From NCBI GenBank assembly GCA_021300155.1, contig JAJTID010000041.1:12608-76607 (forward strand): DNA of 64,000 nucleotides. The letters run 5' to 3'. The notes under the pieces were generated by a model. The model made no database searches, was not told the origin of the DNA, and saw nothing but the letters and a program-made list of their open reading frames with translations. A program made the translations under genes and the position numbers. Below are positions 1 to 64,000 of the stretch, piece after piece. The number at the start of each line of letters is the position of its first letter. Within the stretch, counting starts at the first letter, position 1. The stretch is from Pirellula sp. (GTDB lineage Bacteria > Planctomycetota > Planctomycetia > Pirellulales > Pirellulaceae).

Positions 1-2
1 AC

Positions 3-707
3 CGGCGAATTGACAGTTCTCAGTTTGAAGTAGTCTCGCGGCTAATGCAGCGGAAAGGACATGGAACGGAAAATTCCATCATTACGCCGGAGGAAGTCTT
101 TTCTCTGTTGCTAGAAGCAGATCCTTTTCCTTTGATCGAAAGATTCTATCGCGCCGCACCTACCATTCAGCGACAGATCGAACTGATAGAAGATGTGTTC
201 GTTCCCGCATTGTGGCATATCGGTGATCAATGGCAACGGAGCGTCATCTCTGTATCTCAAGAGAAAATTTGCACGAGCACAGCATCGATGGTTCTCGATG
301 GGCTGACCGCTCGTTTCTCAACATCAACCAATAGAGAACGAACATTTGTTGGAGCATCGTTTGCTTCTAGTCACGACACTTTAGCATCGAAGATCGTAGC
401 CTTAGGTCTCATGTCGATCGATGTTCGACCAATCTTCCTTGGGTGCGGTATCGCTCCTGAGTACATTGCTGAATGTGCTGCGCTATCGAACGCAGAAGCA
501 GTTTGGATATCACACACGCATGTTTTGGATCTCGATCAAGTCGTTCGTGATCACAAGGTGTTGCGAGAACTACTTCCCTCGAGAATCCGAGTGATCATCG
601 GAGGAGGTGGGCTGTCACCATCCGCTCGTCGCTTGATGGACGATTGTACCTATCATGAATCGATACTTGCTTGGCTAGAGCAAGAGAACAGCTTGCGAGT
701 TTCGTAA
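3..707 (+). CDS. Cobalamin (B12)-binding domain protein, CarH/LitR-like C-terminal region; probably 5'-truncated by the window
   Basis: The frame is open from nt 3 to the ATG at 45 (RRIDSSQFEVVSRLM), so the gene likely starts before the window. It contains the B12-binding_2 helix motif 'PALWHIGDQW...ISVSQE', a Rossmann-like B12 domain with His ('SSHDTLA') and 'IRVIIGGG'. Confidence 0.7.
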   Translation, partial: RRIDSSQFEVVSRLMQRKGHGTENSIITPEEVFSLLLEADPFPLIERFYRAAPTIQRQIELIEDVFVPALWHIGDQWQRSVISVSQEKICTSTASMVLDGLTARFSTSTNRERTFVGASFASSHDTLASKIVALGLMSIDVRPIFLGCGIAPEYIAECAALSNAEAVWISHTHVLDLDQVVRDHKVLRELLPSRIRVIIGGGGLSPSARRLMDDCTYHESILAWLEQENSLRVS

Positions 708-735
708 CGGTATCGCGGTTGAACAAAACATTCTG

Positions 736-1335
736 CTAACTTTCGAACACACCGTTCCTCAGAAAGTGGATCATGAGCCGAGCCGCCTTTCGCGAGACCA
801 AAAGTGAATTGTGTGTTTCGGCAAGAGTCTGATGGCAGGTCTCGTTTGCAAAGTGAGTTTTGGAAAGCGGAACGAGAAAATCGTACCTAGCCGCCAACAC
901 CCCGATTTGGAAATCATTTGTCGATTTGATTTTATTAACATAACTCTCTCGCTGATCGGAAAGCTCGCGAGCTGGCGCAATTCGTTGACCGGAAAGTTTG
1001 GAGATGATTCGAGCGACTGGTGAACCCGCGTTGGGCGGTGCCAACAAGACGATTCTACCAATTCTTGAAGGTTCGATGCGCCTTAACGCGGCGCGAACCA
1101 CAATCGATCCCATACTGTGTGCAACGATATGCACTTTTGGCTCGTTCGCCAAATTCGTTGAAAGGTACGCGGCAAAACGTTCCGCGTGTGATTCAATCGG
1201 ACGAAAGAAAGTGATGTAAGGCCAAGTCTCTGGACGAAATCCGTCGCGCCACAGTCGGTACGCAATAGGCCACATTACACATCGATGCGAAGCGACACCG
1301 TGGACAAGCACCACCTTCTCTGAGTTTTGTTCCAT
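736..1335 (-). CDS. Alpha/beta hydrolase (esterase/lipase-like)
   Basis: Oxyanion motif 'VVLVHG', nucleophile elbow 'AHSMGS', 'LAPPNAGS', late Asp and His. Confidence 0.85.
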   Translation of the reverse strand: MEQNSEKVVLVHGVASHRCVMWPIAYRLWRDGFRPETWPYITFFRPIESHAERFAAYLSTNLANEPKVHIVAHSMGSIVVRAALRRIEPSRIGRIVLLAPPNAGSPVARIISKLSGQRIAPARELSDQRESYVNKIKSTNDFQIGVLAARYDFLVPLSKTHFANETCHQTLAETHNSLLVSRKAARLMIHFLRNGVFES

Positions 1336-1406
1336 GCTTGGGATTCTTGTGTAGAATAAGGCTCTTATCGTTTGACCTGTCCTGCTTTTTCCGCTTTGGC
1401 CAATCT

Positions 1407-3572
1407 ATGATGAATCGATACCTACGATGGATTCCTGCCTCCTTGTGCATCGCCATTTGTTCGCACGCATTTTCCGATGAAGGTATGTATCCCGTCAGCG
1501 AATTACCTCGACTGAAATTGGAAACGAAAGGACTGAAGATCGGTTCCGAAGAACTCTTCAACGCTGACAAGGTAAGTGTCGTTGATGGAATTTGCAAGGT
1601 GAATGGTTGTACCGGTTCCTTTGTGTCGGCCGACGGTCTGATCATAACCAACCATCATTGCGCATTCGATGCAATCCAAAAGGGTAGTTCGTCGTCGAAC
1701 GATATCCTGCAAGACGGATTCATCGCGAAGACGCGAGCGGATGAAATTCGGGCTGTCGGGTATACCGTACGAATCACGGAGTCCTATTCAGACGTCTCGA
1801 AAGAAGTGCTCCAGGTAGCGAGCGATACCATGCCGTTCCTCGATAGAACAAAGGCAATCGATAAACGACGAAAAGAACTCGAAAAAGAAGCAGAACAAAA
1901 GAACGCAGGCTTGCGCGCTGAAGTTGCCGAGATGTTTCCTGGCAAGACTTATGTTTTGTTTCTGTACACTTATCTAAAGGATGTTCGGCTCGTTTTCGCT
2001 CCCCCCATATCGATCGGTGCCTTTGGTGGCGAAACGGATAACTGGGAGTGGCCAAGGCATACCGGTGACTTTTCCTTCATGCGAGCTTACACCGCACCCA
2101 ATGGATCGGCGGCGGAATACTCACCCGAGAACGTCCCTTTCAAGCCAAAGCGACCGATACGGGTGAACGCGCAAGGTGTCAACGAAGAGGACTTCGTGTT
2201 TATCCTTGGTTACCCTGGTCGCACAGTTCGTCAAAAGACTGCGAGCTTTTTTCGCTATGAACAGAACATTCGGCTCCCCATCGTCGCAGAACTCTATGCA
2301 TGGCAGATTGCCGAGATGGAGAAAGCGGGCGCTGTCGATCGTGGCGTTGCGATCAAACATTCGTCTCGTTCCAAATCACTGGCGAATGTTGAGAAACGCT
2401 CGCGCGGCCAAGTCCTGGGGCTGAAACGAACCGATCTCGTTTCCAAGCGTGTCGATGAGGAGACGAAGCTGAAGGAGTTTGTGAATGCAAAGCCGGAGTT
2501 CAAAGCAAAGTACAGCAATCTATTTCGCGAGATCGATTCCGTTTACGAAGAGATGTCTGCAAACGGGCCGGTAGAGCTCCATTTCAAAGAACTGCGTTCC
2601 GCATGTAGGACCCTATCTTTTGCGTTCACATTGCTCGATGCTGCTGTCGAACGTCAAAAAGAGGACCTCGATCGCGAAGCGCCCTATATGGAACGAAACT
2701 TCAGCCTGACGATGCAACAACTGAAGCTGGATGTTGGAGATTTGGATCGCAATACAGACGTCGTGATGATGAATGGAATGCTTGAACGCCTTCAAAAATT
2801 AAACGCAAACAAAGCAATTCCAGAATTGAACGTAATCGTTGGCGGTTCACCCGAAGATAGCAAATCTGTGAAAACGGCTTTGCAACAGGCAATCATGAAC
2901 ACCAGACTCGGAGATGTTGCATTCATCGAGGAGTGTTCGAAAAAGACACCTGCAGAATTAGAGCGAGTGCAAGATGGTGTTTTGCAGGTCATGATAAGGT
3001 TGTATCCCGCATATCGCAAATTGCGTGACCTCGACAAAGAGCGAGATGGAAAGCTTAATCAACTTTATGGTTCGTTGGTGGAAGTCAAGCAAGCATACGA
3101 ACCAACAACCTTTGTGCCCGATGCCAACGCAACGCTCCGCATTACCTATGGTCGAGTGCGTGGGTATTCTCCCGCTGATGCCGTGCAACGCACGCCTATC
3201 TCGACGTTGGATGGTGTATTGGAAAAAACTACCGGTTCTGAACCATATATTTCACCGAAGAAGCTCCTAGCTACCGTGGCTGCCAAAGATTTTGGACCAT
3301 TCGTGCATCCCAAACTTGGTAAAGTGCCAGTGGCGATTCTATACGATACAGATACAACTGGCGGGAATTCGGGGAGTCCAGTACTAAACGCGAATGCGGA
3401 ATTAGTAGCTGTCAATTTTGACCGAACCTTTGAAGCGACGATCAACGACTTTGCATGGAATTCCAGCTACAGTCGCTCGATCGGTGTTGATATTCGCTAC
3501 GTACTCTGGGTCACCGGTCGGGTATACGGAGCCAATCATCTGTTGGAAGAGATGGGCGTATCCTCAAGATAG
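1407..3572 (+). CDS. S46 family dipeptidyl peptidase (DPP7/DPP11 type), signal peptide
   Basis: Signal peptide followed by 'DEGMY'; catalytic motifs 'TNHHC', 'DNWEWPRH' and 'TTGGNSGSPV'. Start placed at ATG 1407 rather than the track's 1338. Confidence 0.93.
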   Translation: MMNRYLRWIPASLCIAICSHAFSDEGMYPVSELPRLKLETKGLKIGSEELFNADKVSVVDGICKVNGCTGSFVSADGLIITNHHCAFDAIQKGSSSSNDILQDGFIAKTRADEIRAVGYTVRITESYSDVSKEVLQVASDTMPFLDRTKAIDKRRKELEKEAEQKNAGLRAEVAEMFPGKTYVLFLYTYLKDVRLVFAPPISIGAFGGETDNWEWPRHTGDFSFMRAYTAPNGSAAEYSPENVPFKPKRPIRVNAQGVNEEDFVFILGYPGRTVRQKTASFFRYEQNIRLPIVAELYAWQIAEMEKAGAVDRGVAIKHSSRSKSLANVEKRSRGQVLGLKRTDLVSKRVDEETKLKEFVNAKPEFKAKYSNLFREIDSVYEEMSANGPVELHFKELRSACRTLSFAFTLLDAAVERQKEDLDREAPYMERNFSLTMQQLKLDVGDLDRNTDVVMMNGMLERLQKLNANKAIPELNVIVGGSPEDSKSVKTALQQAIMNTRLGDVAFIEECSKKTPAELERVQDGVLQVMIRLYPAYRKLRDLDKERDGKLNQLYGSLVEVKQAYEPTTFVPDANATLRITYGRVRGYSPADAVQRTPISTLDGVLEKTTGSEPYISPKKLLATVAAKDFGPFVHPKLGKVPVAILYDTDTTGGNSGSPVLNANAELVAVNFDRTFEATINDFAWNSSYSRSIGVDIRYVLWVTGRVYGANHLLEEMGVSSR

Positions 3573-3630
3573 GCTTGCTTGGGTGGTGTAAGCGGCTATC
3601 CTGGCAGCTTCGAGAGATGACACTTATTTT

Positions 3631-4281
3631 GTGGATGGTTGGATGGCAATCGTTTGGACCGAAGAAAACGCTTCTCAGGAGCGAGTGAACACTTGCACAC
3701 ATGGTTTCGGCTTTGCGGTTAGTGTTCCTGCTGGGATTGCGATGGTTACGGCCGGTTGGCAAAAATCCACACTCATCGTCGCAGCTTGCACCGTTTATGC
3801 GTTGAGTTTGTCGTTCATGTATTTGTTTTCCACCCTTTCGCACTGGGTAAAAGAGCCATTGCTGCGGCATCGAGTGCGATCCCTGGACCAAGGGTTCGTC
3901 TACACACTGATCGCAGGTACATTCACACCTTTCATTTGTGCATTCTTGAATGGCTGGCTGTGCTTTGGAATGTTGGCTTTCGTTTGGGGAGCGGCTTCTG
4001 CCGGGTTCTATTCGAAAGTTTTTTCTAGGCACCGCATCAACAATATGGCGAGCCTGACTTATCTGCTATTGGGTTGGGTACCGGCGATGATTCTGTTTGG
4101 GTACGTGCCACCTGGTTGTTTTACGATGATGGCGGTCGGAGGGGTGATTTACTCTTTGGGGGTTTGGTTTCTTCAAAATGATCATCTCTCAGAATATCAT
4201 CACGCGATTTGGCATGTGGCAGTCATAATTGCGAGCGGCTGGCACTACGCGGCAATTTGGATTTATGCGGTTTCGCGGTAA
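3631..4281 (+). CDS. Hemolysin III / PAQR family membrane protein
   Basis: 'ERVNTCTHG', 'STLSH', 'LDQGFVYTLIAGTFTP', 'HAIWHVAV'; about 7 hydrophobic segments. Confidence 0.9.
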   Translation: MDGWMAIVWTEENASQERVNTCTHGFGFAVSVPAGIAMVTAGWQKSTLIVAACTVYALSLSFMYLFSTLSHWVKEPLLRHRVRSLDQGFVYTLIAGTFTPFICAFLNGWLCFGMLAFVWGAASAGFYSKVFSRHRINNMASLTYLLLGWVPAMILFGYVPPGCFTMMAVGGVIYSLGVWFLQNDHLSEYHHAIWHVAVIIASGWHYAAIWIYAVSR

Positions 4282-4341
4282 AGAGAATAACCGATAGAGT
4301 TGCGGGCTAATCAATATTGGCCTAAGGTGGATTTTCATCAC

Positions 4342-4436
4342 AACCCGTAGCATGAGCGAGGGACGTACAATCCCACAGAATTACGCGATTATGCGTCGGG
4401 TTGGGATTAAAGCAACAAGCCCTCACGCATCGGGTT
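4342..4436. repeat. Degenerate REP-like palindrome arms related to the 47573-47623 element
   Basis: aacccgtagcatgagcgaggga (4342-4363) resembles aacccgaagcgttagcgaggga. Partial right arms are tgcgtcgggtt (about 4392-4402) and ccctcacgcatcgggtt (4420-4436). Intergenic. Confidence 0.55.
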
Positions 4437-4542
4437 GAGATGATGCACAGGCTGCTCGAGTGGCCGAAGCCGCAATCCGTCGCTTTTTGAGTTGAGTTGT
4501 GATGTATAGTTACACACTACTAATTTCATTGGAGGACAGAGT

Positions 4543-5313
4543 TTGAATCGACATTCGTTACGCGTCTCGTTCCCAAGTGGCCCCTGGAAACTGTCTGGGA
4601 TTTTGGAGCAACCCATGACAACTCCGAAGGGAACGATTCTCTTTTCGCATTGCTTTACTTGCAACAAAGACTTGAAAGCCATCGTCCGGATCGGTCGAGC
4701 TTTGGCGGAGTTGGGTTGGAATGTGTTACGGTATGACTTTCGTGGCTTAGGGAACAGCGAAGGGATCTTTTCTCAATCGAACTTCACAACGAACTGCGAA
4801 GATCTGCAATCAGCTGCCTTTTACCTAACGAGTACGGTTGGTGGGCCTCATTTTCTGCTGGGGCATAGCTTCGGAGGTGCCGCAAGTCTCGCGAACGCGA
4901 TGCGTATCGAGTCGGTCCGCGGAGTCATGACATTAGCTGCTCCGAGTGACACGCATCACTTGGCCAGTTTACTCGATCGTATGGACCCGAAGATCTCCAG
5001 TGAAGGCAAAGGTTCCGTGACTATCGGTGGTTTTCGGTATGATATCGAGCAACAAATGCTAGAAGATTTTCGTAGCCATGATTTATCGACAAGCCTGCAA
5101 TCTCTCATCAAACCCGTCTTAGCATTCCATTCTCCCTCGGATGAGACGGTATCGTACGAACATGCGATTCGCATTTGTGGATTCAACAACGAGAATGAAA
5201 AAAGAGAGCCTCGATCGTTGATCACTCTTCCCGGAAGTAATCACTTGTTGACCGACGAATCGCATTGTCAGTGGGTGGCACAATTGATGGATACATGGTG
5301 CAAAGGAATCTAA
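4543..5313 (+). CDS. Alpha/beta hydrolase (type found N-terminal to OsmC in bifunctional proteins)
   Basis: 'FSHCFTCNKD', 'VLRYDFRGLGNSEG', 'GHSFGG', 'FHSPSDETV', C-terminal 'NHLL'; TTG start. Confidence 0.85.
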   Translation: MNRHSLRVSFPSGPWKLSGILEQPMTTPKGTILFSHCFTCNKDLKAIVRIGRALAELGWNVLRYDFRGLGNSEGIFSQSNFTTNCEDLQSAAFYLTSTVGGPHFLLGHSFGGAASLANAMRIESVRGVMTLAAPSDTHHLASLLDRMDPKISSEGKGSVTIGGFRYDIEQQMLEDFRSHDLSTSLQSLIKPVLAFHSPSDETVSYEHAIRICGFNNENEKREPRSLITLPGSNHLLTDESHCQWVAQLMDTWCKGI

Positions 5314-5319
5314 GATTGT

Positions 5320-7554
5320 TCAATATTGTTCAGGAATGGGATCCAACGCGATAATATACTTCGTTCGGAGTAGTTCGATATCCTGCGAGGAAAACTGCCC
5401 CTGCGACAAGCGAATGTTGCAACGCGGAGGTAAGGGGCAATTCAAGATCCCTTTGACTGTCACAGCCGTATTCGACAAATCGATCGAGTAGACATTCGGC
5501 TTCAATTTTTCTAGTCCGATATCGGTCAGGGCTGTGTCCGAGAGATTAAGGGTGCCAAATACCGTCGGCAGGGAGCCAACGTTCTCATCAACCAGGCCAG
5601 ATCCTTTCATACTAAGAAAACTGAGGTTCTGCTGCCAATCTCGGAAACATGCGCCGGTAAATTGCTTTCCAGTCAGCGACAGATCATACAAACTAGTCGC
5701 ATTTACGAGGAAATCCGAGATACCTTTGTCGGTAAAATTGCCATCCCCGAGCTCCAGCCTGTAGATATTGGTACCAAAATTGACAAGATAAGAATCTGTC
5801 AATTGTGTGTTCTTTAGAATCAACTTTGTCGAATTCTGGAACTGTAGGAGTGCCGGAGAAAACGAGCTGTCGGTAAGCGGGCAGCCGTCTAGGATCAATT
5901 CATTTACTTGCATTATTTGGCTGAATGCACGACTGAATTCGCTCCCGTCGATAGGATTTCCCGACACATCTAGCTTCTGGTAGTGCCCTCCCCCTAAACG
6001 TAAGAAGTCGGCGAGCCCTTTGTCGGTAATTTGATTACGTGACAAGTTCAGTGAACGGTATCGCAGCATAACGACACTGAGATCTTCGTCCTTGAGTCCG
6101 AGGTTGCTCAAATCGATCGACCTGAGGCGATGGTAAACCAATGTCTGTCCTGAGCCGAGAAGACGAAGGATCGATTCTGGTGTCAAAGGATTACCCGCGA
6201 TCGACAAATGAACCAAGCTAGGATATCTCCATGTGAAGTTGAGTTCATTCAACTGTGACTCGTTTAGACCCGTGTTGCTCAGATCTAACGAACTTAGATT
6301 AGGGTATCGAGCGAGCATCGCCGAAAAATCTTGAGGAAGCGGTCCACCTGACAGCGAGATTTTCTTAATCTTGAGTTTGGGCTCAAAACTCTCAAGCAAC
6401 CTCCGATCTGCATTGGGAGCGAAGACTAGACTGACCACTTCTCGATTTCGCGTCTCAATCGCAACACCTTGTTCTCCAAGCGAGTGTCGCAGCGCTGCAA
6501 GACTTTGATCAACATTCTTGCGGTGAGTTCGGATCGCAACAATGGTGAAACTTAAAACCAGTGTGATTATCGCAAATAGCGCAGTCCAACGGAAATGAAC
6601 GCTTTGAAAGAACCGTTGAGTCGGCTCGAACTCTTCAACATCCTTCAAGGGGACATGCAATTTCGCGGTTGCACTCTTTGGTTCGTACCGTTGCAATACA
6701 AAGCCGATTCGCCGCAGCAAGATAAGTGCCAATGTAAAAATCGAACACGCGAAAACGCTCGGTAGAAGAATAAACACAAAGTTCGACGGCATAGAGTATG
6801 TATAAATGATGGCAAGTACTAACGGAGCAAGCATACTTGCCAAGAAAGAAAGCACTCCGGCTGTCCAATAACTCTTGATGCGGAAAGCAAAGTAGGCCGA
6901 TGGCAACACGACCAATGCATTGAACGCCCCCCAAACAAGCCCTAAACCTGTTAGGGTTAAAATAGAAGAGAGTTCATTGCCATTTTCCAAGACTAGTCTT
7001 GGAGCCGTCGTCATCCAAAGGGCACATGCAACCGAAGTCATCAGCAGAAAGAAATCAACAACGACGAGTGGCTCACGCTTCGCTGTCGCTAAACCGAAGG
7101 AGAACCGCCAACCGAGCAAAAAGCGTGTAAGGTAGAGCGGAAGTGAACAAACTATGACAATCCACGGGACCACAAATGCGATGCACAACGCACTGAACGG
7201 TTCTTGATCCAAAGTGATGCCGAAAATGAAAAAGCTTGAGCCGCTACTTCCGATGCTCATTCCCATTAAACTCAGACCAGCAAAAAGTACAAATCCCAAA
7301 ACACCTGCGAATAGACCTGCAAGCCAAGACTTCCCTACCAAGCCAGCAACACTAGCGATCGCTGCAAGATGAGTAATGAACCACGTAGGAATAAGAATTC
7401 CATCCCACCACAAACCGAAACCGCCGATCATGCTGTACAAACATGGCACGAAGAAATCGATGATCGCGGCAAAAACAACTAACGCGATATAGGCCGAACG
7501 AGAAATCGATTTAAGGGAAAGAGTTTCCGATGCCTGAACTTTAGACTTAATCAT
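5320..7554 (-). CDS. Polytopic membrane protein with C-terminal leucine-rich repeats
   Basis: About 10 hydrophobic segments in the N-terminal ~340 aa, then repeated LxxLxLSxT/NxxxD units (LSSLDLSNTGL, LRSIDLSNLGL, LNLSRNQITD, LNLSDTALTD). Confidence 0.75.
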   Translation of the reverse strand: MIKSKVQASETLSLKSISRSAYIALVVFAAIIDFFVPCLYSMIGGFGLWWDGILIPTWFITHLAAIASVAGLVGKSWLAGLFAGVLGFVLFAGLSLMGMSIGSSGSSFFIFGITLDQEPFSALCIAFVVPWIVIVCSLPLYLTRFLLGWRFSFGLATAKREPLVVVDFFLLMTSVACALWMTTAPRLVLENGNELSSILTLTGLGLVWGAFNALVVLPSAYFAFRIKSYWTAGVLSFLASMLAPLVLAIIYTYSMPSNFVFILLPSVFACSIFTLALILLRRIGFVLQRYEPKSATAKLHVPLKDVEEFEPTQRFFQSVHFRWTALFAIITLVLSFTIVAIRTHRKNVDQSLAALRHSLGEQGVAIETRNREVVSLVFAPNADRRLLESFEPKLKIKKISLSGGPLPQDFSAMLARYPNLSSLDLSNTGLNESQLNELNFTWRYPSLVHLSIAGNPLTPESILRLLGSGQTLVYHRLRSIDLSNLGLKDEDLSVVMLRYRSLNLSRNQITDKGLADFLRLGGGHYQKLDVSGNPIDGSEFSRAFSQIMQVNELILDGCPLTDSSFSPALLQFQNSTKLILKNTQLTDSYLVNFGTNIYRLELGDGNFTDKGISDFLVNATSLYDLSLTGKQFTGACFRDWQQNLSFLSMKGSGLVDENVGSLPTVFGTLNLSDTALTDIGLEKLKPNVYSIDLSNTAVTVKGILNCPLPPRCNIRLSQGQFSSQDIELLRTKYIIALDPIPEQY

Positions 7555-7592
7555 CTGCTTCCTCGTTGTGATCTGATTCTAATAGCGTCAAA

Positions 7593-10500
7593 TCAATGCT
7601 CAGGATCACCGATGGACATTGTTCCAGCCCAGAATTTTGGCAAGCTACCTGAGACTCGTTCCGCTGGCATTTGAAATCCTTGCAACGATGGTTCAGTACT
7701 GACATCGAATTCCTCAATCCATAAGTTCGCCACCGCTCGCTGCCAAGCGCGGGAGAACGTCGTCCCCTCCAAGCCATCCTGTAGTGATTGCAGTAGCGTG
7801 CAAGTGCTTTCACCGCCAACATGCCAACGCGTTACGACGATATGCCGAGTTCCTTGGCCAATCATGGATAAGCTCAATCGAAGCCACTCGTCCCCCGTTG
7901 TTGTCGATGGATCGAAAGTGCATTGAGCACCAAAAAACCATTGTTCTCTCGGCATCCCCCAAGGCAGTTGATTCCAGCCTGCCATCGTCGCGAAGCCAGG
8001 AGTCCGATCAATCCCTGTCACAAACGCATTAGGATCACTCCATGGATTCATCATCAACGAAACAACGCGGTCGGAAGCCAGTTTTGTATACCGGGCCGGC
8101 GGCAGGGACTGAGACGAAGTTACATCTACCGTTTGCGCTTTTGGAACAAGCGCAACGGTACGTTCCATCAACGAAGTCGCAGATGATTTCGCCTTGCCCC
8201 AGAACTCTGCGCTCTGCAGAACTAATGGACTAGAGGCCGCACTTGCACCGGGTTGAATAAGCTGCGGAATGCAACCAAGTGTCGGTGAGTAGCAGATCGC
8301 ATGATTGGAGATGGCAGCGACATAACCGCGTGCCGAATCCATCGGAAATAACTCCAATGGCATTTGCCAAAGGCTCTCATCTGGCACAATGATCCATCGT
8401 TCTTGGCGTTTCAAGACGTTCCAGACCTCATCTGGCAACAAAACCGATCGGAGTTCGACAATCAATTTTTTCAAATTGGGTTGGTCCACAGTTCCACCCG
8501 TTCCGATCGCAGCCAGCATCGCATTGAGTCCATTAAGCCAGCCGGATTTTTCGGCCACTTGCCATGATTGCATCCCTTGCGGAGTAACGATAAAACCGAC
8601 AACCGTTTTGTCTAAGACACCGAACATCACAACGGCATCGTTTGGTTGCATCGATTTGCGAAGTGCAGGAAGATCGAGTCTCGTCGGGAACGATGCTGGG
8701 ATAGCCAGGGGACCCGCGGAGGCAGCCCAGAGCAATGACTCTTGGGTGGTGCTCAATCGAATCAACGCATCCCACCGTTTACTTTCTTCTTCATTCCATC
8801 GGCGTGTATCCCACTGGGGAGATCTCTCAAACGGGTCGATCCACTCTCGCATCAAGCTTGCGTTTTGACTCAGCTTCGGAAGATTACGGCGTAAAGACTC
8901 TATCTCTTTTGCTTCGCGAGGCGACAGATTTGTTATGTCAGTGTGGATCGCACGGCGCAACTCAAACAATCGACCACCGAGAAGACTCGAACGTCGAAAA
9001 CGATATCCCGCCCATGCGTCCCATGCCAAAAGTTGCTCTTCAAAATCCGTCGATAACTGAACTGTTCGAAGATACGATTTCCAAACCTCTGATTTATCCG
9101 TAGTTTGGAATACGAGTTGTTCTAAGACATGAGTTCGCCATAGTCCTGGTCGATCTCGTTGCAACAAATCTCCCAGCACACGCCTGCCAATCTCAGGAGT
9201 GAGTTGCTTTCCCTCGACCAAACTATGGGCCAAGTTGAGTTGGTAGAGCAGCCTCGATCCTGTGTTTAGGGGCGTGGTGCCACGGAGATCGACTAACGAT
9301 TCTTCCAGTTTCTGAAGTCCCTGCGAATCATTCCCTTCCAAGAATGCAATGCGCGACTGAGAGTATGCGACTGAAGCCATCATTTTTGGCAACGATATTT
9401 GTTTAGGCAAAAGCATCGCTGTTGCGTTGCTCGCTTGTTTGCGTACGACTTCTGCATCACCGCGCAATGCCGCTTGGCGAACCACTTCTACTTGTGAGCG
9501 AATGGTGACTAAACGACTTCTTGCATTGGCCCACTTTGCGGTTTGTTGAAGCGTCTTACCTACCGCTGCGCCCTCCTTTTGATTTTGAAACGAGCACATC
9601 GACCATAGTTCTAAAGCCTCGTCAACATGATCTGCTTGTTCGGCCTTGGCTGCACTGAGGCTCGCTTCCAGCGCGAACTCCTCTGCACTAAGCATCTCGT
9701 TCGAATCGATAGCCATATCAGCCAAAGACAACAGAGCGATCGATGTCAATGCATGGTCGTGGCCACTACTGAGGGTCAAGTTCTTCTTTAGTGCCATCGC
9801 AGTCGTTGAGCGATTGGCAGTAGGGCTGCGCGCTAATGTGGAGCAAATCGAGAGGCCAACCCTCACCGGTTCATGCATTTGCGGCGCGTTGGGGACAACG
9901 AAGACTTGGGCAAGCAACGGGGTGACCGGATTATGTTCAACGAGTCCACCCATCAACTGGAGGCGTCGTCGAAGTGCAATCGCTTGGCAACGCAGTATTT
10001 CGGTAGCATCGATTGGAACTAGTTTTCCTTCGACTCCTCTCCCTGATTGTCGCTCTAACAACAAGTCGGTAGATCCCAATGCGATCGACCAGGGATCGGA
10101 ATAGGAAAGGAACGTCGCGTTTCGACTATTCGAAGCCCCCCAAGTTACGTCCTTTCCCTTCGATTCGACACGGTCGTTTGGTACTGGGTTGCTCATTAGC
10201 GAAATCCAACCCGAGCATTGAATCGAGATTGCTAGTGCGGATTCAAACTTATCCAAGGCGGCACCGATGTCCCCTTGCGTGAGCAAGCATTCACCCATCA
10301 TGACTAAGGGCGGAATACTATCGATTCCACGTTCTCCGTTCACTTGTCGAGATTGAGCGAGAGCTTGTTGAAATCCTTCGAATGCCTGCGAGGTCTGGGC
10401 ATCTTCGTAAAAATCAATCGAAGCGTAATACTCAGGGCGAATAAGATTGCTTGCAATGGTGCCCTTGCGAGGTGCCTTTGCGGTTTGAGCGAAACATGGT

Positions 10501-10613
10501 TCACAGAACAGGGTAATTAGGACACAGAATGCAATGGAAAGGAGGGGGAATCGAAGCGAGACCATAGGAAAGCAAACCAGCTCGGCAGATGAGAGAAAAC
10601 GAAATGCTGCCAT
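7593..10613 (-). CDS. Exported TPR-like / CHAT (caspase HetF associated with TPRs) domain protein
   Basis: N-terminal signal-like stretch and helical repeats. C-terminal CHAT hallmarks 'IIVPDESLWQMPLELF' and 'GQGTRHIVVTRWHVGGEST'. True start may be 10565. Confidence 0.7.
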   Translation of the reverse strand: MAAFRFLSSAELVCFPMVSLRFPLLSIAFCVLITLFCEPCFAQTAKAPRKGTIASNLIRPEYYASIDFYEDAQTSQAFEGFQQALAQSRQVNGERGIDSIPPLVMMGECLLTQGDIGAALDKFESALAISIQCSGWISLMSNPVPNDRVESKGKDVTWGASNSRNATFLSYSDPWSIALGSTDLLLERQSGRGVEGKLVPIDATEILRCQAIALRRRLQLMGGLVEHNPVTPLLAQVFVVPNAPQMHEPVRVGLSICSTLARSPTANRSTTAMALKKNLTLSSGHDHALTSIALLSLADMAIDSNEMLSAEEFALEASLSAAKAEQADHVDEALELWSMCSFQNQKEGAAVGKTLQQTAKWANARSRLVTIRSQVEVVRQAALRGDAEVVRKQASNATAMLLPKQISLPKMMASVAYSQSRIAFLEGNDSQGLQKLEESLVDLRGTTPLNTGSRLLYQLNLAHSLVEGKQLTPEIGRRVLGDLLQRDRPGLWRTHVLEQLVFQTTDKSEVWKSYLRTVQLSTDFEEQLLAWDAWAGYRFRRSSLLGGRLFELRRAIHTDITNLSPREAKEIESLRRNLPKLSQNASLMREWIDPFERSPQWDTRRWNEEESKRWDALIRLSTTQESLLWAASAGPLAIPASFPTRLDLPALRKSMQPNDAVVMFGVLDKTVVGFIVTPQGMQSWQVAEKSGWLNGLNAMLAAIGTGGTVDQPNLKKLIVELRSVLLPDEVWNVLKRQERWIIVPDESLWQMPLELFPMDSARGYVAAISNHAICYSPTLGCIPQLIQPGASAASSPLVLQSAEFWGKAKSSATSLMERTVALVPKAQTVDVTSSQSLPPARYTKLASDRVVSLMMNPWSDPNAFVTGIDRTPGFATMAGWNQLPWGMPREQWFFGAQCTFDPSTTTGDEWLRLSLSMIGQGTRHIVVTRWHVGGESTCTLLQSLQDGLEGTTFSRAWQRAVANLWIEEFDVSTEPSLQGFQMPAERVSGSLPKFWAGTMSIGDPEH

Positions 10614-10792
10614 TCATTATGGCCACAATCCAGCCTACGTCACCATGGACAAACCTAGAATCTGCAATACAACCCGCAGACTTTGCCTCAAGAGTGCGAT
10701 CCTATTTCCCGATACTACCATCAAGGAATAACACCCGAGCAACAAATCCATTGGTGCACAGTTTTTATCCCATCGCGGAGCTTAGGATTAAA

Positions 10793-11020
10793 ATGGCAAG
10801 AAAAAGCAACGACCTCAAAGTTTGGATGGCAGTTGCCGCATGTGTGGGATTATGCGGATTGAACACTGGATGCCAAGTTCACGTTGCTGGCCAAACGCTA
10901 CCTAGCCCATACTATCTAGATGACGATGTCCAGTACTTCCCTGCCGGGCCAGAGAACAAACTCGCAAACGAAACCGCTGCATTGAAGGCAGCCCGCGAAG
11001 AAGCTAAAGCTCGCCGCTAG
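10793..11020 (+). CDS. Small predicted lipoprotein (75 aa), function unknown
   Basis: ATG 10793 within the track ORF; basic N-terminus, hydrophobic stretch, lipobox-like 'NTGC', then 'GQTLPSPYYLDDDVQYFP'. Confidence 0.7.
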   Translation: MARKSNDLKVWMAVAACVGLCGLNTGCQVHVAGQTLPSPYYLDDDVQYFPAGPENKLANETAALKAAREEAKARR

Positions 11021-11323
11021 GCTTTGGTTTTCGCTCCGCCCCATCATGTAGCACATAAGACTGAAGCAGCACGGTGTGTGTTGGTTCAAAAAAATGCAAG
11101 TCGAGCGTTCGTTCGGGTGATTTCTAGGGACGATGAACAATCGAGGCAGGTTTGGGCCGGATGTTTCTCGGGTATGGAAAGATCGATTCACGCATGATTA
11201 GCGGTTGACGCTGGACTGGATCAACAACCAGCCTCGGAACGCAACAATCTAACTAGCCAATGCAACCGCTCGATCATCCGTTCGGTAGAGGCATCATCGA
11301 AAGTTAACATGAGCCGTCTAGGG

Positions 11324-13072
11324 CTAAGCCTCAATAGCGACGGATTCAGTGATGGGATGAGATTGACATGCAAGGATGAATCCGTCGTCCTCTTCTGCCT
11401 TTGAGAGTGCATCGCGGCTATCCATTCGTACTCGTCCAGTCGAGCAGCGGACTTTGCATTGTCCACAGATCCCTGCACGGCACTCCCAAGGCAACGCCAC
11501 ACCTGCCTGTTCTGCCGCTTCAAGAATAGTGGAGGAGGCTTCAATATCCACAGATTGACTTGATAACTCAAAGCTGACGATCGCAGATTGTACCTCTCCA
11601 GCATCACTTTCGGATTGGCCTTCGGAAAGACCTGCCGTAGTCTGTTCGAGGGCGTATGCGTTTCCTCTTGGCGAAACGAACTCTTCTGTTGAAATCTGTT
11701 CGTTGGGTACGCCCATAGAAATGATAGTCTTGAGAACAGCCTGCATCATTTGGTCTGGCCCGCAAAGAAAGATTGGGAGTTCTAGTAATTCAGGTACGAA
11801 AACACGTAAGTCGTCTGCGTTGATGTAGCCTGACTTCTCCAGCCATCTGTTTGATGGAATAGCAACATCATCTGACGGCTTGGACAGGCTGTAATAGGTG
11901 AGGACTTTCAAGTTATCAAACCGATTCGCCAAGTGAGAGAGTTCTGCATCGTAGATTAAATCGAATTTGGATCGAACCGCATTGATGAAGTAGATCTTTC
12001 CTCGCCATGAGCGATCTGTGAGATAGCGAAGGATCGACATCAATGGCGTGATTCCTACTCCACCTGCGATCAACACTACGCCTTGGGCTTGGTGGTCGTC
12101 AAAGAAGAATTTTCCTCCTGGTGCGCCGATGCGAATCTTGTCACCTACCTTCAATTCATCGTGCATGTAGCGGGAAACTAGGCCTTCGGGATTGCGTTTG
12201 ATAGTCAATTCCACATGACCACGTTGAGAAGGCGATGAAGCGATCGTATACAACCGTTTTACTGGATTTCCATGAACGTTGAGTGACACGGTCATGTACT
12301 GTCCAGGCCGATGGATGAATGGAACATCACCTTCTGGCAGGACAAACCGAAAGGTTTTCACATCATGGGTTTCCCGATGGATGTTTTGAACGGTTAGATA
12401 CCCATTCCAGGATTTTCGGTTCATCTCGGATTTGGCAGTTTGACGCGAATTCGACCTCGATGCCTCGCGTCGTAAGTCCAAATAGTGTTTTACGCTCCGA
12501 AATCCTAGAATCGGGGCGAGCACTGCGGCAAATGCAAGGGGCTGTCGTGCATCGCTTTTCACGAGCATGCAGTAGTGAACCACTCCCAAAATGGCTGCCA
12601 CGTACGCGAATCGATGAAGAAGCTTCCAACGGACTGGACCTAATCTGCGAATCATCGCATTCGTACTGGTAACTGCCAGCGGCAACATCGATGCGAGAGC
12701 GACAAATCCCACCAAGAGAAATCGACGCGATACGATCTCTTCGATCGCACTGCTAATATTCCCCATTCGATCAAATACGACATAGATCACGAAGTGAAGT
12801 GCGGCGTAGGCGAATCCGTATAGCCCAAGCGCTCGCCGGTAGGCGATGATACTGCTCCATCCAGTTAACGCTCGCAAGGGAGTAATGGCCAGCGTTATAA
12901 ATAAGAAGACAAGGGAAAGGATTCCTGTGATATGGAGAGCACTGTTGATACCATTTGCCCCCAGTTGATCGTGCCACGCATCCCACCAAAGCATTAGCAA
13001 TGGGCCAAGTCCAGCCAAGATGACAAGATTACGAAGGTAGTTGATGTTGTTCATCGAGCAGAGCATTTCCAT
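11324..13072 (-). CDS. msrQ: MsrQ-type heme-b membrane subunit fused to FAD/NAD(P)-binding FNR domain and C-terminal 2Fe-2S ferredoxin
   Basis: MsrQ motifs 'RRALGL..FAYAALHF', 'WKLLHRFAY', 'VVHY'. FNR motifs 'RLYTIASSP', 'IAGGVGITPLMS', 'CGP..MM', 'EEF'. Ferredoxin 'CRAGICGQC...LACQ'. TAATG overlap with msrP. Confidence 0.88.
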   Translation of the reverse strand: MEMLCSMNNINYLRNLVILAGLGPLLMLWWDAWHDQLGANGINSALHITGILSLVFLFITLAITPLRALTGWSSIIAYRRALGLYGFAYAALHFVIYVVFDRMGNISSAIEEIVSRRFLLVGFVALASMLPLAVTSTNAMIRRLGPVRWKLLHRFAYVAAILGVVHYCMLVKSDARQPLAFAAVLAPILGFRSVKHYLDLRREASRSNSRQTAKSEMNRKSWNGYLTVQNIHRETHDVKTFRFVLPEGDVPFIHRPGQYMTVSLNVHGNPVKRLYTIASSPSQRGHVELTIKRNPEGLVSRYMHDELKVGDKIRIGAPGGKFFFDDHQAQGVVLIAGGVGITPLMSILRYLTDRSWRGKIYFINAVRSKFDLIYDAELSHLANRFDNLKVLTYYSLSKPSDDVAIPSNRWLEKSGYINADDLRVFVPELLELPIFLCGPDQMMQAVLKTIISMGVPNEQISTEEFVSPRGNAYALEQTTAGLSEGQSESDAGEVQSAIVSFELSSQSVDIEASSTILEAAEQAGVALPWECRAGICGQCKVRCSTGRVRMDSRDALSKAEEDDGFILACQSHPITESVAIEA

Positions 13073-14064
13073 TAATAGTTGACAGAGAGATCAAGTCCCG
13101 CGTAGAGAGACGCGACCTGGGCTTCATACCCGTTGAACATGAGAGTCTTCCTTCTGCCGTTTTCACCTATCCTTTGCTCTGTCGCTTGACTCCAGCGGGG
13201 GTGTGAGACGTTCGGGTTGACGTTCGCCAGAAAACCATACTCCAATGGCGCGAATCGTTTCCAACTCGTCGGTGGTTCATCGGAGACGAGTGTTATCTTT
13301 ACAATCGATTTTATCCCCTTGAAACCATACTTCCAAGGCGTAACCAACCGAACCGGTGCTCCATCCTGAGCAGGCATTTCTTTTCCGTAAAGCCCAACGG
13401 CAAGTAGCGTAAGAGGATGCATGGCTTCGTCAAGTCGAAGACCTTCCACATATGGCCATTGCAAAACTGAAGTCTTCTGGCCGGGCATTCGCTCTGGGGC
13501 GAAGAGTGTTTCAAATGCGACATACTTAGCCTCAGCCGTGGGCTCGACGGCATCGAGTAGATGGGAAAGTTGCAGACCTGCCCATGGTATTACCATCGAC
13601 CAAGCTTCGACGCAGCGCATTCGATAGATTCGCTCTTCAATGGGGCCTACCGATTTTAGCTGAGGAATCGTGAAGGTCCTGGGCTTATGAACCAACCCCT
13701 CCACCCGAATCTGCCAGCCGGTAGTGTCAAAGTTCTTCGCTGCCTCGGCAACTGCATTCTTATCCGTGCTAAACTCGTAGAAGTTGTTGTAGCTGATGAT
13801 GTTTGACTCGTTAGTCATCGCCTCATCTATCAAAAAGCCTCGTTCAAGACGCTGCTCCTTTGTCAGTTCTACCGATGCTAGGTCATCGATGGTGGCAGTA
13901 TCGAGCTCTGTGTTGCGAACTGGATTGAACCAACGGTACACGGCGGCCGACGCGGCCAGCGTTCCGACGGCTCCGACACCTTTCAGGAAGCGTCGACGAT
14001 TTGCGTAAAGTGGATAAGGAGTAATTTCATTTTGAAGTTCTCTACCCGAAATATGCTCATTCAC
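13072..14064 (-). CDS. msrP: Protein-methionine-sulfoxide reductase molybdopterin catalytic subunit
   Basis: Tat motif 'NRRRFLK', 'SYNNFYEF', Mo-ligand Cys in '[14 protein letters not shown]', '[12 protein letters not shown]', 'HPRWSQATE'. Confidence 0.95.
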
Positions 14065-14164
14065 TCGCTAAGTCTCCACTTTGAAACGTCATCTTCTCGT
14101 TAGTGTCCCGTTTAATTTAAACTCAGCTCTCTTCCAAAAGGTAGACGAAAACAGGCTATTGGTT

Positions 14165-14363
14165 GAAAAGACGCTCGATAGCGAGGTCGCTATCTTCAGG
14201 ACAGGAAGCATGGGCTTCTTGCTTCAACATCACTACCATAAAGATTGGGATGGATACTTCATGATGCAATTGATGGTAGATGACCTAGATGCATGGTGGT
14301 CGCAGAGCGCCGGGATGGAGTGATTCATGACAAACAACGCAATTTGAAGCCATAGGCCTTCGT
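14165..14363 (+). pseudogene. Remnant of a VOC/glyoxalase-family gene
   Basis: 'EKTLDSEVAIF...FLLQHHYHKDWDGYFMMQLMVDDLDAWW' matches my recollection of a VOC subfamily core. An early TGA lies at 14321. Downstream ccataggccttcgt (14350-14363) looks like a decayed 'PWGLR' (one substitution and one deletion). No credible N-terminus. Confidence 0.5.
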
Positions 14364-14466
14364 GCAGACTCGATTATCGCTTAAGCAGTTCTTGACAAGG
14401 TGAAGTGTTCTTCCCGTGTGTCAAAGAGTAGCTGATTGTGGGATGAGGGATTGCTGTTTGTAGCGA

Positions 14467-15684
14467 TTAGCGACTAGCGAAGAACGAGGAAAAACAGCCC
14501 GCAACTGGGTAGAGTCTGTAGCGATTCCTAATTTGTTCGAACGTGGACTCTTCATCTTCCCATTCCTGGGCGATCGCTTGCCATTGAACTCCATGCTCGA
14601 TTGCGATTCGTTCGCGCGAGGAACCGAACAACAGATCGATGGCGATAGGATTCTCGACGAATTCATAGACTTCGGTTCGCCATGAAAATCGTTCGACGTC
14701 CTGCGCTCGCATCGCGATCAACAACGCCAGACTAGCTCTCACCGGTTGATAGGTGTCGCGATCGATAACGTGTATCTGTACGCCTCCGCAATCCTGCCCT
14801 GCATGCTTCTGAAAGGTGGGGCGAAACCAAACTGGCCGGAAAATGACACCCTCAATCTGCTGATCATTCATTTCCTTTGCAAGTCGAATCGCATCGATCC
14901 ACGGTGCTCCGCAAATCTCAAAAGGGCGCGTCGTGCCACGACCTTCGCTGAAGTTGGTCCCTTCGAAAAGGCACTGACCAGGATATACGACCGCCGTGTC
15001 GACCGTCGGCATATTTGGTGATGGCAACACCCACGGAGCTCCAGTCGCTTCAAAATAGTCGCTTTCCTTCAAACCTTGGCACGGCACGATGGTGAGCTCC
15101 CCTGGCCCTAATGGAAGCTGGTCTCGATACATCAAGGCTAACTCACCCATCGTCATGCCATGTCGAACAGCCATTGGATAAGCTCCGACGAAACTATGAA
15201 AACCCGGACAGAGCATCGGCCCCTCGATTCGTTGTCCACTTAACGGATTCGGACGATCCAAGACCAGCACCGAGAGGCCCATCGGCAAAGCGACTTGCAT
15301 GCAATAAAGCATGGTAGCCTGGAATGTATAGAATCGCGTTCCCACATCCTGCATATCGATGACCAACACGTCGAGACCGGCTAGTTGCTCCTGCGTAGGA
15401 TGAAGGCTCGCTTCCGTCGATCCATACAAACTCACGACCTGAGTTGTCGACTTGGATTCCTCTTCGGAGACTCCGATAAGATCTTGTGCTTGACCATGAA
15501 GCCCATGTTCCGGCCCGAACACAGTTACCAGATCAAGCCTTGCATCGTGGAAGAGATCCACGGAATTTCTAAAACGGGAGTCCACAGCCGCAGAATGGGT
15601 AACGAGACCGATCTTTTTCCCTCGCAAAGATTCGAACCCTTGCGAAATCAACACATCCAATCCCGTGAGTGTTTTCTGCATCAT
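14467..15684 (-). CDS. namZ: Exo-beta-N-acetylmuramidase NamZ (DUF1343) family
   Basis: 'KIGLVTHSAAVD', 'VFGPEHGLHG', 'DMQDVGTRFYTF', 'LDRPNP', 'RHGMTMGELA', 'SEGRGTTRPFE'. Confidence 0.92.
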   Translation of the reverse strand: MMQKTLTGLDVLISQGFESLRGKKIGLVTHSAAVDSRFRNSVDLFHDARLDLVTVFGPEHGLHGQAQDLIGVSEEESKSTTQVVSLYGSTEASLHPTQEQLAGLDVLVIDMQDVGTRFYTFQATMLYCMQVALPMGLSVLVLDRPNPLSGQRIEGPMLCPGFHSFVGAYPMAVRHGMTMGELALMYRDQLPLGPGELTIVPCQGLKESDYFEATGAPWVLPSPNMPTVDTAVVYPGQCLFEGTNFSEGRGTTRPFEICGAPWIDAIRLAKEMNDQQIEGVIFRPVWFRPTFQKHAGQDCGGVQIHVIDRDTYQPVRASLALLIAMRAQDVERFSWRTEVYEFVENPIAIDLLFGSSRERIAIEHGVQWQAIAQEWEDEESTFEQIRNRYRLYPVAGCFSSFFASR

Positions 15685-15746
15685 GCTATTTAAAGTTATT
15701 GTTGGCGAAAGTCCCATGCCGACGTCACGACTAACGTTGATCTAGC

Positions 15747-16928
15747 TCATCTTGCAGGAGCGAATCCACCCATACCACCTGCTCCCATGTTCGCTGCGGC
15801 TGCAGCCTGAACTTGCTTGACAATCCCCCCGATTATGTCGTCTACGTCCTCTTGCGTCTCCGCTTCTGCCAGAATGCCAAGCGGAATCTTGGCTGCAGCC
15901 AATGCTTGCTTCACCTGGAGGTTAATTGTTTTTGCTTCGAGAGAATTGATGGCTTGCTCCGCTTGCGCTTTCATAGTCTTCCAACTACTCCATAGTTTCT
16001 TGCTCACCCATCGCCCCTCGACCTTGATGTACGTCTCTTCTATCGGAGGTCCGTCTTGAGAAGTCATCTTTGTTGAGACTTCACTGTCCGATACGGTCTT
16101 GATTTGCATTTCCTTGAGCGAGGTCAATGCAGTTCCTGTGATGGTAGCCATCGGATCCCCCGGGAACGGTATCATCTTCAACAATGCATCTAATTTGACA
16201 ACGATTCTCGACGAGTAATCTTGAATGAACTCGCGGGGCTTGGCTGATTTTAGTTTGTCGAGCGTTAGTAAATCTGCCGAAAGAACTACGTCCAAAACAC
16301 CCAAGGCAGGCTCGTAAGCTTGGCTGATGATAGGTCGCATGTTGTTATCAATCGGTAATGCTTTACTGTTCAATATAAAAGTTTTCTTGGCTTGTAATGT
16401 ACCCACGACCTCTTTCTTGAATTTCCCAATCTCATCCAACGACTTCTGGTCGACCTTGGTCAATGCGAGCTGAACCAGTTGTTCGAGATCTGCCTGTTGC
16501 GACGGAGGCATGGCATCCCAAAAGATGGCAAAGTTCTTCTTCTCAAGTTCGCGAACAACGATGTCGAAGAACTCTCTTGCCGTTGCATTGGGTGGGAAAA
16601 TATCGCCGCCGCTACCTCCGCTCGATGATGTTGTAGTTACGGCCTCAGTATCCGAACTTGTGGAGCTAGCGGATGCTGTGCTTCGCGGAGTCTTCGCCAG
16701 TTTTCGTGCAAGCAAACGACTCGTGTTATCCAATTTGTAAAGAGGAATGACAATCTCTTTGCCATCGCTCTTCTTGATCGTTAGCTGAATTCCGTCAAGC
16801 TTCACAAAATCAGCTTCGATTGTTTTCGTCCCGCTGCTGTCCGTCCATTTATCACCGGCAAATCCAACAACACTACCGTTAAAAGCGAGGGCCGATGCGA
16901 AGAGCAAGCTTCGAAGATATCGATTCAT
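15747..16928 (-). CDS. Exported protein with SLA1 homology domain 1 (SHD1) and helical C-terminal region
   Basis: Signal peptide, then 'KWTDSSGTKTIEADFVKLDG...IPLYKLD...R', then an S/T-rich linker. Confidence 0.75.
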   Translation of the reverse strand: MNRYLRSLLFASALAFNGSVVGFAGDKWTDSSGTKTIEADFVKLDGIQLTIKKSDGKEIVIPLYKLDNTSRLLARKLAKTPRSTASASSTSSDTEAVTTTSSSGGSGGDIFPPNATAREFFDIVVRELEKKNFAIFWDAMPPSQQADLEQLVQLALTKVDQKSLDEIGKFKKEVVGTLQAKKTFILNSKALPIDNNMRPIISQAYEPALGVLDVVLSADLLTLDKLKSAKPREFIQDYSSRIVVKLDALLKMIPFPGDPMATITGTALTSLKEMQIKTVSDSEVSTKMTSQDGPPIEETYIKVEGRWVSKKLWSSWKTMKAQAEQAINSLEAKTINLQVKQALAAAKIPLGILAEAETQEDVDDIIGGIVKQVQAAAAANMGAGGMGGFAPAR

Positions 16929-17026
16929 AATGAAACTAAAATGGCGGAAGGAAAAAAAGGGAGATTCGGTATTGTATTCGAAATCTATCGCACCACAAAA
17001 GGAGACGGATTTTTAGAAGGAGCTGC

Positions 17027-18271
17027 CTATGTCTCCTGCGACTCGGTTGCCTCCGGGGCCAGCCAAATCACGACCATTCCCAATGAGTAGATCGAGGCGC
17101 AGATCGCCCCCACACGCGGGAAACTACCACCAAACCAACTAAAAATGGCTCCCGAAGCCAGAACTCCCGCTGCAGTCGCAAACCGCCCAGAATTGTAAGC
17201 CAACCCACTGCCGGTCGCCCGAACCCGCACCGGAAATAACTCGGGAAGAAACAACGCCAACCACCCAAAAAACAATGTGGCGATAAACCCCTGGGCAAAA
17301 ACCACCGGATGAAACGACGGTTGCAATGGCTCAGTCCATTGAAACATCGCGACAGTGATGATCAAGGTCGCGAGCGAAATCACAAAGTAACTGATACGCT
17401 TTCCAAACCATCCAGCAACTTGAGCCCCGATAAAACTTCCCAACGTTGCTCCCAATGCCCACCACCCTTGCGTCGCCGCCTTGTACGTGAGATTGGTAGC
17501 CCCGGCGACCGTGTCCGCCCACGGTATCATCCATTTGCTAGCCGACCAAGCGCCAATCATTGGAATCGCACTCACAGCCACTCCCACCAGCGTGCAACGA
17601 ATCAGACTCGGCTGAAACAAATCGAACAGTGGCGACGATTTCTTTTTCGAACTTCCACGCGACTCCAGCCATTTCGGAGACTCTGGAAGGAAAAGCAGAA
17701 CGACGACTCCGAGCACAGCAGGTAGGCCAGCGATTTGAAACAACCATCGCCACGAATCGGTAGTGATAGGCCAGTGTTGTGCGAATTGAGAAAGGAGCAA
17801 GATTCCAAAATTCAATCCTGCCATCGTTGCGCCGGATACAAACGGCCGCGAAGTTTTCGGCCAACACTCTGCAACCAGCGCAACACCATTGGGCCACAAC
17901 CCTCCCACTCCGAGCCCAACCAAGAATCGCAAGACGAGCATCTGTTGTTGTGTCTCGACGAATGCTCCCAGTGCTGCGAATACGGAATAGATCAAAATAC
18001 AAACGCCCATTGCTCGCGTTCTTCCAATTCGATCTCCAAGATTGCCCAACGCAATGCCACCAATCGCCGCACCTAACATCAATGCCGCAGTAAACCGCGC
18101 AAACCATACTCCACCGAGCTTATCCGTATACGCATCCCCGAGCAAATCTTTCGAAACGGACATCGATGCGATTGGCATCAATCCTAGCTCGACTCCATCA
18201 AAGACGAGTGCCAAGAAGGCTGCCAACAAAACGAATCGACGTTGATTCGGCGTTATTCCAAAGTCCGTCAT
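17027..18271 (-). CDS. MFS transporter
   Basis: About 12 TM segments; motif A 'GNLGDRIGRTR'; 'ELFPVRVRATG'. ATGA overlap with the upstream dehydrogenase. Confidence 0.92.
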   Translation of the reverse strand: MTDFGITPNQRRFVLLAAFLALVFDGVELGLMPIASMSVSKDLLGDAYTDKLGGVWFARFTAALMLGAAIGGIALGNLGDRIGRTRAMGVCILIYSVFAALGAFVETQQQMLVLRFLVGLGVGGLWPNGVALVAECWPKTSRPFVSGATMAGLNFGILLLSQFAQHWPITTDSWRWLFQIAGLPAVLGVVVLLFLPESPKWLESRGSSKKKSSPLFDLFQPSLIRCTLVGVAVSAIPMIGAWSASKWMIPWADTVAGATNLTYKAATQGWWALGATLGSFIGAQVAGWFGKRISYFVISLATLIITVAMFQWTEPLQPSFHPVVFAQGFIATLFFGWLALFLPELFPVRVRATGSGLAYNSGRFATAAGVLASGAIFSWFGGSFPRVGAICASIYSLGMVVIWLAPEATESQET

Positions 18272-19167
18272 TTCTGCGGCCTTTCGTCATAAGCCAAGAT
18301 AACCGCACAATTGTCCAAGTCTCCGTGCCCGAGTCCCTCTGCCTTTTCCAATAGTTGTTGGTGGGCTTCGGTCAACGGTAAGCGAATCGTGCTCTCGGAT
18401 TGCATCACGCGTACATCCTTGAGATGCTGAGAAAGGCGACCTTGCGGACGAAAATCTTTGTCAATCATCTTGTCTCCCTTGGTGTCCATCATGCGAGAGT
18501 AGGCCATGCTTCGCCGAAGTGCCTCCAAGGTTAGCTTCGCATCTAATTGCAATGCATCTGCAAACGCCAACCCCTCTGCTAACGCAGCTCGATTCAAGCC
18601 CAGCACCAGATTCGAAACAAGCTTCATTCGCAGCCCACTCCCGCAGGGACCAACATGCATCCAATCGTTGGCAATGGCCCGAAACAGAGGCTCACATCGC
18701 TGGATCGCAACCGAAGTGCCTCCTGCCAGGATCGTCACTTCACCGCGATACAATTGATCGCTGCTTCCTGAAATGGTTGCGTCCACCCAACCAACACCCT
18801 TTGCAGCGAGTCTTGCGGCAATCGCTTCGGCAATCGATGGAGAACCCGTGGTTGTATCGATAACAAGCATTCCTGACCGAAGTGCTGGCGTAAGCTGATC
18901 GATGACTGATTGAGCAATGTCATGATTGGGCAAGGAAAGCAAAACAATCTCGCATAACTTCGCTACCGATTGCGCATTTGGAGCTAATTCAACTCCCTTT
19001 CCTGCCGCATCATCTCTCGATGCTTGGGCAATATCAAAACCAATCAGCCGGTATCCTGCCGATTGCAGCCTCGCGATCAACGCCTGGCCCACCAATCCCA
19101 TCCCAATAAGGCCAATCGTGGCTTCGTTTAAAGACTTTTCCAGCTCAGAATTCATTAGTGACATCAT
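18268..19167 (-). CDS. NAD(P)-dependent oxidoreductase, beta-hydroxyacid dehydrogenase (3-hydroxyisobutyrate/tartronate semialdehyde reductase) family
   Basis: 'IGLIGMGLVG', 'DATISGS', catalytic Lys in 'MKLVSN', 'QHLKDV'. Start placed at ATG 19167 (ATGA overlap) rather than 19392. Confidence 0.88.
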   Translation of the reverse strand: MMSLMNSELEKSLNEATIGLIGMGLVGQALIARLQSAGYRLIGFDIAQASRDDAAGKGVELAPNAQSVAKLCEIVLLSLPNHDIAQSVIDQLTPALRSGMLVIDTTTGSPSIAEAIAARLAAKGVGWVDATISGSSDQLYRGEVTILAGGTSVAIQRCEPLFRAIANDWMHVGPCGSGLRMKLVSNLVLGLNRAALAEGLAFADALQLDAKLTLEALRRSMAYSRMMDTKGDKMIDKDFRPQGRLSQHLKDVRVMQSESTIRLPLTEAHQQLLEKAEGLGHGDLDNCAVILAYDERPQK

Positions 19168-20186
19168 TCCATCGGAATCGTGGGTGAGATGTTTGGCTTT
19201 CGAATCGCCTCTGCAAAATGTGCATACTCCGCGTCTCTTTCTAAGCCTGGCCCTGAGTGGATCAACGCACCGAAGGTCAACTCGAGACTCTTTTCCTGTT
19301 TGATAAGAACAGCACTCAGCTCTCCCTGCTTCATCGCCTTCCGTCCAAAAGGATTGGCGACCATCAGCCCGTAATTTCGATTGTGCCACCAAGACTCGCG
19401 AAAGTTCGCAGAACTCGCCATCAACATCACTCCCATTTCACGCTCTGCCACAGTGCCGTAATAATCGCACCAAACCGAAGGCTGCCCCCATGTCTTCGCT
19501 GCTGATGCTAAGCCTTTTGAGTTCAACATAGTGCCGCCGTTCTTTTCTGTTAGCTCCGTTGCAACTCGGGCCCCGAAACCCATCTCTTCTTGATCGCCAA
19601 AGACAATGTCTCGCTCAGCTTGAAAAGTTGCAGCCCAAACGATCATCCATCCCGCAGGCCGAGCAAGCAATCGAATGCGATTCGTCATCACACTCAGCAC
19701 GCGTCCGTCCGTTCCAAGCATGTCCGACTCCGTCGTGAATCTCAGCTCGTTACCTGACACGACTGGTTTCTCCGAAAAAACCCGATGCACTACACTCGCT
19801 TTGTTTCGCCAAAAGTCGTTTCCACTGATGTCACCAAAGGCCAACCAAATGCCTGGATGCATCGTGTCGTGGTCCATTGCATCCTGGCCTTCACGCGGTG
19901 GATGATTGCGAGTCACTTGTTGCCCATCGCTCGTTTTCAGATTGGAGAAATAGGGTCGAAGTATCTTCGGATCTTGAAAGACGAAATCGGCGATAGCTTG
20001 TTTCCCGAACGAAATCGAGAGGCGATCTTCTTGCGAGACAAAAGAAAAGAACTTTGCGTTGCTATCTTGTTCAGCTACGACTGGATCCGCTACGACTCGA
20101 CTCTGTACAACAGGTTGAACTTCTTGCGCTAGAATCGGTGCAGAGAAAGCCAACAACAATACGACTACATCAAAAACGATTCTCAT
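19164..20186 (-). CDS. Exported DUF6807-like (so-called PmoA-family) protein
   Basis: Signal peptide 'MRIVF...ILAQE'; 'RPYF', 'DHDTMHPGIWLAFGD...DFW', 'WHNRNYGLMVANPFG'. ATGA overlaps on both sides. Confidence 0.6.
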   Translation of the reverse strand: MRIVFDVVVLLLAFSAPILAQEVQPVVQSRVVADPVVAEQDSNAKFFSFVSQEDRLSISFGKQAIADFVFQDPKILRPYFSNLKTSDGQQVTRNHPPREGQDAMDHDTMHPGIWLAFGDISGNDFWRNKASVVHRVFSEKPVVSGNELRFTTESDMLGTDGRVLSVMTNRIRLLARPAGWMIVWAATFQAERDIVFGDQEEMGFGARVATELTEKNGGTMLNSKGLASAAKTWGQPSVWCDYYGTVAEREMGVMLMASSANFRESWWHNRNYGLMVANPFGRKAMKQGELSAVLIKQEKSLELTFGALIHSGPGLERDAEYAHFAEAIRKPNISPTIPME

Positions 20187-21688
20187 GGAAGCTCTTTCCA
20201 AATGGATTTACATTGTACCGATACCAATCGAACCAAGCTCGCTGGCAATGTCTCCTTGGTCAATGGTACAACCAAGAAGTCTTCGCCTCGCGCCTCGCCT
20301 GCCATTCGGCCATACTTGTACTGACTCGTGAATCCACTCTCTGCGGATTGCTCTGCTTTATGCCGTGGATTCGGCACTGATAAAAACATTCCTTCGACTA
20401 GCGGCGGTACATCGGTTGAGTCGCTTGATCGAAGCTTACTCAACGTCAATGTCCGAAAAAGCTGCTTGGCGGTCAATGCGCCTGGGTCCACCAATTGCAC
20501 GTCAGGACTGATCAGACTCTCAAAGGGTGATGTACCATCCGCAGCTCGGTACTGTCGCAACCGCTGAAGATTCTCTGCGATTCGTTCAGACTCGAACGGA
20601 AAGTGAGTGCAACCCAAAATCACGCGTTCGATCGGAGCTGTTGCACCAGACTGTCGATAGCTCTCAACCATTGAAACAACATCATACTTGACGTAATTCT
20701 CCACAGAGTTGAGGCGCACGTCCTCCGCAGAACCACCACTCACCCCGTTCGCATCAAATGCATAGAGGGGCATGAGTCCTGGTTGAATGGGTGCTTTGGT
20801 GTTGGTCAACGAGGGCCCTTGGTAGTCGGCAGCCTGCCCCGTGGAAGTGTCATCGTCTCGGATAAAAGAACGATTCCCTTCGATTGCACCGGCCAAACCG
20901 AGGCTTCCTTGTTGCCAAACCACTGGTTGCCGTTTTCCAGCTTGGCCCGCAGACTTGGCGATCGCTTTCGGGTAAGCTCCACTACTGCACGTTCCCAACG
21001 TCGCCATCACCGCAACAGCCCCGGAAGAGCGATTCGACGGTAGCTCTTGCACGACCGCATTCGCACCTGCTTCTACCACTCCAATCACAGGTATCGATAC
21101 CTGCCAGTCTTGCAACGCGCTTCGAATATCTTCTAAACCGTAAGCTGTAGCCGTATTACATGCAATCACGATTGCCTTCACGGGTAGCTTGGTCAGCTTC
21201 GGTGCAGCCGAATGCTTATTCTCCCAGTATCGACACCCCAGAAGAAACATGGCGTCGCGGAGAATAAACTCCCGCAGCAAATCCTCCTTCCCGACTACCG
21301 CATAGTTTCCATACGGCATATTCGCTTGATCACCTAAATAGATAAATCGCTCGTTCTGAAAGTCTGGCACTCCATCTTTGCCTGGTTGCCCTGTGCGATT
21401 GTTATGCTCGTCTAAGCTCAAAATCGTTTCGAGTACCGTCAACCCCCCTATGCCCGAGTCGAATACTCCGATCGGCAGATCATTTGTTGGAGTCGAGTAT
21501 CGTTCCAACGGAATGGAATAGTACGTCCCTCGCCCACGATTGACTTTCACTTCTGCAATCAGTTTTTTGACCGCATGATTGGCATTGAGCGTCGCGCGGG
21601 ATGCTTCTTGAGCGCGTACTAGACCAATAAGACAATACAGAACGACGCACGAGGATAGGAGCAAATAGCGTTCGATAAAAAATTTCAT
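20183..21688 (-). CDS. Glutamate/aspartate racemase-family protein with N-terminal signal peptide and insertions
   Basis: 'PIGVFDSGIGGLTV', 'YLGDQANMPYG', two catalytic Cys motifs 'IACNTAT' and 'LGCTHFP'. At 501 aa it is roughly twice the length of a typical MurI. Confidence 0.8.
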   Translation of the reverse strand: MKFFIERYLLLSSCVVLYCLIGLVRAQEASRATLNANHAVKKLIAEVKVNRGRGTYYSIPLERYSTPTNDLPIGVFDSGIGGLTVLETILSLDEHNNRTGQPGKDGVPDFQNERFIYLGDQANMPYGNYAVVGKEDLLREFILRDAMFLLGCRYWENKHSAAPKLTKLPVKAIVIACNTATAYGLEDIRSALQDWQVSIPVIGVVEAGANAVVQELPSNRSSGAVAVMATLGTCSSGAYPKAIAKSAGQAGKRQPVVWQQGSLGLAGAIEGNRSFIRDDDTSTGQAADYQGPSLTNTKAPIQPGLMPLYAFDANGVSGGSAEDVRLNSVENYVKYDVVSMVESYRQSGATAPIERVILGCTHFPFESERIAENLQRLRQYRAADGTSPFESLISPDVQLVDPGALTAKQLFRTLTLSKLRSSDSTDVPPLVEGMFLSVPNPRHKAEQSAESGFTSQYKYGRMAGEARGEDFLVVPLTKETLPASLVRLVSVQCKSIWKELP

Positions 21689-21730
21689 GATTGATGATGT
21701 TTTCTATTCGACCGATCAGCAGTTGACCGA

Positions 21731-24700
21731 TTAATTGACGATCGTAAATCCATAAAGCGGCGAACCCATGGTAGCGGATGAAGGAATGGTACGGTAACCA
21801 ACCGATTGCCAAAGTCTCGTATCGCTTTCGTGTTGTATCATATCGACCCAGGCTGCGATGGGATCGGACGTCCCCTCGACCACTTCGTGCGACGTCAAGT
21901 GACTTTCCAGGCGTCGCTCGCCAGCATGATACGTTCGCCTCGGATCGCGTAGCGGCAAGGAAGGTGTTTCGTTCCAACCCGAGGGCGGATCCCAATCGAA
22001 TAACCGGCCGGGATGCATCAAAACGCGTGCTCGAACCCTGCGATTCCCCTCGGGGCCTGTCCCAACGAAATGATGCACTCCATGCTCTTCGCCAAGCCAA
22101 TTGCCGATCCGACCATTGTCCATTTGCAACGCGATTCCCATCGTACCTTTGGGCAATTGGTCGAGCTCACACCATGAAGCCACACGGAAGACATCGATTT
22201 CCTTGACCCGATTCCGTTGCTCTATTTCTATCAGAAGCATATTCTCCGAAGAATTGCTTTCCACCGTACGAAGCAAACGAAATGCAGGTGAAAACTGGTC
22301 AGGAATCTCGATGCTCTTTCGGCTCGCAGCCTGCCTCTCCAAGAACTCTCTCGATAGAGGATCGTGCATCGAGTTGTAGTTCGCTAAACGGAATGGAAGC
22401 ACGCGCCATCCATTTAAGTCGGCCATCCGTCGATAAGCTTCCCATAGCGGTTTCGCGGCGGTGATCGGATTGCAAAGGATGATGACTGAATACATTTCCT
22501 TCACACTGACATCAAGGCGTTGCATGGAGATCAGATAGGTCTTCAATACTCCAGCAAGCTTGCGAGCTTCATCCGTCGTGTAGTCGACTTCCAACGATTG
22601 ATTCTGATACCAACTGCTAAAGACACGGCTCTGCAATCGTTCCACTTGCTCGACGATGGAAATAAACTCCGAAATCGACTTGGCGGTTTCTCCTTCTTCA
22701 CGACGCAGCAACTGTATCTGATAATTTACCCCCTGCTTCCGTCTCGCCGAGGTCAGTTTTTTGAGTCTGCGTTTGTTTCGATCAATTTGACGTCGAATAC
22801 GTTCCAGATCATTCTGAATCGAGTAAAACTGAGACGAATGCCGCAATAGCCTCGCTCGATATCCGAGATCTCGAACTTCTTCGATCGCACGATGTTGAGG
22901 AGCTTGGGACGAATCGCGTTTGCTCAATCGCTCCATCCTTACGTTCATCTCCAAACGCGATCGATCCGCCGAAGCATCAAACATAACATGCGGGACGGCA
23001 AGCTCGTTAGCGAGATGCATCGTGTCTGCAATCGGGATCGCAATATGCCTTTCCAACTCTCGCTTCAATGGACGAGCACCATAAGCAGGCTCATATCCAC
23101 CAGCAGCCAACGTATCGCGACCATCCAGAGTAATCGACCAATCTACGGTTCGGTACCTCAACCCGCTGCGCGTCGCAAGCTTATCGAGTTCACGATCCAC
23201 GATCTTGCGAACGACCACCGGTGCAAGCGGCTGATACGGAATAATCTGATCAATACGACCGAGGAACTCTGGCCGAACGAACCGCTTGACCTCGCGAAGA
23301 AAATGTTCATTCGCTCGCACCGACTGGGAATCGAAACCAAGCGATCTTCCGTGAAAACTCTCGACTCCCAAGTTGCTCGTCAAGAGGATGACCGCGTTGC
23401 GGAAGTCTGCGATTCGTCCCATCGAATCGGTCAATCTCCCTTCGCCGAGCACCTGCAGGAGCAGATCCAATACCGATGCGTGGGACTTTTCAAACTCGTC
23501 CAACAATACCACGGAGAACGGTTGATCTCGAATCGGGCTCGTCAATGTTCCGTCCCCACCATTATTCACACCGATCATTCGTGCCCCCGACCAGGGGTGA
23601 GCATACTCGCTCATGTCGATGCGAATCATTCGACTTGGGTCACGATAAAGCAGTTTTGCTAGGGCTTTCGCTGTCTCGGTCTTGCCAACTCCAGTGGGCC
23701 CAATCAACAACAACGATGCCAGCGGCCGATCGATGCGGTTCATGCGTGCCTTTAATACGGTCATCAACTCTACAACGCGCCGAATCGGTTCCGGCTGTCC
23801 GATCACATCGGACTCCAGTTGGGTTCGTATCTCTTCTTCCTGGAATCGCACGGAATCATCGAGCAAGAACAACGGCAACCCGGTATCTTGAGAGAATCGT
23901 TTCGATACAGCAACACGATCGATCGACCCCTCGGATTCCCACGTCTCTAACATGCTTTGCAACATGGAGAGAGGTTGCCCCGGCATCGACGAGTATGTCG
24001 CAAATCGCAAGTGCAATCGAATCAATTCGTCCGTCGCGGAGTCTTCCCAGCGAATGCGATGCACTTTCGAAAGTCGCTCGGCGCACCTCGACAAAATCTT
24101 CTTTGCTTTCTCAACACTCGGTACTGCGACATCGATACGAGCAAAACTACGGAGTAGCAGAGGTTCTTCCCTTTGAATAATAGTGATTTGCTCTGGCGTG
24201 CACTCGAGTATTGAAACTAACTCTCCACTCTCCAGCGAATTGCGCAGATGCGCGGCGACTCCCGGTTGTCCATTAATCTTCCCCGACTCCAGTAGCTCAA
24301 CCGCAGAGCCTAAGTGCAACAAAATCTTCGCCTGTCTCGCCTCTTTTACGACATCGAGACATCGCTGCTGCCACATCCCGAATCCCGAAGCACCAGAAAC
24401 TAATCGAGCACCATTTGTCGTCCATACGTCGAGAATTGCGGCATCTGACGGATGTGGTCGATGCGCGAACTGTCTAGCCCACTCAAAAACGATAGCTGAC
24501 TTGCCTACCCCTGGTGGCCCGACCAATAAAACGTTGGAAGGTTTCTCTCCCAGCAATTGTTCATTCAATCGCTCCACATAATCGTCGTATTCGAAGACAT
24601 GGTGTCCACGCCAACGCGCAATCGGCGTTCCAACCGATCGCATTGTTTTCAAACTCGGACCTTTCTTCTTCAACTTTCGCAATTGATACTTTTCGGCAAT

Positions 24701-25318
24701 ATCCGTAACCGACAAATCGGTGACTTTGCGGACTTCCAACGAACGATCACAGAAAGCGTCCCGCACTTCGCTCAGTGTCAGATCATCAAACTGCCGGGAT
24801 AGGATGCCTCTTAATTGGCTTTGCAGATGGGTATCGCTTACTTCCAATTTCTCCGTCAAAAAGGAGGCATTTAGATTGGGCACATACCAATGAAAATGCT
24901 TCGGCGAAATCGGCCAACAGAAAAGCGAGATGGAAACGGTGATGCCTTCATCCCATCCGATCATTCGCTCTGGCGGATTGATTGAGAGGGCCACCTTTCT
25001 TTCTCGCGGTTTGTTTCTTGGACAAGCCCCTAACCAACGCGAGGGCCGAACCTTCTTCAAATGCTGATGCCACTTCGAAGTCAGCAGAACTTTTGCCTGC
25101 TGCCAATTGCTGGTAACCACTTCCATCGACAGAGGCGGCAACAACTTTGCACGACAGAGCTCTGATTCATGCTGTTCGACCAAAGCAAAAAGAGAGATTC
25201 GCCGTTCGTGAGCCATGGGCAGCCGGGTCAATTCACCGTAACTTGAAGGAACTTGTTCAGAGGATTCTTTCGTGTCATGACGCAATAAAACGATGTCTCG
25301 AGAAACGACATTGTACAC
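21731..25318 (-). CDS. Clp/Hsp100 two-NBD AAA+ ATPase (ClpA/C-like) with atypical N-domain and release-factor-like C-terminal extension
   Basis: Walker A 'GPPGVGKS' and 'GPTGVGKT'; 'RIDMSEY', 'LLDEFEKSH', 'GRLTD', 'SNLG..SLGF', 'PEFLGRID', 'YGARPLKR'. Start may be 25216. Confidence 0.85.
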   Translation of the reverse strand: MYNVVSRDIVLLRHDTKESSEQVPSSYGELTRLPMAHERRISLFALVEQHESELCRAKLLPPLSMEVVTSNWQQAKVLLTSKWHQHLKKVRPSRWLGACPRNKPRERKVALSINPPERMIGWDEGITVSISLFCWPISPKHFHWYVPNLNASFLTEKLEVSDTHLQSQLRGILSRQFDDLTLSEVRDAFCDRSLEVRKVTDLSVTDIAEKYQLRKLKKKGPSLKTMRSVGTPIARWRGHHVFEYDDYVERLNEQLLGEKPSNVLLVGPPGVGKSAIVFEWARQFAHRPHPSDAAILDVWTTNGARLVSGASGFGMWQQRCLDVVKEARQAKILLHLGSAVELLESGKINGQPGVAAHLRNSLESGELVSILECTPEQITIIQREEPLLLRSFARIDVAVPSVEKAKKILSRCAERLSKVHRIRWEDSATDELIRLHLRFATYSSMPGQPLSMLQSMLETWESEGSIDRVAVSKRFSQDTGLPLFLLDDSVRFQEEEIRTQLESDVIGQPEPIRRVVELMTVLKARMNRIDRPLASLLLIGPTGVGKTETAKALAKLLYRDPSRMIRIDMSEYAHPWSGARMIGVNNGGDGTLTSPIRDQPFSVVLLDEFEKSHASVLDLLLQVLGEGRLTDSMGRIADFRNAVILLTSNLGVESFHGRSLGFDSQSVRANEHFLREVKRFVRPEFLGRIDQIIPYQPLAPVVVRKIVDRELDKLATRSGLRYRTVDWSITLDGRDTLAAGGYEPAYGARPLKRELERHIAIPIADTMHLANELAVPHVMFDASADRSRLEMNVRMERLSKRDSSQAPQHRAIEEVRDLGYRARLLRHSSQFYSIQNDLERIRRQIDRNKRRLKKLTSARRKQGVNYQIQLLRREEGETAKSISEFISIVEQVERLQSRVFSSWYQNQSLEVDYTTDEARKLAGVLKTYLISMQRLDVSVKEMYSVIILCNPITAAKPLWEAYRRMADLNGWRVLPFRLANYNSMHDPLSREFLERQAASRKSIEIPDQFSPAFRLLRTVESNSSENMLLIEIEQRNRVKEIDVFRVASWCELDQLPKGTMGIALQMDNGRIGNWLGEEHGVHHFVGTGPEGNRRVRARVLMHPGRLFDWDPPSGWNETPSLPLRDPRRTYHAGERRLESHLTSHEVVEGTSDPIAAWVDMIQHESDTRLWQSVGYRTIPSSATMGSPLYGFTIVN

Positions 25319-25510
25319 TAACCAATGGTTCGGAGGTTACTCTTTGATAGGCGAAATCTAGTCACCGACGAGTTGATCAACCATAGAGATAAGCTCACTG
25401 ACTGGATTCGCTTCACCAAGTTGAATGGAAATGAAACGATTCCATCGCTGAGCCTCGCATTTCGGGTTCAGCTGAAGACTTTCAATGGTGGCGTCTCTTG
25501 GTCGACGGAC

Positions 25511-26692
25511 TTAATTAGAACCCAACAGCCATGCTTCAGTAAACTCGGAGTGCTTCATGCTTTTTCCTTCGGGAACAAAGTAACTGTAGACAGCATGAAT
25601 CCTACCGTCTTTCCCTTGAGTCATGGCCGGATAATGGAAAGAGCCGCCAGGTTGATTCTCAAGGGAGCGAGTCCATTTCCAGCTCTTTCCTTCATCGTCC
25701 GACAACGACACCACCAAGCTCGATCGCCCTTCTTCAGTATCGTTGTAAACCAAGGCCCATTTGCCACTTGAAAGTCGTAAAGCATCGACGCCGGAGCCAG
25801 GATTCGGAAGCGACGTCGAATAGACATCACCCCACGTCTCCCCTCGATCGACGGACTCGCACGCTTGTATTTTTCCAGTGACTCCATTCTCTCGCATGTA
25901 AGCTATGAGACTCCCGTCTGCACGCTCTAGAACTGCAGGCTGAATGTTACCAAACCCGATCAGAGGCTCGCTTGCTTTCCATGTCACACCAGAGTCATCG
26001 CTATATGCCATCAACGAAATTGAATAGGTGTCAGTATAAAGTGGCAATAGAATGCGTCCATTCTTCAATACAGTCGGCTTGCATCTCGGTTGCCAACCTA
26101 GCCGTTGATAAAGTTTGTCATCCAATCGCGACTTCAATAGAGCGACGACTTCTTTTTGCTTGTCTGTAAGTGGCACGTTTGCTTTTGCCAGAAACTGTTC
26201 AAGCTTGATCTTGGCTGATGGTCCAAAGTCTTTAGGCTTGAGAAACAAAACATCCCTTCGTTTCCATACCGGTGCTCCGTCCGATGTGTAGTCCTCGGAA
26301 ACTAAAGCGTTGGTCAAGCAAGACTCCCAAGTGTTTGCAATGATCACCGGCCAGAATAGCCATAGCCGATTTGAAGAGTCGATCATCATGCAAGTATTGC
26401 AATCAGGGAAATCTGGAGTGTCGACCATCAAAAAGGGCTCTGACCACTTCGACTCTCCTTTCTTTTTGCGACTTCCCAATACCACAACATCATCGGCTTT
26501 GCGTTCGCCTGATCCGCGATACCAAGAGGTCAATAAATCGCCGTTTGGCAATTCGACGATACCTGGCGCATGATTGTGATTGGCATCCAATGGAAAAACC
26601 AATTCAGCGGAATACTGGGTTTGAAACGCTGTGGCCAAAAATACACAGCACATGGAGAAGAAAGAAAACACAGTACGAAGAACTCCGATCAA
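25511..26692 (-). CDS. BNR-repeat (sialidase-like) beta-propeller protein, exported
   Basis: Asp-boxes 'YSDDSGVTW', 'SVDRGETW', 'SDDEGKSW'; 'NPGSG', 'FHYP'. Confidence 0.85.
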   Translation of the reverse strand: MIGVLRTVFSFFSMCCVFLATAFQTQYSAELVFPLDANHNHAPGIVELPNGDLLTSWYRGSGERKADDVVVLGSRKKKGESKWSEPFLMVDTPDFPDCNTCMMIDSSNRLWLFWPVIIANTWESCLTNALVSEDYTSDGAPVWKRRDVLFLKPKDFGPSAKIKLEQFLAKANVPLTDKQKEVVALLKSRLDDKLYQRLGWQPRCKPTVLKNGRILLPLYTDTYSISLMAYSDDSGVTWKASEPLIGFGNIQPAVLERADGSLIAYMRENGVTGKIQACESVDRGETWGDVYSTSLPNPGSGVDALRLSSGKWALVYNDTEEGRSSLVVSLSDDEGKSWKWTRSLENQPGGSFHYPAMTQGKDGRIHAVYSYFVPEGKSMKHSEFTEAWLLGSN

Positions 26693-26713
26693 AGAATATT
26701 ATCAAGTGTAATT

Positions 26714-27673
26714 TCAACGATTCCAAACCAGCCCAACAATGGCGCCCGTTACCAATCCACCCAAGTGAGCAACATTAGCCATCCCAAGTCCATTGGGCAT
26801 AGCAAAGCCGAGCACCAATAGCATGCCGATCATGACGTAGGCATCGGGTGGAAAAAAGAATCCACAATCTGGGCGAAGCCTGGATTTGACCGCCAAATAA
26901 CCAAACAATCCCATGATAACACCTGAGATCCCCACGAAATTCGGGTTCCCAAAAAACTGTGGTGGCAACAACCCTTGTGGCAAATGGGACCCCAGCGCCA
27001 TGATAATCAACAGGATCGAATACTTTCCGACTCCTTCTAGCTTTTCCGTGAGCCGTCCGAGCGACGCCAACGAAAACATATTGAGCAATAAGTGAATGGC
27101 GTCTCCATGAAGAAACGCAGGGGTCAGCAACCGCCACAACTCGAATTTCTTCAATGAGGCCGCTGGGTCATTTGTCTCCATGTACAAACGCATATCAACA
27201 AACTTCAGTTCTTGCATGGCAATTCTCCCGAGCACATTGCCTTGCCCCAGATTATTGGCGAAGCCAGCGACAAATCCGAGTGCCACACAAATGATCACCA
27301 GCGCCAAAGTCAATGGTGGTAGCCGACCGCCCATCATCGGGTTCCCCGTGGGCCGAAGCGTTCGTATGTTCTTCTCTCTCAATTTTTGTTCCGTTTGTTT
27401 TTGCTGAACGATGGCTCTCGCCTCTTGGATCGCTTGGCTGTACTTTGGATTGTCTGGTTCGCTCTGGAATCGATTCCATTCGGCAATTGCCTCAGGTAGT
27501 CGATCTTCGTCCCGAACCCAGAGAGACCAGCACTCACTGCTCTCTCCCCAGCTTCCATCGCTCTGTTTGATGGCACCTTCGTGTTCAACATGTGTTGATA
27601 TTCCTAGGGTCAACAGGTGAGCCACGAACGACTCGGCGTGTTTCTTGTTCTTTACGTCTGCAAGGTGTCTCAT
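26714..27673 (-). CDS. Rhomboid intramembrane serine protease (GlpG-like, with soluble N-domain)
   Basis: 'LWRLLTPAFLH', 'HLLLNM', catalytic 'GISG', 'AHLGGL'. Confidence 0.9.
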   Translation of the reverse strand: MRHLADVKNKKHAESFVAHLLTLGISTHVEHEGAIKQSDGSWGESSECWSLWVRDEDRLPEAIAEWNRFQSEPDNPKYSQAIQEARAIVQQKQTEQKLREKNIRTLRPTGNPMMGGRLPPLTLALVIICVALGFVAGFANNLGQGNVLGRIAMQELKFVDMRLYMETNDPAASLKKFELWRLLTPAFLHGDAIHLLLNMFSLASLGRLTEKLEGVGKYSILLIIMALGSHLPQGLLPPQFFGNPNFVGISGVIMGLFGYLAVKSRLRPDCGFFFPPDAYVMIGMLLVLGFAMPNGLGMANVAHLGGLVTGAIVGLVWNR

Positions 27674-27680
27674 GCGATGG

Positions 27681-28610
27681 TCAGGCTATCGGTCGTAATT
27701 GATGAATGGGGACATAGTATTTTAGGTAACGTTTGCCGTCGCTGAATCGTTCACCGCGACTGTCTTCCACCAGGATAGTGGCTCGTCGAGTGATTCGGTT
27801 CACGACTCCAACGATGGTTTTTCCTTCAAAGCGAAAAGCGACACGGTTCCCCGCTCGAATGTTGTAATCCTTTGCGGCTCGCTGCTGCTGGGTGATCAAT
27901 TCGTGCCGATGTTCCGTGTGACCAAACATGCCATGGGCAATCGACTGAAATCTTCCGGCAGCACAATCACTTTGGATCCAAACCAACATCTCGCAAAGGT
28001 GGATCAGCTCATGTTCAACAATTCGCTGCATCGCGGTCAACCTATCACGGCAATCGTAACCGCATACCCGAATATTGTCATCCGCTCCACGAAAGGACTG
28101 AAAAAGCAACGAGGTAGAAAGTGCGATTTCATAATGCGTGCGACTTGGACGCCCCGCAGTGGCCGGATAAACTGTCCGGGTAGTCTTGCCCCCGGCTCGG
28201 GTCATACGCGAACTCAACCGGAACGACAATCCATACGATTCCGCTAAAGGCAATGCAATACCGCCCAAAAACTGTTCGTCATATAGATAAGCCATCAGCT
28301 CTAGATCGTTTTTTGCCACCGATTGAAAATTGCGGCTGGTCATCACTTTGGATCTCGAAAGCACTCGATCCGCGATTACTTGCTGTTTTTGATGTTTGTC
28401 CGCCCAAACGTGCGGCGAGGAATAGAGCAACTCTGCAAGCCGCTTTTGACGCTCGATCCTGGTCGCTACGGTCGTACCGACAATTTTGAGATCCCAACCC
28501 ACGTTCTTTTTCCCAGCACCGCTTTCCACAGCCATCTGGCGTTTCGCTCGCGCATCCGATTCCTGGGGGGCGGGATCGGATCCCGACGGTCTTTTCTGTG
28601 GTTGCCTCAT
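27681..28610 (-). CDS. SprT-like zinc metalloprotease-fold protein with C-terminal SH3/KOW-like beta region
   Basis: 'LSSRMTRAGGKT', zincin 'HELIH', C-terminal 'GNRVAFRFEGK...GVVNRITRRATILVE'. Start uncertain. Confidence 0.7.
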   Translation of the reverse strand: MRQPQKRPSGSDPAPQESDARAKRQMAVESGAGKKNVGWDLKIVGTTVATRIERQKRLAELLYSSPHVWADKHQKQQVIADRVLSRSKVMTSRNFQSVAKNDLELMAYLYDEQFLGGIALPLAESYGLSFRLSSRMTRAGGKTTRTVYPATAGRPSRTHYEIALSTSLLFQSFRGADDNIRVCGYDCRDRLTAMQRIVEHELIHLCEMLVWIQSDCAAGRFQSIAHGMFGHTEHRHELITQQQRAAKDYNIRAGNRVAFRFEGKTIVGVVNRITRRATILVEDSRGERFSDGKRYLKYYVPIHQLRPIA

Positions 28611-28760
28611 CCGAGTCGTCCGTGATCCAAAAGGCTAAAAGGGGAAACTGAATCGGAACATAGTATAGCTTCAATCCGAATGCTGCGCCATCTCCAACAA
28701 TTGGCTCAAAAGAGGTATACTCCAGGGCTTCAACATTCCAACTCTGAAGACACCCATTTT

Positions 28761-29315
28761 ATGCGACTGTTTCTTGCCCTAAGAGCTTTTTTCACAGTAT
28801 TGTCCGACAAGCAAAAAGCGACCGAGATTCAGAATTTCTTAATTGCTCCTGAGCCTGCGGCATTACCCTCGAAACCAGAAAAGGCGTCCACCGACTTTTT
28901 ACCGCTGAAAACTCCCTCCACCCAAGCTGCGTTGCAAAAATCGACTCGGAGTGAAGCGTTGACTCTGCTCAGTGCATTGCAGCGAGAAGCGCGACTGCTG
29001 GATTTGATGAGCGAGCCTCTAGACCAATATTCCGACTCTCAGATTGGAGCTGCTGCTCGCGACGTTATTCGCGATTCGAAAAAATGTATTGATAAGCTCT
29101 TTTCTCTTCGTCCGATCGTTGAGCAACCCGAAGGCGAACGAATCGAAATTCCCAATCAGCCGTCCCCGGTCCGATGGAAGATTGTTGGAGGAACCGGCGA
29201 TAAAGGTACGATTGTCCATCCCGGTTGGATCGCGGGCAAAGTAGAACTCCCCTCATGGACCGGTGGCCCAGAAGATGATCTCGTCCTCTCGGCAGTTGAA
29301 GTAGAAGTTCAATAG
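28761..29315 (+). CDS. DUF2760 domain protein
   Basis: 'ALTLLSALQREARLLDL', 'YSDSQIGAAAR', 'GTIVHPGW', 'AVEVEV'. Confidence 0.75.
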   Translation: MRLFLALRAFFTVLSDKQKATEIQNFLIAPEPAALPSKPEKASTDFLPLKTPSTQAALQKSTRSEALTLLSALQREARLLDLMSEPLDQYSDSQIGAAARDVIRDSKKCIDKLFSLRPIVEQPEGERIEIPNQPSPVRWKIVGGTGDKGTIVHPGWIAGKVELPSWTGGPEDDLVLSAVEVEVQ

Positions 29316-29347
29316 GTCCCTGTTCGTGTCGTCGGAGTTATTTATCA

Positions 29348-30388
29348 ATGAACGGTGAACGGAGCCTTGTCGGTAAAGAGCATTGCCGAATCGAGGCTCA
29401 TGGTCGATTGCATTTCGGATTGCTGGAAATCTGCGATCAATCCCCCAATCTGTTCGGTGGTATCGGATTGATGTTGGCCGCCCCGATCGCAGTCTTGGAA
29501 GCTTGTGTTTCGGACACTTCAATCGATGACCTGCAGATCAAGTCTGATCTACATTGGAAAGATCGCATATTAACCGTTTGCAAAAACTGGCTCGATCGAC
29601 ACCAATCTAACACGTTGCCAGTCTCCAAACTTCAATTGAGCGCCCCACTTCCTCACCAAGGCTTAGGATCGGGAACGCAAATTGCTTCGATGATGGCTTT
29701 TTTGCTTTGGCAAGTCTCTCGTTCGTACAAAGTTAACACTCTGGCCGACGACTACAATTCCGATGCGCAACAAACAATTGAGTATCCAACCCTTTCGGAG
29801 TTGGCTGCATGGAGCCTTCGCGGCCTCCGTTCCCACATCGGACTGGCAGGATTTTTGCGTGGTGGCTTTGTGATCGATCTAGGAAAATCCGCTAGCGATC
29901 TCACGAGAACCAAGACGATTCCTTTTCCGGAAGCCTGGCCGGTTTTGCTCCTTCGAGATCCACTGTCGATTGGCACGCACGGACCTCTTGAAAAGAAGTG
30001 GTTCGAGGAATGCTCGCGAACTCCAAACTTGCATCGCCCTAGAATGTTACAATTAATCGAGGATTTGATCGTCCCCTCTATTGAACACGGGGACTGGGCA
30101 ACATTTGATCACGCGATCGGTGAATACGGTAGACTCGCTGGCTCTGTGTTTTCCAAAGCCCAGGGTGGCATGTATCGCACGCCTCACATGGAGCAACTCG
30201 TTGCCTTCGGTGATTCACTCGGATTCCACGGTGTTGTTCAGACCAGTTGGGGCCCTACGGTCGCGTTGATTACAAAAGACGAAGATCAAGTGTACTGGCT
30301 CATCGACAAGTATCGAAGTCGATGGCCCGAGTTGACGCTAGAAAAAACCTATGCATGCAACACCCCCGCATCGTTTCGATGGCTATGA
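29348..30388 (+). CDS. mptG: Beta-ribofuranosylaminobenzene 5'-phosphate (beta-RFAP) synthase, GHMP kinase superfamily
   Basis: 'RLHFGL', 'FGGIGL', 'HQGLGSGTQ', 'SHIGLAGF..GGFVID', 'QTSWGPT'. Confidence 0.8.
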   Translation: MNGERSLVGKEHCRIEAHGRLHFGLLEICDQSPNLFGGIGLMLAAPIAVLEACVSDTSIDDLQIKSDLHWKDRILTVCKNWLDRHQSNTLPVSKLQLSAPLPHQGLGSGTQIASMMAFLLWQVSRSYKVNTLADDYNSDAQQTIEYPTLSELAAWSLRGLRSHIGLAGFLRGGFVIDLGKSASDLTRTKTIPFPEAWPVLLLRDPLSIGTHGPLEKKWFEECSRTPNLHRPRMLQLIEDLIVPSIEHGDWATFDHAIGEYGRLAGSVFSKAQGGMYRTPHMEQLVAFGDSLGFHGVVQTSWGPTVALITKDEDQVYWLIDKYRSRWPELTLEKTYACNTPASFRWL

Positions 30389-31347
30389 GCACGAGCCCCT
30401 ACATTGGAAGACTGGCCCCCTCACCTACCGGCGCTCAACATCTTGGAAACGCGAGAACCTACATCGCCGCGTGGCTCATCGCCCGGTCGCGTTCGGGCCA
30501 ACTGCTCCTTCGTATCGAAGATCTCGATACTCCACGCACTAAAACGGGAGCAGATGAACAAATACTCGTGGATCTTGAATGGCTAGGTTTGGATTGGGAT
30601 TGGAGCGAAAACTTGCAACGATTTACTTTGCAATCGCAACGTGCATCACGCTACCATGAACTTCTCGAAGATCTAAAGCGTCGAGAACTGGTCTACCCCT
30701 GCATTTGCTCTCGAACGGATATAGAAAATGCCTCCAGCGCTCCGCACGAGTCTCACTTGGACGGCGCTGTGTACCCTGGAACTTGCGCGGGAAACGACGT
30801 TTCGGATGCCAAGCAGTTGGATAGCCTTGATAAAAAGTATGCATGGCGTTTTCGGTTTTCCAAAGACGAAAACATGACATGGGTAGACGAGTTCTGTGGC
30901 ATTCAAAGCTGCATACCTTCGCAGGTGCTTGGAGACTTCATCGTTGCACGCAATTATGGCCCCATCGCATATCAGCTCGCTGTCGTCGCCGATGATCATG
31001 ATTCTGGTATCAACCATGTCGTTCGGGGAAATGATTTGATCTACAGTACCTACCGGCAAATAGCGATCTACAACGCTTTTCAATGGCAGCCTCCAATCTG
31101 GTTGCATATCCCGCTGGTCGTTGGGCCTGATGGAAAACGACTTGCCAAGAGACATGGTGACACTCGGATCAGCGCACTACGATCGCTAGGTTGGAAGCCA
31201 GAAAGCATCGTTGGAATGATCGCCAAGAGCTTGGGGCTGTTAGACTCGGAACGTCCGATCCCACTTGCGGAACTTCTCGACCTAGCCCTTACCAATCCGG
31301 ATTGGCTAAGGAAAGTTCCAACTACAAACGTTCAATTCAACATCTAG
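30385..31347 (+). CDS. gluQ: tRNA glutamyl-Q(34) synthetase
   Basis: 'RLAPSPTGAQHLGNART', 'LRIEDLD', 'YPCICSR', 'YQLAVVADD', 'VRGNDL', 'RLAKR'; no anticodon-binding domain. ATGA overlap with the upstream gene. Confidence 0.9.
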   Translation: MSTSPYIGRLAPSPTGAQHLGNARTYIAAWLIARSRSGQLLLRIEDLDTPRTKTGADEQILVDLEWLGLDWDWSENLQRFTLQSQRASRYHELLEDLKRRELVYPCICSRTDIENASSAPHESHLDGAVYPGTCAGNDVSDAKQLDSLDKKYAWRFRFSKDENMTWVDEFCGIQSCIPSQVLGDFIVARNYGPIAYQLAVVADDHDSGINHVVRGNDLIYSTYRQIAIYNAFQWQPPIWLHIPLVVGPDGKRLAKRHGDTRISALRSLGWKPESIVGMIAKSLGLLDSERPIPLAELLDLALTNPDWLRKVPTTNVQFNI

Positions 31348-31357
31348 ATTACACGTA

Positions 31358-32692
31358 TCAAACATTATCCAACGGCACTGAAGCATCACCAAACTGAGTT
31401 GCTGCAACTCCCATCCGATTCATCAACGACAAATACAAACTGCAAAGTTTCTTTTCTGACTCGGGCCGATCGACAAAATTCATGACCCTGCCGGTATTCA
31501 ACGTCCCAGTGAGGCCTCCCAACGTTAGCAACGGCACCTTGCTGGAATCATGTTTGCTTCCTGAGAACATGTTGTTGACAAACATCAAGCACGAGTGATC
31601 AAGGACTGTTCCGTCCCCTTCGGGCATTGCATCCAGTTTCTTCCCCAGATAGGCGAGTTGACTGCAATAGTATGTCGTAACACGCTCCCACTCCTCCGAC
31701 AATTCGTCGTGCGACGCCAAGTGATGTGGCTTGCGAACTTGCAAGAATGGATAGAGCAACCCTGAAATGTCTCGACAAAGCAGAAGCGAAGCAACCCTGG
31801 TTTTGTTCGATTGAAATGCCAAAGCGATTATGTCGCACATCAATCGCATGTGTTCGCGAATATCTTCAGGGAGCCCGTTATCAGGACGTTCCATCGCGAA
31901 AATGGACTTCCCTTTTTGCTCGACCGCATCCGCAGCCTTGGCGACCGGGCCACGCTGTCGATCGATTCGTTTCTCCACTTCGCGAATACTGGTCAAGTAT
32001 TCTTCCAACTTTGCTTTGTCGTTCGCGCTTGCTTGTCGCTGAAGTACGCTGGCCTCTTCGGTGATGCGATCCAAAATGCTTTTATTACGTTGCGAACCAC
32101 GGTTCTCAAATAGACTATCGAATGCCAGCGACGGATACACTTCCATCGGCACAGGCGAGGTCGCATTCTGCCACGAGATATGCGAACTATAAGCCATCGA
32201 AAAATTCGTTTCGTGATAGCCCGTGGTCGGTTGCTCGCAACCCAGCACCAAACTAGGCACGATGTCGTCCTGTCCAATGGCATTCGCAATTGCCTGGTCC
32301 ACGCTGATGCCACCTCGCAACTCAGCACCTTTCTTCAACGCGGCACCCGACAAGATGTTGCCTGTTTGCCCAGGATGGATCCCAACGCCCGTCGCATTCT
32401 TGTTGAACAGACCATCGATCACGTTAAGCTTGCTCTGCAACCCATCGAGCGGTTGCAAACAGCGGCTCAACTCCATCTCTTTGCCGCTTCCTTTTGCCCA
32501 CCAATGTTCGGGGTGTACACCGCACGCCATGAACATCACGCCAAATCGTTTCGGAAATTCGCCGGCTGAGTGATTGGAGTCATTCGACTGTCCCCATACT
32601 GGCATCGACTCCAACCAAGGAAGCCCAACAACGACGCCAGCACCTCGAAGCCATTTGCGGCGAGACAATGTTTCATTCTTCATGATCTTCAT
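31358..32692 (-). CDS. DUF1552 domain protein (Tat-exported)
   Basis: 'LSRRKWLRG...LPWLESM', 'SVDQ', 'YSSHISW', 'YLTSIREVEKR', 'LDAMPEGDGTVLDH'. Confidence 0.88.
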   Translation of the reverse strand: MKIMKNETLSRRKWLRGAGVVVGLPWLESMPVWGQSNDSNHSAGEFPKRFGVMFMACGVHPEHWWAKGSGKEMELSRCLQPLDGLQSKLNVIDGLFNKNATGVGIHPGQTGNILSGAALKKGAELRGGISVDQAIANAIGQDDIVPSLVLGCEQPTTGYHETNFSMAYSSHISWQNATSPVPMEVYPSLAFDSLFENRGSQRNKSILDRITEEASVLQRQASANDKAKLEEYLTSIREVEKRIDRQRGPVAKAADAVEQKGKSIFAMERPDNGLPEDIREHMRLMCDIIALAFQSNKTRVASLLLCRDISGLLYPFLQVRKPHHLASHDELSEEWERVTTYYCSQLAYLGKKLDAMPEGDGTVLDHSCLMFVNNMFSGSKHDSSKVPLLTLGGLTGTLNTGRVMNFVDRPESEKKLCSLYLSLMNRMGVAATQFGDASVPLDNV

Positions 32693-32698
32693 TTCCTA

Positions 32699-35600
32699 TC
32701 ACGGCGTTGTGCTTATCGTTGCAGAACTCAAAGCAGTTGTGCCACTTCGTTTGGTTCGGAACTGTGGACTTGCGACGATCGTTTCGAACGCCGATTGAAT
32801 CTTATCGTCATTCCGTCGTAGGTTATCAAGCATTTCTTCGACCAGTAGATCATCGGGAATGATTAGACTTCTTCCTAAGGCATAAGACAACAAACTCTTG
32901 CAGAAATGCCTTCGGAAATCATTGAGCCTATCTTCCAGAATAAAGGACCTGAGACCTGCTAAACCGCTAGCTTGTCGCCCGTTCGGTAGAACAGCATCGA
33001 CCAACACATCCCTCCCACCCAAATCTTTCGTCCGCGGTTTTCCAATGGGATCGAAACCTTCTAGCAATAAACCGATCGCGTCAAATCGATTGTGACACGC
33101 AGCACACGAAGCGTGCTCTCGATGCTTTGCCAGCAACTCTCGAAGCGTTAAATCCCCAAGCTGATGTTCGGACGCAGGCAATTCAGGCACATTCGGTGGC
33201 GGTGGCGGAATAATCTCCCCAAGCAGTTTACGAACCACCCAATAGCCTCTCTTCACCGGACTCGTGCGTTGCCCCGGCGAATTCTGCGTCAAGAAGACTG
33301 CCATCGATAACAACCCACCTCGCCCTACTTTCGAAGCGTCCTCAACTCTCTCCCAACGGTTTGTCGACTCGTGAGGAATCTCGCCGATGCCATAATGCTG
33401 AGACAACGGACCATTGATGATCACATGGTCGGATTGAAGTAGTTCCAGTATCGAACCGTTTCGCCTCAAGAGATCCAGAAAATACTCGACAGGTTCGTCT
33501 GCCATCGATTGCCGAAGCGTATCGCTGAACGTTGGAAACTGACCTCGATCGACTCCGTTGTGATTGTCAAAACGCCGAAAGTCTAACCAGTTTCCCATGA
33601 ACTCGAGAACCATCCCTCGCGCTCGCTCATCGGCTAACATCTTCTTCAACAACGACTTGGAGTCAGTACTGCCAGCGACGCCATACAATGACTCGATTGC
33701 CTTTTGTAATGGGCTATCCGGTTTGCTTGCCCACAAGAAATAACTCCAACGAGACGCTAGTTCGACTTCCTTTAGTTCCGTTACTTTCTCCGACGAACAT
33801 TGCAAATCCCATCGATAGAGAAATGTTGGGGAGACTAGAATAGAAACGAGAGTGTCTTCTATCGCTGATCGATGGTCAGCGTTCGGCAGCGATAGGCACC
33901 GATTGTAGAAATCGACTACAGAATCGCGTTCAGACCGAGTCATCGGCCGACGATACGCAGATTGGGCGAACTCGAGAAGAGACTCCAACTGCATCGGTTT
34001 CGATTCCTCGAGCCGGGATTCCAATGTACGAATTTGACGATTCATATCCTCGAAGTGATACTCCACCGCTTCGATGGCTCGCGCATTTGCTTTTCGCGAA
34101 CGAACCTTATCTAAGTAAAGCTCTTTGAATCGCTGTATGACTGGTTCGGAGGCAGCAGATCGATCCTCGGCACGAATAAATTGGAACTGTGCATCGTTGA
34201 TGAAGGATGCTTCTGCCCGCTCAAACCAAATGAAACCGCTGAACTGCCTCAATGGCGCGAGTGCAATAAAATCTAACTCGCCCCACAATCGATCTAACTC
34301 TCGCTTCTTCTCATCCGAAAGAATCAACTCACAGAGCGGTTGATCGTCACGGAAGTATCCCATCATGCTATGAAAGCCGGCACTTAAAAGACGTCCTTTT
34401 CCTTCACGATCCGACTCTTTCGGATCAACGTTCGCCCTACCACGCTCCAGGATAAAGAAGTTGTCTGGGAATACGGAACAAAAAGTTCGGTACGATGACA
34501 AAACGGCCTCGCGTTCTTCGTTTGTTCCTGTCTTGAGCAGCATGCGATCTTCGCTCGGCGCCATCGCGTTTTCTCCATCCAGCGCCAGATCTTCTTCGGG
34601 ATACAATCGGCGATGCGAAGCCATCTCGCGATTCTTCCAAAGGATGAACGACTGCGTTCCTCCGTGCATTCCCGGACTTCGAACATTGGAGGCTCGCCAT
34701 CGAAGCTTCGACCGTGTATCGCGAATAAACTTTGCGATCTCAGAACATTGTTTTCGAGAGATTTCGATATCAACAGGATTAGTCGGTAACTGTTTCCAAT
34801 GCTCGCGAAGCTTTGCCATCGGACCAACCTGCACACTTGGATCATGAAGCGATTTCCAAATGATCGACAAGTACTTTTCACTCAATCCAAATTGAGACGC
34901 TGCTGACGCAAGAAGTTCCTTCTCGCGAGCATTATCTCTCTGCAACTCTGCTCTAGTTTGTTCATGGAGTTCCGTTTGCACTGTCCAACAAGCAAACAAA
35001 TAGGCTTCATAGCTAACCGGCTGCCGCAAATAGAAATCCACGATTCGTTGCACACAATACTTGTCACGATCGGTATCTGTGACCACCGGAAACGGGGCGA
35101 ATCGAATGCCATCTGGCGTAAGTAGCATGTGGTCTGCGACAAACCGCGCTGCATCGATGTACTTGGATACCAGAGCTGGTGAAATTGTAAGGGACTCTGA
35201 GGAGTTATCGAACCCAGATTCATTAGCGGGATCGATCGGAAAATTCTTTGTTGGGCGTATGTCGACTCCAGTCAAATCCCGAATCGTGTAGTTGTACTCG
35301 GCGTTGTTGAGCCGCCGCGTGCTGATCAATCCAGGGTCACCTCGAAGTCGCTCCGCTTCGGATTTTCGAAAAAGCGAAGTCCATTCTTTCAATTGCTGTT
35401 TCTCGAGTTGAGTTGGTTGCTGAGCATCGACAGGTGGCATCTCCGACTCGTGAACACGCGAAACGATCGCTTGCCATGTTGACCAAGTAGAAGCAACATC
35501 GCTAGGGCTTCGGAAGATCGTTGTATCAAGCTTTGCCTCAGGAGATTCACCCGAGTGGCAATCGGTGCAATACTTTGTGAGGAACGGCCGAACTCGTGTC

Positions 35601-35809
35601 TCGAATGATTGCGATAACTCTTGTGCCCAGAGAAATGAGTTGCCAGCGCACAAAATCACAGCCATGCATGTGTAAGTCCAAAACATACTGCATCGTATTC
35701 CCGTACAAAACCGAATTCCTGTACAAAGAGCACAAAGAAATCGTCGAATTTGTACGACGGCTGATGTATTCGGTACGATGTCAATCACCTGCGGTGGGTT
35801 GAAATGCAT
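32699..35809 (-). CDS. DUF1587/1592/1588/1585 planctomycete cytochrome c domain protein
   Basis: CxxCH 'CTDCH' and 'CAACH'; 'RRLNNAEYNYTIRDL', 'AYRRP', 'ELASRWSYFLW', 'TSPVKRG.W', 'LLSYALGR'. Likely start near 35686. Confidence 0.88.
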   Translation of the reverse strand: MHFNPPQVIDIVPNTSAVVQIRRFLCALCTGIRFCTGIRCSMFWTYTCMAVILCAGNSFLWAQELSQSFETRVRPFLTKYCTDCHSGESPEAKLDTTIFRSPSDVASTWSTWQAIVSRVHESEMPPVDAQQPTQLEKQQLKEWTSLFRKSEAERLRGDPGLISTRRLNNAEYNYTIRDLTGVDIRPTKNFPIDPANESGFDNSSESLTISPALVSKYIDAARFVADHMLLTPDGIRFAPFPVVTDTDRDKYCVQRIVDFYLRQPVSYEAYLFACWTVQTELHEQTRAELQRDNAREKELLASAASQFGLSEKYLSIIWKSLHDPSVQVGPMAKLREHWKQLPTNPVDIEISRKQCSEIAKFIRDTRSKLRWRASNVRSPGMHGGTQSFILWKNREMASHRRLYPEEDLALDGENAMAPSEDRMLLKTGTNEEREAVLSSYRTFCSVFPDNFFILERGRANVDPKESDREGKGRLLSAGFHSMMGYFRDDQPLCELILSDEKKRELDRLWGELDFIALAPLRQFSGFIWFERAEASFINDAQFQFIRAEDRSAASEPVIQRFKELYLDKVRSRKANARAIEAVEYHFEDMNRQIRTLESRLEESKPMQLESLLEFAQSAYRRPMTRSERDSVVDFYNRCLSLPNADHRSAIEDTLVSILVSPTFLYRWDLQCSSEKVTELKEVELASRWSYFLWASKPDSPLQKAIESLYGVAGSTDSKSLLKKMLADERARGMVLEFMGNWLDFRRFDNHNGVDRGQFPTFSDTLRQSMADEPVEYFLDLLRRNGSILELLQSDHVIINGPLSQHYGIGEIPHESTNRWERVEDASKVGRGGLLSMAVFLTQNSPGQRTSPVKRGYWVVRKLLGEIIPPPPPNVPELPASEHQLGDLTLRELLAKHREHASCAACHNRFDAIGLLLEGFDPIGKPRTKDLGGRDVLVDAVLPNGRQASGLAGLRSFILEDRLNDFRRHFCKSLLSYALGRSLIIPDDLLVEEMLDNLRRNDDKIQSAFETIVASPQFRTKRSGTTALSSATISTTP

Positions 35810-36263
35810 GAATCTTCGGTGAGTTCTTGGTGAAATGGATATTTCGTCAGTTTACTACATGTTGATTGCAAAGTCGACAAACGATCCCAAGCACAGAAAG
35901 TTCAGGCTATGGTGCATCGAATCCCAAACGCTTAGGAAAAGCCCTCAAGCAAAACAGAGTTGAGTTCATTCCAGCCAAGACGATTGAGAAGGACGATTTT
36001 CTTTATTCTGTTCTTGCTGAGCGAATGAACAACGTTCTTCAGCAATCGGAAGATGGTCAAAGGATTCAAATTGATAGCGAGCAGCAATTTCCGCATACTC
36101 GTTTGAACTCAGGTCAGAAGAAAGCAAATAGTATTTATGTCCCCACAGCTACTTTCTGGTGCCAGTTCAAGTTCCTTCGAATCGCGGGATGCGTGGGAGT
36201 TGTTCGTTCGCAAACAACCGTACTTATCCTATGTACCATTCCGGATGTCAGCTCAAGGCCTAA

Positions 36264-36806
36264 CTATTGCAGATCAGAAGTATGAGCTTGTTCAGATCCT
36301 TGCTGTTTGGCAATTCTCATTTCTGGCTTCGCTCCATCATCATTTGAATGTGGATTCTGATCGACGGTCCAACTAACAATCCATCGTTCAAACCATCGTC
36401 CGCCGATCAACAAAAACCAAGCGATTGAAAAGATGCTGATCGCTAATAAAAACTGACCAGCACCGCATATTACGCCGACAATCGCGCTGATCCAAATCGT
36501 TGCCGCAGTGGTCAAACCATGTACCTCATCTTTCCCCTGTGCATGCATGATAACGCCTGCTCCGAGGAAACCAATGCCGGTCAAGACTCCTTGAACCGCA
36601 CGCAGTAGTCCGTCACTCGTGGAATGATCCAACATGGTGCTCGCCATAACTACCCCGCAAGCCCCAAGACCGACCATTGCCAACACACGTAGACCAGCAG
36701 GCTTACGATGTAGATCTCGATCAACCCCGAGGATTGCCCCGAGCAGTGTTGCAAGTCCTAAACGAAAAAGTATCTCATGTATCTCATCTATCCCAGCAGG
36801 ATGCAT
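36264..36806 (-). CDS. mgtC: MgtC/SapB family membrane protein
   Basis: 'KPAGLR', 'QGVLTGIGFLGAGVI', 'GLTTAATIW'. Confidence 0.9.
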   Translation of the reverse strand: MHPAGIDEIHEILFRLGLATLLGAILGVDRDLHRKPAGLRVLAMVGLGACGVVMASTMLDHSTSDGLLRAVQGVLTGIGFLGAGVIMHAQGKDEVHGLTTAATIWISAIVGVICGAGQFLLAISIFSIAWFLLIGGRWFERWIVSWTVDQNPHSNDDGAKPEMRIAKQQGSEQAHTSDLQ

Positions 36807-37248
36807 TTGGTGTTCCTAATCCAAAACGTGATCCCCAACATCATGGACAATTTAATAATTCGAACAGTAGGTAGTCCATATGGAGAATAGACACGGTATC
36901 GAACCGGAAAACCACCCAGGGTCGCTATAAAGTTATAACTGGCAACGAAGCCCGTGAAGGAAGCGAATGCGACGTCGGCGAATTCCAATCGAACGCCGAT
37001 TGCAACGTAGGTATGCTGGAAGGAACAACGGAATTCTTACTTTCCAACGGTCTCTATTTTTCAACCGAAACCTACACATTGTTGGGATTCGGATGCATAA
37101 CTCCTTAAGGCCTCATCAGGATCCTAGTCGGAGTTGATGCGTTGAACGGACTACTTTTGATCGGTTGGTCAACATCCTGTACCGACCTCGCAATGGAACG
37201 ATTCTGGGATTCAATGTAATATGCGGGATGGTCCGAAAGGAACACGAT

Positions 37249-37296
37249 TAGTTTCTAAACGGCTACATCAAATAGTTTCTAAACGGCTACATCAAA
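37249..37296. repeat. Perfect 24-bp tandem duplication of the 3' end of the VIT1 gene
   Basis: tagtttctaaacggctacatcaaa at 37249-37272 and 37273-37296. On the minus strand it reads TTT GAT GTA GCC GTT TAG AAACTA twice. Confidence 0.9.
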
Positions 37297-37977
37297 CAGT
37301 GCCCCAATCGCGGCTGTGGCGATCATGGCCAGGGCGCCCCAAAAGGTAATGCGAAAGACAGCCCGACCGACAGGAGCTCCTCCCATCGATGCAGACAATC
37401 CACCTAATGAAGCTAAAAAGAAAAGAGATAGGATCGAGACGAACCACGGGATTGCATTGATCGGAGTGAGATAAGCTGCGATCAGTGGCAAGATTGCTCC
37501 AAACGCAAAGGAACCCGCGGACGCTAACGCAGCTTGGATTGGCTTTGCCGTGGTTAAGTCCGATATGCCTAGTTCATCGCGAGCATGCGCACCCAGTGCA
37601 TCGTGCTTGGTAAGTTGAATCGCAACCTGTTGAGCTAAATCCTTGTCTAATCCTCTCGAAACATAAATGGATGCAATTTCGTTCAGCTCTTTATCGGGAA
37701 CGGTTGCGAGTTCTTTACGTTCACGATTGAGATCCGCATTCTCCGTGTCGGATTGAGAACTAACAGACACATACTCCCCCGCAGCCATCGACATGGCACC
37801 CGCGACCAAGCCTGCGACACCCGCAATCAGTACGCTGCCGTGTGTTGTTTCGGCCGCTGCGACGCCGACAATGAGACTAGAAGTCGAGACGATGCCGTCA
37901 TTTGCACCTAATACTGCAGCACGAAGCCATCCGATCCTGTCGGTGCGATGTAATTCTGTGTGACGCATGGGAATCAT
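37279..37977 (-). CDS. VIT1/CCC1 family Fe/Mn transporter
   Basis: 'WLRAAVLGANDGIVS', 'AGAMSMAAGEYVSVSSQ', 'HARDELG', 'PIQAALAS'. Confidence 0.92.
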   Translation of the reverse strand: MIPMRHTELHRTDRIGWLRAAVLGANDGIVSTSSLIVGVAAAETTHGSVLIAGVAGLVAGAMSMAAGEYVSVSSQSDTENADLNRERKELATVPDKELNEIASIYVSRGLDKDLAQQVAIQLTKHDALGAHARDELGISDLTTAKPIQAALASAGSFAFGAILPLIAAYLTPINAIPWFVSILSLFFLASLGGLSASMGGAPVGRAVFRITFWGALAMIATAAIGALFDVAV

Positions 37978-38063
37978 ACTCTTTTGGGTAGATGGTTCGA
38001 GGTGATCATAGATTTTTAAAGCGCTTCCCACCTGTCGATATCCAACACATATACTCTCCTAGA

Positions 38064-39440
38064 TCATGGCTTTGATTCATCGGTAACCATAGGTCGATGA
38101 CGCTCGATCATCGATCGGAAATCACCGAGATTCCAGGGCCCGATATACGGTTGACTCAGTTCTACTTCGGCGATCGCAACGGTTCCCCATGTCTCTGCAA
38201 CTGCGATCGGCTCGCCAGTTCGATCGTAAATGGCTGAAAGCATCCAGCCATCCTTGGGTTGCATGAACGTGCTGCTTACGATATGGACGTGATTCTCGCA
38301 AGCTCGCGCTTTGGCTAGTAGCGGATTGCATCCCCAGACGGGCCAAGCGATGATCTCGGCACCGCGATTCGATAGTTCGCGAGCGACTTCTGGAAAGAAA
38401 CCATCGTAACAAACCATCAATCCGACTTTTCCAAACGATGTTTCGAAAACAGGGTAGTTATTTCCAGGAGCGATTCCTTTTTCGACTTCACCGTGGGGTA
38501 GGCATACTTTCCGATACTTGCCAACCAACTGCCCATTGGGTCCCAATAAGACAGCCGTATTATAGATTAGGTGCCGATCACGTTCATAAAGACTTAACAC
38601 GATGTGTATATGATGTTCTTTGGCGAGTTTGCCAAAATAGTCCGTCGACGGTCCAGGAATGGGTTCAGCCGTCTCAGCTACTTGCTGCCGATTCATGTTA
38701 GGGGAAGCGGAAGGGACTGTTTCTCCGAGCACGACGAGATCCGCTTTCGATTGAGCAGCTTGGGAGATCAAGGGGGAAAATTGTTCACAGTTCTCGCGAG
38801 CAGTCGTTCCGGATGGCTTGAAGTGAACCGATGCCAACCGAACCTTCCGTGGAAGAGGAGGTGAGGTTTTGACAAAGTCAATTTCACTCCATTGAACACT
38901 TCCATTCGGTGCCCATTGCAGATGCAATTCGACGATCGCTTTCGTTGCTTTCTTTGGAACTCGGTAGGTACCGTGAACCGTTGTCCATCCATCCGCACTC
39001 GTCGGACCGTCCCCCGGATGCTCAGGTTCGGCAGTTGGGACATGTCCTAGTTTTTGAACCTGAGTTTCTGGAACGTCCGCCGAAACCATCCGCCCGTTCT
39101 CCGACTGCCAGAGAATTCGCACGAGCGCGCTTCGTCGCGGCAAATCTACCTTGTTCAGTTTGCGCAAAGCTTGAAAGCGAACGAAGTCTCCACCGCTCAC
39201 ATCAAAGGACTTCTGAATCCAACCGTCCAATCCTTCGCGATCATCGTGTGAAATGGCAAACACGCCCTTTCCCTTTGGACCACCATAAGGGTCATAGGAA
39301 AAGTCCGGTCTAATCTCTGGACGCGATGATTCTGCGGACCATCCCGGAGGAAAGGGAGCCTTGTCCTCGGATCGTGCGATGTTGCAAAGGAGCAAACAGA
39401 GAGAGACGGAAGCAAGCCACATACTAAAGTTTCTGAGCAT
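38064..39440 (-). CDS. Exported carbon-nitrogen hydrolase (nitrilase superfamily) with N-terminal beta-rich domain
   Basis: Signal peptide; catalytic triad E ('VLGET'), K ('YRKVCLP') and C ('VCYDGFFPE'). Confidence 0.85.
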   Translation of the reverse strand: MLRNFSMWLASVSLCLLLCNIARSEDKAPFPPGWSAESSRPEIRPDFSYDPYGGPKGKGVFAISHDDREGLDGWIQKSFDVSGGDFVRFQALRKLNKVDLPRRSALVRILWQSENGRMVSADVPETQVQKLGHVPTAEPEHPGDGPTSADGWTTVHGTYRVPKKATKAIVELHLQWAPNGSVQWSEIDFVKTSPPLPRKVRLASVHFKPSGTTARENCEQFSPLISQAAQSKADLVVLGETVPSASPNMNRQQVAETAEPIPGPSTDYFGKLAKEHHIHIVLSLYERDRHLIYNTAVLLGPNGQLVGKYRKVCLPHGEVEKGIAPGNNYPVFETSFGKVGLMVCYDGFFPEVARELSNRGAEIIAWPVWGCNPLLAKARACENHVHIVSSTFMQPKDGWMLSAIYDRTGEPIAVAETWGTVAIAEVELSQPYIGPWNLGDFRSMIERHRPMVTDESKP

Positions 39441-39499
39441 TGGAATTCCTTTCGGAAACGAAATAAGGATTTCGCCCTCAATCAGCTCTGCGACTTAAC

Positions 39500-40600
39500 T
39501 CACTTCGGCGGAAAGCGTTTACGGGCATATAGTTTTAGGCCAGCGAGGGCGTGGTAGATCCCGCCGCATTCGAGGTCATCGTCTTTGACTAATTCGAGCA
39601 TCTGACAGAGTTTAACGACGCCATTTTCAACCCACGTTTCCGACAACTCGTCGCTGTTGAGGGCGTAAGCGAGGAACTCAAGCGTATGGCCTGTTGCGCT
39701 CAAGCATGTACCTAGGTCCGCGCTGTTTCCCGGTCGCATGGTGTACCGAGTGGAAAAGGAACCATCCGTGTTTTGAAACCTTTTCGCTTTGTCGATCGAG
39801 GCTTGAACGACTTGTTTCGCTTTTAACCAACCGCCCTCCATTCGACCTCCTGTTTTCTCCCGACAACGGACAGCATGCGCCAGTCCCATGAGGCGATGCA
39901 TTCCCCCGCACGCGCTACTACCAAGGTCTTGTTCTGCTTCGAAAGCAACAAACGACTCGAGGGACCATATGTTGCCATCGGTTCCTTGCCACTGAGAATC
40001 GTTGGGAAAGTAATTGCACATGGCAATGAGAGTCCAAGAGTACTCTCTGTAAGGGTTTCGGCAGATGTCTCGCTGCGCTTGACGAGCTACGTCCTCGAGA
40101 AGAAATTCTTTGCCGTTCACTTGAAGCGGCGTAGTTAACGGAATTTCAACTTGCGAGAGATAACCCAAGAACTGATCCACATGTCCCTGGCCGGTAAAGC
40201 TCCCTTCCTCGACAGTGGTTCGAATTCCAACACGCTTTGTGGCAGGGATCACGTCGCCCGCTCTCAAGTCCCAACCAGGTAGTTCGCCACCGGCAAAGAG
40301 ATACTCCAATGCCGGTACTACCTGTCCATCTACTTGTAGAGGTAAGTCTGAACCAAAAGCAACGGCCCCATGGAGCACTTGCCAAGCGGCGTTGCGATCG
40401 GCCCGCAAAATTCGATGATGAAGATTGTATTCGATGGTCGATTCCACCAATTGCTGAAGTTTTCCAGCTGCTTCAGGGGTAACGAGTTCCTTCTTCGTTG
40501 CCTCGGCTGGAAATGGCTCGGTCGGCAGGCAACCTACGAATACGCCAGCGACTACCGGCACGACAAAAACAAGCAGTAGATATCGGATCAGGGCACGCAT
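39500..40600 (-). CDS. Conserved hypothetical lipoprotein, helical (alpha/alpha-barrel-like)
   Basis: Lipobox-like 'FVGC'; 'AWQVLHG', 'GQGHVDQF', 'CGGMHRLMGL', 'FQNTDGSFS', 'YHALAGLKLY'. Confidence 0.65.
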   Translation of the reverse strand: MRALIRYLLLVFVVPVVAGVFVGCLPTEPFPAEATKKELVTPEAAGKLQQLVESTIEYNLHHRILRADRNAAWQVLHGAVAFGSDLPLQVDGQVVPALEYLFAGGELPGWDLRAGDVIPATKRVGIRTTVEEGSFTGQGHVDQFLGYLSQVEIPLTTPLQVNGKEFLLEDVARQAQRDICRNPYREYSWTLIAMCNYFPNDSQWQGTDGNIWSLESFVAFEAEQDLGSSACGGMHRLMGLAHAVRCREKTGGRMEGGWLKAKQVVQASIDKAKRFQNTDGSFSTRYTMRPGNSADLGTCLSATGHTLEFLAYALNSDELSETWVENGVVKLCQMLELVKDDDLECGGIYHALAGLKLYARKRFPPK

Positions 40601-40799
40601 TTTGGCAATGGATCGAAAACTTGATCAATTCTAGGAAAACAGTCTCGAGATTCTAATTCGGATTGAGAATTCCCCCACCTCTCCTTGGAGATATTTACTA
40701 TCTTTTCAAGTCTGGCAGAGCAATGACCGAGACTCTGTGACCGGATAATGTATATTTCGAAGAGTGGCCAAAACCAGTTCCTCAAGAAAGGCAACAACC

Positions 40800-41057
40800 A
40801 TGGCGATGGAAAACTTTACGCGACATCAGCAAGGCATTATTCGTTCGTATTACCAAAATCGCGACACGGTTTCTTTTCAACGCGTCCAAGAGCTGTTGAC
40901 AGATATCTACCTGGCAGAGGGAAAGAAAAAGGAAAAACTTTGGGACAGTATGTTCAATCATCTTGAGAAGTTGGGTGTGCCAGCAGATCAAATCAATCAT
41001 ATCAAGACCAAGCGGGACCCCGAATTAATCGCGCAGATCATTCAGAAAAAGATCTAG
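40800..41057 (+). CDS. Small hypothetical protein (85 aa)
   Basis: Protein-like helical composition ('FTRHQQGIIRSYYQNRD...QELLTDIYLAEGKKKEKLW'); occupies an otherwise empty gap between divergent and convergent genes. Confidence 0.7.
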   Translation: MAMENFTRHQQGIIRSYYQNRDTVSFQRVQELLTDIYLAEGKKKEKLWDSMFNHLEKLGVPADQINHIKTKRDPELIAQIIQKKI

Positions 41058-41073
41058 CTTCCACCAATTCCGA

Positions 41074-42060
41074 CTAACCAATATCACAGCGGTTCCATAT
41101 GTCGAGCAGTTCTGTCATTCGGTCCGAGATGCGGTTTCGATATAGATTATACTGCTCTTCGTTTTGCAGCCTATCGTTCCAAAAGGCTAGAGCGATGGCG
41201 GTTGAGATTCGGTGCAACATCAAACATACGGCCAACTCTGGAAGTGTTGAGGACGGCAGCAAAGTTTGATAAGCATCGTATGCATTGGACCATGACATCA
41301 CGGACGACTTTAAACTGCCAATGAGTCGAACAAAATCAAAAACCGGCCATTCGACTCTCGAGGCCCCTAAATCGACGATACTCAACAATTCGCATTCGTC
41401 GTTCACCAACAGATTGTCACGCCAAAGGTCCCGAACAATCCAGTGTTGTTTGTGGTTACGGTGCAATTCTTGCCGAAGAAATTTCTCCCAACAGGGCAGT
41501 TCCCTTTGAGCCTGTAACAATACTGCAAAGCAATTCCAATGGTTTGGGGTGGATGGCGATTGGTTGAGCGATACCCTGGCAATCGAATTCAGGCCGTCTA
41601 GCCTTTCCTGGATCGCCAGTGAACGGCCAGTGTGAGAATGAAACATTACGGTTTCACGATGCAAAATCGCAAGCCGCTCGCTAAGCTGAAGCCGTATCGG
41701 ATCTGAGATTCTCTCCGCTTGTAGTGGGGCTCCGTCCATCCACGAAGCGAGAGTCCAATGCTTATCGTCGATCGTCTGGATGAGTGGCATCTGGATATCC
41801 CCTCGCCATTTTTCGATACGGGGAAACAAGTTTCGGTTCGACGCGGAGCTAGAAAGATGCGTTACGACTTGATCCCAATACTCCACTTTCATTATGGAAC
41901 TAGGTGAGTTCGGCCAAGCCCTCAGCGCAAATTGCTGACCATTGCATTGGATCCGATAAATAGGCAGTCCGCTAAAACCGGGCTTGTCGATTTGAGCCGC
42001 GTGCCAATCGGATGTTCCGAAGTGTCGAGCGAGACGAATGCGGAGTTTCTCCGAAAGCAT
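41074..42060 (-). CDS. Aminoglycoside phosphotransferase / type II homoserine kinase-like kinase
   Basis: Brenner-like motif 'RDLWRDNLL', 'IVDLG', 'GFSG..IYR'. Start at ATG 42060, just after the lolD stop. Confidence 0.7.
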   Translation of the reverse strand: MLSEKLRIRLARHFGTSDWHAAQIDKPGFSGLPIYRIQCNGQQFALRAWPNSPSSIMKVEYWDQVVTHLSSSASNRNLFPRIEKWRGDIQMPLIQTIDDKHWTLASWMDGAPLQAERISDPIRLQLSERLAILHRETVMFHSHTGRSLAIQERLDGLNSIARVSLNQSPSTPNHWNCFAVLLQAQRELPCWEKFLRQELHRNHKQHWIVRDLWRDNLLVNDECELLSIVDLGASRVEWPVFDFVRLIGSLKSSVMSWSNAYDAYQTLLPSSTLPELAVCLMLHRISTAIALAFWNDRLQNEEQYNLYRNRISDRMTELLDIWNRCDIG

Positions 42061-42062
42061 AT

Positions 42063-42872
42063 TCACTTCAACCGTTCGACTCGACCTCCCTTGAGTCGTA
42101 CGAGTGCATCGCATTGACTCGCGATCGATTCATCGTGTGTCACCATGACGATAGTTAAGTTCCGAGTTTCGTTTAGAGAACGCAACAGCTTCAAAATGGA
42201 TGAGCCCGTTTCCTGATCTAGGTTACCCGTTGGTTCATCAGCCAAAAGGAGAGCAGGGTCGGAGATTAGAGCGCGTGCAATCGCTGTACGCTGCATCTCA
42301 CCACCCGAAAGTTGGCTCGGGCGATGGTTTAATCGATGATCCAACCCGACCGTCTTCGCAAGTTCCTTTGCACGGTCCAAAATATTGGAACGATTGCGCC
42401 AGTAACTAAATAACCCGTGCCCAATCAAGGATGGGGCCATGATGTTTTCTAATAACGTGAGTTCAGGTAATAAGTGATAGAACTGGAAAATCATTCCTAA
42501 ATTCTGATTTCGAAACGCGTCGCGTTGAGCGTTTGGAACATTATCGATCCGTTGGCCGTCGAAGAAAATCTCGCCACTGTCAGGGCGATCCAATGTTCCC
42601 AACAGGTGTAGCAATGTACTTTTGCCAGATCCACTTTGCCCGACAATTGCGGTCACTCTGCCGACTTCGGCTTGGAAATCAACTCCTTTAAGGACATCGA
42701 CTTTCATGTTGTGACGTTTGTATGCTTTTGCAACATCGCGTGCTTGAAGGATGCTTTTGTTCGATTCGGTTACTGGCACTCCCAGATCCGATTCATTGCG
42801 AATCACCCGGTACCGCGATTGTTCTTCTGAGTAAGGAGCGGTCTGTTTTTTGGTAGGTTTTAAGCTATTCAT
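42063..42872 (-). CDS. lolD: Lipoprotein-release ABC transporter ATP-binding protein
   Basis: '[11 protein letters not shown]', 'FQFYHLL', 'LSGGEMQR', '[10 protein letters not shown]', 'VTHD'. Confidence 0.88.
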
Positions 42873-44529
42873 AACGCAATGCCTCAACTGGGTGCATTCG
42901 TGCGGCACGAATGGAGGGAAGAACACTTGCCAAGACTGCAATAAGCACGGAACCGATCGACACCCAAACGAGCATACTCGGGTGGATAATAGTCGGGATC
43001 TTGTCAAAGTAATACACGGTAGGATCGAAAACTTCTCGACCAGAAATGAACTCTACGACCCGAGCAATTTCATTGATCTTCCAAACAAAGATGAGCCCAG
43101 CGACCACCCCTGCTCCTGCTCCCACCGTGCCCAATAGAACGCCGTAGCCCAGGAAAATGGTTGCGATCCCTCGACCAGGAGCACCTAACGCTTTTAGCAC
43201 ACCGATATCTCTAGTCTTCTCAACCACAATCATGAAAAACGTCGCCAAGATCCCAAATCCGGCAACCGCGATGATCATGAACAAAAGGATGTTGAGAATG
43301 GTGGTTTCCATCGCCACGGCGGCTAACAAAGGCCCTTGCGTATCTTTCCACGAGTTCACGGAGATCATCGATTCGGGAGGGAATTCGGAACGGAGCAAAT
43401 CGCGAGCCGCAGCGAGATCGGCGCCTTTTTTAAGTTTGATCTGCAACGAAGTAACCGCCATCGCTCCTGTCTGTGGATCGATGAGCCCTCTCGCCTTTTG
43501 CAAAGCTCGAATTGGTACGAATGCAAAAGTCGAGTCGTACTCACTCATCTTGCTCTCGTAGAAATCCACGATGGTAAAAGAGTGGTCGATCGCTTTCGGC
43601 GGAGTTCCTGCGTTTGGAAATGCGACGCTCACGTCATCACCCGGACGCAGGTAGAAGTGATCGCGAACTTTACCTTCCGCATCTCGGCCTCGCAAACTTC
43701 CGAGTCCTATGCCGAGCACGATTCCCGTTCGTTGTTCTTTTTCCGCGTCAAAAACATATCCTTCGCCGGAGGTTGCCGACTGAACCATCGGAGAGCTCAG
43801 CAAACTCTGAACGTCCGAGTCTGTAGCAGCAGACAAGGAAAGCCGCGTATCTTCAGCAGCATCGATAGGTTCTGTATCGCTGAGGGAGACCTTTACCGCA
43901 GGATCTTCAGCTAAGCCAGGTAGCTCGTTGGCCAGTTGTTTCTTTTGAATCTGCCGTTGAAGCTCCTGGTAGCGTTCCAGTTCTGTTTTGAACTGTTGCT
44001 GCTGTTTGATCAAATCTTTTTTTAATTTTTCGGCGTATCGTCGATGCTCCCAGCCCGCAGGCTGCAACGCTTCACGACCTTCGGCATACCCAGTTTCTCG
44101 GAGCTGGAAATCAAGCTTCTTTTGGTTCTCAGGATGCAAAAGATACTTGCTGAAATCGCTCACACTGGCGTAGGTTTCATCGTCGATCCCGATCAGATTG
44201 ATCTGCTGTGTGTGCGACTGTCCATTGACTGTAAAGGTCATCATCGCCGGCAACGTCACTACCGACGTAATCCCAGCAACATCGTCACCGAGGCATTCTC
44301 GAATTCGTTTTACGTACCAATCGGGCTGATCCAGCCCTGTAGTCGATCGTGCCTCGACAACCAGATCACTCAATATGCCATGCATACGGTCCTGCATTTG
44401 GGTGGTGAAGCCATCCATGACGCTGTTCACCACAACCAGGGTAGCCACACCGAGGGTTACCGAGACGATCGAGGCTAAAGCGATCCACCTCGTTCGGAGA
44501 TAACGCCAGCATAGCAGTAATTTGTACAT
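42865..44529 (-). CDS. lolE: Lipoprotein-release ABC transporter permease LolC/E, with long periplasmic insertion
   Basis: 'LGVATLVVVNSVMDGF', 'VVEKTRDIGVLKALGA', '[13 protein letters not shown]'. Confidence 0.88.
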   Translation of the reverse strand: MYKLLLCWRYLRTRWIALASIVSVTLGVATLVVVNSVMDGFTTQMQDRMHGILSDLVVEARSTTGLDQPDWYVKRIRECLGDDVAGITSVVTLPAMMTFTVNGQSHTQQINLIGIDDETYASVSDFSKYLLHPENQKKLDFQLRETGYAEGREALQPAGWEHRRYAEKLKKDLIKQQQQFKTELERYQELQRQIQKKQLANELPGLAEDPAVKVSLSDTEPIDAAEDTRLSLSAATDSDVQSLLSSPMVQSATSGEGYVFDAEKEQRTGIVLGIGLGSLRGRDAEGKVRDHFYLRPGDDVSVAFPNAGTPPKAIDHSFTIVDFYESKMSEYDSTFAFVPIRALQKARGLIDPQTGAMAVTSLQIKLKKGADLAAARDLLRSEFPPESMISVNSWKDTQGPLLAAVAMETTILNILLFMIIAVAGFGILATFFMIVVEKTRDIGVLKALGAPGRGIATIFLGYGVLLGTVGAGAGVVAGLIFVWKINEIARVVEFISGREVFDPTVYYFDKIPTIIHPSMLVWVSIGSVLIAVLASVLPSIRAARMHPVEALRYE

Positions 44530-44717
44530 ACGGTCTTCCTGATCAAATCCGTGGAACTATCCCTCGTCGACGACAATAACAAATCCCGCGGCGACGATGC
44601 AAGGCTAGCTCTCCCCTCTAATGGAAAGGTCGCCACCCCCCATTCAAAGCGGAAATAGAACAGTGTTGGGTGGCTGCGGGCATCGCAGATGGATAGCGAC
44701 GTTCGGTGAACCACTGT

Positions 44718-44755
44718 ATTATTAGCGGGCAGATCAATTATTAGCGGGTTGATCA
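44718..44755. promoter_or_regulatory. 19-bp tandem direct repeat in the lolE / response-regulator divergent intergenic region (candidate operator)
   Basis: attattagcgggcagatca (44718-44736) and attattagcgggttgatca (44737-44755), 17/19 identical. Bracketed by gacgttcgg at 44698-44706 and 44756-44764. Confidence 0.45.
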
Positions 44756-44837
44756 GACGTTCGGAACGTGGCCTTTCTCATTCCCATGAGCGAGTGCGGT
44801 GCGATGTCTGCATCTTTGGTTCAAATCGGAGTAGTCC

Positions 44838-45467
44838 ATGCCAATTCAAATCCTACTAGTAGACGATCATGAAATCGTCCGAATTGGCTTGAAACATGTT
44901 TTATCGAAATCAGATATCGTTGTGTCGGCAGAAGCTGGCAATATGGCGACGGGATTTCCAGTGTATAGAACAGCGAAGTTTGATGTTGTTCTTGTAGACG
45001 TGCGATTTCCAGACGGAGACGGTCTTCAATTGCTATCAAAAATCAAGCTAGAAAAGCCGACCCAAAACTCTCTTGTCATGTCTGCGTATGACAATCCCAC
45101 ATGCTTGGCCAAAGCTGTGGCGTATGGAGCGAATGGCTTCCTGGTGAAGTCGGATCCGATCAGTCGGATTGTTGACTCGATCAAAAGAGCCGCAGCAGGT
45201 GAGAACCTGTGGACGAAGGAGGAGATGCGCCGAATCTCAGCAGGTTTGTCGGGGATTCAGAAAAGCGAGAGCGAGATTCTGCTTACGATCCGCGAAAATG
45301 AAGTCCTACAGCAGTTGTCAAATGGCCTTACCAATAAAGAGATCGCCTTGGCGCTCGGGATCAGTTACGAGACGGTAAAGGAACATGTCCAGCATCTTCT
45401 TCGAAAGATTGGTGTTTCTGACCGGACACAGGCGGCCGTTTGGGCTGTTCGTCGCAATTTGGTTTGA
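44838..45467 (+). CDS. NarL/LuxR family response regulator
   Basis: 'LLVDDHEIVRIG', phospho-acceptor 'LVDVRFP', 'GFLVK', HTH 'LTIRENEVL...GLTNKEIA..LGISYETVKEHV'. No cognate kinase adjacent. Confidence 0.93.
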   Translation: MPIQILLVDDHEIVRIGLKHVLSKSDIVVSAEAGNMATGFPVYRTAKFDVVLVDVRFPDGDGLQLLSKIKLEKPTQNSLVMSAYDNPTCLAKAVAYGANGFLVKSDPISRIVDSIKRAAAGENLWTKEEMRRISAGLSGIQKSESEILLTIRENEVLQQLSNGLTNKEIALALGISYETVKEHVQHLLRKIGVSDRTQAAVWAVRRNLV

Positions 45468-45538
45468 TAGTCTTCTGCTTAGCCTCGAGCGATCAACAAA
45501 TCGAGGCGAAATGTTCCTTTCATCCCAAAGAGTTTCGA

Positions 45539-46483
45539 ATGCAACTTCGGCAGCTTGGCAATTCAGATTTACACATTAGCCCGATAGGAATTGGTGCATG
45601 GGCAATGGGTGGGGCGGGTTGGGCGTTTTCGTGGAGCAAGCAAGAAGACTCTGACTCCATAAGTGCTATTCATGCCGCCCTCGATCTAGGAGTGAATTGG
45701 ATAGATACTGCGGCAGTGTACGGCCTGGGGCATTCCGAAGAAGTCGTTTCGAAGGCTTTAGCAGCATACCGTGGCCCGCGGCCGTTGGTCTTTACCAAAT
45801 GCGAACGCGCCTGGGATTCCACCGGACAGATTATCAAGTCGCTTGCGCCGGCCTCGATTCGCAAGGAATGCGAGGAAAGCCTACGTCGGCTGAATGTCGA
45901 TACGATTGATCTATATCAAATCCATTGGCCTGAACCTGATGAAGATATAGAAGAGGGCTGGGAAACCCTCGGCCAACTGCAGAAGGAGGGCAAAGTTCGC
46001 TGGATCGGAGTGTCGAATTTTAATGTTGCTCAACTGGAGCGGATCATGAAAATCGCCCCGGTCACCTCGCTCCAGCCACCTTACTCTTTGATTCGACGTG
46101 AAGTCGAACCAGAGGTTCTCCCTTTTGTTCGAAAGAACAATATTGGTGTGATCGCTTACTCACCCATGGGCTCAGGTATGCTTACGGGCAAGATGACGCG
46201 TGAGCGAGTTCAGTCGTTGCCTGCGGACGATTGGAGAATTCGTAGTCCGATGTTTCAAGAGCCATCGCTCACACGTAACTTAGAAATTGCTTCGAAAGTG
46301 ATTCAGCTTGCAGAAAAGCTAGGAAGATCTCCCGGCGAAGTTGCAATTGGTTACGTACTGCAGAACCCAGCCATCACAGGCGCGATCGTTGGTTTTCGCA
46401 ACGCAGAACAAGTGACATCGCTGAAAGGGGTGATGGATATCGCATTGACAGCCGATGAAATGGCGTATCTCTCCGGCCGGTAA
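45539..46483 (+). CDS. Aldo/keto reductase
   Basis: 'GIGAWAMGG', 'WIDTAAVYG', 'FTKC', 'IDLYQIHWP', 'IGVSNF', 'YSPMGSG'. Confidence 0.92.
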   Translation: MQLRQLGNSDLHISPIGIGAWAMGGAGWAFSWSKQEDSDSISAIHAALDLGVNWIDTAAVYGLGHSEEVVSKALAAYRGPRPLVFTKCERAWDSTGQIIKSLAPASIRKECEESLRRLNVDTIDLYQIHWPEPDEDIEEGWETLGQLQKEGKVRWIGVSNFNVAQLERIMKIAPVTSLQPPYSLIRREVEPEVLPFVRKNNIGVIAYSPMGSGMLTGKMTRERVQSLPADDWRIRSPMFQEPSLTRNLEIASKVIQLAEKLGRSPGEVAIGYVLQNPAITGAIVGFRNAEQVTSLKGVMDIALTADEMAYLSGR

Positions 46484-46558
46484 CGTCAGCGTGCATTGAA
46501 GACAGTTTGGTGCATAAGTGCTATGCGTTGGCGATGCATCGCATTACGTAGTTGAAGT

Positions 46559-47341
46559 CTACGATCGAAACGGCTGAATCAGATAATAGAAGCTAACCGT
46601 CAAACCAATCGCAATGACCATGTAGCGCACCCATTTACGATTCAATCTCCTGGCCGCTCTAGCTCCAAGATAACCGCCGGCGATCGATGAGAAAATCATC
46701 GGCCCGGCAAGCGACCAGTCGACCAGTCCAAAAGCGATAAACATCGCGACAGAAATCAAGTTGATCGCGGATGCAAGATAGGTTTTTAACGCATTCAAAC
46801 GATGTATGTCTTGTATCCCTAGCAAAGACAGGGCCGAAAGCATGAGAATTCCAATCCCCGCTCCAAAATAACCGCCATAGAGGGCGATAAAAAACTGAAA
46901 CACGACGATGGATGCGTAGCCGATTTTAGTAAGGTTTTCGTTTGGCTCAGTGCGAAGTCCTTTGACGCGAGCAAGGAGAGGTTGGGCGATGAAGAGCAGC
47001 GTGGCTCCCAGGATAAGCCATGGTACGAGGACTCGAAATTCATTTGGATCGCGCTGAGCAACGAGCGCTGTTCCTAGGATCGCTCCGGCGAACGATGGGA
47101 TCGTCAATCGAATTAACCAATGCCGCACCAATTTCAATTCTTGCCGGTAACCCCACGCGGAGGCTACCGAACCGGGGAAAATGGCAACGGTACTCGTTGC
47201 ATTGGCAATCACACTCGACACCGATGCCGGCCCCAAAACCCAGAGCAAAGCCGGAAATGTTAGCAGTGTCCCACCACCCGCAATCGAATTAACTGCCCCG
47301 GCGAGAAATGCAGAAACGCAAAGAAAGATCCAGGAGTTCAT
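46559..47341 (-). CDS. TauE/SafE family sulfite exporter-like permease
   Basis: 'AVNSIAGGGTLLTFP', 'ANATST', 'YGGYFGAGIG', 'NALK'. Confidence 0.88.
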   Translation of the reverse strand: MNSWIFLCVSAFLAGAVNSIAGGGTLLTFPALLWVLGPASVSSVIANATSTVAIFPGSVASAWGYRQELKLVRHWLIRLTIPSFAGAILGTALVAQRDPNEFRVLVPWLILGATLLFIAQPLLARVKGLRTEPNENLTKIGYASIVVFQFFIALYGGYFGAGIGILMLSALSLLGIQDIHRLNALKTYLASAINLISVAMFIAFGLVDWSLAGPMIFSSIAGGYLGARAARRLNRKWVRYMVIAIGLTVSFYYLIQPFRS

Positions 47342-47572
47342 TCGCAAAATTAGTGTTGGATGCTGCAATGAACCAATACTGTACGGGTCCCGCTCCTCAA
47401 TCGTAGTATCAAAAGGCACAAACCTGAAGCCGAAAAGGGGATTTCGATTGGAAGTGCAAGGAAACAGGGATTTGCTAGAATGACGTTCTTACGCAAATTT
47501 ACCACAAACCCAACCTGACGAATGTCGGCTTGTTGCTTTAATGGATTTGCCATACGGCAAACGACCTATCCC

Positions 47573-47623
47573 AACCCGAAGCGTTAGCGAGGGACGGATT
47601 ATCCCTCGCTAACGCTTCGGGTT
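47573..47623. repeat. REP-like perfect palindrome (22-bp arms, 7-nt loop)
   Basis: aacccgaagcgttagcgaggga-cggatta-tccctcgctaacgcttcgggtt; the arms are exact reverse complements. Intergenic between the divergent tauE-like gene and galM. Confidence 0.9.
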
Positions 47624-47674
47624 AGGTTAAAGGCAACAAGCTCGCAAACACGGGGCAACCTTCATTAGATCTTG

Positions 47675-48748
47675 ATGAGCACAACAATTCCGATGAGCAC
47701 AACGTCATTCGGCATAGAAGCGACTCCATTTGGAAAATCCAATTCAGGTGAATTGGTTACCCTTTACCGCCTTACCAACTCACACGGCAACTCCATCACA
47801 ATGATGGATCTCGGTGCTATTCTGGTTTCCATCGAGGTGCCGGACCGAAAAGGTGTCAGAGCCAACATCAACGCTGGCTTCCCGACCATCGATGGTTATC
47901 TACAGCGTCATCCGTACTTCGGCTCCACGGTCGGTCGATTCTGCAACCGAATTGCGAACGGAAAATTCAGTATCGATGGAAAATCATATTCACTTTTTGT
48001 CAACAATGGCCCCAATCATCTTCACGGCGGCAAAATTGGTTTCGATCAGATGCTATGGAGTACCGAAAGGCTCGTTAACGAAAACAGTGTCGGTCTGCGA
48101 TTTTCATTGATCAGTCCCGACGGGCAAGAAGGCTATCCCGGCACATTGCAGGTAACTGCAGAGTATGTTTGGGACAATAGAAACACTCTGTCCATTCGAT
48201 TCCAAGCGTCCACGGATCAAGCGACGCATGTCAACTTGACGAACCATGCCTACTTTAATCTTGGGGGAGTAGAAAGCGGAACTGTCTACGATCATTCTCT
48301 ATCGATTGAGTCCCGAGAGTACGTTCCTGTCGATGAAAACATGATTCCAACGGGAAGTACTGCCTCAGTGATCGGAACGCCTCTCGACTTTATCAAGCCG
48401 ACCGACATCGGCGATCGCATCCATCAACTGGGACAAACGCGGGGCTACGATCATTGTTTTGTCGTCAACGGTACAGCCGGAACGTTGCGCCCTGCAGCGA
48501 CCGTTTACCATCCAGGTTCAGGCAGAACAATGGTCGTGCGAACAACCCAACCAGGTGTCCAGCTCTACACCGGCAATTTCTTGGATGGTACATCTGCCTC
48601 AGGTGGCTTCAAGCAACATGAGGCATTTTGTCTTGAAACACAGCACTATCCTGACACTCCCAATCAAGGCAACTTTCCAACGACACTCGTAAAGCCTGAC
48701 GAAAAGATTGACGAAACAACCACTTTTGAATTTGGTATTAGAACCTAA
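47675..48748 (+). CDS. galM: Aldose 1-epimerase (mutarotase)
   Basis: 'GRFCNRIANG', 'NHLHGG', 'EGYPG', 'NLTNHAYFNL', 'GYDHCF', 'CLETQHYPD'. Confidence 0.93.
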   Translation: MSTTIPMSTTSFGIEATPFGKSNSGELVTLYRLTNSHGNSITMMDLGAILVSIEVPDRKGVRANINAGFPTIDGYLQRHPYFGSTVGRFCNRIANGKFSIDGKSYSLFVNNGPNHLHGGKIGFDQMLWSTERLVNENSVGLRFSLISPDGQEGYPGTLQVTAEYVWDNRNTLSIRFQASTDQATHVNLTNHAYFNLGGVESGTVYDHSLSIESREYVPVDENMIPTGSTASVIGTPLDFIKPTDIGDRIHQLGQTRGYDHCFVVNGTAGTLRPAATVYHPGSGRTMVVRTTQPGVQLYTGNFLDGTSASGGFKQHEAFCLETQHYPDTPNQGNFPTTLVKPDEKIDETTTFEFGIRT

Positions 48749-48795
48749 TTCATAAGCCATTACCTTGAATATTTCCTTGTCCAAAGAGAATTGAA

Positions 48796-49071
48796 ATGAC
48801 ACAAGCGATCGTCGATCCAGAGCAGCTTCGCAACTTTGCGATGCAGCTCAAGCGATTCTCCGGAATGCTTGGAGATGCCTCGACAAAGCTCTCGCAGCAA
48901 ATGCAGCATCTGGCTACTTCTTGGAGAGATCAAGAGCATCAGAAGTTCTCGCAAGAGTTTGAACAAGAACTCAAACAGCTCAACCGTCTAATTGATGCGA
49001 GCGAGCGACATGTTCCCTATTTGCTTCGCAAAGCCGAATTGATCGACGAGTATCAACGCGGAAATGGCTGA
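48796..49071 (+). CDS. WXG100/ESAT-6-like small helical protein
   Basis: 91 aa, helix-turn-helix heptads. N-terminal 'VDPEQLRNFA', central 'SWRD' (W-x-D variant of W-x-G), C-terminal 'LRKAELIDEY'. Confidence 0.75.
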   Translation: MTQAIVDPEQLRNFAMQLKRFSGMLGDASTKLSQQMQHLATSWRDQEHQKFSQEFEQELKQLNRLIDASERHVPYLLRKAELIDEYQRGNG

Positions 49072-49540
49072 AGCAAATGTTAAGAACATAGAAGCGCTCG
49101 AGCTTTTTCTGGATGCAATCGTAAGCCTGAGAACCGGTACGCGCAAACAAGCAGATGAGATTCGGGAGCAGTTGCAGCGAGTCTCCAATTGGATAGAGAA
49201 AGAGCTTCCTGAATATTGGCGGAATGAACATCGCATCTCAGAAAACAAATGGATTGCCGCACGCGAAGAGCTGATGCGTTGCGAATCGAAAACGAGAGCC
49301 GAGGACGAACGGTCCTGTTCCGTACAAAGGAAAATGCTCGCCAAAGCGACCGAACGACGGGCACTTTGCGAACATCGCGTTCGAACGATTCCGCTACTCG
49401 CTCGTCAATGGAATCAGTTCTACCAGGAAATTTCTTTGTCTGTTCGGCATTTGGATGATCTTTCCGAGTCGACTCTACAAAATGCGATTTCCCGATTGCA
49501 GTCCATCGTGGATACTCTGAAAAAGTATTTGGAGCTCTAA
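49064..49540 (+). CDS. Helical hypothetical protein, probable WXG100 partner
   Basis: 158 aa coiled-coil-rich; start overlaps the WXG100 stop by 8 nt; central 'LPEYW'. Confidence 0.7.
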   Translation: MAEANVKNIEALELFLDAIVSLRTGTRKQADEIREQLQRVSNWIEKELPEYWRNEHRISENKWIAAREELMRCESKTRAEDERSCSVQRKMLAKATERRALCEHRVRTIPLLARQWNQFYQEISLSVRHLDDLSESTLQNAISRLQSIVDTLKKYLEL

Positions 49541-49644
49541 ATCCGACAGCACTTTACTCGACTGTTGTTCCTTTCGAATATCCTGGACAAAAGTCATTGA
49601 AGTACGCGTCGCCAGTCGACAAAAACATTATTTGGGTAAATGTG

Positions 49645-50502
49645 ATGCAACTAGGTCGAATCAAAACCTCTCATGGTCCCGCCGTTGTCAAAATCGAAAA
49701 CGGCCATGCCTCCATCTTGGATCTAAAGTCGGCAGGCATGAATGCTCTTCAAGATCTTTTATCTTCCCCTGAGCTCGAGCGATTGTCGAGCTCCATGCCA
49801 ACCATTGGCCAGCCGATGCCGGTGAAGTCAATAGCCTGGTTGCCTCCGATCGATCATCAAGAGGTTTGGGCTGCCGGCGTGACCTACAAGCGCTCACAAA
49901 CGGCCAGGATGGAAGAGAGCGAAGCGGCGGCAAGTTGCTATGATCGCGTTTACACTGCGGCCCGTCCCGAAATATTTTTCAAAGCCACGCCGCACCGTTG
50001 TGAAGGAAATGGTGGAAATCTCAGAATCCGCACTGACGCAACTTGGAATGTTCCTGAACCAGAATTGGCATTAGTGATATCGAGTTCAGGCCGTATCGTT
50101 GGCTACACGATCGGTAACGATATGAGCAGCCGAGACATCGAGGGGGACAATCCGCTCTATCTGCCACAGGCTAAGCTTTACAATCAATGTTGTGGTCTCG
50201 GGCCATGGATCACACTTGCGTCTGCTATGCCAGAACGCATGTCGATAGGAATCCGCCTTGAGATTGTTCGAGACGGATCCAGCATATTCAAGGGTGAAAC
50301 GTCCGTATCACAAATGGCTCGTCAATTCGAAGACTTAGTAAACTGGCTACTCCGTGACAACGATATGCCCAACGGTGTATTTTTGTTAACCGGTACGGGC
50401 ATCGTTCCCGATGCTCCTTTTACCTTGGCCAAAGGAGACGTCGTTCATATTTCAATCGACGGAATTGGCATGCTGACAAATACAATCGTTCAAGGATCAT
50501 AG
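49645..50502 (+). CDS. Fumarylacetoacetate hydrolase family, 2-keto-3-deoxy-pentonate dehydratase-like
   Basis: 'QEVWAAGVTYKRS...RMEES', 'RPEIFFKA', 'VPEPEL', 'NDMSSRDIEGDNPLYLPQAK', 'LTGTG'. Confidence 0.85.
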   Translation: MQLGRIKTSHGPAVVKIENGHASILDLKSAGMNALQDLLSSPELERLSSSMPTIGQPMPVKSIAWLPPIDHQEVWAAGVTYKRSQTARMEESEAAASCYDRVYTAARPEIFFKATPHRCEGNGGNLRIRTDATWNVPEPELALVISSSGRIVGYTIGNDMSSRDIEGDNPLYLPQAKLYNQCCGLGPWITLASAMPERMSIGIRLEIVRDGSSIFKGETSVSQMARQFEDLVNWLLRDNDMPNGVFLLTGTGIVPDAPFTLAKGDVVHISIDGIGMLTNTIVQGS

Positions 50503-50526
50503 CACTCGTACATCGAAGATCGAACC

Positions 50527-52089
50527 ATGGAAAAAATATACATCAATGGCACTTTCCGCGACTCTGTTGCGGCCTCCTCGTTTCGAGCCTCAAACCCATC
50601 GACAGGAGAAGCACTGGAACGTGATTTCCCTGTAAGTGAGTGGAAAGAAATCGACGAGGCTCTCGACGTTGCGTCTAGCTGTTTCAAAGAGATGCGATCA
50701 ATGTCGCCTGAAAAGATCGCCACATTTCTCGATACCTTTGCAGATCTGATCCAATCTGACAAAGATGCATTGGTTGATTTAGCGCATGAAGAAACAGGTC
50801 TTCCGAAAACGCCTCGCCTAGGGGACGTCGAACTCCCTCGCACGGTCAATCAATTGAAGCTGGCAGCAGCAGCAGCGAGATCTGGTTCGTGGTCTATGCC
50901 AACAATCGATACCAAAGCAAACATCCGTTCATGCTATCAGTCTATTGGCCCGGTTTGCGTATTCGGTCCCAATAACTTCCCGTTTGCGTTTAATAGCTTG
51001 GCTGGGGGTGACTTTGCTGCTGCTATTGCATCAGGTAACCCTGTTATCGGGAAAGCGAACTCCTCACACCCAGCGACTACCAAGAGATTCGCCGAACTTG
51101 CTCATCAAGCGATCGAGAAAACCGGAATGCCTAAAGGATTGGTCCAGTTACTCTACAGAACTTCACATGTCGATGGGGAGCGAATGGTCGGAGACCCACG
51201 TTTGGCGGCCATTGGCTACACAGGTTCTAGGAATGCAGGATTGCAATTGAAGTCCGTTGCGGACAAAGTGGGTAAGCCTTTTTATGCAGAGCTTTCCAGT
51301 GTGAACCCCATCGTATACTTGCCAGGCGCCATGAAGGAACGGGGCGAGAAACTCATGGATGAATATGTCGCGAGCGGTTTGATGGGCGCTGGCCAATTCT
51401 GCACGAACCCTGGATTGTTGATTATGCTCAAGTCGCAGGAAGCCGATCGCTTCGTTGCTGGAGTTACGGACAAGTACAAGTCTAGTCCGGCAGGAACACT
51501 GTTGTCCAAGAGCGTCGAGAGTAGTTTGGTGAAGAGCATCTCTATTCTTTGTGCGGCTGGTGCTGAGTTACTCACAGGTGGCAGCAAGGTCGAGGGTGGT
51601 CGTTGTGCGGTTGCCAACACTGCATTGCGAGTCACAGGCCAGAAATTCCTGAGCGATCCTCATGCATTTCAGACAGAAGCGTTTGGGAATGCTGTACTGA
51701 TCGTGGTTTGCGAATCCATGACAGAACTGAAGCAGGTACTTGAACAGCTCGAAGGTAATCTAACAGCTGCCATCTATTCTGCGACCGACGGGAGCGACGA
51801 TGGAATCTATCAGCCAATCGCTGATGAGCTTGCTCAGAAGGTCGGAAGACTGCTAAACGACAAGATGCCGACCGGAGTTGCGGTCAGTCCAGCTATGAAT
51901 CATGGTGGTCCATTTCCTGCAACTGGCCATCCAGGATTCACTGCCGTCGGGATACCTGCGAGCATGATTCGTTTTGCAAAGCTAACGTGCTTTGACGCCG
52001 TTCGTCCCAGCCGATTGCCTGCAGTGTTGCAGGATTCCAATCCGCAAAAGGCGTGGCGTTCGGTCGATGGTGTTTGGACTCAATCTTAG
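50527..52089 (+). CDS. NADP-dependent aldehyde dehydrogenase, alpha-ketoglutaric semialdehyde dehydrogenase type
   Basis: 'FGPNNFPFAF', 'GGDFAAA', 'YTGSRNAG', 'ELSSVNP', catalytic Cys 'GQFCTNPG', 'HGGPFPAT'. Confidence 0.88.
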   Translation: MEKIYINGTFRDSVAASSFRASNPSTGEALERDFPVSEWKEIDEALDVASSCFKEMRSMSPEKIATFLDTFADLIQSDKDALVDLAHEETGLPKTPRLGDVELPRTVNQLKLAAAAARSGSWSMPTIDTKANIRSCYQSIGPVCVFGPNNFPFAFNSLAGGDFAAAIASGNPVIGKANSSHPATTKRFAELAHQAIEKTGMPKGLVQLLYRTSHVDGERMVGDPRLAAIGYTGSRNAGLQLKSVADKVGKPFYAELSSVNPIVYLPGAMKERGEKLMDEYVASGLMGAGQFCTNPGLLIMLKSQEADRFVAGVTDKYKSSPAGTLLSKSVESSLVKSISILCAAGAELLTGGSKVEGGRCAVANTALRVTGQKFLSDPHAFQTEAFGNAVLIVVCESMTELKQVLEQLEGNLTAAIYSATDGSDDGIYQPIADELAQKVGRLLNDKMPTGVAVSPAMNHGGPFPATGHPGFTAVGIPASMIRFAKLTCFDAVRPSRLPAVLQDSNPQKAWRSVDGVWTQS

Positions 52090-52116
52090 TTCGGCATTCG
52101 GATCTATCCAGTATCC

Positions 52117-52884
52117 ATGAGACACTTTGCTTTAACCGTTGCATACGATGGCACGTCGTATGGAGGCTGGCAAATACAAGCGAATTCTGTTGCTGTGCAA
52201 CAGATCCTGATGGAAGCAATAGCAAAAGGCACCGGCGAACACGTTCATGCTCAGGGAAGCGGCAGGACGGATGCCGGAGTACACGCGACCGGCCAGGTCG
52301 TGTCGATATCATTGCAAAATTGGCGGGCACCGGCGGATTCGTTGGTGCCATCCATCAATCGCAATCTTCCAAAGTCGATTGTCGTTCGAGGATGCCGCGA
52401 AGCTCATTTGCGATTTGATCCAATTCGAGCCGCTACAAGCAAACGCTATCGGTATAGTATTCGCAACTCACGTATTCCTGATCCGCTTCACCACCCGTTT
52501 CATTGGTTTTATCCTCGACCGCTCGACCTTGCGGTAATGCGAGAGGCAGCAAGTCTTTTAATAGGAACCCATGACTTCAAAGCATTTGAGTCCAATGGGT
52601 CGCCACGAAAGTCGACGACGCGTACCGTACACGATTTGGTGATCACATCGACACTCGTGAATGATGGATCTCTCTTTGAGATAGAAATCGAAGCGGATGG
52701 GTTTCTCTACAATATGGTTCGGAACATCACTGGTGCTCTTTGTGAAGTGGGGGTAGGGCGACTGAGCACGAGATGGTTGTTGAGTGTCCTTGAAGGCCGA
52801 GTTCGAGATCCCTCGAGCCAAACCGCACCAGCACAAGGGCTCTGCCTCGTCGAAGTTAAGTACCCATCGAGTTTGTTCTTGTAA
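52117..52884 (+). CDS. truA: tRNA pseudouridine(38-40) synthase
   Basis: 'AYDGTSYGGWQ', 'GRTDAGVHATGQ', 'GTHDFKAF', 'GFLYNMVRNI'. Confidence 0.95.
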   Translation: MRHFALTVAYDGTSYGGWQIQANSVAVQQILMEAIAKGTGEHVHAQGSGRTDAGVHATGQVVSISLQNWRAPADSLVPSINRNLPKSIVVRGCREAHLRFDPIRAATSKRYRYSIRNSRIPDPLHHPFHWFYPRPLDLAVMREAASLLIGTHDFKAFESNGSPRKSTTRTVHDLVITSTLVNDGSLFEIEIEADGFLYNMVRNITGALCEVGVGRLSTRWLLSVLEGRVRDPSSQTAPAQGLCLVEVKYPSSLFL

Positions 52885-53199
52885 TGCAATCAGACCATTC
52901 GCGACTTAAGCTTTGGGGACGAATCATGGGTACCAAGCCGTCTGCACGCGACTCTAGAATGCTCGATCTAATTCGTGATCTTTGGCGAGAAGCACTGAAT
53001 GGCTACCTACCCGATTTTGCTTCACTGAGGACTCTGCAAGATCTTATGATAGCATCGTGGAATGGTGAATTCGGACCTCCGACTCGCCTCAGTGCGAACA
53101 GATTTGCTACAATTAGAGAGTCGACAATGAAGATGAGAGATTGGTTGGCTAATGGTTTGGCTTCAAGAATCGCTATTTATCGGGACAGGCACCAGGGGC

Positions 53200-54318
53200 A
53201 TGTTAGGACGTTTCAATGTTTGGAATCGTATGCAGTGGCTAGTATTTGCAACAGTAGCATTCATAGTTGCCTATCCCTCCTTTGCTCAGGAGCCCAAGGA
53301 ATTGACGATCGGCTCCATAGCTCCCCCGCTGAAGATCGAGCATTGGGTTCAGAACGGAAAGGGGAAACTTCCAAAAGTAGAGAATTTTGAAAAGGGCAAA
53401 GTCTACCTTGTTGAATTTTGGGCTACCTGGTGTGGGCCATGCATCCAGAGTATTCCACATTTGGCAGATACACAACTCAAGTATGCCAATAAGGGACTTC
53501 AAGTTATCGGTGTAAGTAATGAAAGCCTAGAAGAAGTAAAAGCTTTTTTACCGAGAAAGGCTAAGAACACCGACGGTAGCCCGACCACAATCGATGAACT
53601 GACGAAGAACTACAGTTTGACCACAGACCCTGACGGATCGACGGACGAAGACTACATGTTAGCCGCGAAACAGAGCGGCATTCCGACAGCCTTTATCGTC
53701 GGGAAGGATTCGAAGATTGAATGGATTGGAAGCCCTTTTGAAATGGATGATGTGCTTGACGATGTCATCAACGACAAATGGGATCGAAAGAAATACAAAG
53801 AGGAACAAGATCTGTTCAACGAGATCCAAAATACCATTTCAAAACTAGCACGAGCAAAGAAGTTTCCGGAAGCGATCGAAGCACTGGACGGTTTCTTGAA
53901 GAGAACGAACGAAGCGCGTATCCAATTTGTGTTGCTCAAGACAAAGATTGACATGCAAGTTAATGGCGGTTTGGCCAAAAAAGACGCTCCGAAGGTTTAC
54001 AGTGAACTCTTCAAGATTTGCGAAGGCGAACCCATGTTCATTCAAGATGTCGCTTGGACTGCCTATGAGCAATTTATCGAAGAGGTAATTGATGACAAAG
54101 CGACGATCATTGCCGCCATCAAAGCTCTGGAGAAATCTCAGAATGATCTATCAGGCGGGATAAAAGCGAACTATTTGGACACTTTGTCCCATCTGAAGTT
54201 CGTTGCGGGTGATCTTGCCGGGGCTATTCGCTCACAAAGGGAAGCCGTAAAGCTCGCCGAAGAGGATCAGAAAGAGGAGTTTGCTGCGTTTCTTAAAGAT
54301 CTCGAGTCTCAGAAGTAG
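53200..54318 (+). CDS. TlpA/ResA-like thioredoxin with helical (TPR-like) C-terminal domain, exported
   Basis: 'VEFWATWCGPC', 'GIPTAFIV', signal-like segment ending 'SFAQE'. Start approximate. Confidence 0.85.
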   Translation: MLGRFNVWNRMQWLVFATVAFIVAYPSFAQEPKELTIGSIAPPLKIEHWVQNGKGKLPKVENFEKGKVYLVEFWATWCGPCIQSIPHLADTQLKYANKGLQVIGVSNESLEEVKAFLPRKAKNTDGSPTTIDELTKNYSLTTDPDGSTDEDYMLAAKQSGIPTAFIVGKDSKIEWIGSPFEMDDVLDDVINDKWDRKKYKEEQDLFNEIQNTISKLARAKKFPEAIEALDGFLKRTNEARIQFVLLKTKIDMQVNGGLAKKDAPKVYSELFKICEGEPMFIQDVAWTAYEQFIEEVIDDKATIIAAIKALEKSQNDLSGGIKANYLDTLSHLKFVAGDLAGAIRSQREAVKLAEEDQKEEFAAFLKDLESQK

Positions 54319-54326
54319 TTTTGAAA

Positions 54327-54947
54327 ATGACTTTACTTCCAATTGCGGTTCTCATCTCCGGTGGAGGAACGACTCTCAGGAATTTGTTAGGGAAACGCGA
54401 CTCAGGCAAGCTTGATGTTGATTTTCGACTCGTGATTAGCTCGCGCTCGGACGCAAAGGGACTGGTGTATGCCGAACAAGCAAAGATCCCAACTCTTGTT
54501 GCACCGAAGCGTAAAACGCAGTCTGCGGAGCAACACTCGGAGAGTGTTTTCGGTCCGATCCGAGAGTCTGGGGCACAGCTTGTTGTCATGGGTGGTTACT
54601 TGCAGCATGTTTTGATTCCAAAGGACTTTGAGAATCGGGTAATCAACATTCATCCATCGTTGATCCCTGCGTTTTGCGGTAAGGGAATGTACGGGTTGAA
54701 CGTGCATCAGGCCGCGATCGACTTTGGCGTAAAGGTAACAGGTTGTACGGTTCATTTCGTGGATAACCAATACGACCATGGCCCAATCCTTCTTCAGTCC
54801 GTTTGCGAAGTATTCGAGGATGATACCGCAGAGTCGCTTCAGCAACGCGTTTTTGGGCTAGAGTGCGAAGCCTTGCCTGAAGCGATTCGTCGGTATGCGA
54901 AAAAATTGACCCTAGTTAGGGAATGGAATCAAGAGGCCTCACTTTAA
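54327..54947 (+). CDS. purN: Phosphoribosylglycinamide formyltransferase
   Basis: 'LISGGGTTL', 'NIHPSL', 'GCTVHFVD..YDHGPI'. Confidence 0.95.
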   Translation: MTLLPIAVLISGGGTTLRNLLGKRDSGKLDVDFRLVISSRSDAKGLVYAEQAKIPTLVAPKRKTQSAEQHSESVFGPIRESGAQLVVMGGYLQHVLIPKDFENRVINIHPSLIPAFCGKGMYGLNVHQAAIDFGVKVTGCTVHFVDNQYDHGPILLQSVCEVFEDDTAESLQQRVFGLECEALPEAIRRYAKKLTLVREWNQEASL

Positions 54948-55149
54948 TGAATGCATCTGAATAGCCAAAAACCTCGTGACCGAATAGAGAATTTTGTACA
55001 GGCCTGGCCCATGCGGTCGGCGCATGGTGGCGTAATCCTTTCCATGGTCAGTCCAATAGATGACCTGCTCTTTAAATTATTTAACTTCGAGACTCAGAAT
55101 ACGAACCGCATTCATCGATCATTTTTTTGAGAAGCCCAAGGGAATGGTG

Positions 55150-56259
55150 CTATCCTGCTTTTCGGGTCTGCTTTTGCAATGTTTCCGTGAGTTCGTTGAC
55201 GGACTTACCCTTGACTTGGTACACATACTTGAGAACTTCGGCGACGGCAGCATACTCGCTCAAGGGAATTGGCTTGCCCACATCCACTTGTTTGAAGAGT
55301 GCTTGCGCTAATGGCTTTCTTTCGACGATGGGGATACCATTTTCTAATGCGATCTTTCGAATTTTTGCCGCAACTAGATCCGCACCTTTGGCCAATACGA
55401 TCGGCGCCTTCATCGTTTTAGGATCGTACTGCAAGGCGATGGCAAGCTCAGTTGGGTTTGTCACTACAACATCCGCTTTTGGGACATCTACCGAGAGACG
55501 CTGTTGCGCTAATTCACGCTGCACTTTTCGGCGACGCGACTTTGTATGCGGATCGCCTTGGGTCATTTTCATTTCTTCCCGAAGATCCTCGTCGGTCATA
55601 CGCAGATCCTGTTCATATTTCCATCGTTGAAAGGCATAATCAACAACCGAGAGAACCACGAGGGCGATGGCGACATTACGACAGAGCTCTATCATCGTCG
55701 TCCAGACAAATTTGCCGACGACTGATAGTTCGGCCGTCCCCAATGCGAGGATTGCATCCCAGCGTCCCCATACCCCGCCGATCAAAATTCCTGCGACCAG
55801 GCTGATTTTGACCAAGCCGAACCCGAGACGAGTCGTGTTGGAGAGAGACAGCAACCGTTGAAAGCCTTTCAATGGATTGATGTGCGATATATCGAAGTTG
55901 AGTTTATCTGGGAGCCAGAGCGGCCCAACTTGCGCGAAGTGGACGATGAGTGACGTTAGAAGCATCCCGCCCATCAAAGGCAATAATGCAAGCCCCGATT
56001 GCAATACGTAACGCGTCAGTTGCAGTACCTCAGTTCTTGAGTCGGAATGAAGATCGACACGACTGCCGATTCCGTCCTCCACCAATTGCCGCAAAGCATC
56101 ACCAAGCGTGGGCCCCGTCGAATCCAACAAGATGACGCCGACGAGCAGCAAAACTGCCGATGTTAGGTCCGTCGATTTGGCAACATTCCCTTCCTCACGA
56201 GCCCGTTGCCTACGGTACTCGGTTGCTTCGTGTTTCTTTTCTCCTGATCCCTCAGCCAT
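55150..56259 (-). CDS. flhB: Flagellar export / substrate-specificity switch protein FlhB
   Basis: 'EKKHEATEYR...REEGNVAKS', 'INPLKG', 'EEMKMTQGDP', 'TNPTE', 'AKGAD'. Confidence 0.95.
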   Translation of the reverse strand: MAEGSGEKKHEATEYRRQRAREEGNVAKSTDLTSAVLLLVGVILLDSTGPTLGDALRQLVEDGIGSRVDLHSDSRTEVLQLTRYVLQSGLALLPLMGGMLLTSLIVHFAQVGPLWLPDKLNFDISHINPLKGFQRLLSLSNTTRLGFGLVKISLVAGILIGGVWGRWDAILALGTAELSVVGKFVWTTMIELCRNVAIALVVLSVVDYAFQRWKYEQDLRMTDEDLREEMKMTQGDPHTKSRRRKVQRELAQQRLSVDVPKADVVVTNPTELAIALQYDPKTMKAPIVLAKGADLVAAKIRKIALENGIPIVERKPLAQALFKQVDVGKPIPLSEYAAVAEVLKYVYQVKGKSVNELTETLQKQTRKAG

Positions 56260-56268
56260 TCTGCATGA

Positions 56269-57066
56269 TCATCCTTGCTGGGGTGACGGGAAAAGCAGTG
56301 CTGTTCGTTCAATCCATCCAGCCAATTCGTCCTGAAAGACCCAGCCAATGCTTGTGATCGAAAGCGCCATTACCAGTAGCATGATGGTCACATTGAGGCT
56401 GAAACCAATTGCCATAATGTTCAACTGTGGCAAGGTGCGACCGATCAACGCCGTAACAAAATTCGCGAGCAACAGAGCGATTGCGGGTGGTGCGGAGGCT
56501 CGCAATCCGACATTGACACTATGCCCCAGCAGTTCGTGCAAATGCATCAGCCAGTATTCCTCGAGAAGAATGCCCCCAGCGGGATACGTCGCAAAACTAT
56601 CGACGCATACACCGACAACGATTCGATGCCCTCCCAACGTAATGAATAATGCCATCGCTAACCACGACAGCATTTGGCTTACTACGGTGACAGTTTCCTC
56701 TGTGGTCGGGTCGGCAGCTTGGGCAACATCCATGCTCGCTAAAGAACTTATGACTTGCCCGCCAATTTGAAGTGAAGTCACGATGATCATTACGGCTGAG
56801 CCAAAGAGCAAGCCTAGCAACAGTTCCTTGACAATCCCAAACGCCATATCCATCAAGTGCGTCGGCAGTGGAGTCGTAAACTCCATGACAACTGGGGTGA
56901 TTACGAACGCGATCATAATCACGAGCAATGCCTTGAATCGGTTGGGGATCGTCGCTCCTTGAAGAGGAGGCATCATCACCAGCATTGGACCAATGCGACT
57001 GAGCACGCACAAAAACGTCCACATAGGGCCGTAAAATAATGGGGCGATCGCTTCAAGACTCGTCAT
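56269..57066 (-). CDS. fliR: Flagellar export gate FliR
   Basis: 'KELLLG', 'GGHR', 'RTLPQLNI'; position between fliQ and flhB. Confidence 0.92.
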   Translation of the reverse strand: MTSLEAIAPLFYGPMWTFLCVLSRIGPMLVMMPPLQGATIPNRFKALLVIMIAFVITPVVMEFTTPLPTHLMDMAFGIVKELLLGLLFGSAVMIIVTSLQIGGQVISSLASMDVAQAADPTTEETVTVVSQMLSWLAMALFITLGGHRIVVGVCVDSFATYPAGGILLEEYWLMHLHELLGHSVNVGLRASAPPAIALLLANFVTALIGRTLPQLNIMAIGFSLNVTIMLLVMALSITSIGWVFQDELAGWIERTALLFPSPQQG

Positions 57067-57087
57067 GGAACGGCCCTTGTTTTGACC

Positions 57088-57363
57088 TTACTTACTCGCC
57101 ACATGGATAGGAATCTCTAGAAACAAATTGCGAGAGTAATCGATCATTCGATCGGCCAACCAGGGCATGCAAACGACAATGGCAAGTGTCATGGCAACCA
57201 GTTTTGGAACGGTACTAACCGTTTGATCTTGAATTTGCGTCAAGGCTTGAAGGAGTCCGATGGCCAAACCGACGATCATACCGATCACAAGCAATGGAGC
57301 CCCTAGAATTAGGGTCATCATGATCGCATCACGAATGAGGTCGACAGCTTCGCTGGATGTCAT
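57088..57363 (-). CDS. fliQ: Flagellar export gate FliQ
   Basis: 'IGLLQALTQIQDQTVSTVPK'. Confidence 0.95.
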   Translation of the reverse strand: MTSSEAVDLIRDAIMMTLILGAPLLVIGMIVGLAIGLLQALTQIQDQTVSTVPKLVAMTLAIVVCMPWLADRMIDYSRNLFLEIPIHVASK

Positions 57364-57432
57364 GAATTGGCTTTACCGTTGGAGAAGTTTTGGCGGGATG
57401 TAAAAAAATCGTAAACACGGGGCATGCCGAAG

Positions 57433-58410
57433 CTAGCTCGGTAAAGTGCCGAAACTATCGAGTAAGATTTGCACGACAAGCCGCCAACCATCGACGAGCA
57501 CAAACAATAGCAATTTGAAAGGAGTAGATATCAACGCTGGAGGCAGCATCATCATCCCCATAGAGACAGTGACAGAGGCAATCACGATATCGAGGATCAA
57601 GAAGGGCAAATAAATTTTGAATCCCATCAAGAATGCAATTTTGAGTTCACTCAACATGTATGCCGGCAACAGAACTTGAAGCGGAACATCTTCGAAAGAC
57701 TTTGGCCCAGGGCTGTCTGGCGAATAGCGACTATAGAAAAGAAAAACGTCGTCGTGATTCTCCGCCATGTCGATTTGCATCGCCATAAATTCCCGTATGG
57801 GGGTAGTTCCTCGATCCCAAGCCTCCGAGGTACTCATCTTCGAACCAGGTTTCGTGTAGGGCTCAACCGCTTCGTTGTATACACGGTTCCAGACAGGAGC
57901 CATGACAAAGAGCGTGATGAAAAGTGAGATCGAAGTAATGACTTGACTGGGCGGGAGTTGTTGCGCGCCGAGGGCCTGTTTGAGTAGTCCGAACACAACG
58001 ATGATTCGAACATAGCAGGTTGTCATCAACAGAATGGCAGGTGCTAAGCTCAGCACTGTCAGGAGCAGCAATATTTGTAGGGAGCTTGATAATCCGCGAG
58101 GGCTCAACCAAGCTTCGGGGCCACCTGCCAATTGGTTGGTTAGTTGCTCAACGGCATTTGTTCCTGCGTTTCCGCTCGCCGTTTGAGTTTCCTCCGTGGA
58201 CGAACGCACGGAGCTATTTTCTCGTATGTTTTGGGTGCGCTGGAGGACGGGATCGGAAACCGACGAAGAAAAACCAGATTGACCGAACGCAGGTTGAACA
58301 AGCAGCGCGTTGCAGAGAAACAGAACAAGGAAAAGGAGGAGCCCGAACTTGCAATCGCCTGCGGCAACAGGATGGCTCTTGAGCTTCGAGGATCTGCAAT
58401 TTGCTAGCAT
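57433..58410 (-). CDS. fliP: Flagellar export gate FliP (long N-terminal extension)
   Basis: '[12 protein letters not shown]', 'QQLPPSQV', '[10 protein letters not shown]', 'MGMMMLPP', '[11 protein letters not shown]'. Confidence 0.95.
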
Positions 58411-58580
58411 CGGCGTTGCCTGGGTCGGGATATTTCGTCTTTTTTTCGCGATTTACTCAAGTACACGATTCCCGCCACCAAAGCTAGACAGAATCAACCT
58501 AGAACTGGCGGGAGGGCTGATTCTTAGAAGCAGTTCGAATGGCTCCGAAGCACCGCGAAAGCCCGTCTTCCTTGAGGGCG

Positions 58581-58609
58581 TTGACGCAAAATTCGGTGCA
58601 TACTATGCT
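58581..58609 (+). promoter_or_regulatory. Sigma70-type promoter for the tRNA
   Basis: TTGACG (58581-58586), 17-nt spacer, TATGCT (58604-58609); the tRNA starts 15 nt downstream. Confidence 0.6.
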
Positions 58610-58624
58610 TACGCGAGAAGTTTT

Positions 58625-59114
58625 GGGACCGTAGCTCAACGGTTAGAGCAGGGGACTTAAGCGGTTGGCACCTAAAGCATTTTGAGATAGTCAGACGAAC
58701 CGGCGACAAGAGTTGCTTGGTGGTCCAGGAGATCCAAAAGCCAAGGTGCTACCATATGGGTTGCTCTTTGAGGAGCATACGATCTTCAAAGGGTAGAATC
58801 TGTCAAACTCGGGGAAGGCTTCGCGTTGAAATACGTATGTTAATCCCGAGCCAAGCTGCAACTAGTCAGCCTTTCCTAGCGAGTAGACTTGACAAAGTCG
58901 TTTTGCGGGAACGGTGTTCCGTTGCGGAAGGTGTAGAGACCAGACGGCAGACACTGGATACGTTTTTGGTCAAATGGCTCCTGAATAAGTAGCTAGATGA
59001 CCTGGGCAGATACATGTGAAGGTATGGTCCAGACCACAAACCCGAAAGGGGCGGCGAAAGCCGTAGTCGGTATGCATAATCCCTTGGTTGCAGGTTCGAA
59101 TCCTGCCGGTCCTA
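58625..59114 (+). tRNA. Intron-split tRNA with CAU anticodon, most likely tRNA-Ile2 (lysidine type). Exons 58625-58657 and 59075-59114
   Basis: Joined exons fold as a standard cloverleaf: acceptor GGGACCG/CGGTCCT-A, D arm GCTC/GAGC, anticodon arm GGGGA-CT CAT AA-TCCCT, short variable loop, T arm GCAGG-TTCGAAT-CCTGC. CCA is not encoded. It lacks the initiator signs (1:72 mismatch, G29-G31). Confidence 0.9.
58658..59074 (+). ncRNA. Group I self-splicing intron (IC3-like), 417 nt, no homing-endonuclease ORF
   Basis: The 5' exon ends in U and the intron ends in G. P caaactcggggaa (58804-58816), Q aatcccgagc (58842-58851), R gtgtagagaccagacgg (58931-58947), S gaaggtatggtcc (59018-59030). P7 GACCA/UGGUC, P3 UCUGUC with GACGGCAGA, GAAA-capped hairpins at 59041-59064. 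Confidence 0.92.
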
Positions 59115-59125
59115 CTTTCGAAAAA

Positions 59126-59155
59126 CCACGTGTTGTTTTGCGTGGATATTTTCTT
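59126..59155 (+). terminator. Possible intrinsic terminator or processing hairpin after the tRNA
   Basis: ccacgtg-ttgttt-tgcgtgg followed by atattttctt; weak stem with G-U pairs. Confidence 0.3.
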
Positions 59156-59222
59156 GGTTACTTGCATGCGACCTGCATATGCATGCGGCGATGAAGATCC
59201 CTTTGGTTGTTGAGAATCGAAA

Positions 59223-59873
59223 TTGCTTGAGACAGAATTGACCGATGACCTTCGCCCTTTTTCTCATCAAATCGCTGGATTGCAACGTGCAGGTCAACAA
59301 TTCTGGACCCGCGGCTGGTCGCTCGGTACTTCGAGCAACTACAGTGTCGTTGTGGAACGGAACCCGATAAAGCTTCTTCTTACCGCGAGTGGCAAAGACA
59401 AAGGGCATTTGCAGCCCAACGATTTTGTCCTTGTAGACGGGGAGGGGAAACCCACGTCTCCAGGTCAGCCCAAGAGTAGCGCTGAGACTCTTCTTCACTG
59501 TTTGGCGGCAACTCGAAACGGTGCTGGTGCGGTTCTTCACACGCATTCAGTCTGGTCAACGATTCTCTCTCAGCACTATTTCCCTCTAGGGGGCATTCGA
59601 ATCGAAGGCTTCGAGATGTTGAAAGGCCTCGAGGGCATAACAACACATGAATCCGTTTGTTGGATCCCAATTTTTGACAACACACAAGACATTGCCGAGC
59701 TATCTTCGCGTGTCTCCAGTTATCTGGATGCCAATCCGGATCAACCTTGCTGGGGCTATCTTATTCGGCAGCATGGACTCTATACTTGGGGCAAGGATTT
59801 AGATTCCGCGATGCGTCACATGGAAGTCATCGAGTTTTTGTTGGAGTGCCTTGGGCGGAAAACGAAACTATAG
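59223..59873 (+). CDS. mtnB: Methylthioribulose-1-phosphate dehydratase
   Basis: 'GWSLGTSSNYS', 'TASGKDKG', 'SSAETLLH', 'LHTHS', 'LKGLEG', 'RQHGLYTWG', 'EFLLEC'. Confidence 0.92.
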   Translation: MLETELTDDLRPFSHQIAGLQRAGQQFWTRGWSLGTSSNYSVVVERNPIKLLLTASGKDKGHLQPNDFVLVDGEGKPTSPGQPKSSAETLLHCLAATRNGAGAVLHTHSVWSTILSQHYFPLGGIRIEGFEMLKGLEGITTHESVCWIPIFDNTQDIAELSSRVSSYLDANPDQPCWGYLIRQHGLYTWGKDLDSAMRHMEVIEFLLECLGRKTKL

Positions 59874-59879
59874 TCCTGA

Positions 59880-61325
59880 GTGAGGCCAATCGACGTGGAC
59901 AGTCTATTTAAACGGGCGATTGCGATAAGCAAGATTGTTGATCAATCGCAGTGGGATTATTGCTTGCGACTGCTACGACATCGCTTGGCTAGCGAGTCCA
60001 GTTCCAGCGGAGATGTCGATGAAGATCGCTTGCTCAAGGCCATCCTGATAGAGCAAGGGGCTTTGACCAAATACCAAGCTGACCAGCTCATGGAGGGAAG
60101 GCAGGGGCTAACACTCGGTCCGTACATCATCACGGACTTTATCGGCCAGGGAGGAATGGGGCAAGTCTACAAGGCGGTCCATCAAGTTCTCGGACGAGAG
60201 TGTGCCATCAAAGTACTTCCTCCGCAAAAATCTGCGATGGATTCTGTGGCAATCGAAGGATTCATGCGAGAGATTCAGCTCCAGGCCAAACTGGATTCCA
60301 AGTACCTCGTGAGAGCTTATGACGCGGGCCAGGATCGCAAGGTGCATTATCTTGTTACGGAATATGTTCCTGGCATGGATTTAAGAAAGCTGGTAAAGTC
60401 GCAAGGGGCTCTTTCCCAGGGAAGAGCCGCGCATATCATTATGCAGGCTGCGTTAGGGCTCGATTATGCACATCAACAAGGCATGGTGCATCGAGATGTG
60501 AAGCCTGGAAACATACTGGTCACACCCGACGGCCAGGCGAAAGTCTCTGATGTTGGCCTAGCCGCAATCTTTGTTGACTCTCCGGCTGCAACATTCCGCT
60601 ATTCCAGTGACAATCGAGGCGAATCGAATTCCTTAAGCTTATTTGATGATCCACGCGCTGGAAAAATCCTAGGTACCGCCGACTATCTTTCGCCGGAGCA
60701 GATAAAAACACCATTGGAGGTAGGACCTGTTAGTGATGTGTATTCATTGGGATGCACGCTCTACTATGCGGTATGTGCTAAAGTGCCCTTTCCTGGTGGA
60801 GATACTGCAACCAAGCTGCGAAGGCATTTAGAAGAAATCCCGATGCATCCCCGGCGTTTCGCAACTGGTCTTCACGATGATTTCGTCGATATTGTTGCGG
60901 AGATGCTGGAAAAGGATGTTCACAAACGTATTCAATCGTGCGCGGAGGTTGCCGCTCGCCTCGAACCGTGGGCAAATCAAGAGTGGACTGCAACTTCTTA
61001 TCCAACCATCGCGAAAAGCCCCTGGGCAGCTCCGCCTCCACCTTCGATCGAATCCGAACAACATCCGCTCGCCGAAGACAGTCTTCATGAGACATCCCAA
61101 CCATCAAACGAGACCGGCGCATCGCAAGCTTCCAGTAAAAAACTAAATAACAACCCATCGCTTCCGGCCCCATCCGTGTTGCACGACGACTCGATCTCGG
61201 GGCACGCACAGTCCCCTGAGAGAACATCTCTCAGCATGACCATTGCACTTACTGCAGCCGTTGTGGTCCCACCCTCGCTGGTGATTGGAGCGATATTGGG
61301 CTATTTGATTGCTATGCGTCCGTAA
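59880..61325 (+). CDS. Hanks-type Ser/Thr protein kinase with C-terminal membrane anchor
   Basis: 'IGQGGMGQVYKA', 'AIK', 'HRDVKPGN', 'DVG', 'GTADYLSPEQ', 'DVYSLG'; C-terminal hydrophobic helix. Confidence 0.92.
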   Translation: MRPIDVDSLFKRAIAISKIVDQSQWDYCLRLLRHRLASESSSSGDVDEDRLLKAILIEQGALTKYQADQLMEGRQGLTLGPYIITDFIGQGGMGQVYKAVHQVLGRECAIKVLPPQKSAMDSVAIEGFMREIQLQAKLDSKYLVRAYDAGQDRKVHYLVTEYVPGMDLRKLVKSQGALSQGRAAHIIMQAALGLDYAHQQGMVHRDVKPGNILVTPDGQAKVSDVGLAAIFVDSPAATFRYSSDNRGESNSLSLFDDPRAGKILGTADYLSPEQIKTPLEVGPVSDVYSLGCTLYYAVCAKVPFPGGDTATKLRRHLEEIPMHPRRFATGLHDDFVDIVAEMLEKDVHKRIQSCAEVAARLEPWANQEWTATSYPTIAKSPWAAPPPPSIESEQHPLAEDSLHETSQPSNETGASQASSKKLNNNPSLPAPSVLHDDSISGHAQSPERTSLSMTIALTAAVVVPPSLVIGAILGYLIAMRP

Positions 61326-61486
61326 CCCTTCGGATTAATGGATTGGTTGCCTCGGTGAGAACTGAATAATCCTGTTGTAACGGCTAAACAGAGTAAAGCG
61401 ATTCAACAAACTCAAAGCTTTTTCTGCCTGATTGGCTTTCATGCACTAAATTGTAGCAGTCTCGTTTTTACTTGTTTGGCCAAACC

Positions 61487-62470
61487 ATGTCCAAAAAGAA
61501 AATAGCCGTTCATCCGCTAACCCTCATTCCCAACCATAATGTTGGCTTGGAAATCTCCTCCTGGGACGAGCGAAAAAAATCCTATGAGGTAATCGTCGCT
61601 GCCGACGAATCCTTGAGCACAGAGACGCAAAACCAGTTGGCCATGCTTTCGAAACCCAACTGCTTCATCCCCGCCGATTCGCTGGGACTTTATCGCGAGA
61701 TTTTAGCGAAAAACCTGAACTACTTGGCAAACGACAATTCGTTGTCCGATCTTATCAAGCTTTCGATCATTTGCGAGTACACTCGTCTTCGCTTATCCGA
61801 CGCCCTGGATTCACTGAGCTTCGAACAATGGATAACAGCGGCCTACTCGAATGCTAAGGACTTCGATCAATATGTGGAAAATGCGACGAAAGGTAAGACC
61901 GAATCGTTGGGGCGAAAAGTTCTATTTGCTCTTTGGAAAGAAGGTACATACGTAAATCATTCTTTCAATGTTGGATTCTATTGTTACCTATTATCGAAGT
62001 GCATGCCGAAGAAACTCGTCGAAGGGTTGGATCCTGTGGAGTGTATGGTGAGTGGGATTCTTCATGATGTCGGGAAATTGACTAACGACATCGGTGAGGA
62101 AGACACCCCCACAATGATTCCGCCAGTCGGACCTCTCGTGATCAACCCTATCAAGAAGTATGATGCACACCCATCGATTGGCTTCAAACTTTTGTTGCGA
62201 TATCCGATCATCACAAAGTTGCCGCTCTTGGCCTGTTACCAGCATCACGAGCGACACAATGGAAAGGGCTATCCTGTTGGACTTTACTCGGAAGAGATTC
62301 CAATCGGCTCAAGCATTTGCGCTGCTGCGAATCGATGGGACGGTCTGACGACCGAAAGAAGAGGCAGTAAAGCGATTTCCAGAGTCGGCGCACTTCAAAC
62401 CATACAATCGGAAAAGTCACTTTATTGGAATGCGGAAGTTGTGCAATGTCTAGCGAAGCTGATGAGTTAA
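61487..62470 (+). CDS. HD-GYP domain cyclic-dinucleotide phosphodiesterase
   Basis: 'NHSFNV', 'LHDVGK', 'HPSIG', 'QHHERHNGKGYP.GL..EEIP'. Confidence 0.88.
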   Translation: MSKKKIAVHPLTLIPNHNVGLEISSWDERKKSYEVIVAADESLSTETQNQLAMLSKPNCFIPADSLGLYREILAKNLNYLANDNSLSDLIKLSIICEYTRLRLSDALDSLSFEQWITAAYSNAKDFDQYVENATKGKTESLGRKVLFALWKEGTYVNHSFNVGFYCYLLSKCMPKKLVEGLDPVECMVSGILHDVGKLTNDIGEEDTPTMIPPVGPLVINPIKKYDAHPSIGFKLLLRYPIITKLPLLACYQHHERHNGKGYPVGLYSEEIPIGSSICAAANRWDGLTTERRGSKAISRVGALQTIQSEKSLYWNAEVVQCLAKLMS

Positions 62471-62859
62471 TATTCGAACAGCAACTAAAGCAGTACCCGC
62501 TCAAGTTCGTGGTACCAGCGTTCATCACCCAAGAGCTCAAGAAGCGGGGTGTCATGCCTTCCCCACAAAACGAGACACGCGGTGCGGCACGGTTTTACTG
62601 TAGCGGACATGTGATCGTTAAGTGCGAGGAACCGATGAGTGTGCTCGGAATCCAACACCCGACGGCCAGGGGTATCGTAAGAAACGTATCGAAATCAGGG
62701 ATGTCCTTTCTCTCGGCTTTCCAATTCTATCCGTGCCAAAAACTAACGCTTAGTCTCCCCATTTCGGAAGCCTTGGTCCAAGTCGTTCGATGCAATCAGG
62801 TCGGCAAAGGCTGTTTTGATATCGGTGTCCGGGTTGTTCGCTACTCAACCTGTTACTAG
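62446..62859 (+). CDS. PilZ domain protein
   Basis: RxxxR 'RGAAR' and (D/N)xSxxG 'NVSKSG'; beta-rich C-terminus 'VQVVRC....CFDIGV'. Start uncertain. Confidence 0.7.
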   Translation: MSSEADELIFEQQLKQYPLKFVVPAFITQELKKRGVMPSPQNETRGAARFYCSGHVIVKCEEPMSVLGIQHPTARGIVRNVSKSGMSFLSAFQFYPCQKLTLSLPISEALVQVVRCNQVGKGCFDIGVRVVRYSTCY

Positions 62860-63065
62860 CTAGACCATCCGAAAACATGCTCTGTCGCCATAATCGATAC
62901 GACCCCTAGCGAAGATAGCAAAAATCAGAGGGGAGAATCAAATAGCTCCAAGGAAGCGAGCTGACTTGCCGAGAACCAATTCTTGTACCGAACCGATCTG
63001 TGGCGGCATGATTTTTCGGTACGAGTTTCTCCCCCGATTACTCAATTCTCTTGCATACTTCCTTT

Positions 63066-64000
63066 ATGCTGTCGACTAAAAACCAGAGTATCTCCCCGAA
63101 CACCAAGAATGGCGCCAAGTCAAGCGGTGATGATTCGGCAAATCCTACCGCCAAAGTTATTGGTGTTGTCGAACAATTGGCGACGACGATGCAAAGTGCG
63201 ATCAGTGAGATTCGTGAGATTAACGAAAATGCCAAATTGCTTTCGCTCAACGCGCGAATCGAGGCTGCCCGCGCCGGTTCGAGCGGGGCTGCTTTTGGAG
63301 TTGTAGCTCAGGAAATGCAGGATCTCTCGAGCAAGACAGCCAGCGTAGCCGACGAAATGGCAAACAAAACTCGGGACTCCATCGACACGCTTATCCAAAT
63401 TATCGGTGGAAACGTAAAGGGAACTAGATTAGCAGACGTTGCACTAACCAACATCGATCTGGTCGATAGAAATCTTTATGAGCGAACCTGTGATGTCCGA
63501 TGGTGGGCCACGGACTCGGCATTGGTTGATGCGTTGAATTCACAATCTCAAGAGTCTATCGACTTTGCAACACGCCGAATGGGGATCATTCTCAATGCGT
63601 ACACCGTCTATTTCGATTTAGTGCTATGCGACACTCATGGAATGGTAATCGCAAACGGGCGACCGAACTCATTTCATTCCGTCGGTCGCAACGAGTCAAA
63701 ATCACTTTGGTTTACTCGTGCGATGGCCACTCAAAATGGAGATCAATTTGCTTCCCAACCGCCCCATCGCTCGATGTTGGTAGACGACCAAAATACTGCA
63801 ATTTATTCGGCTGCAGTTCGTCGAGATGGCGAGACGAGAGGGCAGGCGATCGGAGTCCTTGGAGTCCTCTTCAACTGGGAAGCTCTAGCAAATGCGATTT
63901 TGAACAACGCTTCGTTTGATGCGAACGAGTCGCTGAAAATGAAGCGATTGTTATTGGATGAAAGCGGCAATGTCTTGGCTGCGTCATCGACAACCCCTCG
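63066..64000 (+). CDS. Soluble methyl-accepting chemotaxis protein, N-terminal MCP signal domain then Cache-like sensor; 3'-truncated by the window
   Basis: Not in the ORF track because it has no stop. ATG 63066 is open to 64000: 'LLSLNARIEAARAGSSGAAFGVVAQEM', then 'DRNLYERTCDVRWWATD...DLVLCD..G..IANG...IGVLGVLFNW'. No TM segment. Confidence 0.88.
   Translation, partial: MLSTKNQSISPNTKNGAKSSGDDSANPTAKVIGVVEQLATTMQSAISEIREINENAKLLSLNARIEAARAGSSGAAFGVVAQEMQDLSSKTASVADEMANKTRDSIDTLIQIIGGNVKGTRLADVALTNIDLVDRNLYERTCDVRWWATDSALVDALNSQSQESIDFATRRMGIILNAYTVYFDLVLCDTHGMVIANGRPNSFHSVGRNESKSLWFTRAMATQNGDQFASQPPHRSMLVDDQNTAIYSAAVRRDGETRGQAIGVLGVLFNWEALANAILNNASFDANESLKMKRLLLDESGNVLAASSTTP

Follow-up and report, generated by a model that had tools for sequence, protein, structure and literature searches.

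The window analysed here, a stretch of planctomycete DNA of 64 kb taken in its whole length, contains on the minus strand an operon of two genes, msrP and a long open reading frame (ORF) situated immediately downstream of it (Table 1). In the preliminary description the product of this ORF had been credited with an MsrQ haem domain, FAD and NAD(P) motifs and a 2Fe-2S domain, and all four domains indeed scored above the corresponding Pfam cut-offs. Because it spans 582 aa and includes FAD, NAD and Fer2 domains, instead of the single domain of ca. 210 aa, the protein is best regarded as a variant and not as a canonical MsrQ. The TAATG junction described for the two genes exists for the longest ORF, but the homologues begin at the residue that aligns with Met7 and, therefore, a spacer of 17 nt may replace the overlap of 1 nt; with either start codon, both genes are tightly linked.

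Table 1. Features of the msrP operon and its upstream region (coordinates refer to the window).
Feature	Coordinates	Strand	Description	Family or score
msrP	13072..14064	-	330 aa, GTG start; periplasmic molybdopterin methionine-sulfoxide reductase, catalytic subunit (predicted)	NF003767, PF00174
Twin-arginine (TAT) export signal of MsrP	13918..14001	-	Residues 22-49, NRRRFLKG...	TIGR01409 TAT_signal_seq, 20.6 bits (cut-off 16.7)
msrQ-FNR-Fer2 fusion gene	11324..13072	-	Longest ORF, 582 aa; probable true start Met7 (ATG at 13054), giving 576 aa
MsrQ (YedZ) membrane domain	12443..13072	-	Residues 1-210; six helices, haem b/FMN (predicted), plus cytoplasmic helix h7	Ferric_reduct, residues 49-164
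FAD-binding beta-barrel, FNR-like module	12104..12394	-	Residues 227-323; R273-L-Y-T motif	FAD_binding_6 (PF00970), 70.7 bits
NAD(P)H-binding Rossmann-like domain	11735..12073	-	Residues 334-446; GGVGITP and CGP motifs	NAD_binding_1 (PF00175), 55.9 bits
Linker between NAD and Fe-S domains	11603..11677	-	Residues 466-490; pLDDT <50; length and sequence vary among homologues
Plant-type [2Fe-2S] ferredoxin domain	11354..11557	-	Residues 506-573; C531, C536, C539, C569	Fer2 (PF00111), 60.7 bits
Conserved 19-nt box CGTCTACCTTTTGGAAGAG	14129..14147	-	83 nt ahead of the msrP start; may be an operator or the -10 element of a promoter

The box CGTCTACCTTTTGGAAGAG had a single match, with one mismatch, in the 64 kb (0.01 expected), and the closest relatives, with flanking sequences that are otherwise unrelated, carry it at positions -83 to -86. 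In these relatives it is preceded, 17 nt upstream, by the motif GGTAAG, which is absent from the window. The leader did not match any Rfam RNA element, such as the Moco riboswitch, at E values up to 1, and a scan for sigma-70 promoters and terminators returned nothing above the expectation from shuffled sequences. None of the 16 flanking ORFs (from ca. 11 kb downstream to 13 kb upstream of the operon) contained ApbE or FMN_bind domains, and none of the four flanking proteins of the window recurred at a distance of up to 4 kb from the operon in the 80 loci. The operon occupies unrelated genomic contexts.

The deduced product of msrP reached 444.7 bits with the NCBIfam equivalog NF003767 (cut-off 207), with PF00174 covering residues 111-268, and 323 bits against E. 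coli YedY (1XDQ). A block of 10 residues is identical to that of 1XDQ and contains a conserved Cys that, from what is known of YedY, we take to be the Mo ligand. This protein is an orthologue of E. coli MsrP, with a predicted protein methionine-sulfoxide reductase activity.

Residues 6-207 of the fusion passed the MsrQ equivalog NF003831 (159.4 bits, cut-off 130), and the MsrQ domain is 37% identical to E. coli MsrQ. In the E. coli protein, His91 and His164 are the haem ligands and R77, R78, L131, S135, W147 and H151 form the FMN pocket (PMC12525009); by alignment, their identical counterparts in the fusion are, respectively, His93 and His166, and R79, R80, L132, S136, W149 and H153. The eight residues are invariant in 17 homologues; in a set of 87 homologues from at least four phyla this holds for seven of them, and His153 is kept in at least 90%. 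The AlphaFold2 (AF2) model places helices at residues 9-33, 41-70, 73-101, 106-134, 138-170 and 176-210. Additionally, the first of the four His of NOX-type proteins is replaced by Arg79, while the other three remain (criterion from PMC3591440). These features identify the membrane domain as a true MsrQ, of the YedZ/STEAP type with one haem and an FMN pocket, and not as a bis-haem NOX. A search for a docking patch specific to fused proteins on the cytoplasmic face of this domain did not find any: 13 group-specific columns were scattered and consisted mostly of conservative substitutions, which reflect phylogeny and not an interface.

The motifs listed in the preliminary description were all found, and the haem His as well as R273-x-Y-T (FAD), G337-G-x-G-x-T-P and C437-G-P (NAD(P)), and C531-x4-C536-x2-C539-x29-C569 (Fe-S) are invariant in the 87 homologues; the Fe-S domain is always present in full-length members. 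For residues 220-582, the best sequence and fold matches were reductases of the phthalate dioxygenase reductase (PDR) type and those of CYP116B enzymes, with 2PIA as the best PDB fold match in Foldseek. The transmembrane-plus-FNR part matched SpNOX and DUOX in the same type of search, with 475-554 columns aligned with SpNOX and DUOX1. The closest E. coli relatives of the reductase module were PaaE and Hcr, with Fre in fifth place (38 bits), and the Fre equivalog NF005963 failed (77-80 bits, cut-off 230). The module can thus be assigned by sequence to the PaaE/Hcr/phthalate dioxygenase reductase class, and is not an orthologue of Fre. Many members of the family carry the JGI name GbcB ("glycine betaine catabolism B"), which we consider an over-annotation because NF058606 gave only 242 bits against a cut-off of 500. 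The domains of the AF2 model were confident (pLDDT 86.9); its pTM of 0.56 makes the packing between them unreliable. A second disordered linker occurs at residues 210-217, and the two disordered linkers of the model suggest that the domains are mobile.

The fusion architecture was identified in more than 1,400 full-length homologues (>1,484) from Planctomycetota, Myxococcota, Acidobacteriota and Verrucomicrobiota; many independent assemblies contain full-length homologues with 42-81% identity. In 79 of 80 loci, taken at the species level, msrP lies directly upstream of the fusion gene and in the same orientation; the remaining locus has no sequence there, leaving 79 out of 79 informative loci. 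The fusion defines a widespread, multi-phylum family and is not a one-off. Within the genus its distribution is patchy, with the operon in 8 of 37 genomes, and the same-genus MsrQ matches above the cut-off were all in open frames of 575-646 aa, except for one extra frame of 321 aa. A profile search of the own genome identified one Ferric_reduct domain and one MsrP, and found neither a second MsrQ nor a Fre orthologue. In the tree the fused MsrQ are intermingled with unfused ones, which thus presumably use a separate donor.

The preliminary description had proposed a self-contained chain from NAD(P)H to the periplasm, and a conserved fusion that is paired with msrP, is the sole MsrQ of a genome where Fre was not found, and retains the cofactor residues speaks in its favour. 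We therefore consider it probable that the locus is a periplasmic methionine-sulfoxide repair operon of two genes, whose membrane subunit has its own electron input and a path that leads through the [2Fe-2S] cluster to FMN, haem b and MsrP. The most likely path would run from NAD(P)H to FAD, [2Fe-2S], the FMN of MsrQ, haem b, the molybdenum of MsrP and, finally, methionine sulfoxide. MsrP, loaded with its molybdopterin cofactor, would be exported by the TAT pathway and would dock at the periplasmic face of the MsrQ domain. On the other side of the membrane, the C-terminal module would oxidise NAD(P)H at its bound flavin (FAD, by family), which would hand single electrons to the [2Fe-2S] cluster of the module; the Fe-S domain, on a disordered tether of ca. 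25-45 residues, would then bring them to FMN in the pocket of MsrQ that faces the cytoplasm. The next carriers would be the single haem b, proximal to the periplasm, and the Mo centre of MsrP, where protein methionine sulfoxide would be reduced. We infer the direction and order of these transfers and the occupancy of the FMN pocket, and the Fe-S domain is likewise predicted to be mobile and to act as a relay; NADH and NADPH are written together, as the sequence does not discriminate between them.

The simplest objection, raised already in the preliminary description, is that the long ORF is an assembly artefact, or that a lost stop codon joined msrQ to a separate reductase gene. A few database entries do look split, and nothing else was found in its favour. 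However, uninterrupted full-length homologues exist in at least 80 independent genomes, with identities down to 42%, and the frame in the own genome is free of internal stop codons. Operons truly divided into msrP, msrQ and a separate FNR-Fer2 gene would have been an independent line of evidence, but the putative cases (P0123, P0125, P0127 and P0138, three of them from one assembly) were rejected as frameshifted or decayed copies of the fused gene: at the junction of L084 the frame of the FAD domain extends beyond the annotated start in the upstream direction, and the other split entries have gene lengths and gaps that fit the same kind of origin. The chance of an artefact is therefore practically nil. 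Scarcely more attractive, and in our opinion highly improbable, is that the fusion works as a stand-alone NADPH oxidase or ferric reductase acting on O2 or metal ions outside the membrane, with msrP as a mere neighbour. The Ferric_reduct family includes such enzymes, and an exposed haem of low potential would react with O2 (PMC11031084; PMC12525009), but this reading is at odds with the invariable adjacency of msrP across phyla, with the MsrQ equivalog match and the YedZ-type Arg plus three His, as opposed to the four His of NOX and FRE long forms (PMC3591440), and with the interleaving of fused and unfused MsrQ.

The two other readings accept a role in MsrP reduction and differ from ours in the route of the electrons. 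In one of them, which we find unlikely, the tethered FAD would reduce the flavin or haem of MsrQ directly, as in NOX or STEAP, and the cluster would be a side branch, either a sensor of redox state or O2 that gates turnover or a point where electrons are exchanged with another partner. The order of the domains, with FAD and NAD following the transmembrane FRD, is that of NOX, the Foldseek alignments include SpNOX and DUOX1, and the Fe-S domain lies behind a long disordered linker that leaves its position undefined. Nevertheless, full-length members keep the four Cys and the Fe-S domain without exception and, to our knowledge, all FNR-[2Fe-2S] enzymes characterised so far (PDR, PaaE, Hcr, BenC and MMOR) release their electrons to the acceptor from the cluster. 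Linker 210-217 is disordered too, so that the FAD domain is not rigidly docked, unlike in NOX. As a counterpoint to our preferred path, PDR-like clusters have potentials near -170 to -200 mV, and transfer from such a cluster would be uphill if the FMN of the fusion lies at ca. -340 mV, as in E. coli. The last reading, which we regard as very unlikely, retains quinol as the physiological donor, in line with the first proposal for E. coli, and sees the reductase as a safety valve or as working in reverse, for instance to poise the flavin of MsrQ or the quinone. According to the account given in PMC12525009, E. coli genetics tied MsrPQ to the respiratory chain (Gennaris 2015), and E. coli MsrQ binds UQ/MK (PMC12525009). 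In contrast, the potentials measured in E. coli (ca. -250 mV for the MsrQ haem, -340 mV for FMN and -250 mV for the Mo of MsrP) make transfer from quinol to haem very unfavourable, so that quinones are too positive to act as donors and the data favour NADH via a flavoreductase (PMC12525009). The fusion fits these 2025 data, and we predict that it is independent of quinol; furthermore, if the NAD(P)H-oxidising module were not the input, its permanent fusion in over 1,400 sequences would be difficult to account for.

What the preliminary description said of E. coli, namely that MsrQ is only the membrane domain, receives electrons from the respiratory chain and has Fre as a proposed partner, agrees with the literature (PMC12525009; PMC5676040), and Fre is the proposed trans-acting donor of MsrPQ (YedYZ) (Carpentier 2025, PMC12525009). 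The E. coli system shares with the fusion operon orthologous MsrP and MsrQ domains, identical haem and FMN residues, the msrP-msrQ gene order and a proposed cytoplasmic source of NAD(P)H. Here, in contrast, a covalent link joins MsrQ to its reductase, which is of the PaaE/Hcr/PDR class and brings an additional [2Fe-2S] centre; whereas E. coli Fre is proposed to borrow the FMN of MsrQ as a diffusible co-substrate, the path of the fusion would be hard-wired through a bound flavin and an Fe-S relay. Fre is also said to have been described as a trans-acting donor by Juillan-Binard in 2017 and Caux in 2021. The fusion had been presented as a Rosetta-stone case for quinone-independent, NOX-like electron delivery; since Fre is only the fifth-best E. 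coli relative of the module, the argument supports a cytoplasmic NAD(P)H flavoreductase as a class of donor, but not Fre itself.

Class I/PDR-type FNR-[2Fe-2S] reductases (2PIA, PaaE, Hcr) and CYP116B P450s (6LAA/6KBH) have the same succession of flavin, NAD and C-terminal plant-type Fer2 domains; the fusion also shows the RxY[ST], GGxGxxP, CGP and Cx4Cx2Cx29C motifs that go with this order in the FNR-[2Fe-2S] reductases, and in CYP116B the same reductase is also fused to its acceptor, in a "self-sufficient" enzyme. The acceptor here differs, being an N-terminal transmembrane flavocytochrome instead of a soluble oxygenase, a hybrid-cluster protein or a P450, and a long, disordered linker leads to the Fe-S domain. 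The electron delivery had also been called NOX-like. NOX proteins (SpNOX 8QT6, CsNOX, NOX2, DUOX) and bacterial FRD long forms do have an N-terminal FRD membrane core followed by FAD and NAD(P)H domains, with outward transfer (Zhang 2013, PMC3591440; Hajjar 2017, PMC5676040), but they contain four His and two haems, as opposed to the YedZ/STEAP signature of the fusion (Arg for the first His, an FMN pocket and one haem), and lack its Fe-S domain and its predicted protein acceptor, MsrP, in place of O2. With a YedZ/STEAP-type core and an FMN pocket, the chain would contain an extra flavin and the term applies only loosely. The "MsrQ-like" flavinylation systems (Meheust 2021, PMC8238504) are PF01794 proteins, often with a C-terminal PF00175, for which export of electrons from NAD(P)H was inferred; they are predicted to have two haems, are found mainly in Actinobacteria and cluster with ApbE and FMN_bind, unlike the true MsrQ described here, which is partnered by MsrP and has no ApbE/FMN_bind neighbour. 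Lastly, STEAP2-4 metalloreductases resemble the fusion in their single-haem FRD, the flavin that takes the place of the inner haem and the fused cytoplasmic NADPH-oxidising domain, although this dehydrogenase is N-terminal, F420-oxidoreductase-like and devoid of an Fe-S cluster, and the electrons go to Fe(III)/Cu(II).

We found no description of an msrP-linked MsrQ-FNR-Fer2 fusion in open-access papers; von Rozycki 2004, judging from its title, may list related YedZ fusions. Likewise, a YedZ/STEAP-type long form was not recorded in the 2013 survey of the ferric reductase superfamily (PMC3591440), and the fusion shows that a core with one haem and a flavin can underlie one. A bolder interpretation, to which we give somewhat less than an even chance, is that the family embodies a third way in which nature has built a transmembrane electron exporter driven by NAD(P)H, next to NOX (FAD to two haems) and STEAP (NADPH to FAD to haem). 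It would have five hard-wired centres (FAD, a swinging [2Fe-2S] domain, FMN, haem b and Mo), and the Fe-S domain would take over from the flavin exchange used by E. coli Fre. Given that fused and unfused MsrQ are closely related and intermixed in the tree, this design would further imply that NAD(P)H of the cytoplasm, and never quinol, feeds MsrQ proteins generally.

Protection of the cell envelope against hypochlorite-type oxidants by MsrPQ is widespread, and the physiological donor of this system is disputed between the respiratory quinone pool (2015) and NAD(P)H via Fre (2017-2025). The family described here is a conserved, multi-phylum variant of this known system, with a predicted function. 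That a bona fide MsrQ is naturally and conservedly joined to an NAD(P)H-oxidising flavo-iron-sulfur reductase is a separate argument, from comparative genomics, for pyridine nucleotides of the cytoplasm as the source. Biochemistry and cryo-EM would also gain a self-sufficient model in a single polypeptide, which would avoid the reconstitution of a transient MsrQ-Fre complex. If MsrQ is indeed always fed by NAD(P)H, as the third-exporter design would imply, this would settle the controversy about its donor.

MsrP and its partner are encoded by two adjacent open reading frames whose positions agree with the preliminary description. MsrP scored 444.7 bits on the NCBI MsrP equivalog (cut-off 207), showed a twin-arginine signal in a profile search and matched E. 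coli YedY (1XDQ) with 323 bits, including one identical 10-residue block. The first 207 residues of the downstream product passed the MsrQ equivalog (159.4 bits, cut-off 130). The TAATG overlap described for the two genes is present in the sequence, but the N-termini of homologues line up with Met7, and the true start is therefore probably the ATG at 13054, which would leave a 17-nt spacer and no overlap.

Features of the msrP–fusion operon, its surroundings and homologous loci (L-numbers)
Feature	Coordinates	Strand	Description
msrP	13072-14064	minus	330 aa; upstream gene of the pair
fusion gene	11324-13072	minus	582-aa ORF, downstream of msrP
Ferric_reduct	fusion residues 49-164		Pfam, above cut-off
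FAD_binding_6	fusion residues 227-323		Pfam, above cut-off
NAD_binding_1	fusion residues 334-446		Pfam, above cut-off
Fer2	fusion residues 506-573		Pfam, above cut-off
19-nt box CGTCTACCTTTTGGAAGAG	14129-14147	minus	83 nt upstream of msrP
box in relatives	L002 2908-2927; L003 1349-1368; L005 2904-2923; L008 2902-2921		
ORF spanning the box	14081-14323	plus	80 aa; probably spurious
TPR-CHAT gene	7593-10613	minus	1,006 aa; just downstream of operon
other flanking genes			NamZ, SHD1-like protein, lipoprotein
ECF sigma factor and small ORF in relatives	L083 1538-2382; L084 2063-2930		in front of msrP
Met-rich proteins in relatives	L011 83-352; L013 170-457; L002 7623-8516; L008 1867-2757		with operon
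non-MsrQ relative of the reductase module	L097 4001-5662		

Judging from its homologues, the fusion represents a widespread family and not a one-off. At least 1,484 proteins match it at E ≤ 1e-10 in a word-indexed search, and the best 120 of them share its architecture over 96–100 % of the length, bar a few incomplete entries, with identity as low as 47 %. An exhaustive comparison with proteins clustered at 50 % identity lists ca. 20 full-length fused clusters, and 293 stretches encode a relative among 185,579 species (one genome per species). The best 80 of these 293 loci belong to Planctomycetota (48), Myxococcota (19–20), Acidobacteriota (5), Verrucomicrobiota (3) and MAGs labelled Pseudomonadota (2). 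An msrP homologue, 57–90 % identical, lies directly upstream on the same strand in 79 of these 80 loci; the remaining one has only 140 nt of sequence upstream of the fusion. Conservation across species rules out an assembly artefact, and the shared architecture equally contradicts a lost stop codon, both of which had been considered beforehand. Some short 'MsrQ' database entries are broken fusions, since apparent splits look frameshifted or decayed: the frameshift is directly visible at the L084 junction, L082 and L083 look frameshifted from gene lengths and the inter-ORF gap (all three from assembly GCA_036704275.1), and L086, with an MsrQ ORF followed by fragments of 47 and 91 aa with NAD and Fer2 matches, looks like a decayed fused gene. 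Database names of members are inconsistent ('FAD-binding oxidoreductase', 'glycine betaine catabolism B', 'ferredoxin-NADP reductase/DMSO/TMAO reductase YedYZ heme-binding membrane subunit'); the second, which JGI assigns to many members, is an over-annotation, the GbcB equivalog being failed (242 bits, cut-off 500).

Over its full length, the membrane domain shares 37 % identity with MsrQ of E. coli. In E. coli, His91 and His164 ligate the haem, and Arg77, Arg78, Leu131, Ser135, Trp147 and His151 form the FMN pocket (Carpentier et al., 2025, PMC12525009). All eight are identical in the fusion (R79, R80, H93, L132, S136, W149, H153 and H166) and do not vary among 17 homologues; of 87 sequences aligned across phyla, all keep seven of them and at least 90 % keep H153. 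By its residues, the domain bears the YedZ/STEAP signature, with Arg for the first canonical His, a single outer haem, and flavin at the site of the NOX inner haem. Since the bacterial FRD 'long forms' carry all four histidines (Zhang et al., 2013, PMC3591440), this family represents a long form whose core is of the YedZ type. The chain proposed initially as NOX-like shares the FRD-then-FNR order with NOX, but its core is a true MsrQ, has an FMN pocket and does not qualify as a bis-haem NOX domain. It is this common order that makes 475–554 columns of the fusion align with SpNOX and DUOX1 in Foldseek. The AlphaFold2 model (87-sequence alignment; mean pLDDT 86.9, pTM 0.56) contains three confident bodies, namely MsrQ (six helices plus h7 on the cytoplasmic side), the FNR module and Fer2. 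Residues 1–8, 210–217 and 466–490 are disordered, and the bodies are predicted to be joined by two flexible, sequence-variable tethers.

The best profile matches of residues 220–582 were the GbcB, PaaE and Hcr models, all under equivalog cut-offs, and PDB matches were benzoate and phthalate dioxygenase reductases. A fold search with the model ranked phthalate dioxygenase reductase (PDR) 2PIA best, CYP116B self-sufficient P450 reductase domains being next among the top matches. The FAD/NAD(P) motifs and four-Cys 2Fe-2S domain reported at the outset are present, with R-x-Y-T, GGxGxTP, CGP and the four cluster cysteines invariant in the 17- and 87-homologue alignments. These similarities identify the module as a class-I FNR-[2Fe-2S] reductase of the PaaE/Hcr/PDR type. 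Fre was rejected as the identity of this module: the relatives in E. coli K-12 were PaaE (112 bits), Hcr (93.5), a match at the hmp position (73) and two weaker ones, with Fre only fifth at 38 bits (PaaE, Hcr and Fre checked against annotation). The genome from which the window comes (6.46 Mb; completeness 99.99 %) contains no Fre orthologue, its best match to the Fre model being the FNR domain of the fusion (79.9 bits, cut-off 230). The nearest non-MsrQ relatives of the module (P0265, P0266, P0269, P0272, P0276, P0284; L097) are 40–44 % identical and 550–690 aa long. In these proteins a signal-peptide-like N-terminus, an HHP(G/D) motif, a Met-rich stretch and one TM helix precede FAD-NAD-Fer2; their N-terminal 210–330 aa have no Pfam match. 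The gene of one adjoins a faint multihaem-cytochrome-like gene and an HMA-domain gene.

To our knowledge, the cluster is the electron exit in every characterised FNR-Fer2 reductase. The best-supported reading is that electrons would pass from NAD(P)H to FAD, [2Fe-2S], MsrQ-FMN, haem b, the Mo-molybdopterin of MsrP and Met-SO, the first three steps being ordered by that exit and the last three as in E. coli MsrPQ. Quinol appears implausible as donor and pyridine-nucleotide input natural by analogy with E. coli, because the centres measured there (FMN ca. -340 mV, haem and Mo ca. -250 mV) are more negative than quinones (+110 to -70 mV; PMC12525009). E. coli Fre is proposed to bind the FMN of MsrQ in its own active site and hand it back reduced (PMC12525009), whereas the fusion would be wired permanently, through a bound flavin and a tethered carrier of single electrons. 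The self-contained NAD(P)H-to-periplasm chain claimed originally is supported by the conserved msrP linkage and by a genome whose single Ferric_reduct domain and single MsrP are both in this operon; it is refined to an FMN-containing YedZ-type core with a PaaE/Hcr/PDR-type reductase, not Fre, in a widespread family.

Permanent attachment of a reductase to an exposed haem of low potential carries a risk of superoxide formation, and transcription would therefore be expected to be tightly controlled. There is a single copy of the CGTCTACCTTTTGGAAGAG box in the 64-kb window (expected 0.01). Relative to the start of msrP, it is positioned at -83 to -86 here and in the closest relatives, which otherwise have unrelated surroundings. 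Its consensus, CGTCTACC-TTTT-GG(T/A)AGAG, holds a 6-bp palindrome. Relatives have GGTAAG 17 nt upstream of the box, in an ECF-promoter-like arrangement, and an inverted copy (CGCTTACC) ca. 70–80 nt further up; the window has the box without the -35-like GGTAAG or the inverted copy. The 80-aa ORF across the box has no family match, and the msrP leader matched no Rfam family. Some relatives have an ECF sigma factor or Met-rich proteins with the operon, for instance a lipoprotein containing GMMK repeats whose gene immediately precedes msrP. No regulator adjoins the window operon, and this genome has the minimal two-gene version, as no 40-residue segment of any ORF in the 64 kb exceeds 6 Met.

The operon is accessory. 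MsrQ was above cut-off in three of 301 genomes of the phylum sample (two fused, one unfused) and in eight of 37 from the same genus, in frames of 575–646 aa plus one extra 321-aa frame; none of the four genes flanking it in the window is beside it in any of the 80 loci. The TPR-CHAT protein (TPR repeats at the N-terminus, a caspase-like CHAT domain at the C-terminus) is unrelated to the fusion. When 44 fused MsrQ domains and 101 unfused ones were placed in a maximum-likelihood tree, at least eight changes of state were required, four of them forced by well-supported branches. A large clade of unfused domains is nested within a fused grade and itself contains two fused sequences, one from Acidobacteriota and one from Verrucomicrobiota. 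Some 'unfused' leaves are artefacts; the interleaving holds regardless. Unfused relatives at ca. 50 % identity are plain msrP-msrQ pairs with no reductase gene close by. The tree and these pairs indicate that the fusion state is labile within one orthologous family; fused and free MsrQ presumably do the same job, free forms needing a donor in trans. Some genomes hold two or three operons, mutually only ca. 50 % identical (L010 and L026 in Neorhodopirellula pilleata; L002 and L005 in one MAG; three matches in the same-genus genome G302), which suggests paralogous systems or repeated acquisition.

Fer2 extensions of bacterial FRD proteins have been mentioned in general (Zhang et al., 2013, PMC3591440), as have 'MsrQ-like' NAD-binding two-haem proteins in flavinylation clusters (Meheust et al., 2021, PMC8238504) and SpNOX-type bacterial NOX (Hajjar et al., 2017, PMC5676040). 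We found no msrP-linked true-MsrQ-FNR-Fer2 fusion in the open-access literature, including these papers and the MsrQ/Fre work. The fusion is a novel, so far uncharacterised form of MsrPQ that bears directly on the disputed identity of the electron donor and offers a convenient experimental model.

Follow-up and report, generated by a model that had tools for sequence, protein, structure and literature searches.

The window, i.e. the whole stretch of 64,000 nucleotides that was analysed, contains on its minus strand a gene (P1) for a Clp/Hsp100-type ATPase whose C-terminal tail resembles class-I release factors (RFs). Its features are collected in Table 1. The longest open reading frame (21731..25318) begins with a GTG at 25318 and gives a 1195-aa reading, to which all residue numbers refer; the likely start is the ATG that encodes M35 of this reading, because nine full-length homologues begin there. 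On the 3' side, a gap of 42 nt (in which no terminator-like site was found) separates the P1 stop codon from a racemase-like gene, and the other neighbours in the window are DUF6807, dehydrogenase, MFS, BNR and rhomboid genes. These neighbours show no functional link to P1. In its clade P1 adjoins a metabolic operon, a position that is kept in relatives with 93% and 83% identity.

Table 1. Features of the P1 gene and of the protein that it encodes, in order from the N-terminus (aa, residues of the 1195-aa reading).
Feature	Position in the window	Strand	Remarks
P1 gene, Clp/Hsp100-type ATPase with RF-like tail	21731..25216	-	1161 aa
N-terminal domain (aa 35-232)	24623..25216	-	alpha/beta fold, basic, pI 9.75
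AAA+ module D1 (aa 233-470)	23909..24622	-	alignments to ClpB, ClpC and ClpA
D1 Walker A, GPPGVGKS	24497-24520	-
D1 Walker B position	24305-24325	-	ILLHLGS instead of hhhhDE
AAA+ module D2 and D2-small (aa 471-790)	22949..23908	-	Pfam AAA_2 and ClpB_D2-small; ClpB alignment
D2 Walker A, GPTGVGKT	23678-23701	-
D2 pore-loop site	23549-23575	-	GYVGY lost by a 5-residue deletion
D2 Walker B, LLDEFE	23489-23512	-	intact
LGF tripeptide at the position of the ClpA IGL loop	23333-23341	-
RF domain-1-like helical region (aa 838-937)	22508..22807	-	hhalign vs RF2; long helices in AF2 model
RF domain 2, first part (aa 938-982)	22373..22507	-	strand, then alpha5-like helix with LWEAYRRMADLNGWRV
77-aa insertion within RF domain 2 (aa 983-1059)	22142..22372	-	unaligned in hhalign vs RF2
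RF domain 2, second part (aa 1060-1108)	21995..22141	-	GIALQ...NWLGEEHGVHHF...RRVRARV
15-residue linker replacing GGQ domain 3 (aa 1109-1123)	21950..21994	-	WDPPSGWNETPSLPL
RF domain-4-like part (aa 1124-1169)	21812..21949	-	RDPRRTYHAGERRLESHLT, then helix
C-terminal end (aa 1170-1195) and stop codon	21731..21811	-	low AF2 confidence

Residues ~247-770 form a two-ring core like that of ClpA, ClpB and ClpC (Pfam AAA_2, 9.9e-39; ClpB_D2-small, 2.5e-12; NCBIfam ClpA, 1.1e-84) that can be aligned to ClpA residues 195-723, the score against the NCBIfam ClpA model (285 bits vs a cut-off of 993) being far below equivalog level. Like ClpA and ClpC, P1 combines D1 and D2 without a ClpB-type M-domain (the whole of which is a gap in the alignment with the genome's own ClpB), and it has the Walker A/B, sensor and arginine motifs of D2, the D2-small domain, and a hydrophobic-Gly-Phe/Leu loop where ClpA has IGL. 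The D2 loops were located against ClpB and a ClpB-ClpA loop chimera (5ofo); the LGF of P1 falls on the IGL of this chimera and, in the genome's own ClpC, on FGF, and an xG(F/L) motif is kept at this position in all relatives checked. Unlike ClpA and ClpC, P1 lacks the Asp-Glu pair of the D1 Walker B site (HLGS, vs IDEL in ClpB and ClpC), the tyrosine of the D1 pore loop (SGF instead of KYR) and the GYVG pore loop of D2. Both D1 changes are kept in all of the 32 full-length relatives checked, and the D2 deletion (YVGYE) is common to these relatives, P1 and its two paralogues, P2 and P3. The sequence-only reading had described P1 as a ClpA-like unfoldase: the ClpA/ClpB/ClpC-like two-ring core stands, whereas the word unfoldase claims too much for a protein without the D1 Walker B Asp-Glu and the aromatic pore loop of D2.

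P1 further differs from ClpA and ClpC in working with two paralogues and in its N-terminal domain, which is not a Clp_N domain and has a fold that is common to P2 and P3 and predicted confidently by AF2 (pLDDT 84, pTM 0.74). Pfam, NCBIfam and PADLOC returned nothing diagnostic for the P1 N-terminus (with no Pfam match to the N-terminal 250 aa), and a fold search against PDB and BFVD gave no match with E <0.02. An RNA-triphosphatase (tunnel-fold) identity, which recurred among the weak matches, was rejected (TM ~0.14).

The resemblance of the P1 tail to release factors exceeds chance. When the AF2 model of the tail (pLDDT 78, pTM 0.68) was searched against the PDB with Foldseek, the best 49 matches were all class-I RFs (RF1, RF2, mtRF1 and PrfH; best E 2.7e-7), with alignments covering ~400 columns of full-length RFs and a TM of 0.43-0.46 against RF chains without domain 1, while the whole-chain TM was low (0.2-0.3). 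With BLASTP, AKPLWEAYRRMADLNGWRV in the tail aligned with ARDLYDMYKRYADLRGWKV in the genome's own RF1 (E 6e-5). In hhalign, a profile of 54 tail sequences matched RF2 (query 41-311 on RF2 11-209, Prob 80%, E 1.4e-5) and, colinear with this match, RF1 (query 327-372 on RF1 303-352, E 5e-4); the second part of domain 2 reached Prob 85.5% and E 5.7e-6. Three RF-like motifs had been read in order in the C-terminal region, and this order holds: they lie at residues 958, 1073 and 1127 and are all colinear on RF1/RF2 in the profile-profile alignment. The RF2 match starts at residue 11 and spans domain 1 into domain 2, so that the stretch around residues 838-937, previously taken for a coiled coil, aligns to RF domain 1; support for this part is moderate, as helical regions align easily.

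The divergence from RFs is nevertheless large. A shallow profile-profile comparison of the tail with RFs was not significant (Prob 9%), significance being reached only with the 54-sequence profile, and phmmer and an 11-sequence tail profile found only coiled-coil noise among PDB sequences. Pfam PCRF and RF-1 gave no match to the tail alone even with E allowed up to 10, PCRF picked out nothing but prfA and prfB when run on the whole genome, and Pfam, NCBIfam and PADLOC found nothing RF-like in the tail. An hmmsearch of the tail profile against 1.84 billion representatives yielded 60 proteins, all of which are related to the same Clp fusions or are fragments of them, with neither release factors nor clear stand-alone tails among them. 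A profile or structural match to RFs had been set beforehand as the test of the assignment, and it was found by both Foldseek and hhalign, with Pfam PCRF/RF-1 themselves silent. Together with the lack of a GGQ anywhere in the P1 protein, these matches support the earlier proposal of an AAA+ ATPase joined to an RF-derived module without GGQ.

Judged from the alignments and the predicted structure, the last ~330 residues of P1 trace back to a class-I release factor, with RF2 as the nearest, and retain the helical domain 1 (with the moderate support given above) and the decoding superdomain 2/4. What the tail has in common with RF2 and RF1 (PrfB and PrfA; PCRF PF03462 and RF-1 PF00472) is the fold, the domain order and the motifs Y..A..GW, E.G.H.F and RR.Y. 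E1078 and G1080 are invariant among the 54 tail sequences, while R1127, R1128 and Y1130 are almost invariant in the family. The tail differs from RF2 and RF1 in being joined C-terminally to a two-ring AAA+ ATPase, in remaining below Pfam thresholds, in being basic instead of acidic and in several losses. In RFs, the GGQ domain 3 amounts to ~90 residues; in the P1 tail this peptidyl-tRNA hydrolase domain has been excised, with only the short linker in its place. The linker is delimited by the ends of the alignments, since the RF2 part stops at RF2 209 and the RF1 part restarts at RF1 303, and the AF2 model has low pLDDT in this region (model residues 320-325).

The stop-codon reading elements (alpha5 tip, PxT/SPF loop and stacking His) are likewise not conserved in the P1 tail. 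The GxxE tip of RF helix alpha5 reads U1 of the stop codon; the P1 tail has CNPITAAK there. Both the length and the sequence of the loop at the PxT/SPF position (1086-1093) differ among the 54 tails, and the position of the stacking His of the RF 'HTS' motif is mostly Arg, also Ser or Thr, in the tail family. Mapping of the invariant Glu to the RF2 E167K specificity mutant was considered and dropped, as the position relative to SPF shows that residue 167 and the motif Glu are not the same. The 77-aa insertion, which has no counterpart in RF1/RF2, is mostly confident in the AF2 model and carries family-invariant residues of its own (D986, S989, P1011, F1013-R1014-L1015, K1039, D1042-V1043 and R1045).

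P1 is not a stand-alone fusion; it belongs to a set of three Clp paralogues that strictly co-occur. Of these, P2 is similar in size to P1 with a different or degenerate tail, and P3 has no tail. The three genes are in tandem and translationally coupled in the relatives L040, L042 and L043 and in Neorhodopirellula pilleata (L075), while in this genome P1 is in the window and P2 and P3 lie together on another contig (C91). P2 was present in all four P1-positive genomes tested and in none of six P1-negative genomes of the genus. The P2 tail has no significant similarity to RFs or to the P1 tail, and an RF module in P2 is for this reason not claimed. The system is soluble, with no membrane anchor (maximum hydropathy <1.5). 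It is patchy, occurring in 5/37 species of the genus and in one of the 401 genomes sampled from the phylum; in none of the contexts read does the cluster have ribosomal or translation genes linked to it. Since N. pilleata, which has been named as a species and has its genome assembly deposited, carries the same three-gene cluster, experiments are feasible if the strain can be obtained. A ClpP paralogue dedicated to the system was ruled out, as ten of the eleven genomes tested have two ClpP genes, carriers and non-carriers alike; a third, weak ClpP match occurs in one non-carrier, and no extra ClpP was found in carriers.

Following these results, a tentative reading, given slightly less than an even chance, is that P1 is a subunit of a soluble three-paralogue Clp/Hsp100-type ATPase system whose RF-like tail docks it at the RF-binding site of the ribosome. 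P1, P2 and P3 would probably assemble as one mixed ring, in which D1 would bind ATP without hydrolysing it and leave D2 as the sole motor. The tail would neither read stop codons nor release peptides; it would instead be a docking module that places the ATPase at the RF site, i.e. the A site or decoding centre of the ribosome or the small subunit, and, as in the recruitment of RF2 by ArfA, this docking would be independent of a stop codon. The Foldseek matches include such precedents of the RF fold docking in the A site without stop-codon reading, namely ArfA-RF2, BrfA-RF2 and PrfH on damaged ribosomes (5mdw, 5mgp, 5u9f, 6szs and 9mor), although these keep GGQ and release the peptide, whereas the P1 tail has no catalytic domain and an attached ATPase. 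The strongly basic aa 800-940 (pI 10.3, vs pI 5.0 for domain 1 of the genome's own RF1) and the basic N-terminal domain are compatible with RNA contact. The patchy distribution counts against this reading, since wider occurrence would be expected of a core quality-control factor, and with all decoding contacts lost and 77 residues inserted in domain 2 a fit in the A site is not assured.

Loss of the aromatic pore loop of D2 makes it unlikely that the motor acts as a standard processive translocase of polypeptides. The conserved xGF loops, which are like those of ClpA/ClpC, may attach the ring to the housekeeping ClpP1P2 peptidase, in which case the ribosome-bound target would be remodelled or degraded; a motif of three residues points to this docking, and it would be unusual for ClpP to have a partner that lacks the pore-loop tyrosines of D2. 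The full version of this mechanism is on the unlikely side: an ATP-driven A-site machine of P1, P2 and P3, in which the key would be the catalysis-less RF body, while a mixed Clp ring (possibly with ClpP coupled to it) would extract, split or degrade stalled or unwanted translation complexes, as a bacterial equivalent, in fused form, of Vms1-Cdc48 or Pelota-ABCE1 with a motor that has no pore loops.

The same observations admit other readings. It is improbable, yet conceivable, that the tail is an old RF fold reused for protein-protein contacts (e.g. to bind substrates or adaptors, to assemble the three paralogues into a ring or to autoinhibit the ATPase) with no link to translation or RNA. 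The divergence, too great for Pfam, NCBIfam and HMM searches to detect RFs, would fit such reuse, as would the family-specific insert and the conserved linker, which could make new interfaces, and the P2 tail of like length without a detectable RF signal next to a tail-less P3. However, the invariant residues are those of the RF scaffold motifs (E.G.H.F and RR.Y), and the three-domain layout of RFs minus domain 3 is preserved, which suggests that the overall shape still matters.

Loss of the decoding elements, the basic tail helices and N-terminal domain, and conserved arginines (R1094, R1096, R1127 and R1128) would also suit a general RNA- or RNP-binding domain away from the ribosomal A site, with the ATPase remodelling or clearing an RNA-protein complex. 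The model here is the plant protein PrfB3, an RF2 relative in which SPF and GGQ are both gone and which binds the 3' UTR of petB (PMC5897788); like the P1 tail it is an RF2 homologue with a function outside termination, and unlike P1 it has no ATPase and stands alone, as a protein of the chloroplast by which petB mRNA is stabilised. Such a role is quite improbable, as domain 1, which in RFs contacts the ribosome and the GTPase centre, is kept along with domains 2/4, and the contexts read show no linkage of the cluster to RNA-metabolism genes. There is a similarly small chance that the three genes are an accessory conflict or defence system, in which a trigger (e.g. phage) makes the tail bring the ATPase, with or without ClpP, to ribosomes and translation is shut down. 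A distribution that is very patchy even within one genus, a self-contained cluster without conserved neighbours and PADLOC matches of the AAA_2 part to PDC-M37B and DolB are in line with this, but the PADLOC matches are limited to the generic D2 ATPase domain with no full-length match to a defence protein, no recognised defence or mobile-element genes occur in the contexts read, and P1 holds its place beside the metabolic operon.

In general, bacteria rescue stalled ribosomes through tmRNA, ArfA/RF2, ArfB, RqcH and HflX-type factors, and we know of no AAA+ unfoldase that is aimed at the ribosome via a release-factor fold; literature searches found no published description of a Clp-RF fusion. 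A functional analogy (and only that) to docking of P1 on the ribosome is Vms1/ANKZF1 with Cdc48/p97, where an RF-related module and an AAA+ unfoldase likewise act on stalled translation complexes (PMC6514570). Vms1, however, is considered catalytically active, has a fold of the unrelated archaeo-eukaryotic eRF1 type and associates with Cdc48 without a covalent bond, whereas P1 has a bacterial-type RF without its catalytic domain, covalently fused to the ATPase.

If the tail docks on ribosomes, P1 would represent a new class of ribosome-directed ATPase, as well as a natural RF decoding superdomain at work without the hydrolase domain inserted in it; this has a bearing on the evolutionary assembly of RFs (PMC6514570). 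The combination of a presumably silent D1 ring and the loss of the D2 pore-loop tyrosines with a conserved ClpP-type loop challenges the standard picture of how Clp proteins engage their substrates.

The tail of P1 (residues 800-1195 of this Clp/Hsp100-type ATPase) is of release-factor (RF) origin, on which three independent lines of evidence agree, i.e. pairwise comparison, structure prediction and profile-profile comparison. BLASTP of the tail against the genome's own RF1 aligned AKPLWEAYRRMADLNGWRV with ARDLYDMYKRYADLRGWKV at a pairwise E of 6e-5. When an AF2 model of the tail (pLDDT 78, pTM 0.68) was compared with the PDB by Foldseek, the best 49 matches were all class I RFs (RF2, RF1, mtRF1, mtRF1a and PrfH), headed by 6ost chain 7 (E 2.7e-7, probability 1.0), which bears out the RF-derived module without GGQ that the sequence-only reading had proposed. 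Whole-chain TM-scores against RFs are low (0.2-0.3), as is expected of flexible multidomain proteins; they reach 0.43-0.46 against RF1 chains without domain 1, of whose ~250 residues ~90 belong to domain 3 and are unmatched in the tail. The profile check suggested in the same reading succeeded in part: in Pfam the tail matched neither PCRF nor RF-1 at E up to 10, but a tail profile built from 54 sequences gave significant alignments when compared with 31 planctomycete RFs drawn from genomes. Against the mixed RF set, three colinear local matches were obtained (best Prob 85.5%, E 5.7e-6), exactly at the three motifs noticed earlier, which were located at P1 residues 958, 1073 and 1127. RF2 alone gave a single long alignment (tail 41-311 on RF2 11-209, Prob 80%, E 1.4e-5) and RF1 alone a match of tail 327-372 to RF1 303-352 (E 5e-4), the tail positions being those of the profile query. 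Plain sequence methods did not reveal the relationship: among PDB sequences, neither phmmer nor an 11-sequence profile matched an RF, PCRF searched across the entire genome recovered prfA and prfB only and not P1, and an exhaustive tail-profile search of 1.84 billion representatives returned only 60 relatives or fragments of the same Clp fusion and no RFs. From the agreement of the three lines it follows that the tail consists of RF domains 1, 2 and 4, in that order.

The gene is a long ORF (21731..25318, minus strand) of 1195 aa if read from GTG, with the RF-like part in its 3' third. Because all nine full-length homologues begin at Met35 of this reading (MAHERRISLF...), the start is likely the ATG at 25216, giving 1161 aa; residue numbers follow the 1195-aa reading throughout. 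A check of the whole protein confirmed that GGQ is absent, and a 15-residue linker (residues 1109-1123) stands in place of the ~90-residue GGQ domain 3. The elements that read stop codons are not conserved in the 54 sequences: at the PxT/SPF position there is a loop of variable length and sequence, helix alpha5 lacks its GxxE tip by column counts, and the stacking-His position is mostly Arg. The RF scaffold motifs are near-invariant (Y962, E1078, G1080, H1082, F1084, R1127, R1128 and Y1130). Judged from the sequences, both catalysis and decoding have been lost from the tail. The domain-2 insertion (see table) carries invariant PxFRLL and KxxDVxR motifs, has no RF1/RF2 counterpart in the alignments, and may be a family-specific interface. 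Both the helical part of the tail and the N-domain are basic, at pI 10.3 and 9.75 respectively, whereas RF1 of the same genome is acidic (pI 5.3).

Coordinates of features of P1 and of its co-occurring Clp paralogues P2 and P3
Feature	Location	Strand	Remark
N-terminal domain of P1	aa 35-232, window 24623-25216	-	common to P1, P2 and P3
Domain-2 insertion of P1	aa 983-1059, window 22142-22372	-	77 aa inside RF domain-2-like sheet; conserved
P2, 1143 aa	G000:C91 (L059; contig of this genome) 9043-12474	-	contig end 594 bp upstream of P2
P3, 789 aa	G000:C91 (L059) 6666-9035	-	beside P2

Residues ~247-770 form a two-ring Clp/Hsp100 core (Pfam AAA_2 9.9e-39, ClpB_D2-small 2.5e-12), whose best sequence relatives in the PDB are ClpB, ClpC and ClpA; the NCBIfam ClpB (4.7e-90) and ClpA (1.1e-84) models both score far under their equivalog cut-offs. 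For the motor sites, P1 was aligned with PDB chains and with ClpB and ClpC of the same genome, and the sites were then checked in 32 full-length relatives. Family-wide, the first AAA+ module (D1) has 'H(L/V)G(S/N)' instead of the Walker B 'IDEL', and since its Walker A is intact in P1, D1 probably binds ATP without hydrolysing it. The D1 pore loop of P1 reads 'SGF' where 'KYR' is expected. In the second module (D2), Walker A, Walker B and the sensor motifs of P1 are all intact, and the 'GYVGY' pore loop is gone family-wide through a 5-residue deletion. All relatives share a hydrophobic-Gly-Phe/Leu tripeptide (LGF in P1). Its position is exactly that of the ClpP-docking IGL loop of ClpA and of FGF in ClpC of the same genome, while ClpB of this genome has nothing at this place; a ClpB-type M-domain is absent from P1 in these alignments. 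These peculiarities of the motor are evident at the level of sequence. Therefore, of the 'ClpA-like unfoldase' proposed earlier, 'ClpA-like' is right for the architecture (two-ring core, LGF loop, no M-domain), but 'unfoldase' is not established, given the replaced D1 Walker B and the deleted D2 pore loop. The N-terminal domain matched nothing in Pfam; AF2, given 14 input sequences with the P2 and P3 N-termini among them, gave a confident alpha/beta model (pLDDT 84) without a significant structural match (best E 0.045 in PDB, 0.025 in BFVD). Giant-virus RNA-triphosphatase tunnel-fold proteins recur among its top matches, all insignificant.

P1 belongs to a three-gene system. In homologues of ~50% identity (loci L040, L042 and L043), P2 (Clp-like, ~1130-1145 aa) starts a few bases after P1, and P3 (~765 aa) comes after P2 in L040 and L043, the two loci reaching far enough; in L042, P2 is followed by a trypsin/PDZ protease gene. 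The same cluster occurs in the deposited assembly of the named species Neorhodopirellula pilleata (WP_146576101.1 and two downstream genes). The three genes stand in tandem in other Pirellulaceae, whereas in this genome P1 is solitary, with P2 and P3 adjacent on another contig. This split is real: in independent assemblies (P1 of 93% and 83% identity), P1 has the same neighbours, with Dabb on its upstream side and the racemase-like, DUF6807, dehydrogenase and MFS genes on its downstream side. P1 is present in 5/37 species of the genus. Of the genomes checked for P2, the four other P1 carriers all have it and the six non-carriers all lack it. Across a sample of 401 genomes of the phylum, a clear P1 match came from this genome alone. 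Like P1, both paralogues have a dead D1 Walker B, a deleted D2 pore loop and an xG(F/Y) loop; unlike P1, they keep the Tyr of the D1 pore loop. The P2 tail is significantly similar neither to RFs nor to the P1 tail, and none of the three proteins has a membrane segment.

The P1 stop lies only 42 nt (window 21689-21730) before the racemase-like gene, with no terminator-like hairpin in between; this gene is the first of a translationally coupled four-gene operon (racemase-like, DUF6807, dehydrogenase, MFS). As this adjacency is kept in the relatives of 93% and 83% identity, co-transcription is possible. Upstream, a 148-aa ORF (25325-25771, plus strand) without a Pfam match overlaps the 3' end of a BNR-repeat gene (25511-26692, minus strand). 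In close relatives the equivalent position is taken by a divergent Dabb (PF07876) gene, so the region upstream of P1 may be arranged differently in this genome; alternatively, the ORF may not be a genuine gene. Elsewhere in the genome, a 557-aa open frame (L003, G000:C154:16775-17053) matches PCRF weakly and below the threshold (E 0.047, model positions 3-92), and is probably a coiled coil.

On the favoured reading, the tail would be a docking module for the ribosome's RF-binding site that acts independently of a stop codon, for which ArfA-RF2, BrfA-RF2 and PrfH, found among its own Foldseek matches, are precedents. A rival explanation is an RNA-binding exaptation, as in plant PrfB3 (PMC5897788). 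Others are that the tail has a purely protein-protein or regulatory role, or that the three-gene cluster is a conflict system. In the loci read, the cluster has no consistent linkage to genes for translation, defence or mobile elements. Full-text literature searches found no description of a Clp-RF fusion of this type, and the main survey of RF evolution, which centres on the hydrolase domain, does not mention one in its passages on AAA+, Clp, Planctomycetes or the codon-recognition domain (PMC6514570).

No extra ClpP was found in the carrier genomes tested. All genomes tested for ClpP have the clpP1-clpP2 pair only, apart from one system-free species of the genus with a third, divergent ClpP-like gene (G421:C1:1591130-1591585, E 4.8e-26). 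Alongside stop-codon-independent docking by the tail, P1, P2 and P3 would probably assemble into one mixed ring driven by D2, which the conserved loops may couple to ClpP.

What the first reader, a model, noticed from the sequence alone, without database searches (positions are those of the whole stretch)
58625..59114. Group I self-splicing intron inside the anticodon loop (U33/C34) of a CAU tRNA in a planctomycete
Seen: two tRNA halves separated by 417 nt. The only junction giving a 7-nt loop with a 5'-exon U and a terminal G is ...GGGGACU / CAUAAUCCCU.... The full catalytic core is readable: P4 from P and Q; P7 with a compensatory GACCA/UGGUC pair in place of the usual GACUA/UAGUC; P3; short P1 (GACU with GGUU at 58663-58666); peripheral helices GCACCU/AGGUGC, CUUUGAGGA/UCUUCAAAG and CUACC/GGUAG; GAAA tetraloops at the 3' end. 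Established: bacterial tRNA group I introns are known mainly from cyanobacterial Leu(UAA) and fMet(CAU), Azoarcus Ile(CAU) and alphaproteobacterial Arg(CCU). The Azoarcus intron (about 205 nt) sits after the anticodon; as I recall, the pre-anticodon site is the cyanobacterial fMet one. Inference: an Azoarcus-like core at an fMet-type site in a non-initiator tRNA, twice the size through peripheral extensions. This points to an independent invasion in a phylum where I know of no described case. The ORF track misses it entirely.
Basis: partly seen in the sequence, partly recalled or inferred. Interest (0 to 1): 0.92.

Follow-up and report, generated by a model that had tools for sequence, protein, structure and literature searches.

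The report
Self-splicing intron in Pirellula tRNA-Ile2
The only gene for the AUA-reading isoleucine tRNA of this Pirellula genome is split just before its anticodon by a real 417-base group I intron, but this kind of intron at this site has already been catalogued and turns out to be common, so the case is solid but fairly ordinary.

Summary
- A tRNA(CAU) gene at 58625-59114 is split between U33 (58657) and C34 (59075) by a 417-nt insert (58658-59074).
- Intron-less alleles in sister species read exactly GGGGACT|CATAATCCC.
- The insert matches Rfam Intron_gpI over the full model, but below the gathering score (30.8 bits against 50).
- 37 other distinct homologues sit at the same site. Across them, 43 core base pairs are 97.5% canonical, and 14 pairs show compensatory changes.

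The tRNA is tRNA-Ile2.
- Its best E. coli match is the CAU tRNA-Ile.
- TilS is present in the genome, and AUA makes up 9% of Ile codons.
- No other canonical tRNA-Ile2 gene was found, so the intron almost certainly splices.

- The guide sequence is the invariant UAUGGGUU at 58755-58762, not GGUU at 58663-58666.
- The 91 nt in between form a hairpin inserted in the P1 loop.
- The core is closer to other 33/34-site CAU-tRNA introns (median 85% identity) than to Azoarcus-type introns (77%).
- Within Pirellula the intron is inherited vertically, with losses.
- A 2020 preprint (Williams) already lists "Ile2.2Ug" and "Met.2Ug" types.

Verdict: a new member of a known kind, of modest interest. The tool for finding sequencing runs was closed, so I have no direct evidence of splicing.

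The parts
58581..58609 (+). Promoter-like site TTGACG-17-TATGCT, 16 nt upstream of the tRNA 5' end
   Evidence: It is a consensus match only, and the count of such sites in the region is at chance level. Only its position is suggestive.
58625..58657 (+). 5' exon of tRNA-Ile2(CAU): acceptor, D arm, 5' anticodon stem, C32 and U33. It ends at U33 (58657), the -1 U of the 5' splice site.
   Evidence: Identical or nearly identical in 20 related loci.
58658..59074 (+). Group I intron, 417 nt, IC3-type core, no homing endonuclease ORF
   Evidence: - RF00028 match of 30.8 bits, E=6.7e-6.
- 37 other distinct homologues at the same site.
- Covariation in the core helices.
- MFE z-score -4.2.
- The internal 91-aa ORF has no Pfam match.
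58663..58753 (+). Hairpin inserted in the P1 loop (L1). Its stem is GGU-GCACCU / AGGUGC-ACC. It carries a CCUAAA motif (58671-58676) that resembles the 5' half of an 11-nt GAAA-tetraloop receptor.
   Evidence: - A hairpin of 36-100 nt is predicted at this place in 37 of 38 homologues, despite different sequences; L025 is the exception.
- The MFE fold of the whole intron reproduces it.
- The receptor role is inference.
58755..58762 (+). Internal guide sequence UAUGGGUU.
- GGUU (58759-58762) pairs with exon G30-U33, with U33·G58759 as the splice-site wobble.
- UG (57-58) pairs with intron +2/+1 before step 1.
- UAUG (55-58) can pair with 3' exon CAUA to form P10.
   Evidence: - GGGUUGC is invariant in all 38 homologues.
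- The +2:x pair varies as AU/GU/GC.
- Across the wider family, exon GGCU goes with guide GGGCU and exon GACU with GGGUU.
- The Tpc1.fMet.2Ug seed has the same architecture.
58766..58791 (+).
   Evidence: A hairpin is predicted at this place in every homologue shown (its listing was cut part-way through), with unrelated sequences.
58799..58804 (+). P3 5' strand UCUGUC, preceded by the conserved J2/3 GUAGAA (58793-58798) and followed by J3/4 AAA
   Evidence: 100% canonical pairing. CG/UG/UA variation at one pair and UG/CG at another.
58808..58850 (+). P4-P5 domain.
- P4: CUCGGGG (58808-14) / UCCCGAG (58844-50).
- P5: GGCUUCGC...GUAUGUU with its distal hairpin.
58856..58927 (+). P6 (CUGC / GCGG at the base) with a long distal extension
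   Evidence: all 4 basal pairs show compensatory double changes; a hairpin is predicted in every homologue shown (the listing was cut part-way).
58938..58942 (+). P7 5' strand GACCA, preceded by J6/7 AAGGUGUAGA
   Evidence: The C-G pair at 81:105 is replaced by U-A in 3 homologues (GACUA/UAGUC).
58946..58951 (+). P3 3' strand GGCAGA. The P3/P7 pseudoknot closes here.
58952..59018 (+). P8: CAC/GUG base with a 61-nt distal extension. In most homologues P8 is only CAC-GUAAA-GUG.
   Evidence: Base pairs are 100% canonical, and 2 of 3 show compensatory changes.
59025..59029 (+). P7 3' strand UGGUC
59033..59071 (+). P9 three-way domain.
- ACCAC (59033-37) pairs with GU(C)GGU (59066-71).
- This helix encloses P9a CCC-GAAA-GGG (59041-50) and P9b CGGC-GAAA-GCCG (59052-63).
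   Evidence: P9a and P9b are 100% canonical with compensatory changes. The closing helix is 89% canonical.
59074..59074 (+). Omega G, the last intron nucleotide
   Evidence: G in all 38 homologues.
59075..59114 (+). 3' exon: C34 A35 U36 (anticodon), A37, A38, 3' anticodon stem, variable loop UGGUU, T arm, acceptor strand and discriminator A73. CCA is not encoded.
59126..59155 (+). Terminator-like hairpin CCACG...CGTGG followed by a T-rich tail, 11 nt after the tRNA
   Evidence: A consensus match only.

Best explanation
This is an ORF-less group I intron with an IC3-type core. It interrupts the single canonical tRNA-Ile2(CAU) gene of a Pirellula genome (Planctomycetota, Pirellulales) between U33 and C34.

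Proposed mechanism. All splicing steps are inferred, not shown.
1. The gene is transcribed as a roughly 490-nt precursor.
2. The guide sequence UAUGGGUU (58755-58762) pairs with the end of the 5' exon (GACU) and the first two intron bases. This forms P1, with the U33·G58759 wobble at the splice site.
3. A 91-nt hairpin sits in the P1 loop. It may dock on one of the two GAAA loops of the P9 domain.
4. The P3-P8 core binds exogenous guanosine, which cleaves after U33.
5. Omega G59074 then enters the G site, and the 3' exon (CAUA) pairs with the 5' half of the guide to form P10.
6. The exons are ligated to GGGGACU-CAUAAUCCC.
7. Only then can TilS convert C34 to lysidine, so that the tRNA reads AUA.

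Origin. The intron belongs to a broad family of same-site (33/34) introns in CAU tRNAs (fMet, Met, Ile2) of many phyla. Within Pirellula it has been inherited vertically. Its peripheral helices (L1, P2, P5, P6, P8) have grown or shrunk, and it has occasionally been lost precisely.
For: Junction:
- Intron-less alleles in at least 8 congeners, and in other families of the order, read exactly GGGGACT|CATAATCCC.
- L021 scores 75.8 bits as an uninterrupted tRNA.

Group I nature:
- RF00028 matches over the full model, at 30.8 bits and E=6.7e-6. Homologues score 33-48 bits.
- All 38 introns follow a U and end in G.
- 43 core pairs (P1, P3, P4, P6, P7, P8, P9) are 97.5% canonical across 32 distinct sequences, with 14 compensatory pairs. 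Shifted-register controls give 34-42% canonical and 1-7 compensatory pairs.
- The variable peripheral segments are predicted to fold as hairpins in nearly every homologue listed, with unrelated sequences (one L1 exception, listing cut).
- The MFE of the window's intron has z=-4.2 and reproduces L1, P2, P3, P4-P5, P6, P9a and P9b.

Guide sequence:
- GGGUUGC is invariant.
- The exon -3 base covaries with the guide across the wider family: GGCU with GGGCU, GACU with GGGUU.
- The published fMet.2Ug seed has the same layout.

tRNA identity and need:
- The best E. coli match is the tRNA-Ile gene with anticodon CAU, at 82-84% identity.
- It has no C1xA72 mismatch. The initiator tRNA is on C89 and an elongator-like CAU tRNA is on C161.
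- TilS is present at 164.7 bits, above its 93.6-bit cut-off.
- AUA occurs 5.0 times per 1000 codons, which is 9% of Ile codons.
- The genome is 99.99% complete.

Vertical history:
- The downstream aldolase gene is syntenic.
- Its tree separates a clade with 397-449-nt introns, which includes this genome, from a clade with 298-323-nt introns. One intron-less species is nested in the second clade.

Family placement: core identity is 97% to Planctomycetota introns, 85% to other 33/34 CAU introns and 77% to Azoarcus-type introns (medians).
Against: - I have no RNA evidence.
- The Rfam score is below the gathering cut-off (30.8 against 50).
- P1 proper has only 4 exon pairs, two of them G·U. Both strands are invariant within the Planctomycetota set, so support for it comes from the +2 pair, from the wider family and from homology.
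- The genome also has atypical 69-71-nt CAU tRNAs in tRNA arrays on contigs C156 and C219. I cannot exclude that these read AUA.
- The tetraloop-receptor docking of the L1 hairpin is unsupported by covariation. More distant homologues lack the CCUAAR motif yet keep both GAAA loops.
Confidence: 0.88

Rival explanations
1. One reading: a recent, independent invasion of a planctomycete tRNA by an Azoarcus-like intron that landed at the fMet-type site. On this reading, P1 is formed by GGUU at 58663-58666, directly after the splice site.
For: - The core shares the IC3 motifs of Azoarcus, such as GUAGAGAC.AGACGGCA and GAGCCAAG.
- The host is the same isoacceptor, tRNA-Ile2, as in Azoarcus.
- The intron is patchily distributed: 15 of 25 Pirellula genomes and 2 of 16 other families of the order.
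Against: - Core identity to Azoarcus-type 36/37 introns is the lowest of all classes compared: 75-79%, against 80-90% for same-site introns of other phyla.
- Intron size classes follow the host-gene tree.
- GGUU at 58663-58666 is absent from homologues, which read GGGG, GAAC, GAUG or GAAG there. In the window it pairs inside the L1 hairpin.
Confidence: 0.07
2. The intron is a decayed, non-splicing relic, and this tRNA gene is a pseudogene. AUA would be read by another tRNA, for example one from the tRNA arrays on C156 or C219.
For: - The genome has other CAU tRNAs, including atypical ones in arrays.
- The Rfam score is below gathering.
- This copy carries large peripheral insertions: L1 is 100 nt and P8 is 67 nt.
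Against: - Every core pair in the window's copy is canonical.
- Its 87-nt core is 100% identical to those of two other species.
- Substitutions across 32 distinct sequences are compensatory, which shows purifying selection on the fold.
- The exons are intact and nearly invariant.
- The array tRNAs lack a normal D arm and do not resemble tRNA-Ile2.
Confidence: 0.04
3. The intron is a genuine group I intron but cannot splice on its own. Its enlarged periphery needs a host protein, such as a chaperone or maturase-like factor, to fold. This differs from the best explanation only in autonomy.
For: - P1 is short and rich in G·U pairs.
- The usual L2-GAAA/P8-receptor clamp of Azoarcus-type introns is missing: L2 is GCAUACGA, and in most homologues P8 is a bare 3-bp stem.
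- This is inference from the known protein dependence of many group I introns.
Against: - The two GAAA tetraloops in P9 are conserved in almost all 38 homologues (one GCAA variant), and receptor-like motifs in L1 and P5 offer an RNA-only clamp.
- The classical bacterial tRNA introns all self-splice in vitro (cited).
- No candidate factor is encoded nearby: the neighbours are FliP, an aldolase and a Ser/Thr kinase.
Confidence: 0.12
4. The insert is an assembly artefact or a chimeric join in a metagenome-assembled genome.
For: The genome has 260 contigs and is probably a MAG.
Against: - Homologous inserts lie at exactly the same tRNA position in 37 other distinct sequences from independent assemblies. 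These include three single-contig or two-contig complete genomes: G009, G011 and G021.
- The insert lies 12 kb or more from either contig end.
Confidence: 0.005

Closest known systems
'Ile2.2Ug' and 'Met.2Ug' types of group I-split bacterial tRNA genes (K.P. Williams, bioRxiv 10.1101/2020.01.27.920355; seeds Gba28.Ile2.2Ug and Sba135.Met.2Ug)
   Same: - A non-initiator CAU tRNA.
- The intron lies after the second anticodon-loop nucleotide (U33/C34).
- U at -1 and G at omega.
- Missed by standard tRNA finders.
   Different: - The Gba28 seed has a different core (UAUAUCGGUAAAA, GUAGAGACUAUAC) and a short L1.
- The Pirellula introns have an IC3 core with a C-G pair in P7, a large L1 hairpin, no GAAA in L2 and two GAAA loops in P9.
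- The preprint's phylum table is an image, so I could not tell whether Planctomycetota were counted.
Cyanobacterial tRNA-fMet group I intron ('fMet.2Ug'; Biniszkiewicz et al. 1994; the Synechocystis copy encodes I-Ssp6803I)
   Same: - Same insertion site, 33/34, in a CUCAUAA anticodon loop.
- IC3-type core.
- The Tpc1 seed likewise has a hairpin inserted in L1 before the guide sequence (UGGGC there, UGGGUU here), as seen.
- Same-site introns are the nearest class by core identity.
   Different: - The host here is tRNA-Ile2, not the initiator. It has no C1xA72 mismatch, and its anticodon stem ends A31-U39 instead of three G-C pairs.
- There is no endonuclease ORF.
- The L2-GAAA/P8-receptor pair is absent.
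[quoted passage not shown]
   Same: - Same isoacceptor, tRNA-Ile2.
- Same ribozyme class.
- Shared J6/7-P7 and P4-P6 motifs.
- No ORF.
   Different: - Its site is 36/37, after the anticodon, with guide GUG against CAU.
- It is half the size and has no L1 insert.
- Core identity is only 75-79% over 87 nt.
- P7 is U-A there and C-G here.
- Its tertiary clamps are L2-P8 and L9-P5.

Membership tests
Group I intron (Rfam RF00028; IC3-type bacterial tRNA introns) | Conserved core P3-P4-P5-P6-P7-P8 with the P3/P7 pseudoknot | tested here: met
   The full-length match covers model positions 1-253. All core pairs are canonical in the window. Covariation was seen across 32 distinct homologues.
Group I intron (Rfam RF00028; IC3-type bacterial tRNA introns) | Score at or above the curated Rfam gathering threshold (50 bits) | tested here: not met
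   The window scores 30.8 bits and homologues 32.9-47.9 bits. No RF00028 seed is bacterial. E-values of 1e-5 to 1e-9 recur in independent loci.
Group I intron (Rfam RF00028; IC3-type bacterial tRNA introns) | 5' splice site after a U that forms a U·G wobble with an internal guide sequence (P1) | tested here: met
   U33·G58759 lies within GACU|UA / UGGGUU. The guide is invariant in 38 introns, the +2 pair covaries, and exon -3 covaries with the guide across the wider family.
Group I intron (Rfam RF00028; IC3-type bacterial tRNA introns) | Terminal G (omega G) at the 3' splice site | tested here: met
   G59074 in the window. G in all 38 homologues.
Group I intron (Rfam RF00028; IC3-type bacterial tRNA introns) | Guanosine-initiated self-splicing and exon ligation | not testable with these tools
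Williams 2020 type Ile2.2Ug | The host tRNA is tRNA-Ile2 (CAU anticodon, lysidine-dependent), not Met or fMet | tested here: met
   - The best E. coli match is the annotated tRNA-Ile with anticodon CAU, at 82-84% identity.
- TilS is present.
- Separate initiator and elongator-like CAU tRNAs exist in the genome.
- No isotype-specific covariance model was available, so this rests on similarity and elimination.
Williams 2020 type Ile2.2Ug | Intron after the second anticodon-loop nucleotide, with U at -1 and G at omega | tested here: met
   The intron-less alleles fix the junction. This is the only junction that gives a 7-nt loop with U at -1 and G at omega.
Cyanobacterial tRNA-fMet intron (fMet.2Ug) | The host is the initiator tRNA (C1xA72 mismatch, three G-C pairs closing the anticodon stem) | tested here: not met
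   This tRNA has G1·U72 and A31-U39. The genome's initiator is a different gene, on C89.
Cyanobacterial tRNA-fMet intron (fMet.2Ug) | Insertion between U33 and C34 | tested here: met
Azoarcus-type tRNA-Ile intron (Ile2.5Ug) | Insertion after the anticodon (36/37), with guide GUG pairing with CAU | tested here: not met
   The site here is 33/34. Azoarcus-type loci (L023, L039-L043 and others) have CAU|...G|AAUCC.
Mobile group I intron with homing endonuclease | An intron-encoded endonuclease ORF | tested here: not met
   The longest internal ORF (58717-58992, 91 aa, TTG start) has no Pfam match. Homologues as short as 240 nt leave no room for an ORF.

The most novel reading that the evidence does not exclude
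The Planctomycetota clade may be a structurally distinct subtype of IC3 tRNA introns. On this reading, the canonical L2-GAAA/P8-receptor clamp has been replaced. A receptor-like motif (CCUAAR...UAUGG) is carried on a hairpin inserted in the P1 loop, and it docks a second GAAA tetraloop in an enlarged P9 domain. The substrate helix itself would then be tethered to the core. Because the intron sits directly 5' of C34, splicing would also gate lysidine formation and AUA decoding, which could act as a checkpoint or regulatory step.
Probability: 0.12. Interest if true: 0.55.

Novelty: new member of a known kind. Interest (0 to 1): 0.3.

Why it matters
Practical value:
- Standard annotation misses both the intron and the tRNA. 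This applies to ARAGORN in default mode and Rfam at gathering score; tRNAscan-SE is reported not to be designed to detect such introns.
- As a result, this genome and most Pirellula genomes appear to lack the essential AUA-decoding tRNA-Ile2. This distorts tRNA-complement checks and codon-capacity inferences.

Biological value:
- The finding adds a well-populated Planctomycetota clade to the bacterial tRNA group I introns. It comprises 38 distinct sequences of 240-449 nt.
- Natural intron-plus and intron-minus alleles occur at a syntenic locus.
- The size series of peripheral helices around an almost invariant core is a ready-made comparative data set for ribozyme folding studies.

It does not change the picture of where group I introns occur. 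The type was already catalogued in a 2020 preprint, and same-site introns occur in many phyla.

Tried and rejected
1. Rfam at gathering threshold found nothing. The E-value mode was needed.
2. ARAGORN with introns allowed placed the intron three bases downstream and called the gene tRNA-Leu(UAA). I rejected this for three reasons: the tRNA has a short variable loop, that intron would not end in G, and the intron-less alleles show the true junction.
3. I considered that the 3'-terminal RGUY element (GUAGUC or GUGGUU) might pair with the 5' exon GACU. I rejected this. It is the 3' strand of the helix closing the P9 three-way junction (ACCAC/GU(C)GGU), as in the published alignment.
5. A phylum-wide pattern scan covered 401 genomes at up to 1 mismatch and gave 10 hits. 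The reversed-pattern control gave about as many, so only the exact match (this genome) is informative. This says the core motif is rare outside Pirellulales in an even sample, but it is not a sensitive survey.
6. A similarity search of the C161 CAU tRNA against E. coli did not return tRNA-Met. Its assignment as elongator Met rests on elimination.
8. The supplement of the tRNAscan-SE 2.0 paper, which lists genomes lacking Ile2 or fMet because of group I introns, contains no Pirellula or other planctomycete.
9. Literature searches for group I introns together with Planctomycetes found nothing relevant.
Full report
**Observation**

The sequence at 58625-59114 (+) holds two tRNA halves separated by 417 nt.
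- 5' exon: 58625-58657, GGGACCGUAGCUCAACGGUUAGAGCAGGGGACU.
- Intron: 58658-59074, UAAGCGG...GGUAUG.
- 3' exon: 59075-59114, CAUAAUCCCUUGGUUGCAGGUUCGAAUCCUGCCGGUCCUA.

ARAGORN in default mode finds no tRNA anywhere in the window. With introns allowed it finds the split gene and a 417-nt intron. However, it slides the junction by three bases and miscalls the gene Leu(UAA). The joined exons fold into a canonical 74-nt cloverleaf with anticodon CAU.

**The junction is fixed by nature**

I searched 40 related genomes with the whole locus.
- 14 further genomes of the same genus have an insert at the same place. So do two genomes from other families of the order. Insert lengths are 240-449 nt.
- At least 8 congeners and 5 genomes of other families carry an uninterrupted gene.
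- The uninterrupted genes read GGGGACT|CATAATCCC exactly (L019-L021). One of them scores 75.8 bits as a tRNA (L021).
- Contig names from a later scan identify the genus as Pirellula. G003:C226, 15,647 bp, equals JBKCTT010000226.1 'Pirellula sp.'.

**It is a group I intron**

- Rfam at gathering threshold reports nothing.
- In E-value mode RF00028 matches 58741-59054 over the whole model, at 30.8 bits and E=6.7e-6. Five homologues give 33-48 bits.
- I collected 38 distinct introns with the same exon context, 17 from relatives and 21 from a scan of GTDB representative genomes.
- I cut the fixed-length parts of these into a gap-free alignment and counted pairs for P1, P3, P4, the bases of P6 and P8, P7, P9a, P9b and the P9 closing helix.
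- The result was 97.5% canonical cells over 43 pairs and 32 distinct rows. 14 pairs had changes on both sides.
- With the 3' partner shifted by 1-3 columns, the figures were 34-42% canonical and 1-7 such pairs.
- Examples of compensatory change: P7 GACCA/UGGUC against GACUA/UAGUC; P3 C-G, U·G and U-A; all four basal P6 pairs.
- The variable segments (L1, P2, distal P5, P6, P8) are predicted to fold as hairpins in nearly every homologue listed, although their sequences are unrelated (L025's L1 segment is an exception and the listing was cut part-way).
- The MFE fold of the window's intron has z=-4.2. It reproduces L1, P2, P3, P4-P5, P6, P9a and P9b on its own.
- Every intron follows a U and ends in G.

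- Homologues read GGGG, GAAC, GAUG, GAAG and so on at that place.
- In the window these bases form the stem of a 91-nt hairpin at 58663-58753.
- What is invariant in all 38 introns is GGGUUGC at 58758-58764. It lies immediately before P2, as in Azoarcus, where GUG directly precedes P2.

My reading of P1 is 5'-GACU|UA-3' paired with 5'-UGGGUU-3'. U33·G58759 is the splice-site wobble.
- The only variable pair, intron +2 with the base before GGG, is A-U in 15 rows, G·U in 9 and G-C in 4. It is mismatched in 4 of 32.
- Among same-site introns of other phyla, exons ending GGCU go with GGGCU, and exons ending GACU go with GGGUU. This is exon-guide covariation.
- The published seed Tpc1.fMet.2Ug has the same layout: GCU|CA, then a hairpin, then UGGGC, then P2.
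- In the window, the four bases UAUG (58755-58758) can also pair with CAUA of the 3' exon to form P10. UAUGGGUU is therefore complementary to the ligated junction GACUCAUA.
GCACCU/AGGUGC is part of the L1 hairpin, and CUUUGAGGA/UCUUCAAAG is P2.

**Which tRNA it is, and whether it is needed**

- The spliced sequence is most similar (82-84% over about 90% of its length) to the E. coli gene annotated tRNA-Ile whose anticodon is CAU.
- It lacks the initiator marks. The genome's initiator tRNA (C1xA72) is on C89, and an elongator-like CAU tRNA is on C161.
- TilS is encoded, at 164.7 bits against a cut-off of 93.6.
- AUA makes up 9% of Ile codons, or 5.0 per 1000, in 1752 long ORFs.
- The genome is rated 99.99% complete, and the intron occurs in it once.
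- The split gene is therefore the only canonical tRNA-Ile2 gene, which argues strongly that the intron splices.
- Caveat: the arrays on C156 and C219 hold atypical 69-71-nt CAU tRNAs of unknown function.
- A promoter-like site (58581-58609) and a terminator-like hairpin (59126-59155) bracket the gene. These are consensus matches only.

**No mobility gene**

The longest internal ORF, 91 aa with a TTG start, has no Pfam match. Homologues of 240-275 nt leave no room for one. The neighbouring genes are FliP (-), a class II aldolase (+) and a Ser/Thr kinase (+).

**History**

- The downstream aldolase is syntenic in intron-plus and intron-minus species.
- Its tree has two well-supported clades.
- The first clade holds this genome, G003, G022, G011, G009 and G021. 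All carry 397-449-nt introns with an extended L1 hairpin and an extended P8.
- The second clade carries 298-323-nt introns, and the intron-less G020 is nested inside it.
- This is the pattern expected from vertical inheritance with growth and shrinkage of peripheral helices and occasional precise loss. It does not look like recent invasion.
- In an even sample of 401 genomes of the phylum, the exact core motif occurred only in this genome. One-mismatch hits were no more frequent than for the reversed control.
- The open scan of GTDB representatives, however, returned at least 23 Planctomycetota records with the same exon context. They include Pirellulaceae, 'Planctomycetaceae' and a Singulisphaera MAG.

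**Relatives outside the phylum**

I scanned GTDB representatives with the pattern GTAGAGRCYAGACGGCA.
- Re-deriving the junctions shows that CAU tRNAs split at 33/34 are common. They occur in Chloroflexota, Patescibacteria, Omnitrophota, Bdellovibrionota and Bacteroidota, and in initiator-type tRNAs (GGGCU|CAUAACCC).
- Betaproteobacteria carry the Azoarcus type at 36/37.
- Over 87 conserved core nt, the window's intron is 92-100% identical to the Planctomycetota set (median 96.6%).
- It is 80.5-89.7% identical to other 33/34 CAU introns (median 85%).
- It is 74.7-79.3% identical to the Azoarcus type (median 77%).
- The closest relatives are thus the same-site introns. The three CAU tRNAs share the loop CUCAUAA, which would make transfer between them easy. 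That last point is inference.
- The sample is biased by the search pattern.

**Literature**

- K.P. Williams (bioRxiv 10.1101/2020.01.27.920355) mapped 5292 group I-split tRNA genes in 80,413 bacterial assemblies.
- He names four classical types: Leu.3Ug, Arg.5Ug, fMet.2Ug and Ile2.5Ug. He adds 17 new ones, and his seed alignment contains Gba28.Ile2.2Ug and Sba135.Met.2Ug.
It also shows that 'Ile2 at site 2' is already a named type.
- The table by phylum is an image that I could not read.
- The tRNAscan-SE 2.0 paper notes 36 genomes whose fMet or Ile2 gene is hidden by a group I intron. None of them is a planctomycete.
- A full-text search for group I introns, tRNA and Planctomycetes found nothing relevant.
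- Earlier notes of this scan report similar CAU-tRNA introns in phages, Patescibacteria and Betaproteobacteria. These are leads only.

**Structural peculiarity (inference)**

- Azoarcus-type and cyanobacterial introns clamp the fold with L2-GAAA docking on a P8 receptor and L9-GAAA docking on a P5 receptor.
- Here L2 is not GAAA, and in most homologues P8 is a bare CAC-GUAAA-GUG.
- Instead, P9 carries two conserved GAAA hairpins, at 59041-50 and 59052-63.
- Receptor-like motifs sit in P5 (GCUUCG...UAUGU) and on the L1 hairpin. The L1 motif is CCUAAA in the window and CCUAAG...UAUGG in most congeners.
- A contact between the P1-loop hairpin and P9 would tether the substrate helix to the core.
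- More distant homologues lack the motif yet keep both GAAA loops, so there is no covariation support.

**Verdict**

It is a new, well-populated member of a known and already catalogued kind.

Noticed in passing
own genome, contigs C156 (about 30.7-32.9 kb) and C219 (about 9.6-9.85 kb), outside the window: Arrays of tRNA genes (12 on C156). They include atypical 69-71-nt CAU tRNAs with reduced D arms, and one of these is duplicated identically on both contigs. They could belong to a mobile element or to a tRNA-array island.
   Followed up: no
L026, L044, L060, L063, L068, L083, L092, L105, L135 (genome-contig loci): CAU tRNAs of Patescibacteria, Gracilibacteria, Bdellovibrionales and Anaerolineales MAGs are split at the same 33/34 site by introns of 606-622 nt. 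That is long enough to carry an endonuclease ORF.
   Followed up: partly
L079, L128 (genome-contig loci; L079 is a Planctomycetia MAG): A second tRNA context, with the same anticodon-stem sequence, reads AGGGGACUU|...G|AAAAUCCCC. This is an apparent UAA-anticodon tRNA split at 34/35, like the classical Leu.3Ug type. It carries an intron with the same core motif, so Planctomycetota may hold more than one tRNA-intron type.
   Followed up: no
L045, L074, L094, L104, L121, L132 (genome-contig loci; L074 is a Planctomycetia MAG): Initiator-type tRNAs (..GGGCU|CAUAACCC..) are split at 33/34 in non-cyanobacterial MAGs. L074 has exactly the exon context known as the I-Ssp6803I target, as I recall it.
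   Followed up: no
window 57433-58410 (-), 59223-59873 (+), 59880-61325 (+): The neighbouring genes are FliP (flagellar export), a class II aldolase and a Ser/Thr protein kinase. The aldolase and the kinase are syntenic with the tRNA across the genus, but the upstream side is not.
   Followed up: partly
L004 and L007 (G003, G022), P2 region: In these two congeners P2 has grown to 115-119 nt, against 23-50 nt in the others. This shows that each peripheral helix expands independently in different lineages.
   Followed up: no

Follow-up and report, generated by a model that had tools for sequence, protein, structure and literature searches.

The gene at positions 58625-59114 of the window (the whole 64,000-nucleotide stretch of Pirellula sp. 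DNA analysed here) is, judged from its sequence, highly likely to be the tRNA-Ile2 gene of this organism, with anticodon CAU and split after U33 by a 417-nt group I intron of type IC3. AUA decoding very probably depends on splicing of this gene, with two odd CAU tRNAs encoded in a tRNA array as a caveat. The mapped features are collected in Table 1.

Table 1. Features of the split tRNA gene, its intron and its flanks (positions counted from the first letter of the window)
Feature	Position	Strand	Remarks
FliP-family flagellar export gene	57433-58410	-	divergent from the tRNA gene, 214-bp intergenic region between them
Promoter-like site TTGACG-N17-TATGCT	58581-58609	+	9/12 consensus positions; ends 15 nt before G1
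5' exon of tRNA(CAU), G1 to U33	58625-58657	+	identical to the 5' part of intron-less orthologues; acceptor 5' strand, D arm, anticodon-stem 5' strand, C32 and U33
Putative group I intron, 417 nt	58658-59074	+	no conserved ORF; last nucleotide omega-G 59074
Hairpin inserted in the P1 loop (L1), 91 nt	58663-58753	+	predicted, -35.2 kcal/mol, z = -4.1
Putative internal guide sequence	58756-58762	+	GGUU (58759-58762) would pair with exon G30 A31 C32 U33 as P1
P2 hairpin (CUUUGAGGA / UCUUCAAAG)	58766-58791	+	motif positions, predicted fold
P3 5' strand (58797-58804), J3/4, P4 (58808-58814), P5 hairpin, P4' (58844-58850)	58797-58850	+	Rfam alignment, motif positions, minimum-free-energy fold
P6 with extended hairpin	58851-58931	+	Rfam alignment, motifs, fold; length differs among relatives
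P7 5' strand AGACCA (58937-58942) and P3 3' strand GACGGCAGA (58943-58951)	58937-58951	+	core motif common to Azoarcus-type and fMet-type introns
P8 region, two predicted hairpins	58953-59015	+	variable in relatives
J8/7 (GUGAAGGUA) and P7 3' strand UGGUCC	59016-59030	+	Rfam alignment, motif positions
P9 domain	59032-59068	+	short stem around two GAAA-capped hairpins
3' exon, 40 nt, C34 to A73	59075-59114	+	anticodon CAU, A37 A38, anticodon-stem 3' strand, UGGUU variable loop, T arm, acceptor 3' strand, A73
Terminator-like hairpin	59126-59145	+	with U-rich tail to 59155

The 33-nt 5' exon (GGGACCG UA GCUC AACGGUUA GAGC A GGGGA CU) and the 3' exon (CAUAA UCCCU UGGUU GCAGG UUCGAAU CCUGC CGGUCCU A) were joined and submitted to ARAGORN, which folded them into a standard cloverleaf of 73 nt with anticodon CAU. 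The joined tRNA displayed a G1.U72 pair, G27-G30 followed by A31-U39, a UGGUU variable loop and A73; CCA was not encoded at the 3' end of the gene. A contiguous gene equal to both exons was encountered in five intron-less congeners (one with a C/U change in the D loop), and in four further ones the differences were confined to the T stem, plus position 72 in one of the four. Since these congeners carry a contiguous gene matching the joined exons, the exon junction was fixed, by sequence comparison, at U33|C34, and excision of the intervening sequence would restore an intact tRNA. An earlier sequence-only reading of the window had listed the G1-U72 pair, the run of G followed by A31-U39, the UGGU variable loop, A73 and the TTGACG-N17-TATGCT site, and had taken C34 for the first nucleotide of the 3' exon; all of these features are present, and the intron-less congeners place C34 just there. 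Neither a second nor an intron-less copy of the exons was found in the host assembly (6.46 Mb in 260 contigs, 99.99% complete); an intron-less gene elsewhere, which would have told against that reading, was thus not encountered.

By its motifs and predicted fold, the sequence between the exons belongs to the group I introns of bacterial tRNA genes (IC3). Rfam model RF00028 (Intron_gpI) aligned over its full length (model positions 1-253) with 30.8 bits and an E-value of 8e-6, which is under the curated gathering cut-off of 50 bits. According to Williams (2020), the seed of this model consists of 12 sequences of which 0 are bacterial, and his own search ran at 18-20 bits. The match was the single one of its type in the whole genome, and no other group I core of the P7/P3 type was found there. 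An internal ORF of 91 aa had no Pfam family.

The guide sequence was assigned by comparison. GGGUUGC was taken as such because it is conserved and covaries with the exon, unlike earlier candidates: GGUCC (58723-58727), a CCUAAG motif and a UAUGGU motif were dropped, as they were not conserved among 17 related introns. P1 would thus consist of G30.U, A31-U (or G31-C), C32-G and U33.G at the splice site, while the adjacent AUG (58756-58758) would be able to pair with C34 A35 U36 as P10, the G before the P1 guide being free for C34. In the shortest related introns the guide begins just 5-10 nt past the splice site; the 91-nt hairpin in the P1 loop of the Pirellula intron is a lineage-specific expansion. 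Shorter planctomycete introns, inspected by eye, also displayed a hairpin at the P1-loop position, with different stem sequences. For the P9 stem, drawn as GACCAC (59032-59037) / GUAGUC (59063-59068), just three pairs hold in all sequences and the remaining register is ambiguous.

Homologous introns of 240 to 449 nt were found at the same site in 16 relatives. Among 24 congeners, 14 had the same two exons split by an intron of 298-449 nt and nine had an intron-less contiguous gene, while two genomes from other families of Pirellulales contained introns of 240 and 275 nt. A class II aldolase gene is the downstream neighbour of the split tRNA gene, and it adjoins the tRNA in five intron-less and 13 intron-bearing relatives. 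Since this neighbour is the same with and without the intron, the pattern looks like presence and absence of an intron at one locus. The suggestion of the sequence-only reading that the intron is locked in was therefore too strong: nine of the 24 congeners have the intact, intron-less allele, with the same downstream gene wherever this could be checked, so that the intron is not locked in on an evolutionary scale.

All 17 Pirellulales introns displayed a U at position -1 and a terminal G (here U33 and G59074). Species-representative genomes with the core motif AAGGYGTAGAGRCYAGACGGCA, which comprises the P7 and P3 strands, numbered at least 120 and belonged to many phyla. For 80 listed loci the splice junctions were re-derived such that a U preceded the 5' site, the intron ended in G and joining of the exons gave a valid tRNA. 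Most of these 80 were tRNA(CAU) genes, with a few Leu or Arg tRNAs. About 55 contained the intron after U33 and belonged to Planctomycetes, Chloroflexi, candidate-phyla bacteria, Omnitrophota, Bdellovibrionales and others; about a dozen, from betaproteobacteria, were of the Azoarcus type, with the intron after U36 (CAU|AA).

Covariation was apparent in three helices. In P1, exon A31 or G31 changed together with U or C in the guide: nearly all planctomycete-type introns examined displayed GGGUUGC with an exon ending in GACU, and nearly all others GGGCU with an exon ending in GGCU. At P7, 37 introns had a C:G pair and 41 a U:A pair, with no mixed case. Across the 17 Pirellulales introns, 97.7% of the cells of the P9 domain were paired; for one pair, seven distinct sequences had C:G and six had U:A, and the remaining changes led to wobble pairs. 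A catalytic core P3-P4-P6-P7-P9 is thus conserved with compensatory changes, and the covariation in P1, P7 and P9 supports the view of a working ribozyme.

Two kinds of larger introns were met in the same survey. In two fMet-tRNA genes of uncultured bacteria (L083:2589-3032 and L131:1092-1535, both on the + strand), the intron was located at the U33|C34 site and contained a 147-aa ORF starting 3 nt into the intron; L131 stems from an Omnitrophota MAG, and its ORF matched the homing endonuclease I-Ssp6803I (PDB 2OST, E 4.5e-49). From the position of this ORF, the P1 loop would be a place where this intron family accepts inserts, and it is also the site of the extra hairpin in Pirellula. Eight Ile2-like tRNA genes from Bdellovibrionales, Anaerolineales, Patescibacteria, Gracilibacteria and unclassified MAGs carried introns of ~610 nt after U33, with ~400 nt between the 5' splice site and the guide, and without a long forward-strand ORF started by ATG (table 11). 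These may contain an endonuclease gene that has decayed or is alternatively coded, or else a large domain of RNA.

Assignment of the tRNA to Ile2 was based on several comparisons. In Silva et al. (2006; PMC1635315), G3, A3, C70 or T70 are absent from Met and fMet genes and hence mark Ile(CAT), while C4-G69 and C5-G68 are frequent in Ile(CAT). The split tRNA displayed G3-C70 and C5-G68, in agreement with these discriminators against Met, and its orthologues in other families of Pirellulales displayed C4-G69 and C5-G68. The latter two pairs are determinants of E. coli TilS, and in Burkholderia G3:C70 serves TilS as an identity element (PMC12514573). In a BLAST search of 5,426 E. coli genomes, the best listed matches of the split tRNA were all annotated as tRNA-Ile; the one inspected, of the ileX type, adjoins mug and has anticodon CAT. 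Best-matching tRNAs annotated in phages were left out as evidence, identical sequences being labelled either Met or Ile. Among the E. coli tRNAs compared, global identity was 79.5% for Ile2 but 68.9% for metT and 56.8% for fMet; it averaged 77.3% to eight betaproteobacterial hosts of Ile2 introns. With E. coli ileX/ileY the tRNA has in common the CAU anticodon, 73 nt before CCA, G27.U43, a UGGU(C/U) variable loop, A37 A38, A73 and C5-G68; the E. coli tRNAs differ by C3-G70 and C4-G69, an encoded CCA and the lack of an intron. The marks of an initiator were missing from the split tRNA, which has a pair at 1:72, C:G at 11:24 and a G-C run broken by A31-U39; the true initiator gene was located on contig C89 and displayed 90.8% identity to E. 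coli fMet. The Ile2 identity proposed from the sequence alone was thus borne out by G3-C70, by the ileX-type matches and by the global identities.

The genome provides the context expected of an Ile2 gene, with a TilS gene, use of AUA codons, separate Met-like and fMet genes and no tRNA with anticodon UAU among the 68 tRNAs detected by ARAGORN. TilS, whose catalytic domain E. coli also has, scored 163 bits with TIGR02432 against a cut-off of 93.6; it is short (367 aa) and aligns with about the first two thirds of the full-length E. coli model. AUA was encountered 5,602 times in 1,752 long ORFs, i.e. 4.96 per 1000 codons or 9% of the Ile codons. Since neither an intron-less copy nor a tRNA(UAU) was found, nor a second canonical candidate for Ile2, reading of AUA very probably depends on splicing. 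The link between AUA and splicing drawn by the sequence-only reading is supported to this extent, and the count of other CAU tRNAs, which it had named as a check, gave fMet on C89, a Met-like tRNA on C161 and two non-canonical genes in an array on C156, duplicated on C219, which form the caveat.

These two genes, in tandem and 69 and 71 nt long (C156:32709-32777 and 32778-32848), have abnormal D arms. The arrays that contain them (C156:30384-33401 and C219:7918-9847) harbored 12 and seven tRNA genes, respectively, within about 3 kb and 6-35 nt apart, several with shortened D arms. Of the 40 Pirellula congeners searched, 17 gave a match to the array DNA, often in multiple copies; its flanks were ordinary planctomycete genes (WD40 and Ser/Thr-kinase) rather than phage genes. 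One alternative is that the split gene is indeed tRNA-Ile2 while an array CAU tRNA is also a substrate of TilS and IleRS, which would make the split gene redundant. The array CAU tRNAs are 89-97% identical in the closest array copies of other Pirellula and sit among tRNA genes, and C3-G70 would be compatible with Ile2, as E. coli tRNA-Ile(CAU) has this pair. Against this, the first array tRNA was nearest to E. coli Met (61.8%) and the second to fMet (64-67%), both with less than 59% to Ile2, and their D arms depart from the norm. Moreover, no array match was found in 23 of the 40 congeners, including the intron-bearing G003, G017, G022 and G023, in which the split gene is the only Ile2-like candidate, G022 having one more non-canonical CAU tRNA; in G017 and G023, a CAU-tRNA pattern with standard T loop retrieved only the Met-like and the split gene. 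Such a backup is therefore considered improbable.

Even less probable is an exchange of roles, in which the split gene would be elongator tRNA-Met and the tRNA on C161 the real tRNA-Ile2, so that splicing would matter for internal AUG instead of AUA. C161, the other canonical CAU tRNA, is ambiguous in its identity, being nearly as close to E. coli Ile2 (71.1%) as to Met (72.4%); since its best E. coli BLAST matches were not tRNA-Met, it is labelled Met by C3-G70 and elimination only. [quoted passage not shown] (PMC1635315). The split tRNA nevertheless has G3-C70, reported absent in Met and fMet, whereas C161 has the Met-type C3-G70. It is 10.6 points nearer to E. coli Ile2 than to Met, and its identity to the Azoarcus-type Ile2 hosts exceeds that of C161 (67.9%). 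Length, UGGU variable loop and G27.U43 are common to the split tRNA and E. coli tRNA-Ile(CAU), and the orthologues from sister families have the E. coli TilS determinants C4-G69 and C5-G68, all of which argues for Ile2 as the identity of the split tRNA.

That the interrupted gene is a dead relic whose intron no longer splices, AUA being read otherwise, is scarcely credible: the intron does score under the Rfam cut-off, its P1 loop bears the extra 91-nt hairpin and splicing is deduced from sequence, but the exons have the same sequence as uninterrupted congener genes, core, guide, U at -1 and terminal G are conserved across the 17 Pirellulales introns with compensatory changes, and TilS is kept while AUA accounts for 9% of Ile codons with no alternative decoder found.

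The idea of a split tRNA-Ile2 is already known. Williams (2020) gives four classical classes of bacterial tRNA introns, Leu.3Ug, Arg.5Ug, fMet.2Ug and Ile2.5Ug, extended to 21 in his account, and precedents for the present case are the Azoarcus tRNA-Ile intron, classes fMet.2Ug and Ile2.5Ug, and the entries for Isosphaera and Singulisphaera discussed below. In the naming of Williams (2020), where position 2 stands for an insertion after U33, the Pirellula intron would be 'Ile2.2Ug'.

Such a split arrangement has had its model in the Azoarcus pre-tRNA-Ile intron since 1992. That intron resembles the Pirellula one in its host (tRNA-Ile2 with CAU), in its insertion into the anticodon loop and in the absence of an ORF; the core elements GAAGGUGUAGAG-AC(U/C)-AGACGGCA, GUCAAAUUCGG, GCCGAGCCAAGC and UGAAGG.AU.GUCCAG are common to both. 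In both, too, the reader of AUA would exist only post-splicing, and annotation tools overlook the gene. As described in PMC2241849, the Azoarcus intron is located after U36 (CAU|AA) and its guide pairs with CAU, in contrast to the Pirellula intron, located after U33 with GGUU predicted to pair with GACU; C34 is thus the first nucleotide of the 3' exon in Pirellula and part of the 5' exon in the Azoarcus type. Introns of the latter type are about 190-225 nt long versus 417 nt, and their P7 pair is U:A instead of C:G. The Pirellula intron also has the long P1-loop hairpin and larger P6 and P8.

The intron of Synechocystis PCC 6803 tRNA-fMet (655 nt, class fMet.2Ug, encoding I-Ssp6803I) has the same site after U33, in a CU|CAUAA context, and the same core motif as that of Pirellula, and relatives with an I-Ssp6803I-like ORF of 147 aa were located exactly at the U33|C34 site. 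The cyanobacterial host is however an initiator (1:72 mismatch, A11:U24, exon GGCU), with guide GGGCU instead of GGGUU, and the endonuclease gene of the Synechocystis intron has no counterpart in Pirellula.

Chan et al. (2021), who presented tRNAscan-SE 2.0, encountered 36 genomes seemingly without fMet or Ile2, owing to group I introns undetectable by tRNAscan-SE. Their File S5 lists Isosphaera pallida ATCC 43644 and Singulisphaera acidiphila DSM 18658 with 'possible group I intron in Ile2', which is the same explanation of a 'missing' tRNA-Ile2 in the same phylum as Pirellula. These entries are one-line notes without junction, structure or distribution, and Pirellula is not among them. A Singulisphaera MAG included here had the intron after U33 and the same exons as Pirellula. 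[quoted passage not shown]

The following course of events may be proposed. Transcription from the promoter-like site of the gene would yield a precursor of about 500 nt, in which G30-U33 would be held in P1 by pairing with GGUU, with U33.G at the cleavage site, and in which C34 would be bonded to the terminal G and able to pair in P10. Free guanosine would cut after U33, C34-U36 would dock on the adjacent AUG as P10, and the 3'-OH of U33 would attack after the terminal G (59074), joining the exons. Only after this ligation would there be an anticodon loop in which TilS could convert C34 to lysidine and t6A37 could form, and which IleRS could use. Because recognition by TilS involves the stems as well as the anticodon region, lysidine formation and isoleucine charging should come after splicing, and the resulting lysidine-AU anticodon would permit the reading of AUA by Pirellula tRNA-Ile2. 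Self-splicing, its precedence over TilS and the essentiality of this step are what we infer from the sequence comparisons. A more far-reaching scheme is speculative and very improbable: the Ile2 introns after U33 would form a separate lineage, from an fMet.2Ug intron moved into the Ile2 gene via one U/C change in the guide, and in Pirellula the enlarged P1-loop hairpin, together with the position of C34 next to the 3' splice site, would turn splicing into a control point tying AUA decoding to guanosine-nucleotide or Mg2+ status, instead of the intron being a neutral passenger.

As the FliP gene upstream is on the minus strand, the tRNA would need a promoter of its own. Two promoter-like sites were seen in the region versus 0.7 expected; the TTGACG-N17-TATGCT match is a candidate that is statistically weak but well placed relative to G1. 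Its sequence is not conserved in relatives. In several Pirellula congeners, another tRNA gene (3' end GGTTCAAGTCCCC...CCAC) directly precedes the split tRNA-Ile2 gene, with no promoter-like site there. With an upstream tRNA in some cases and a promoter-like site in others, the transcription context of the gene therefore varies within the genus.

The sequence-only reading had held that standard scans may miss this tRNA, and they either missed or mislabelled it. ARAGORN with default settings and Rfam at gathering thresholds detected nothing in the window. With introns allowed, ARAGORN called 58625-59114 a tRNA-Leu(UAA) with a 417-nt intron after position 37, a miscall due to its assumption of the canonical intron site. 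Among its other long-intron calls, two that were inspected were coding sequence and a third was a 91-nt tRNA-like sequence.

The main value of the case is in annotation. Pirellula genomes will look as if they were without an AUA-reading tRNA despite TilS and the use of AUA, and pipelines that use tRNA sets to deduce reassigned codons or an incomplete genome would be led astray; automated ones could gain a false tRNA-Leu and still miss Ile2. The current understanding of group I introns and of AUA decoding is unchanged by it. Pirellula would join the lineages with a ribozyme ahead of a presumably essential decoding step, and in many phyla one intron family with one insertion site serves two kinds of host, initiator tRNAs and Ile2, whose exons differ by a single base that is matched by a single-base change in the guide.
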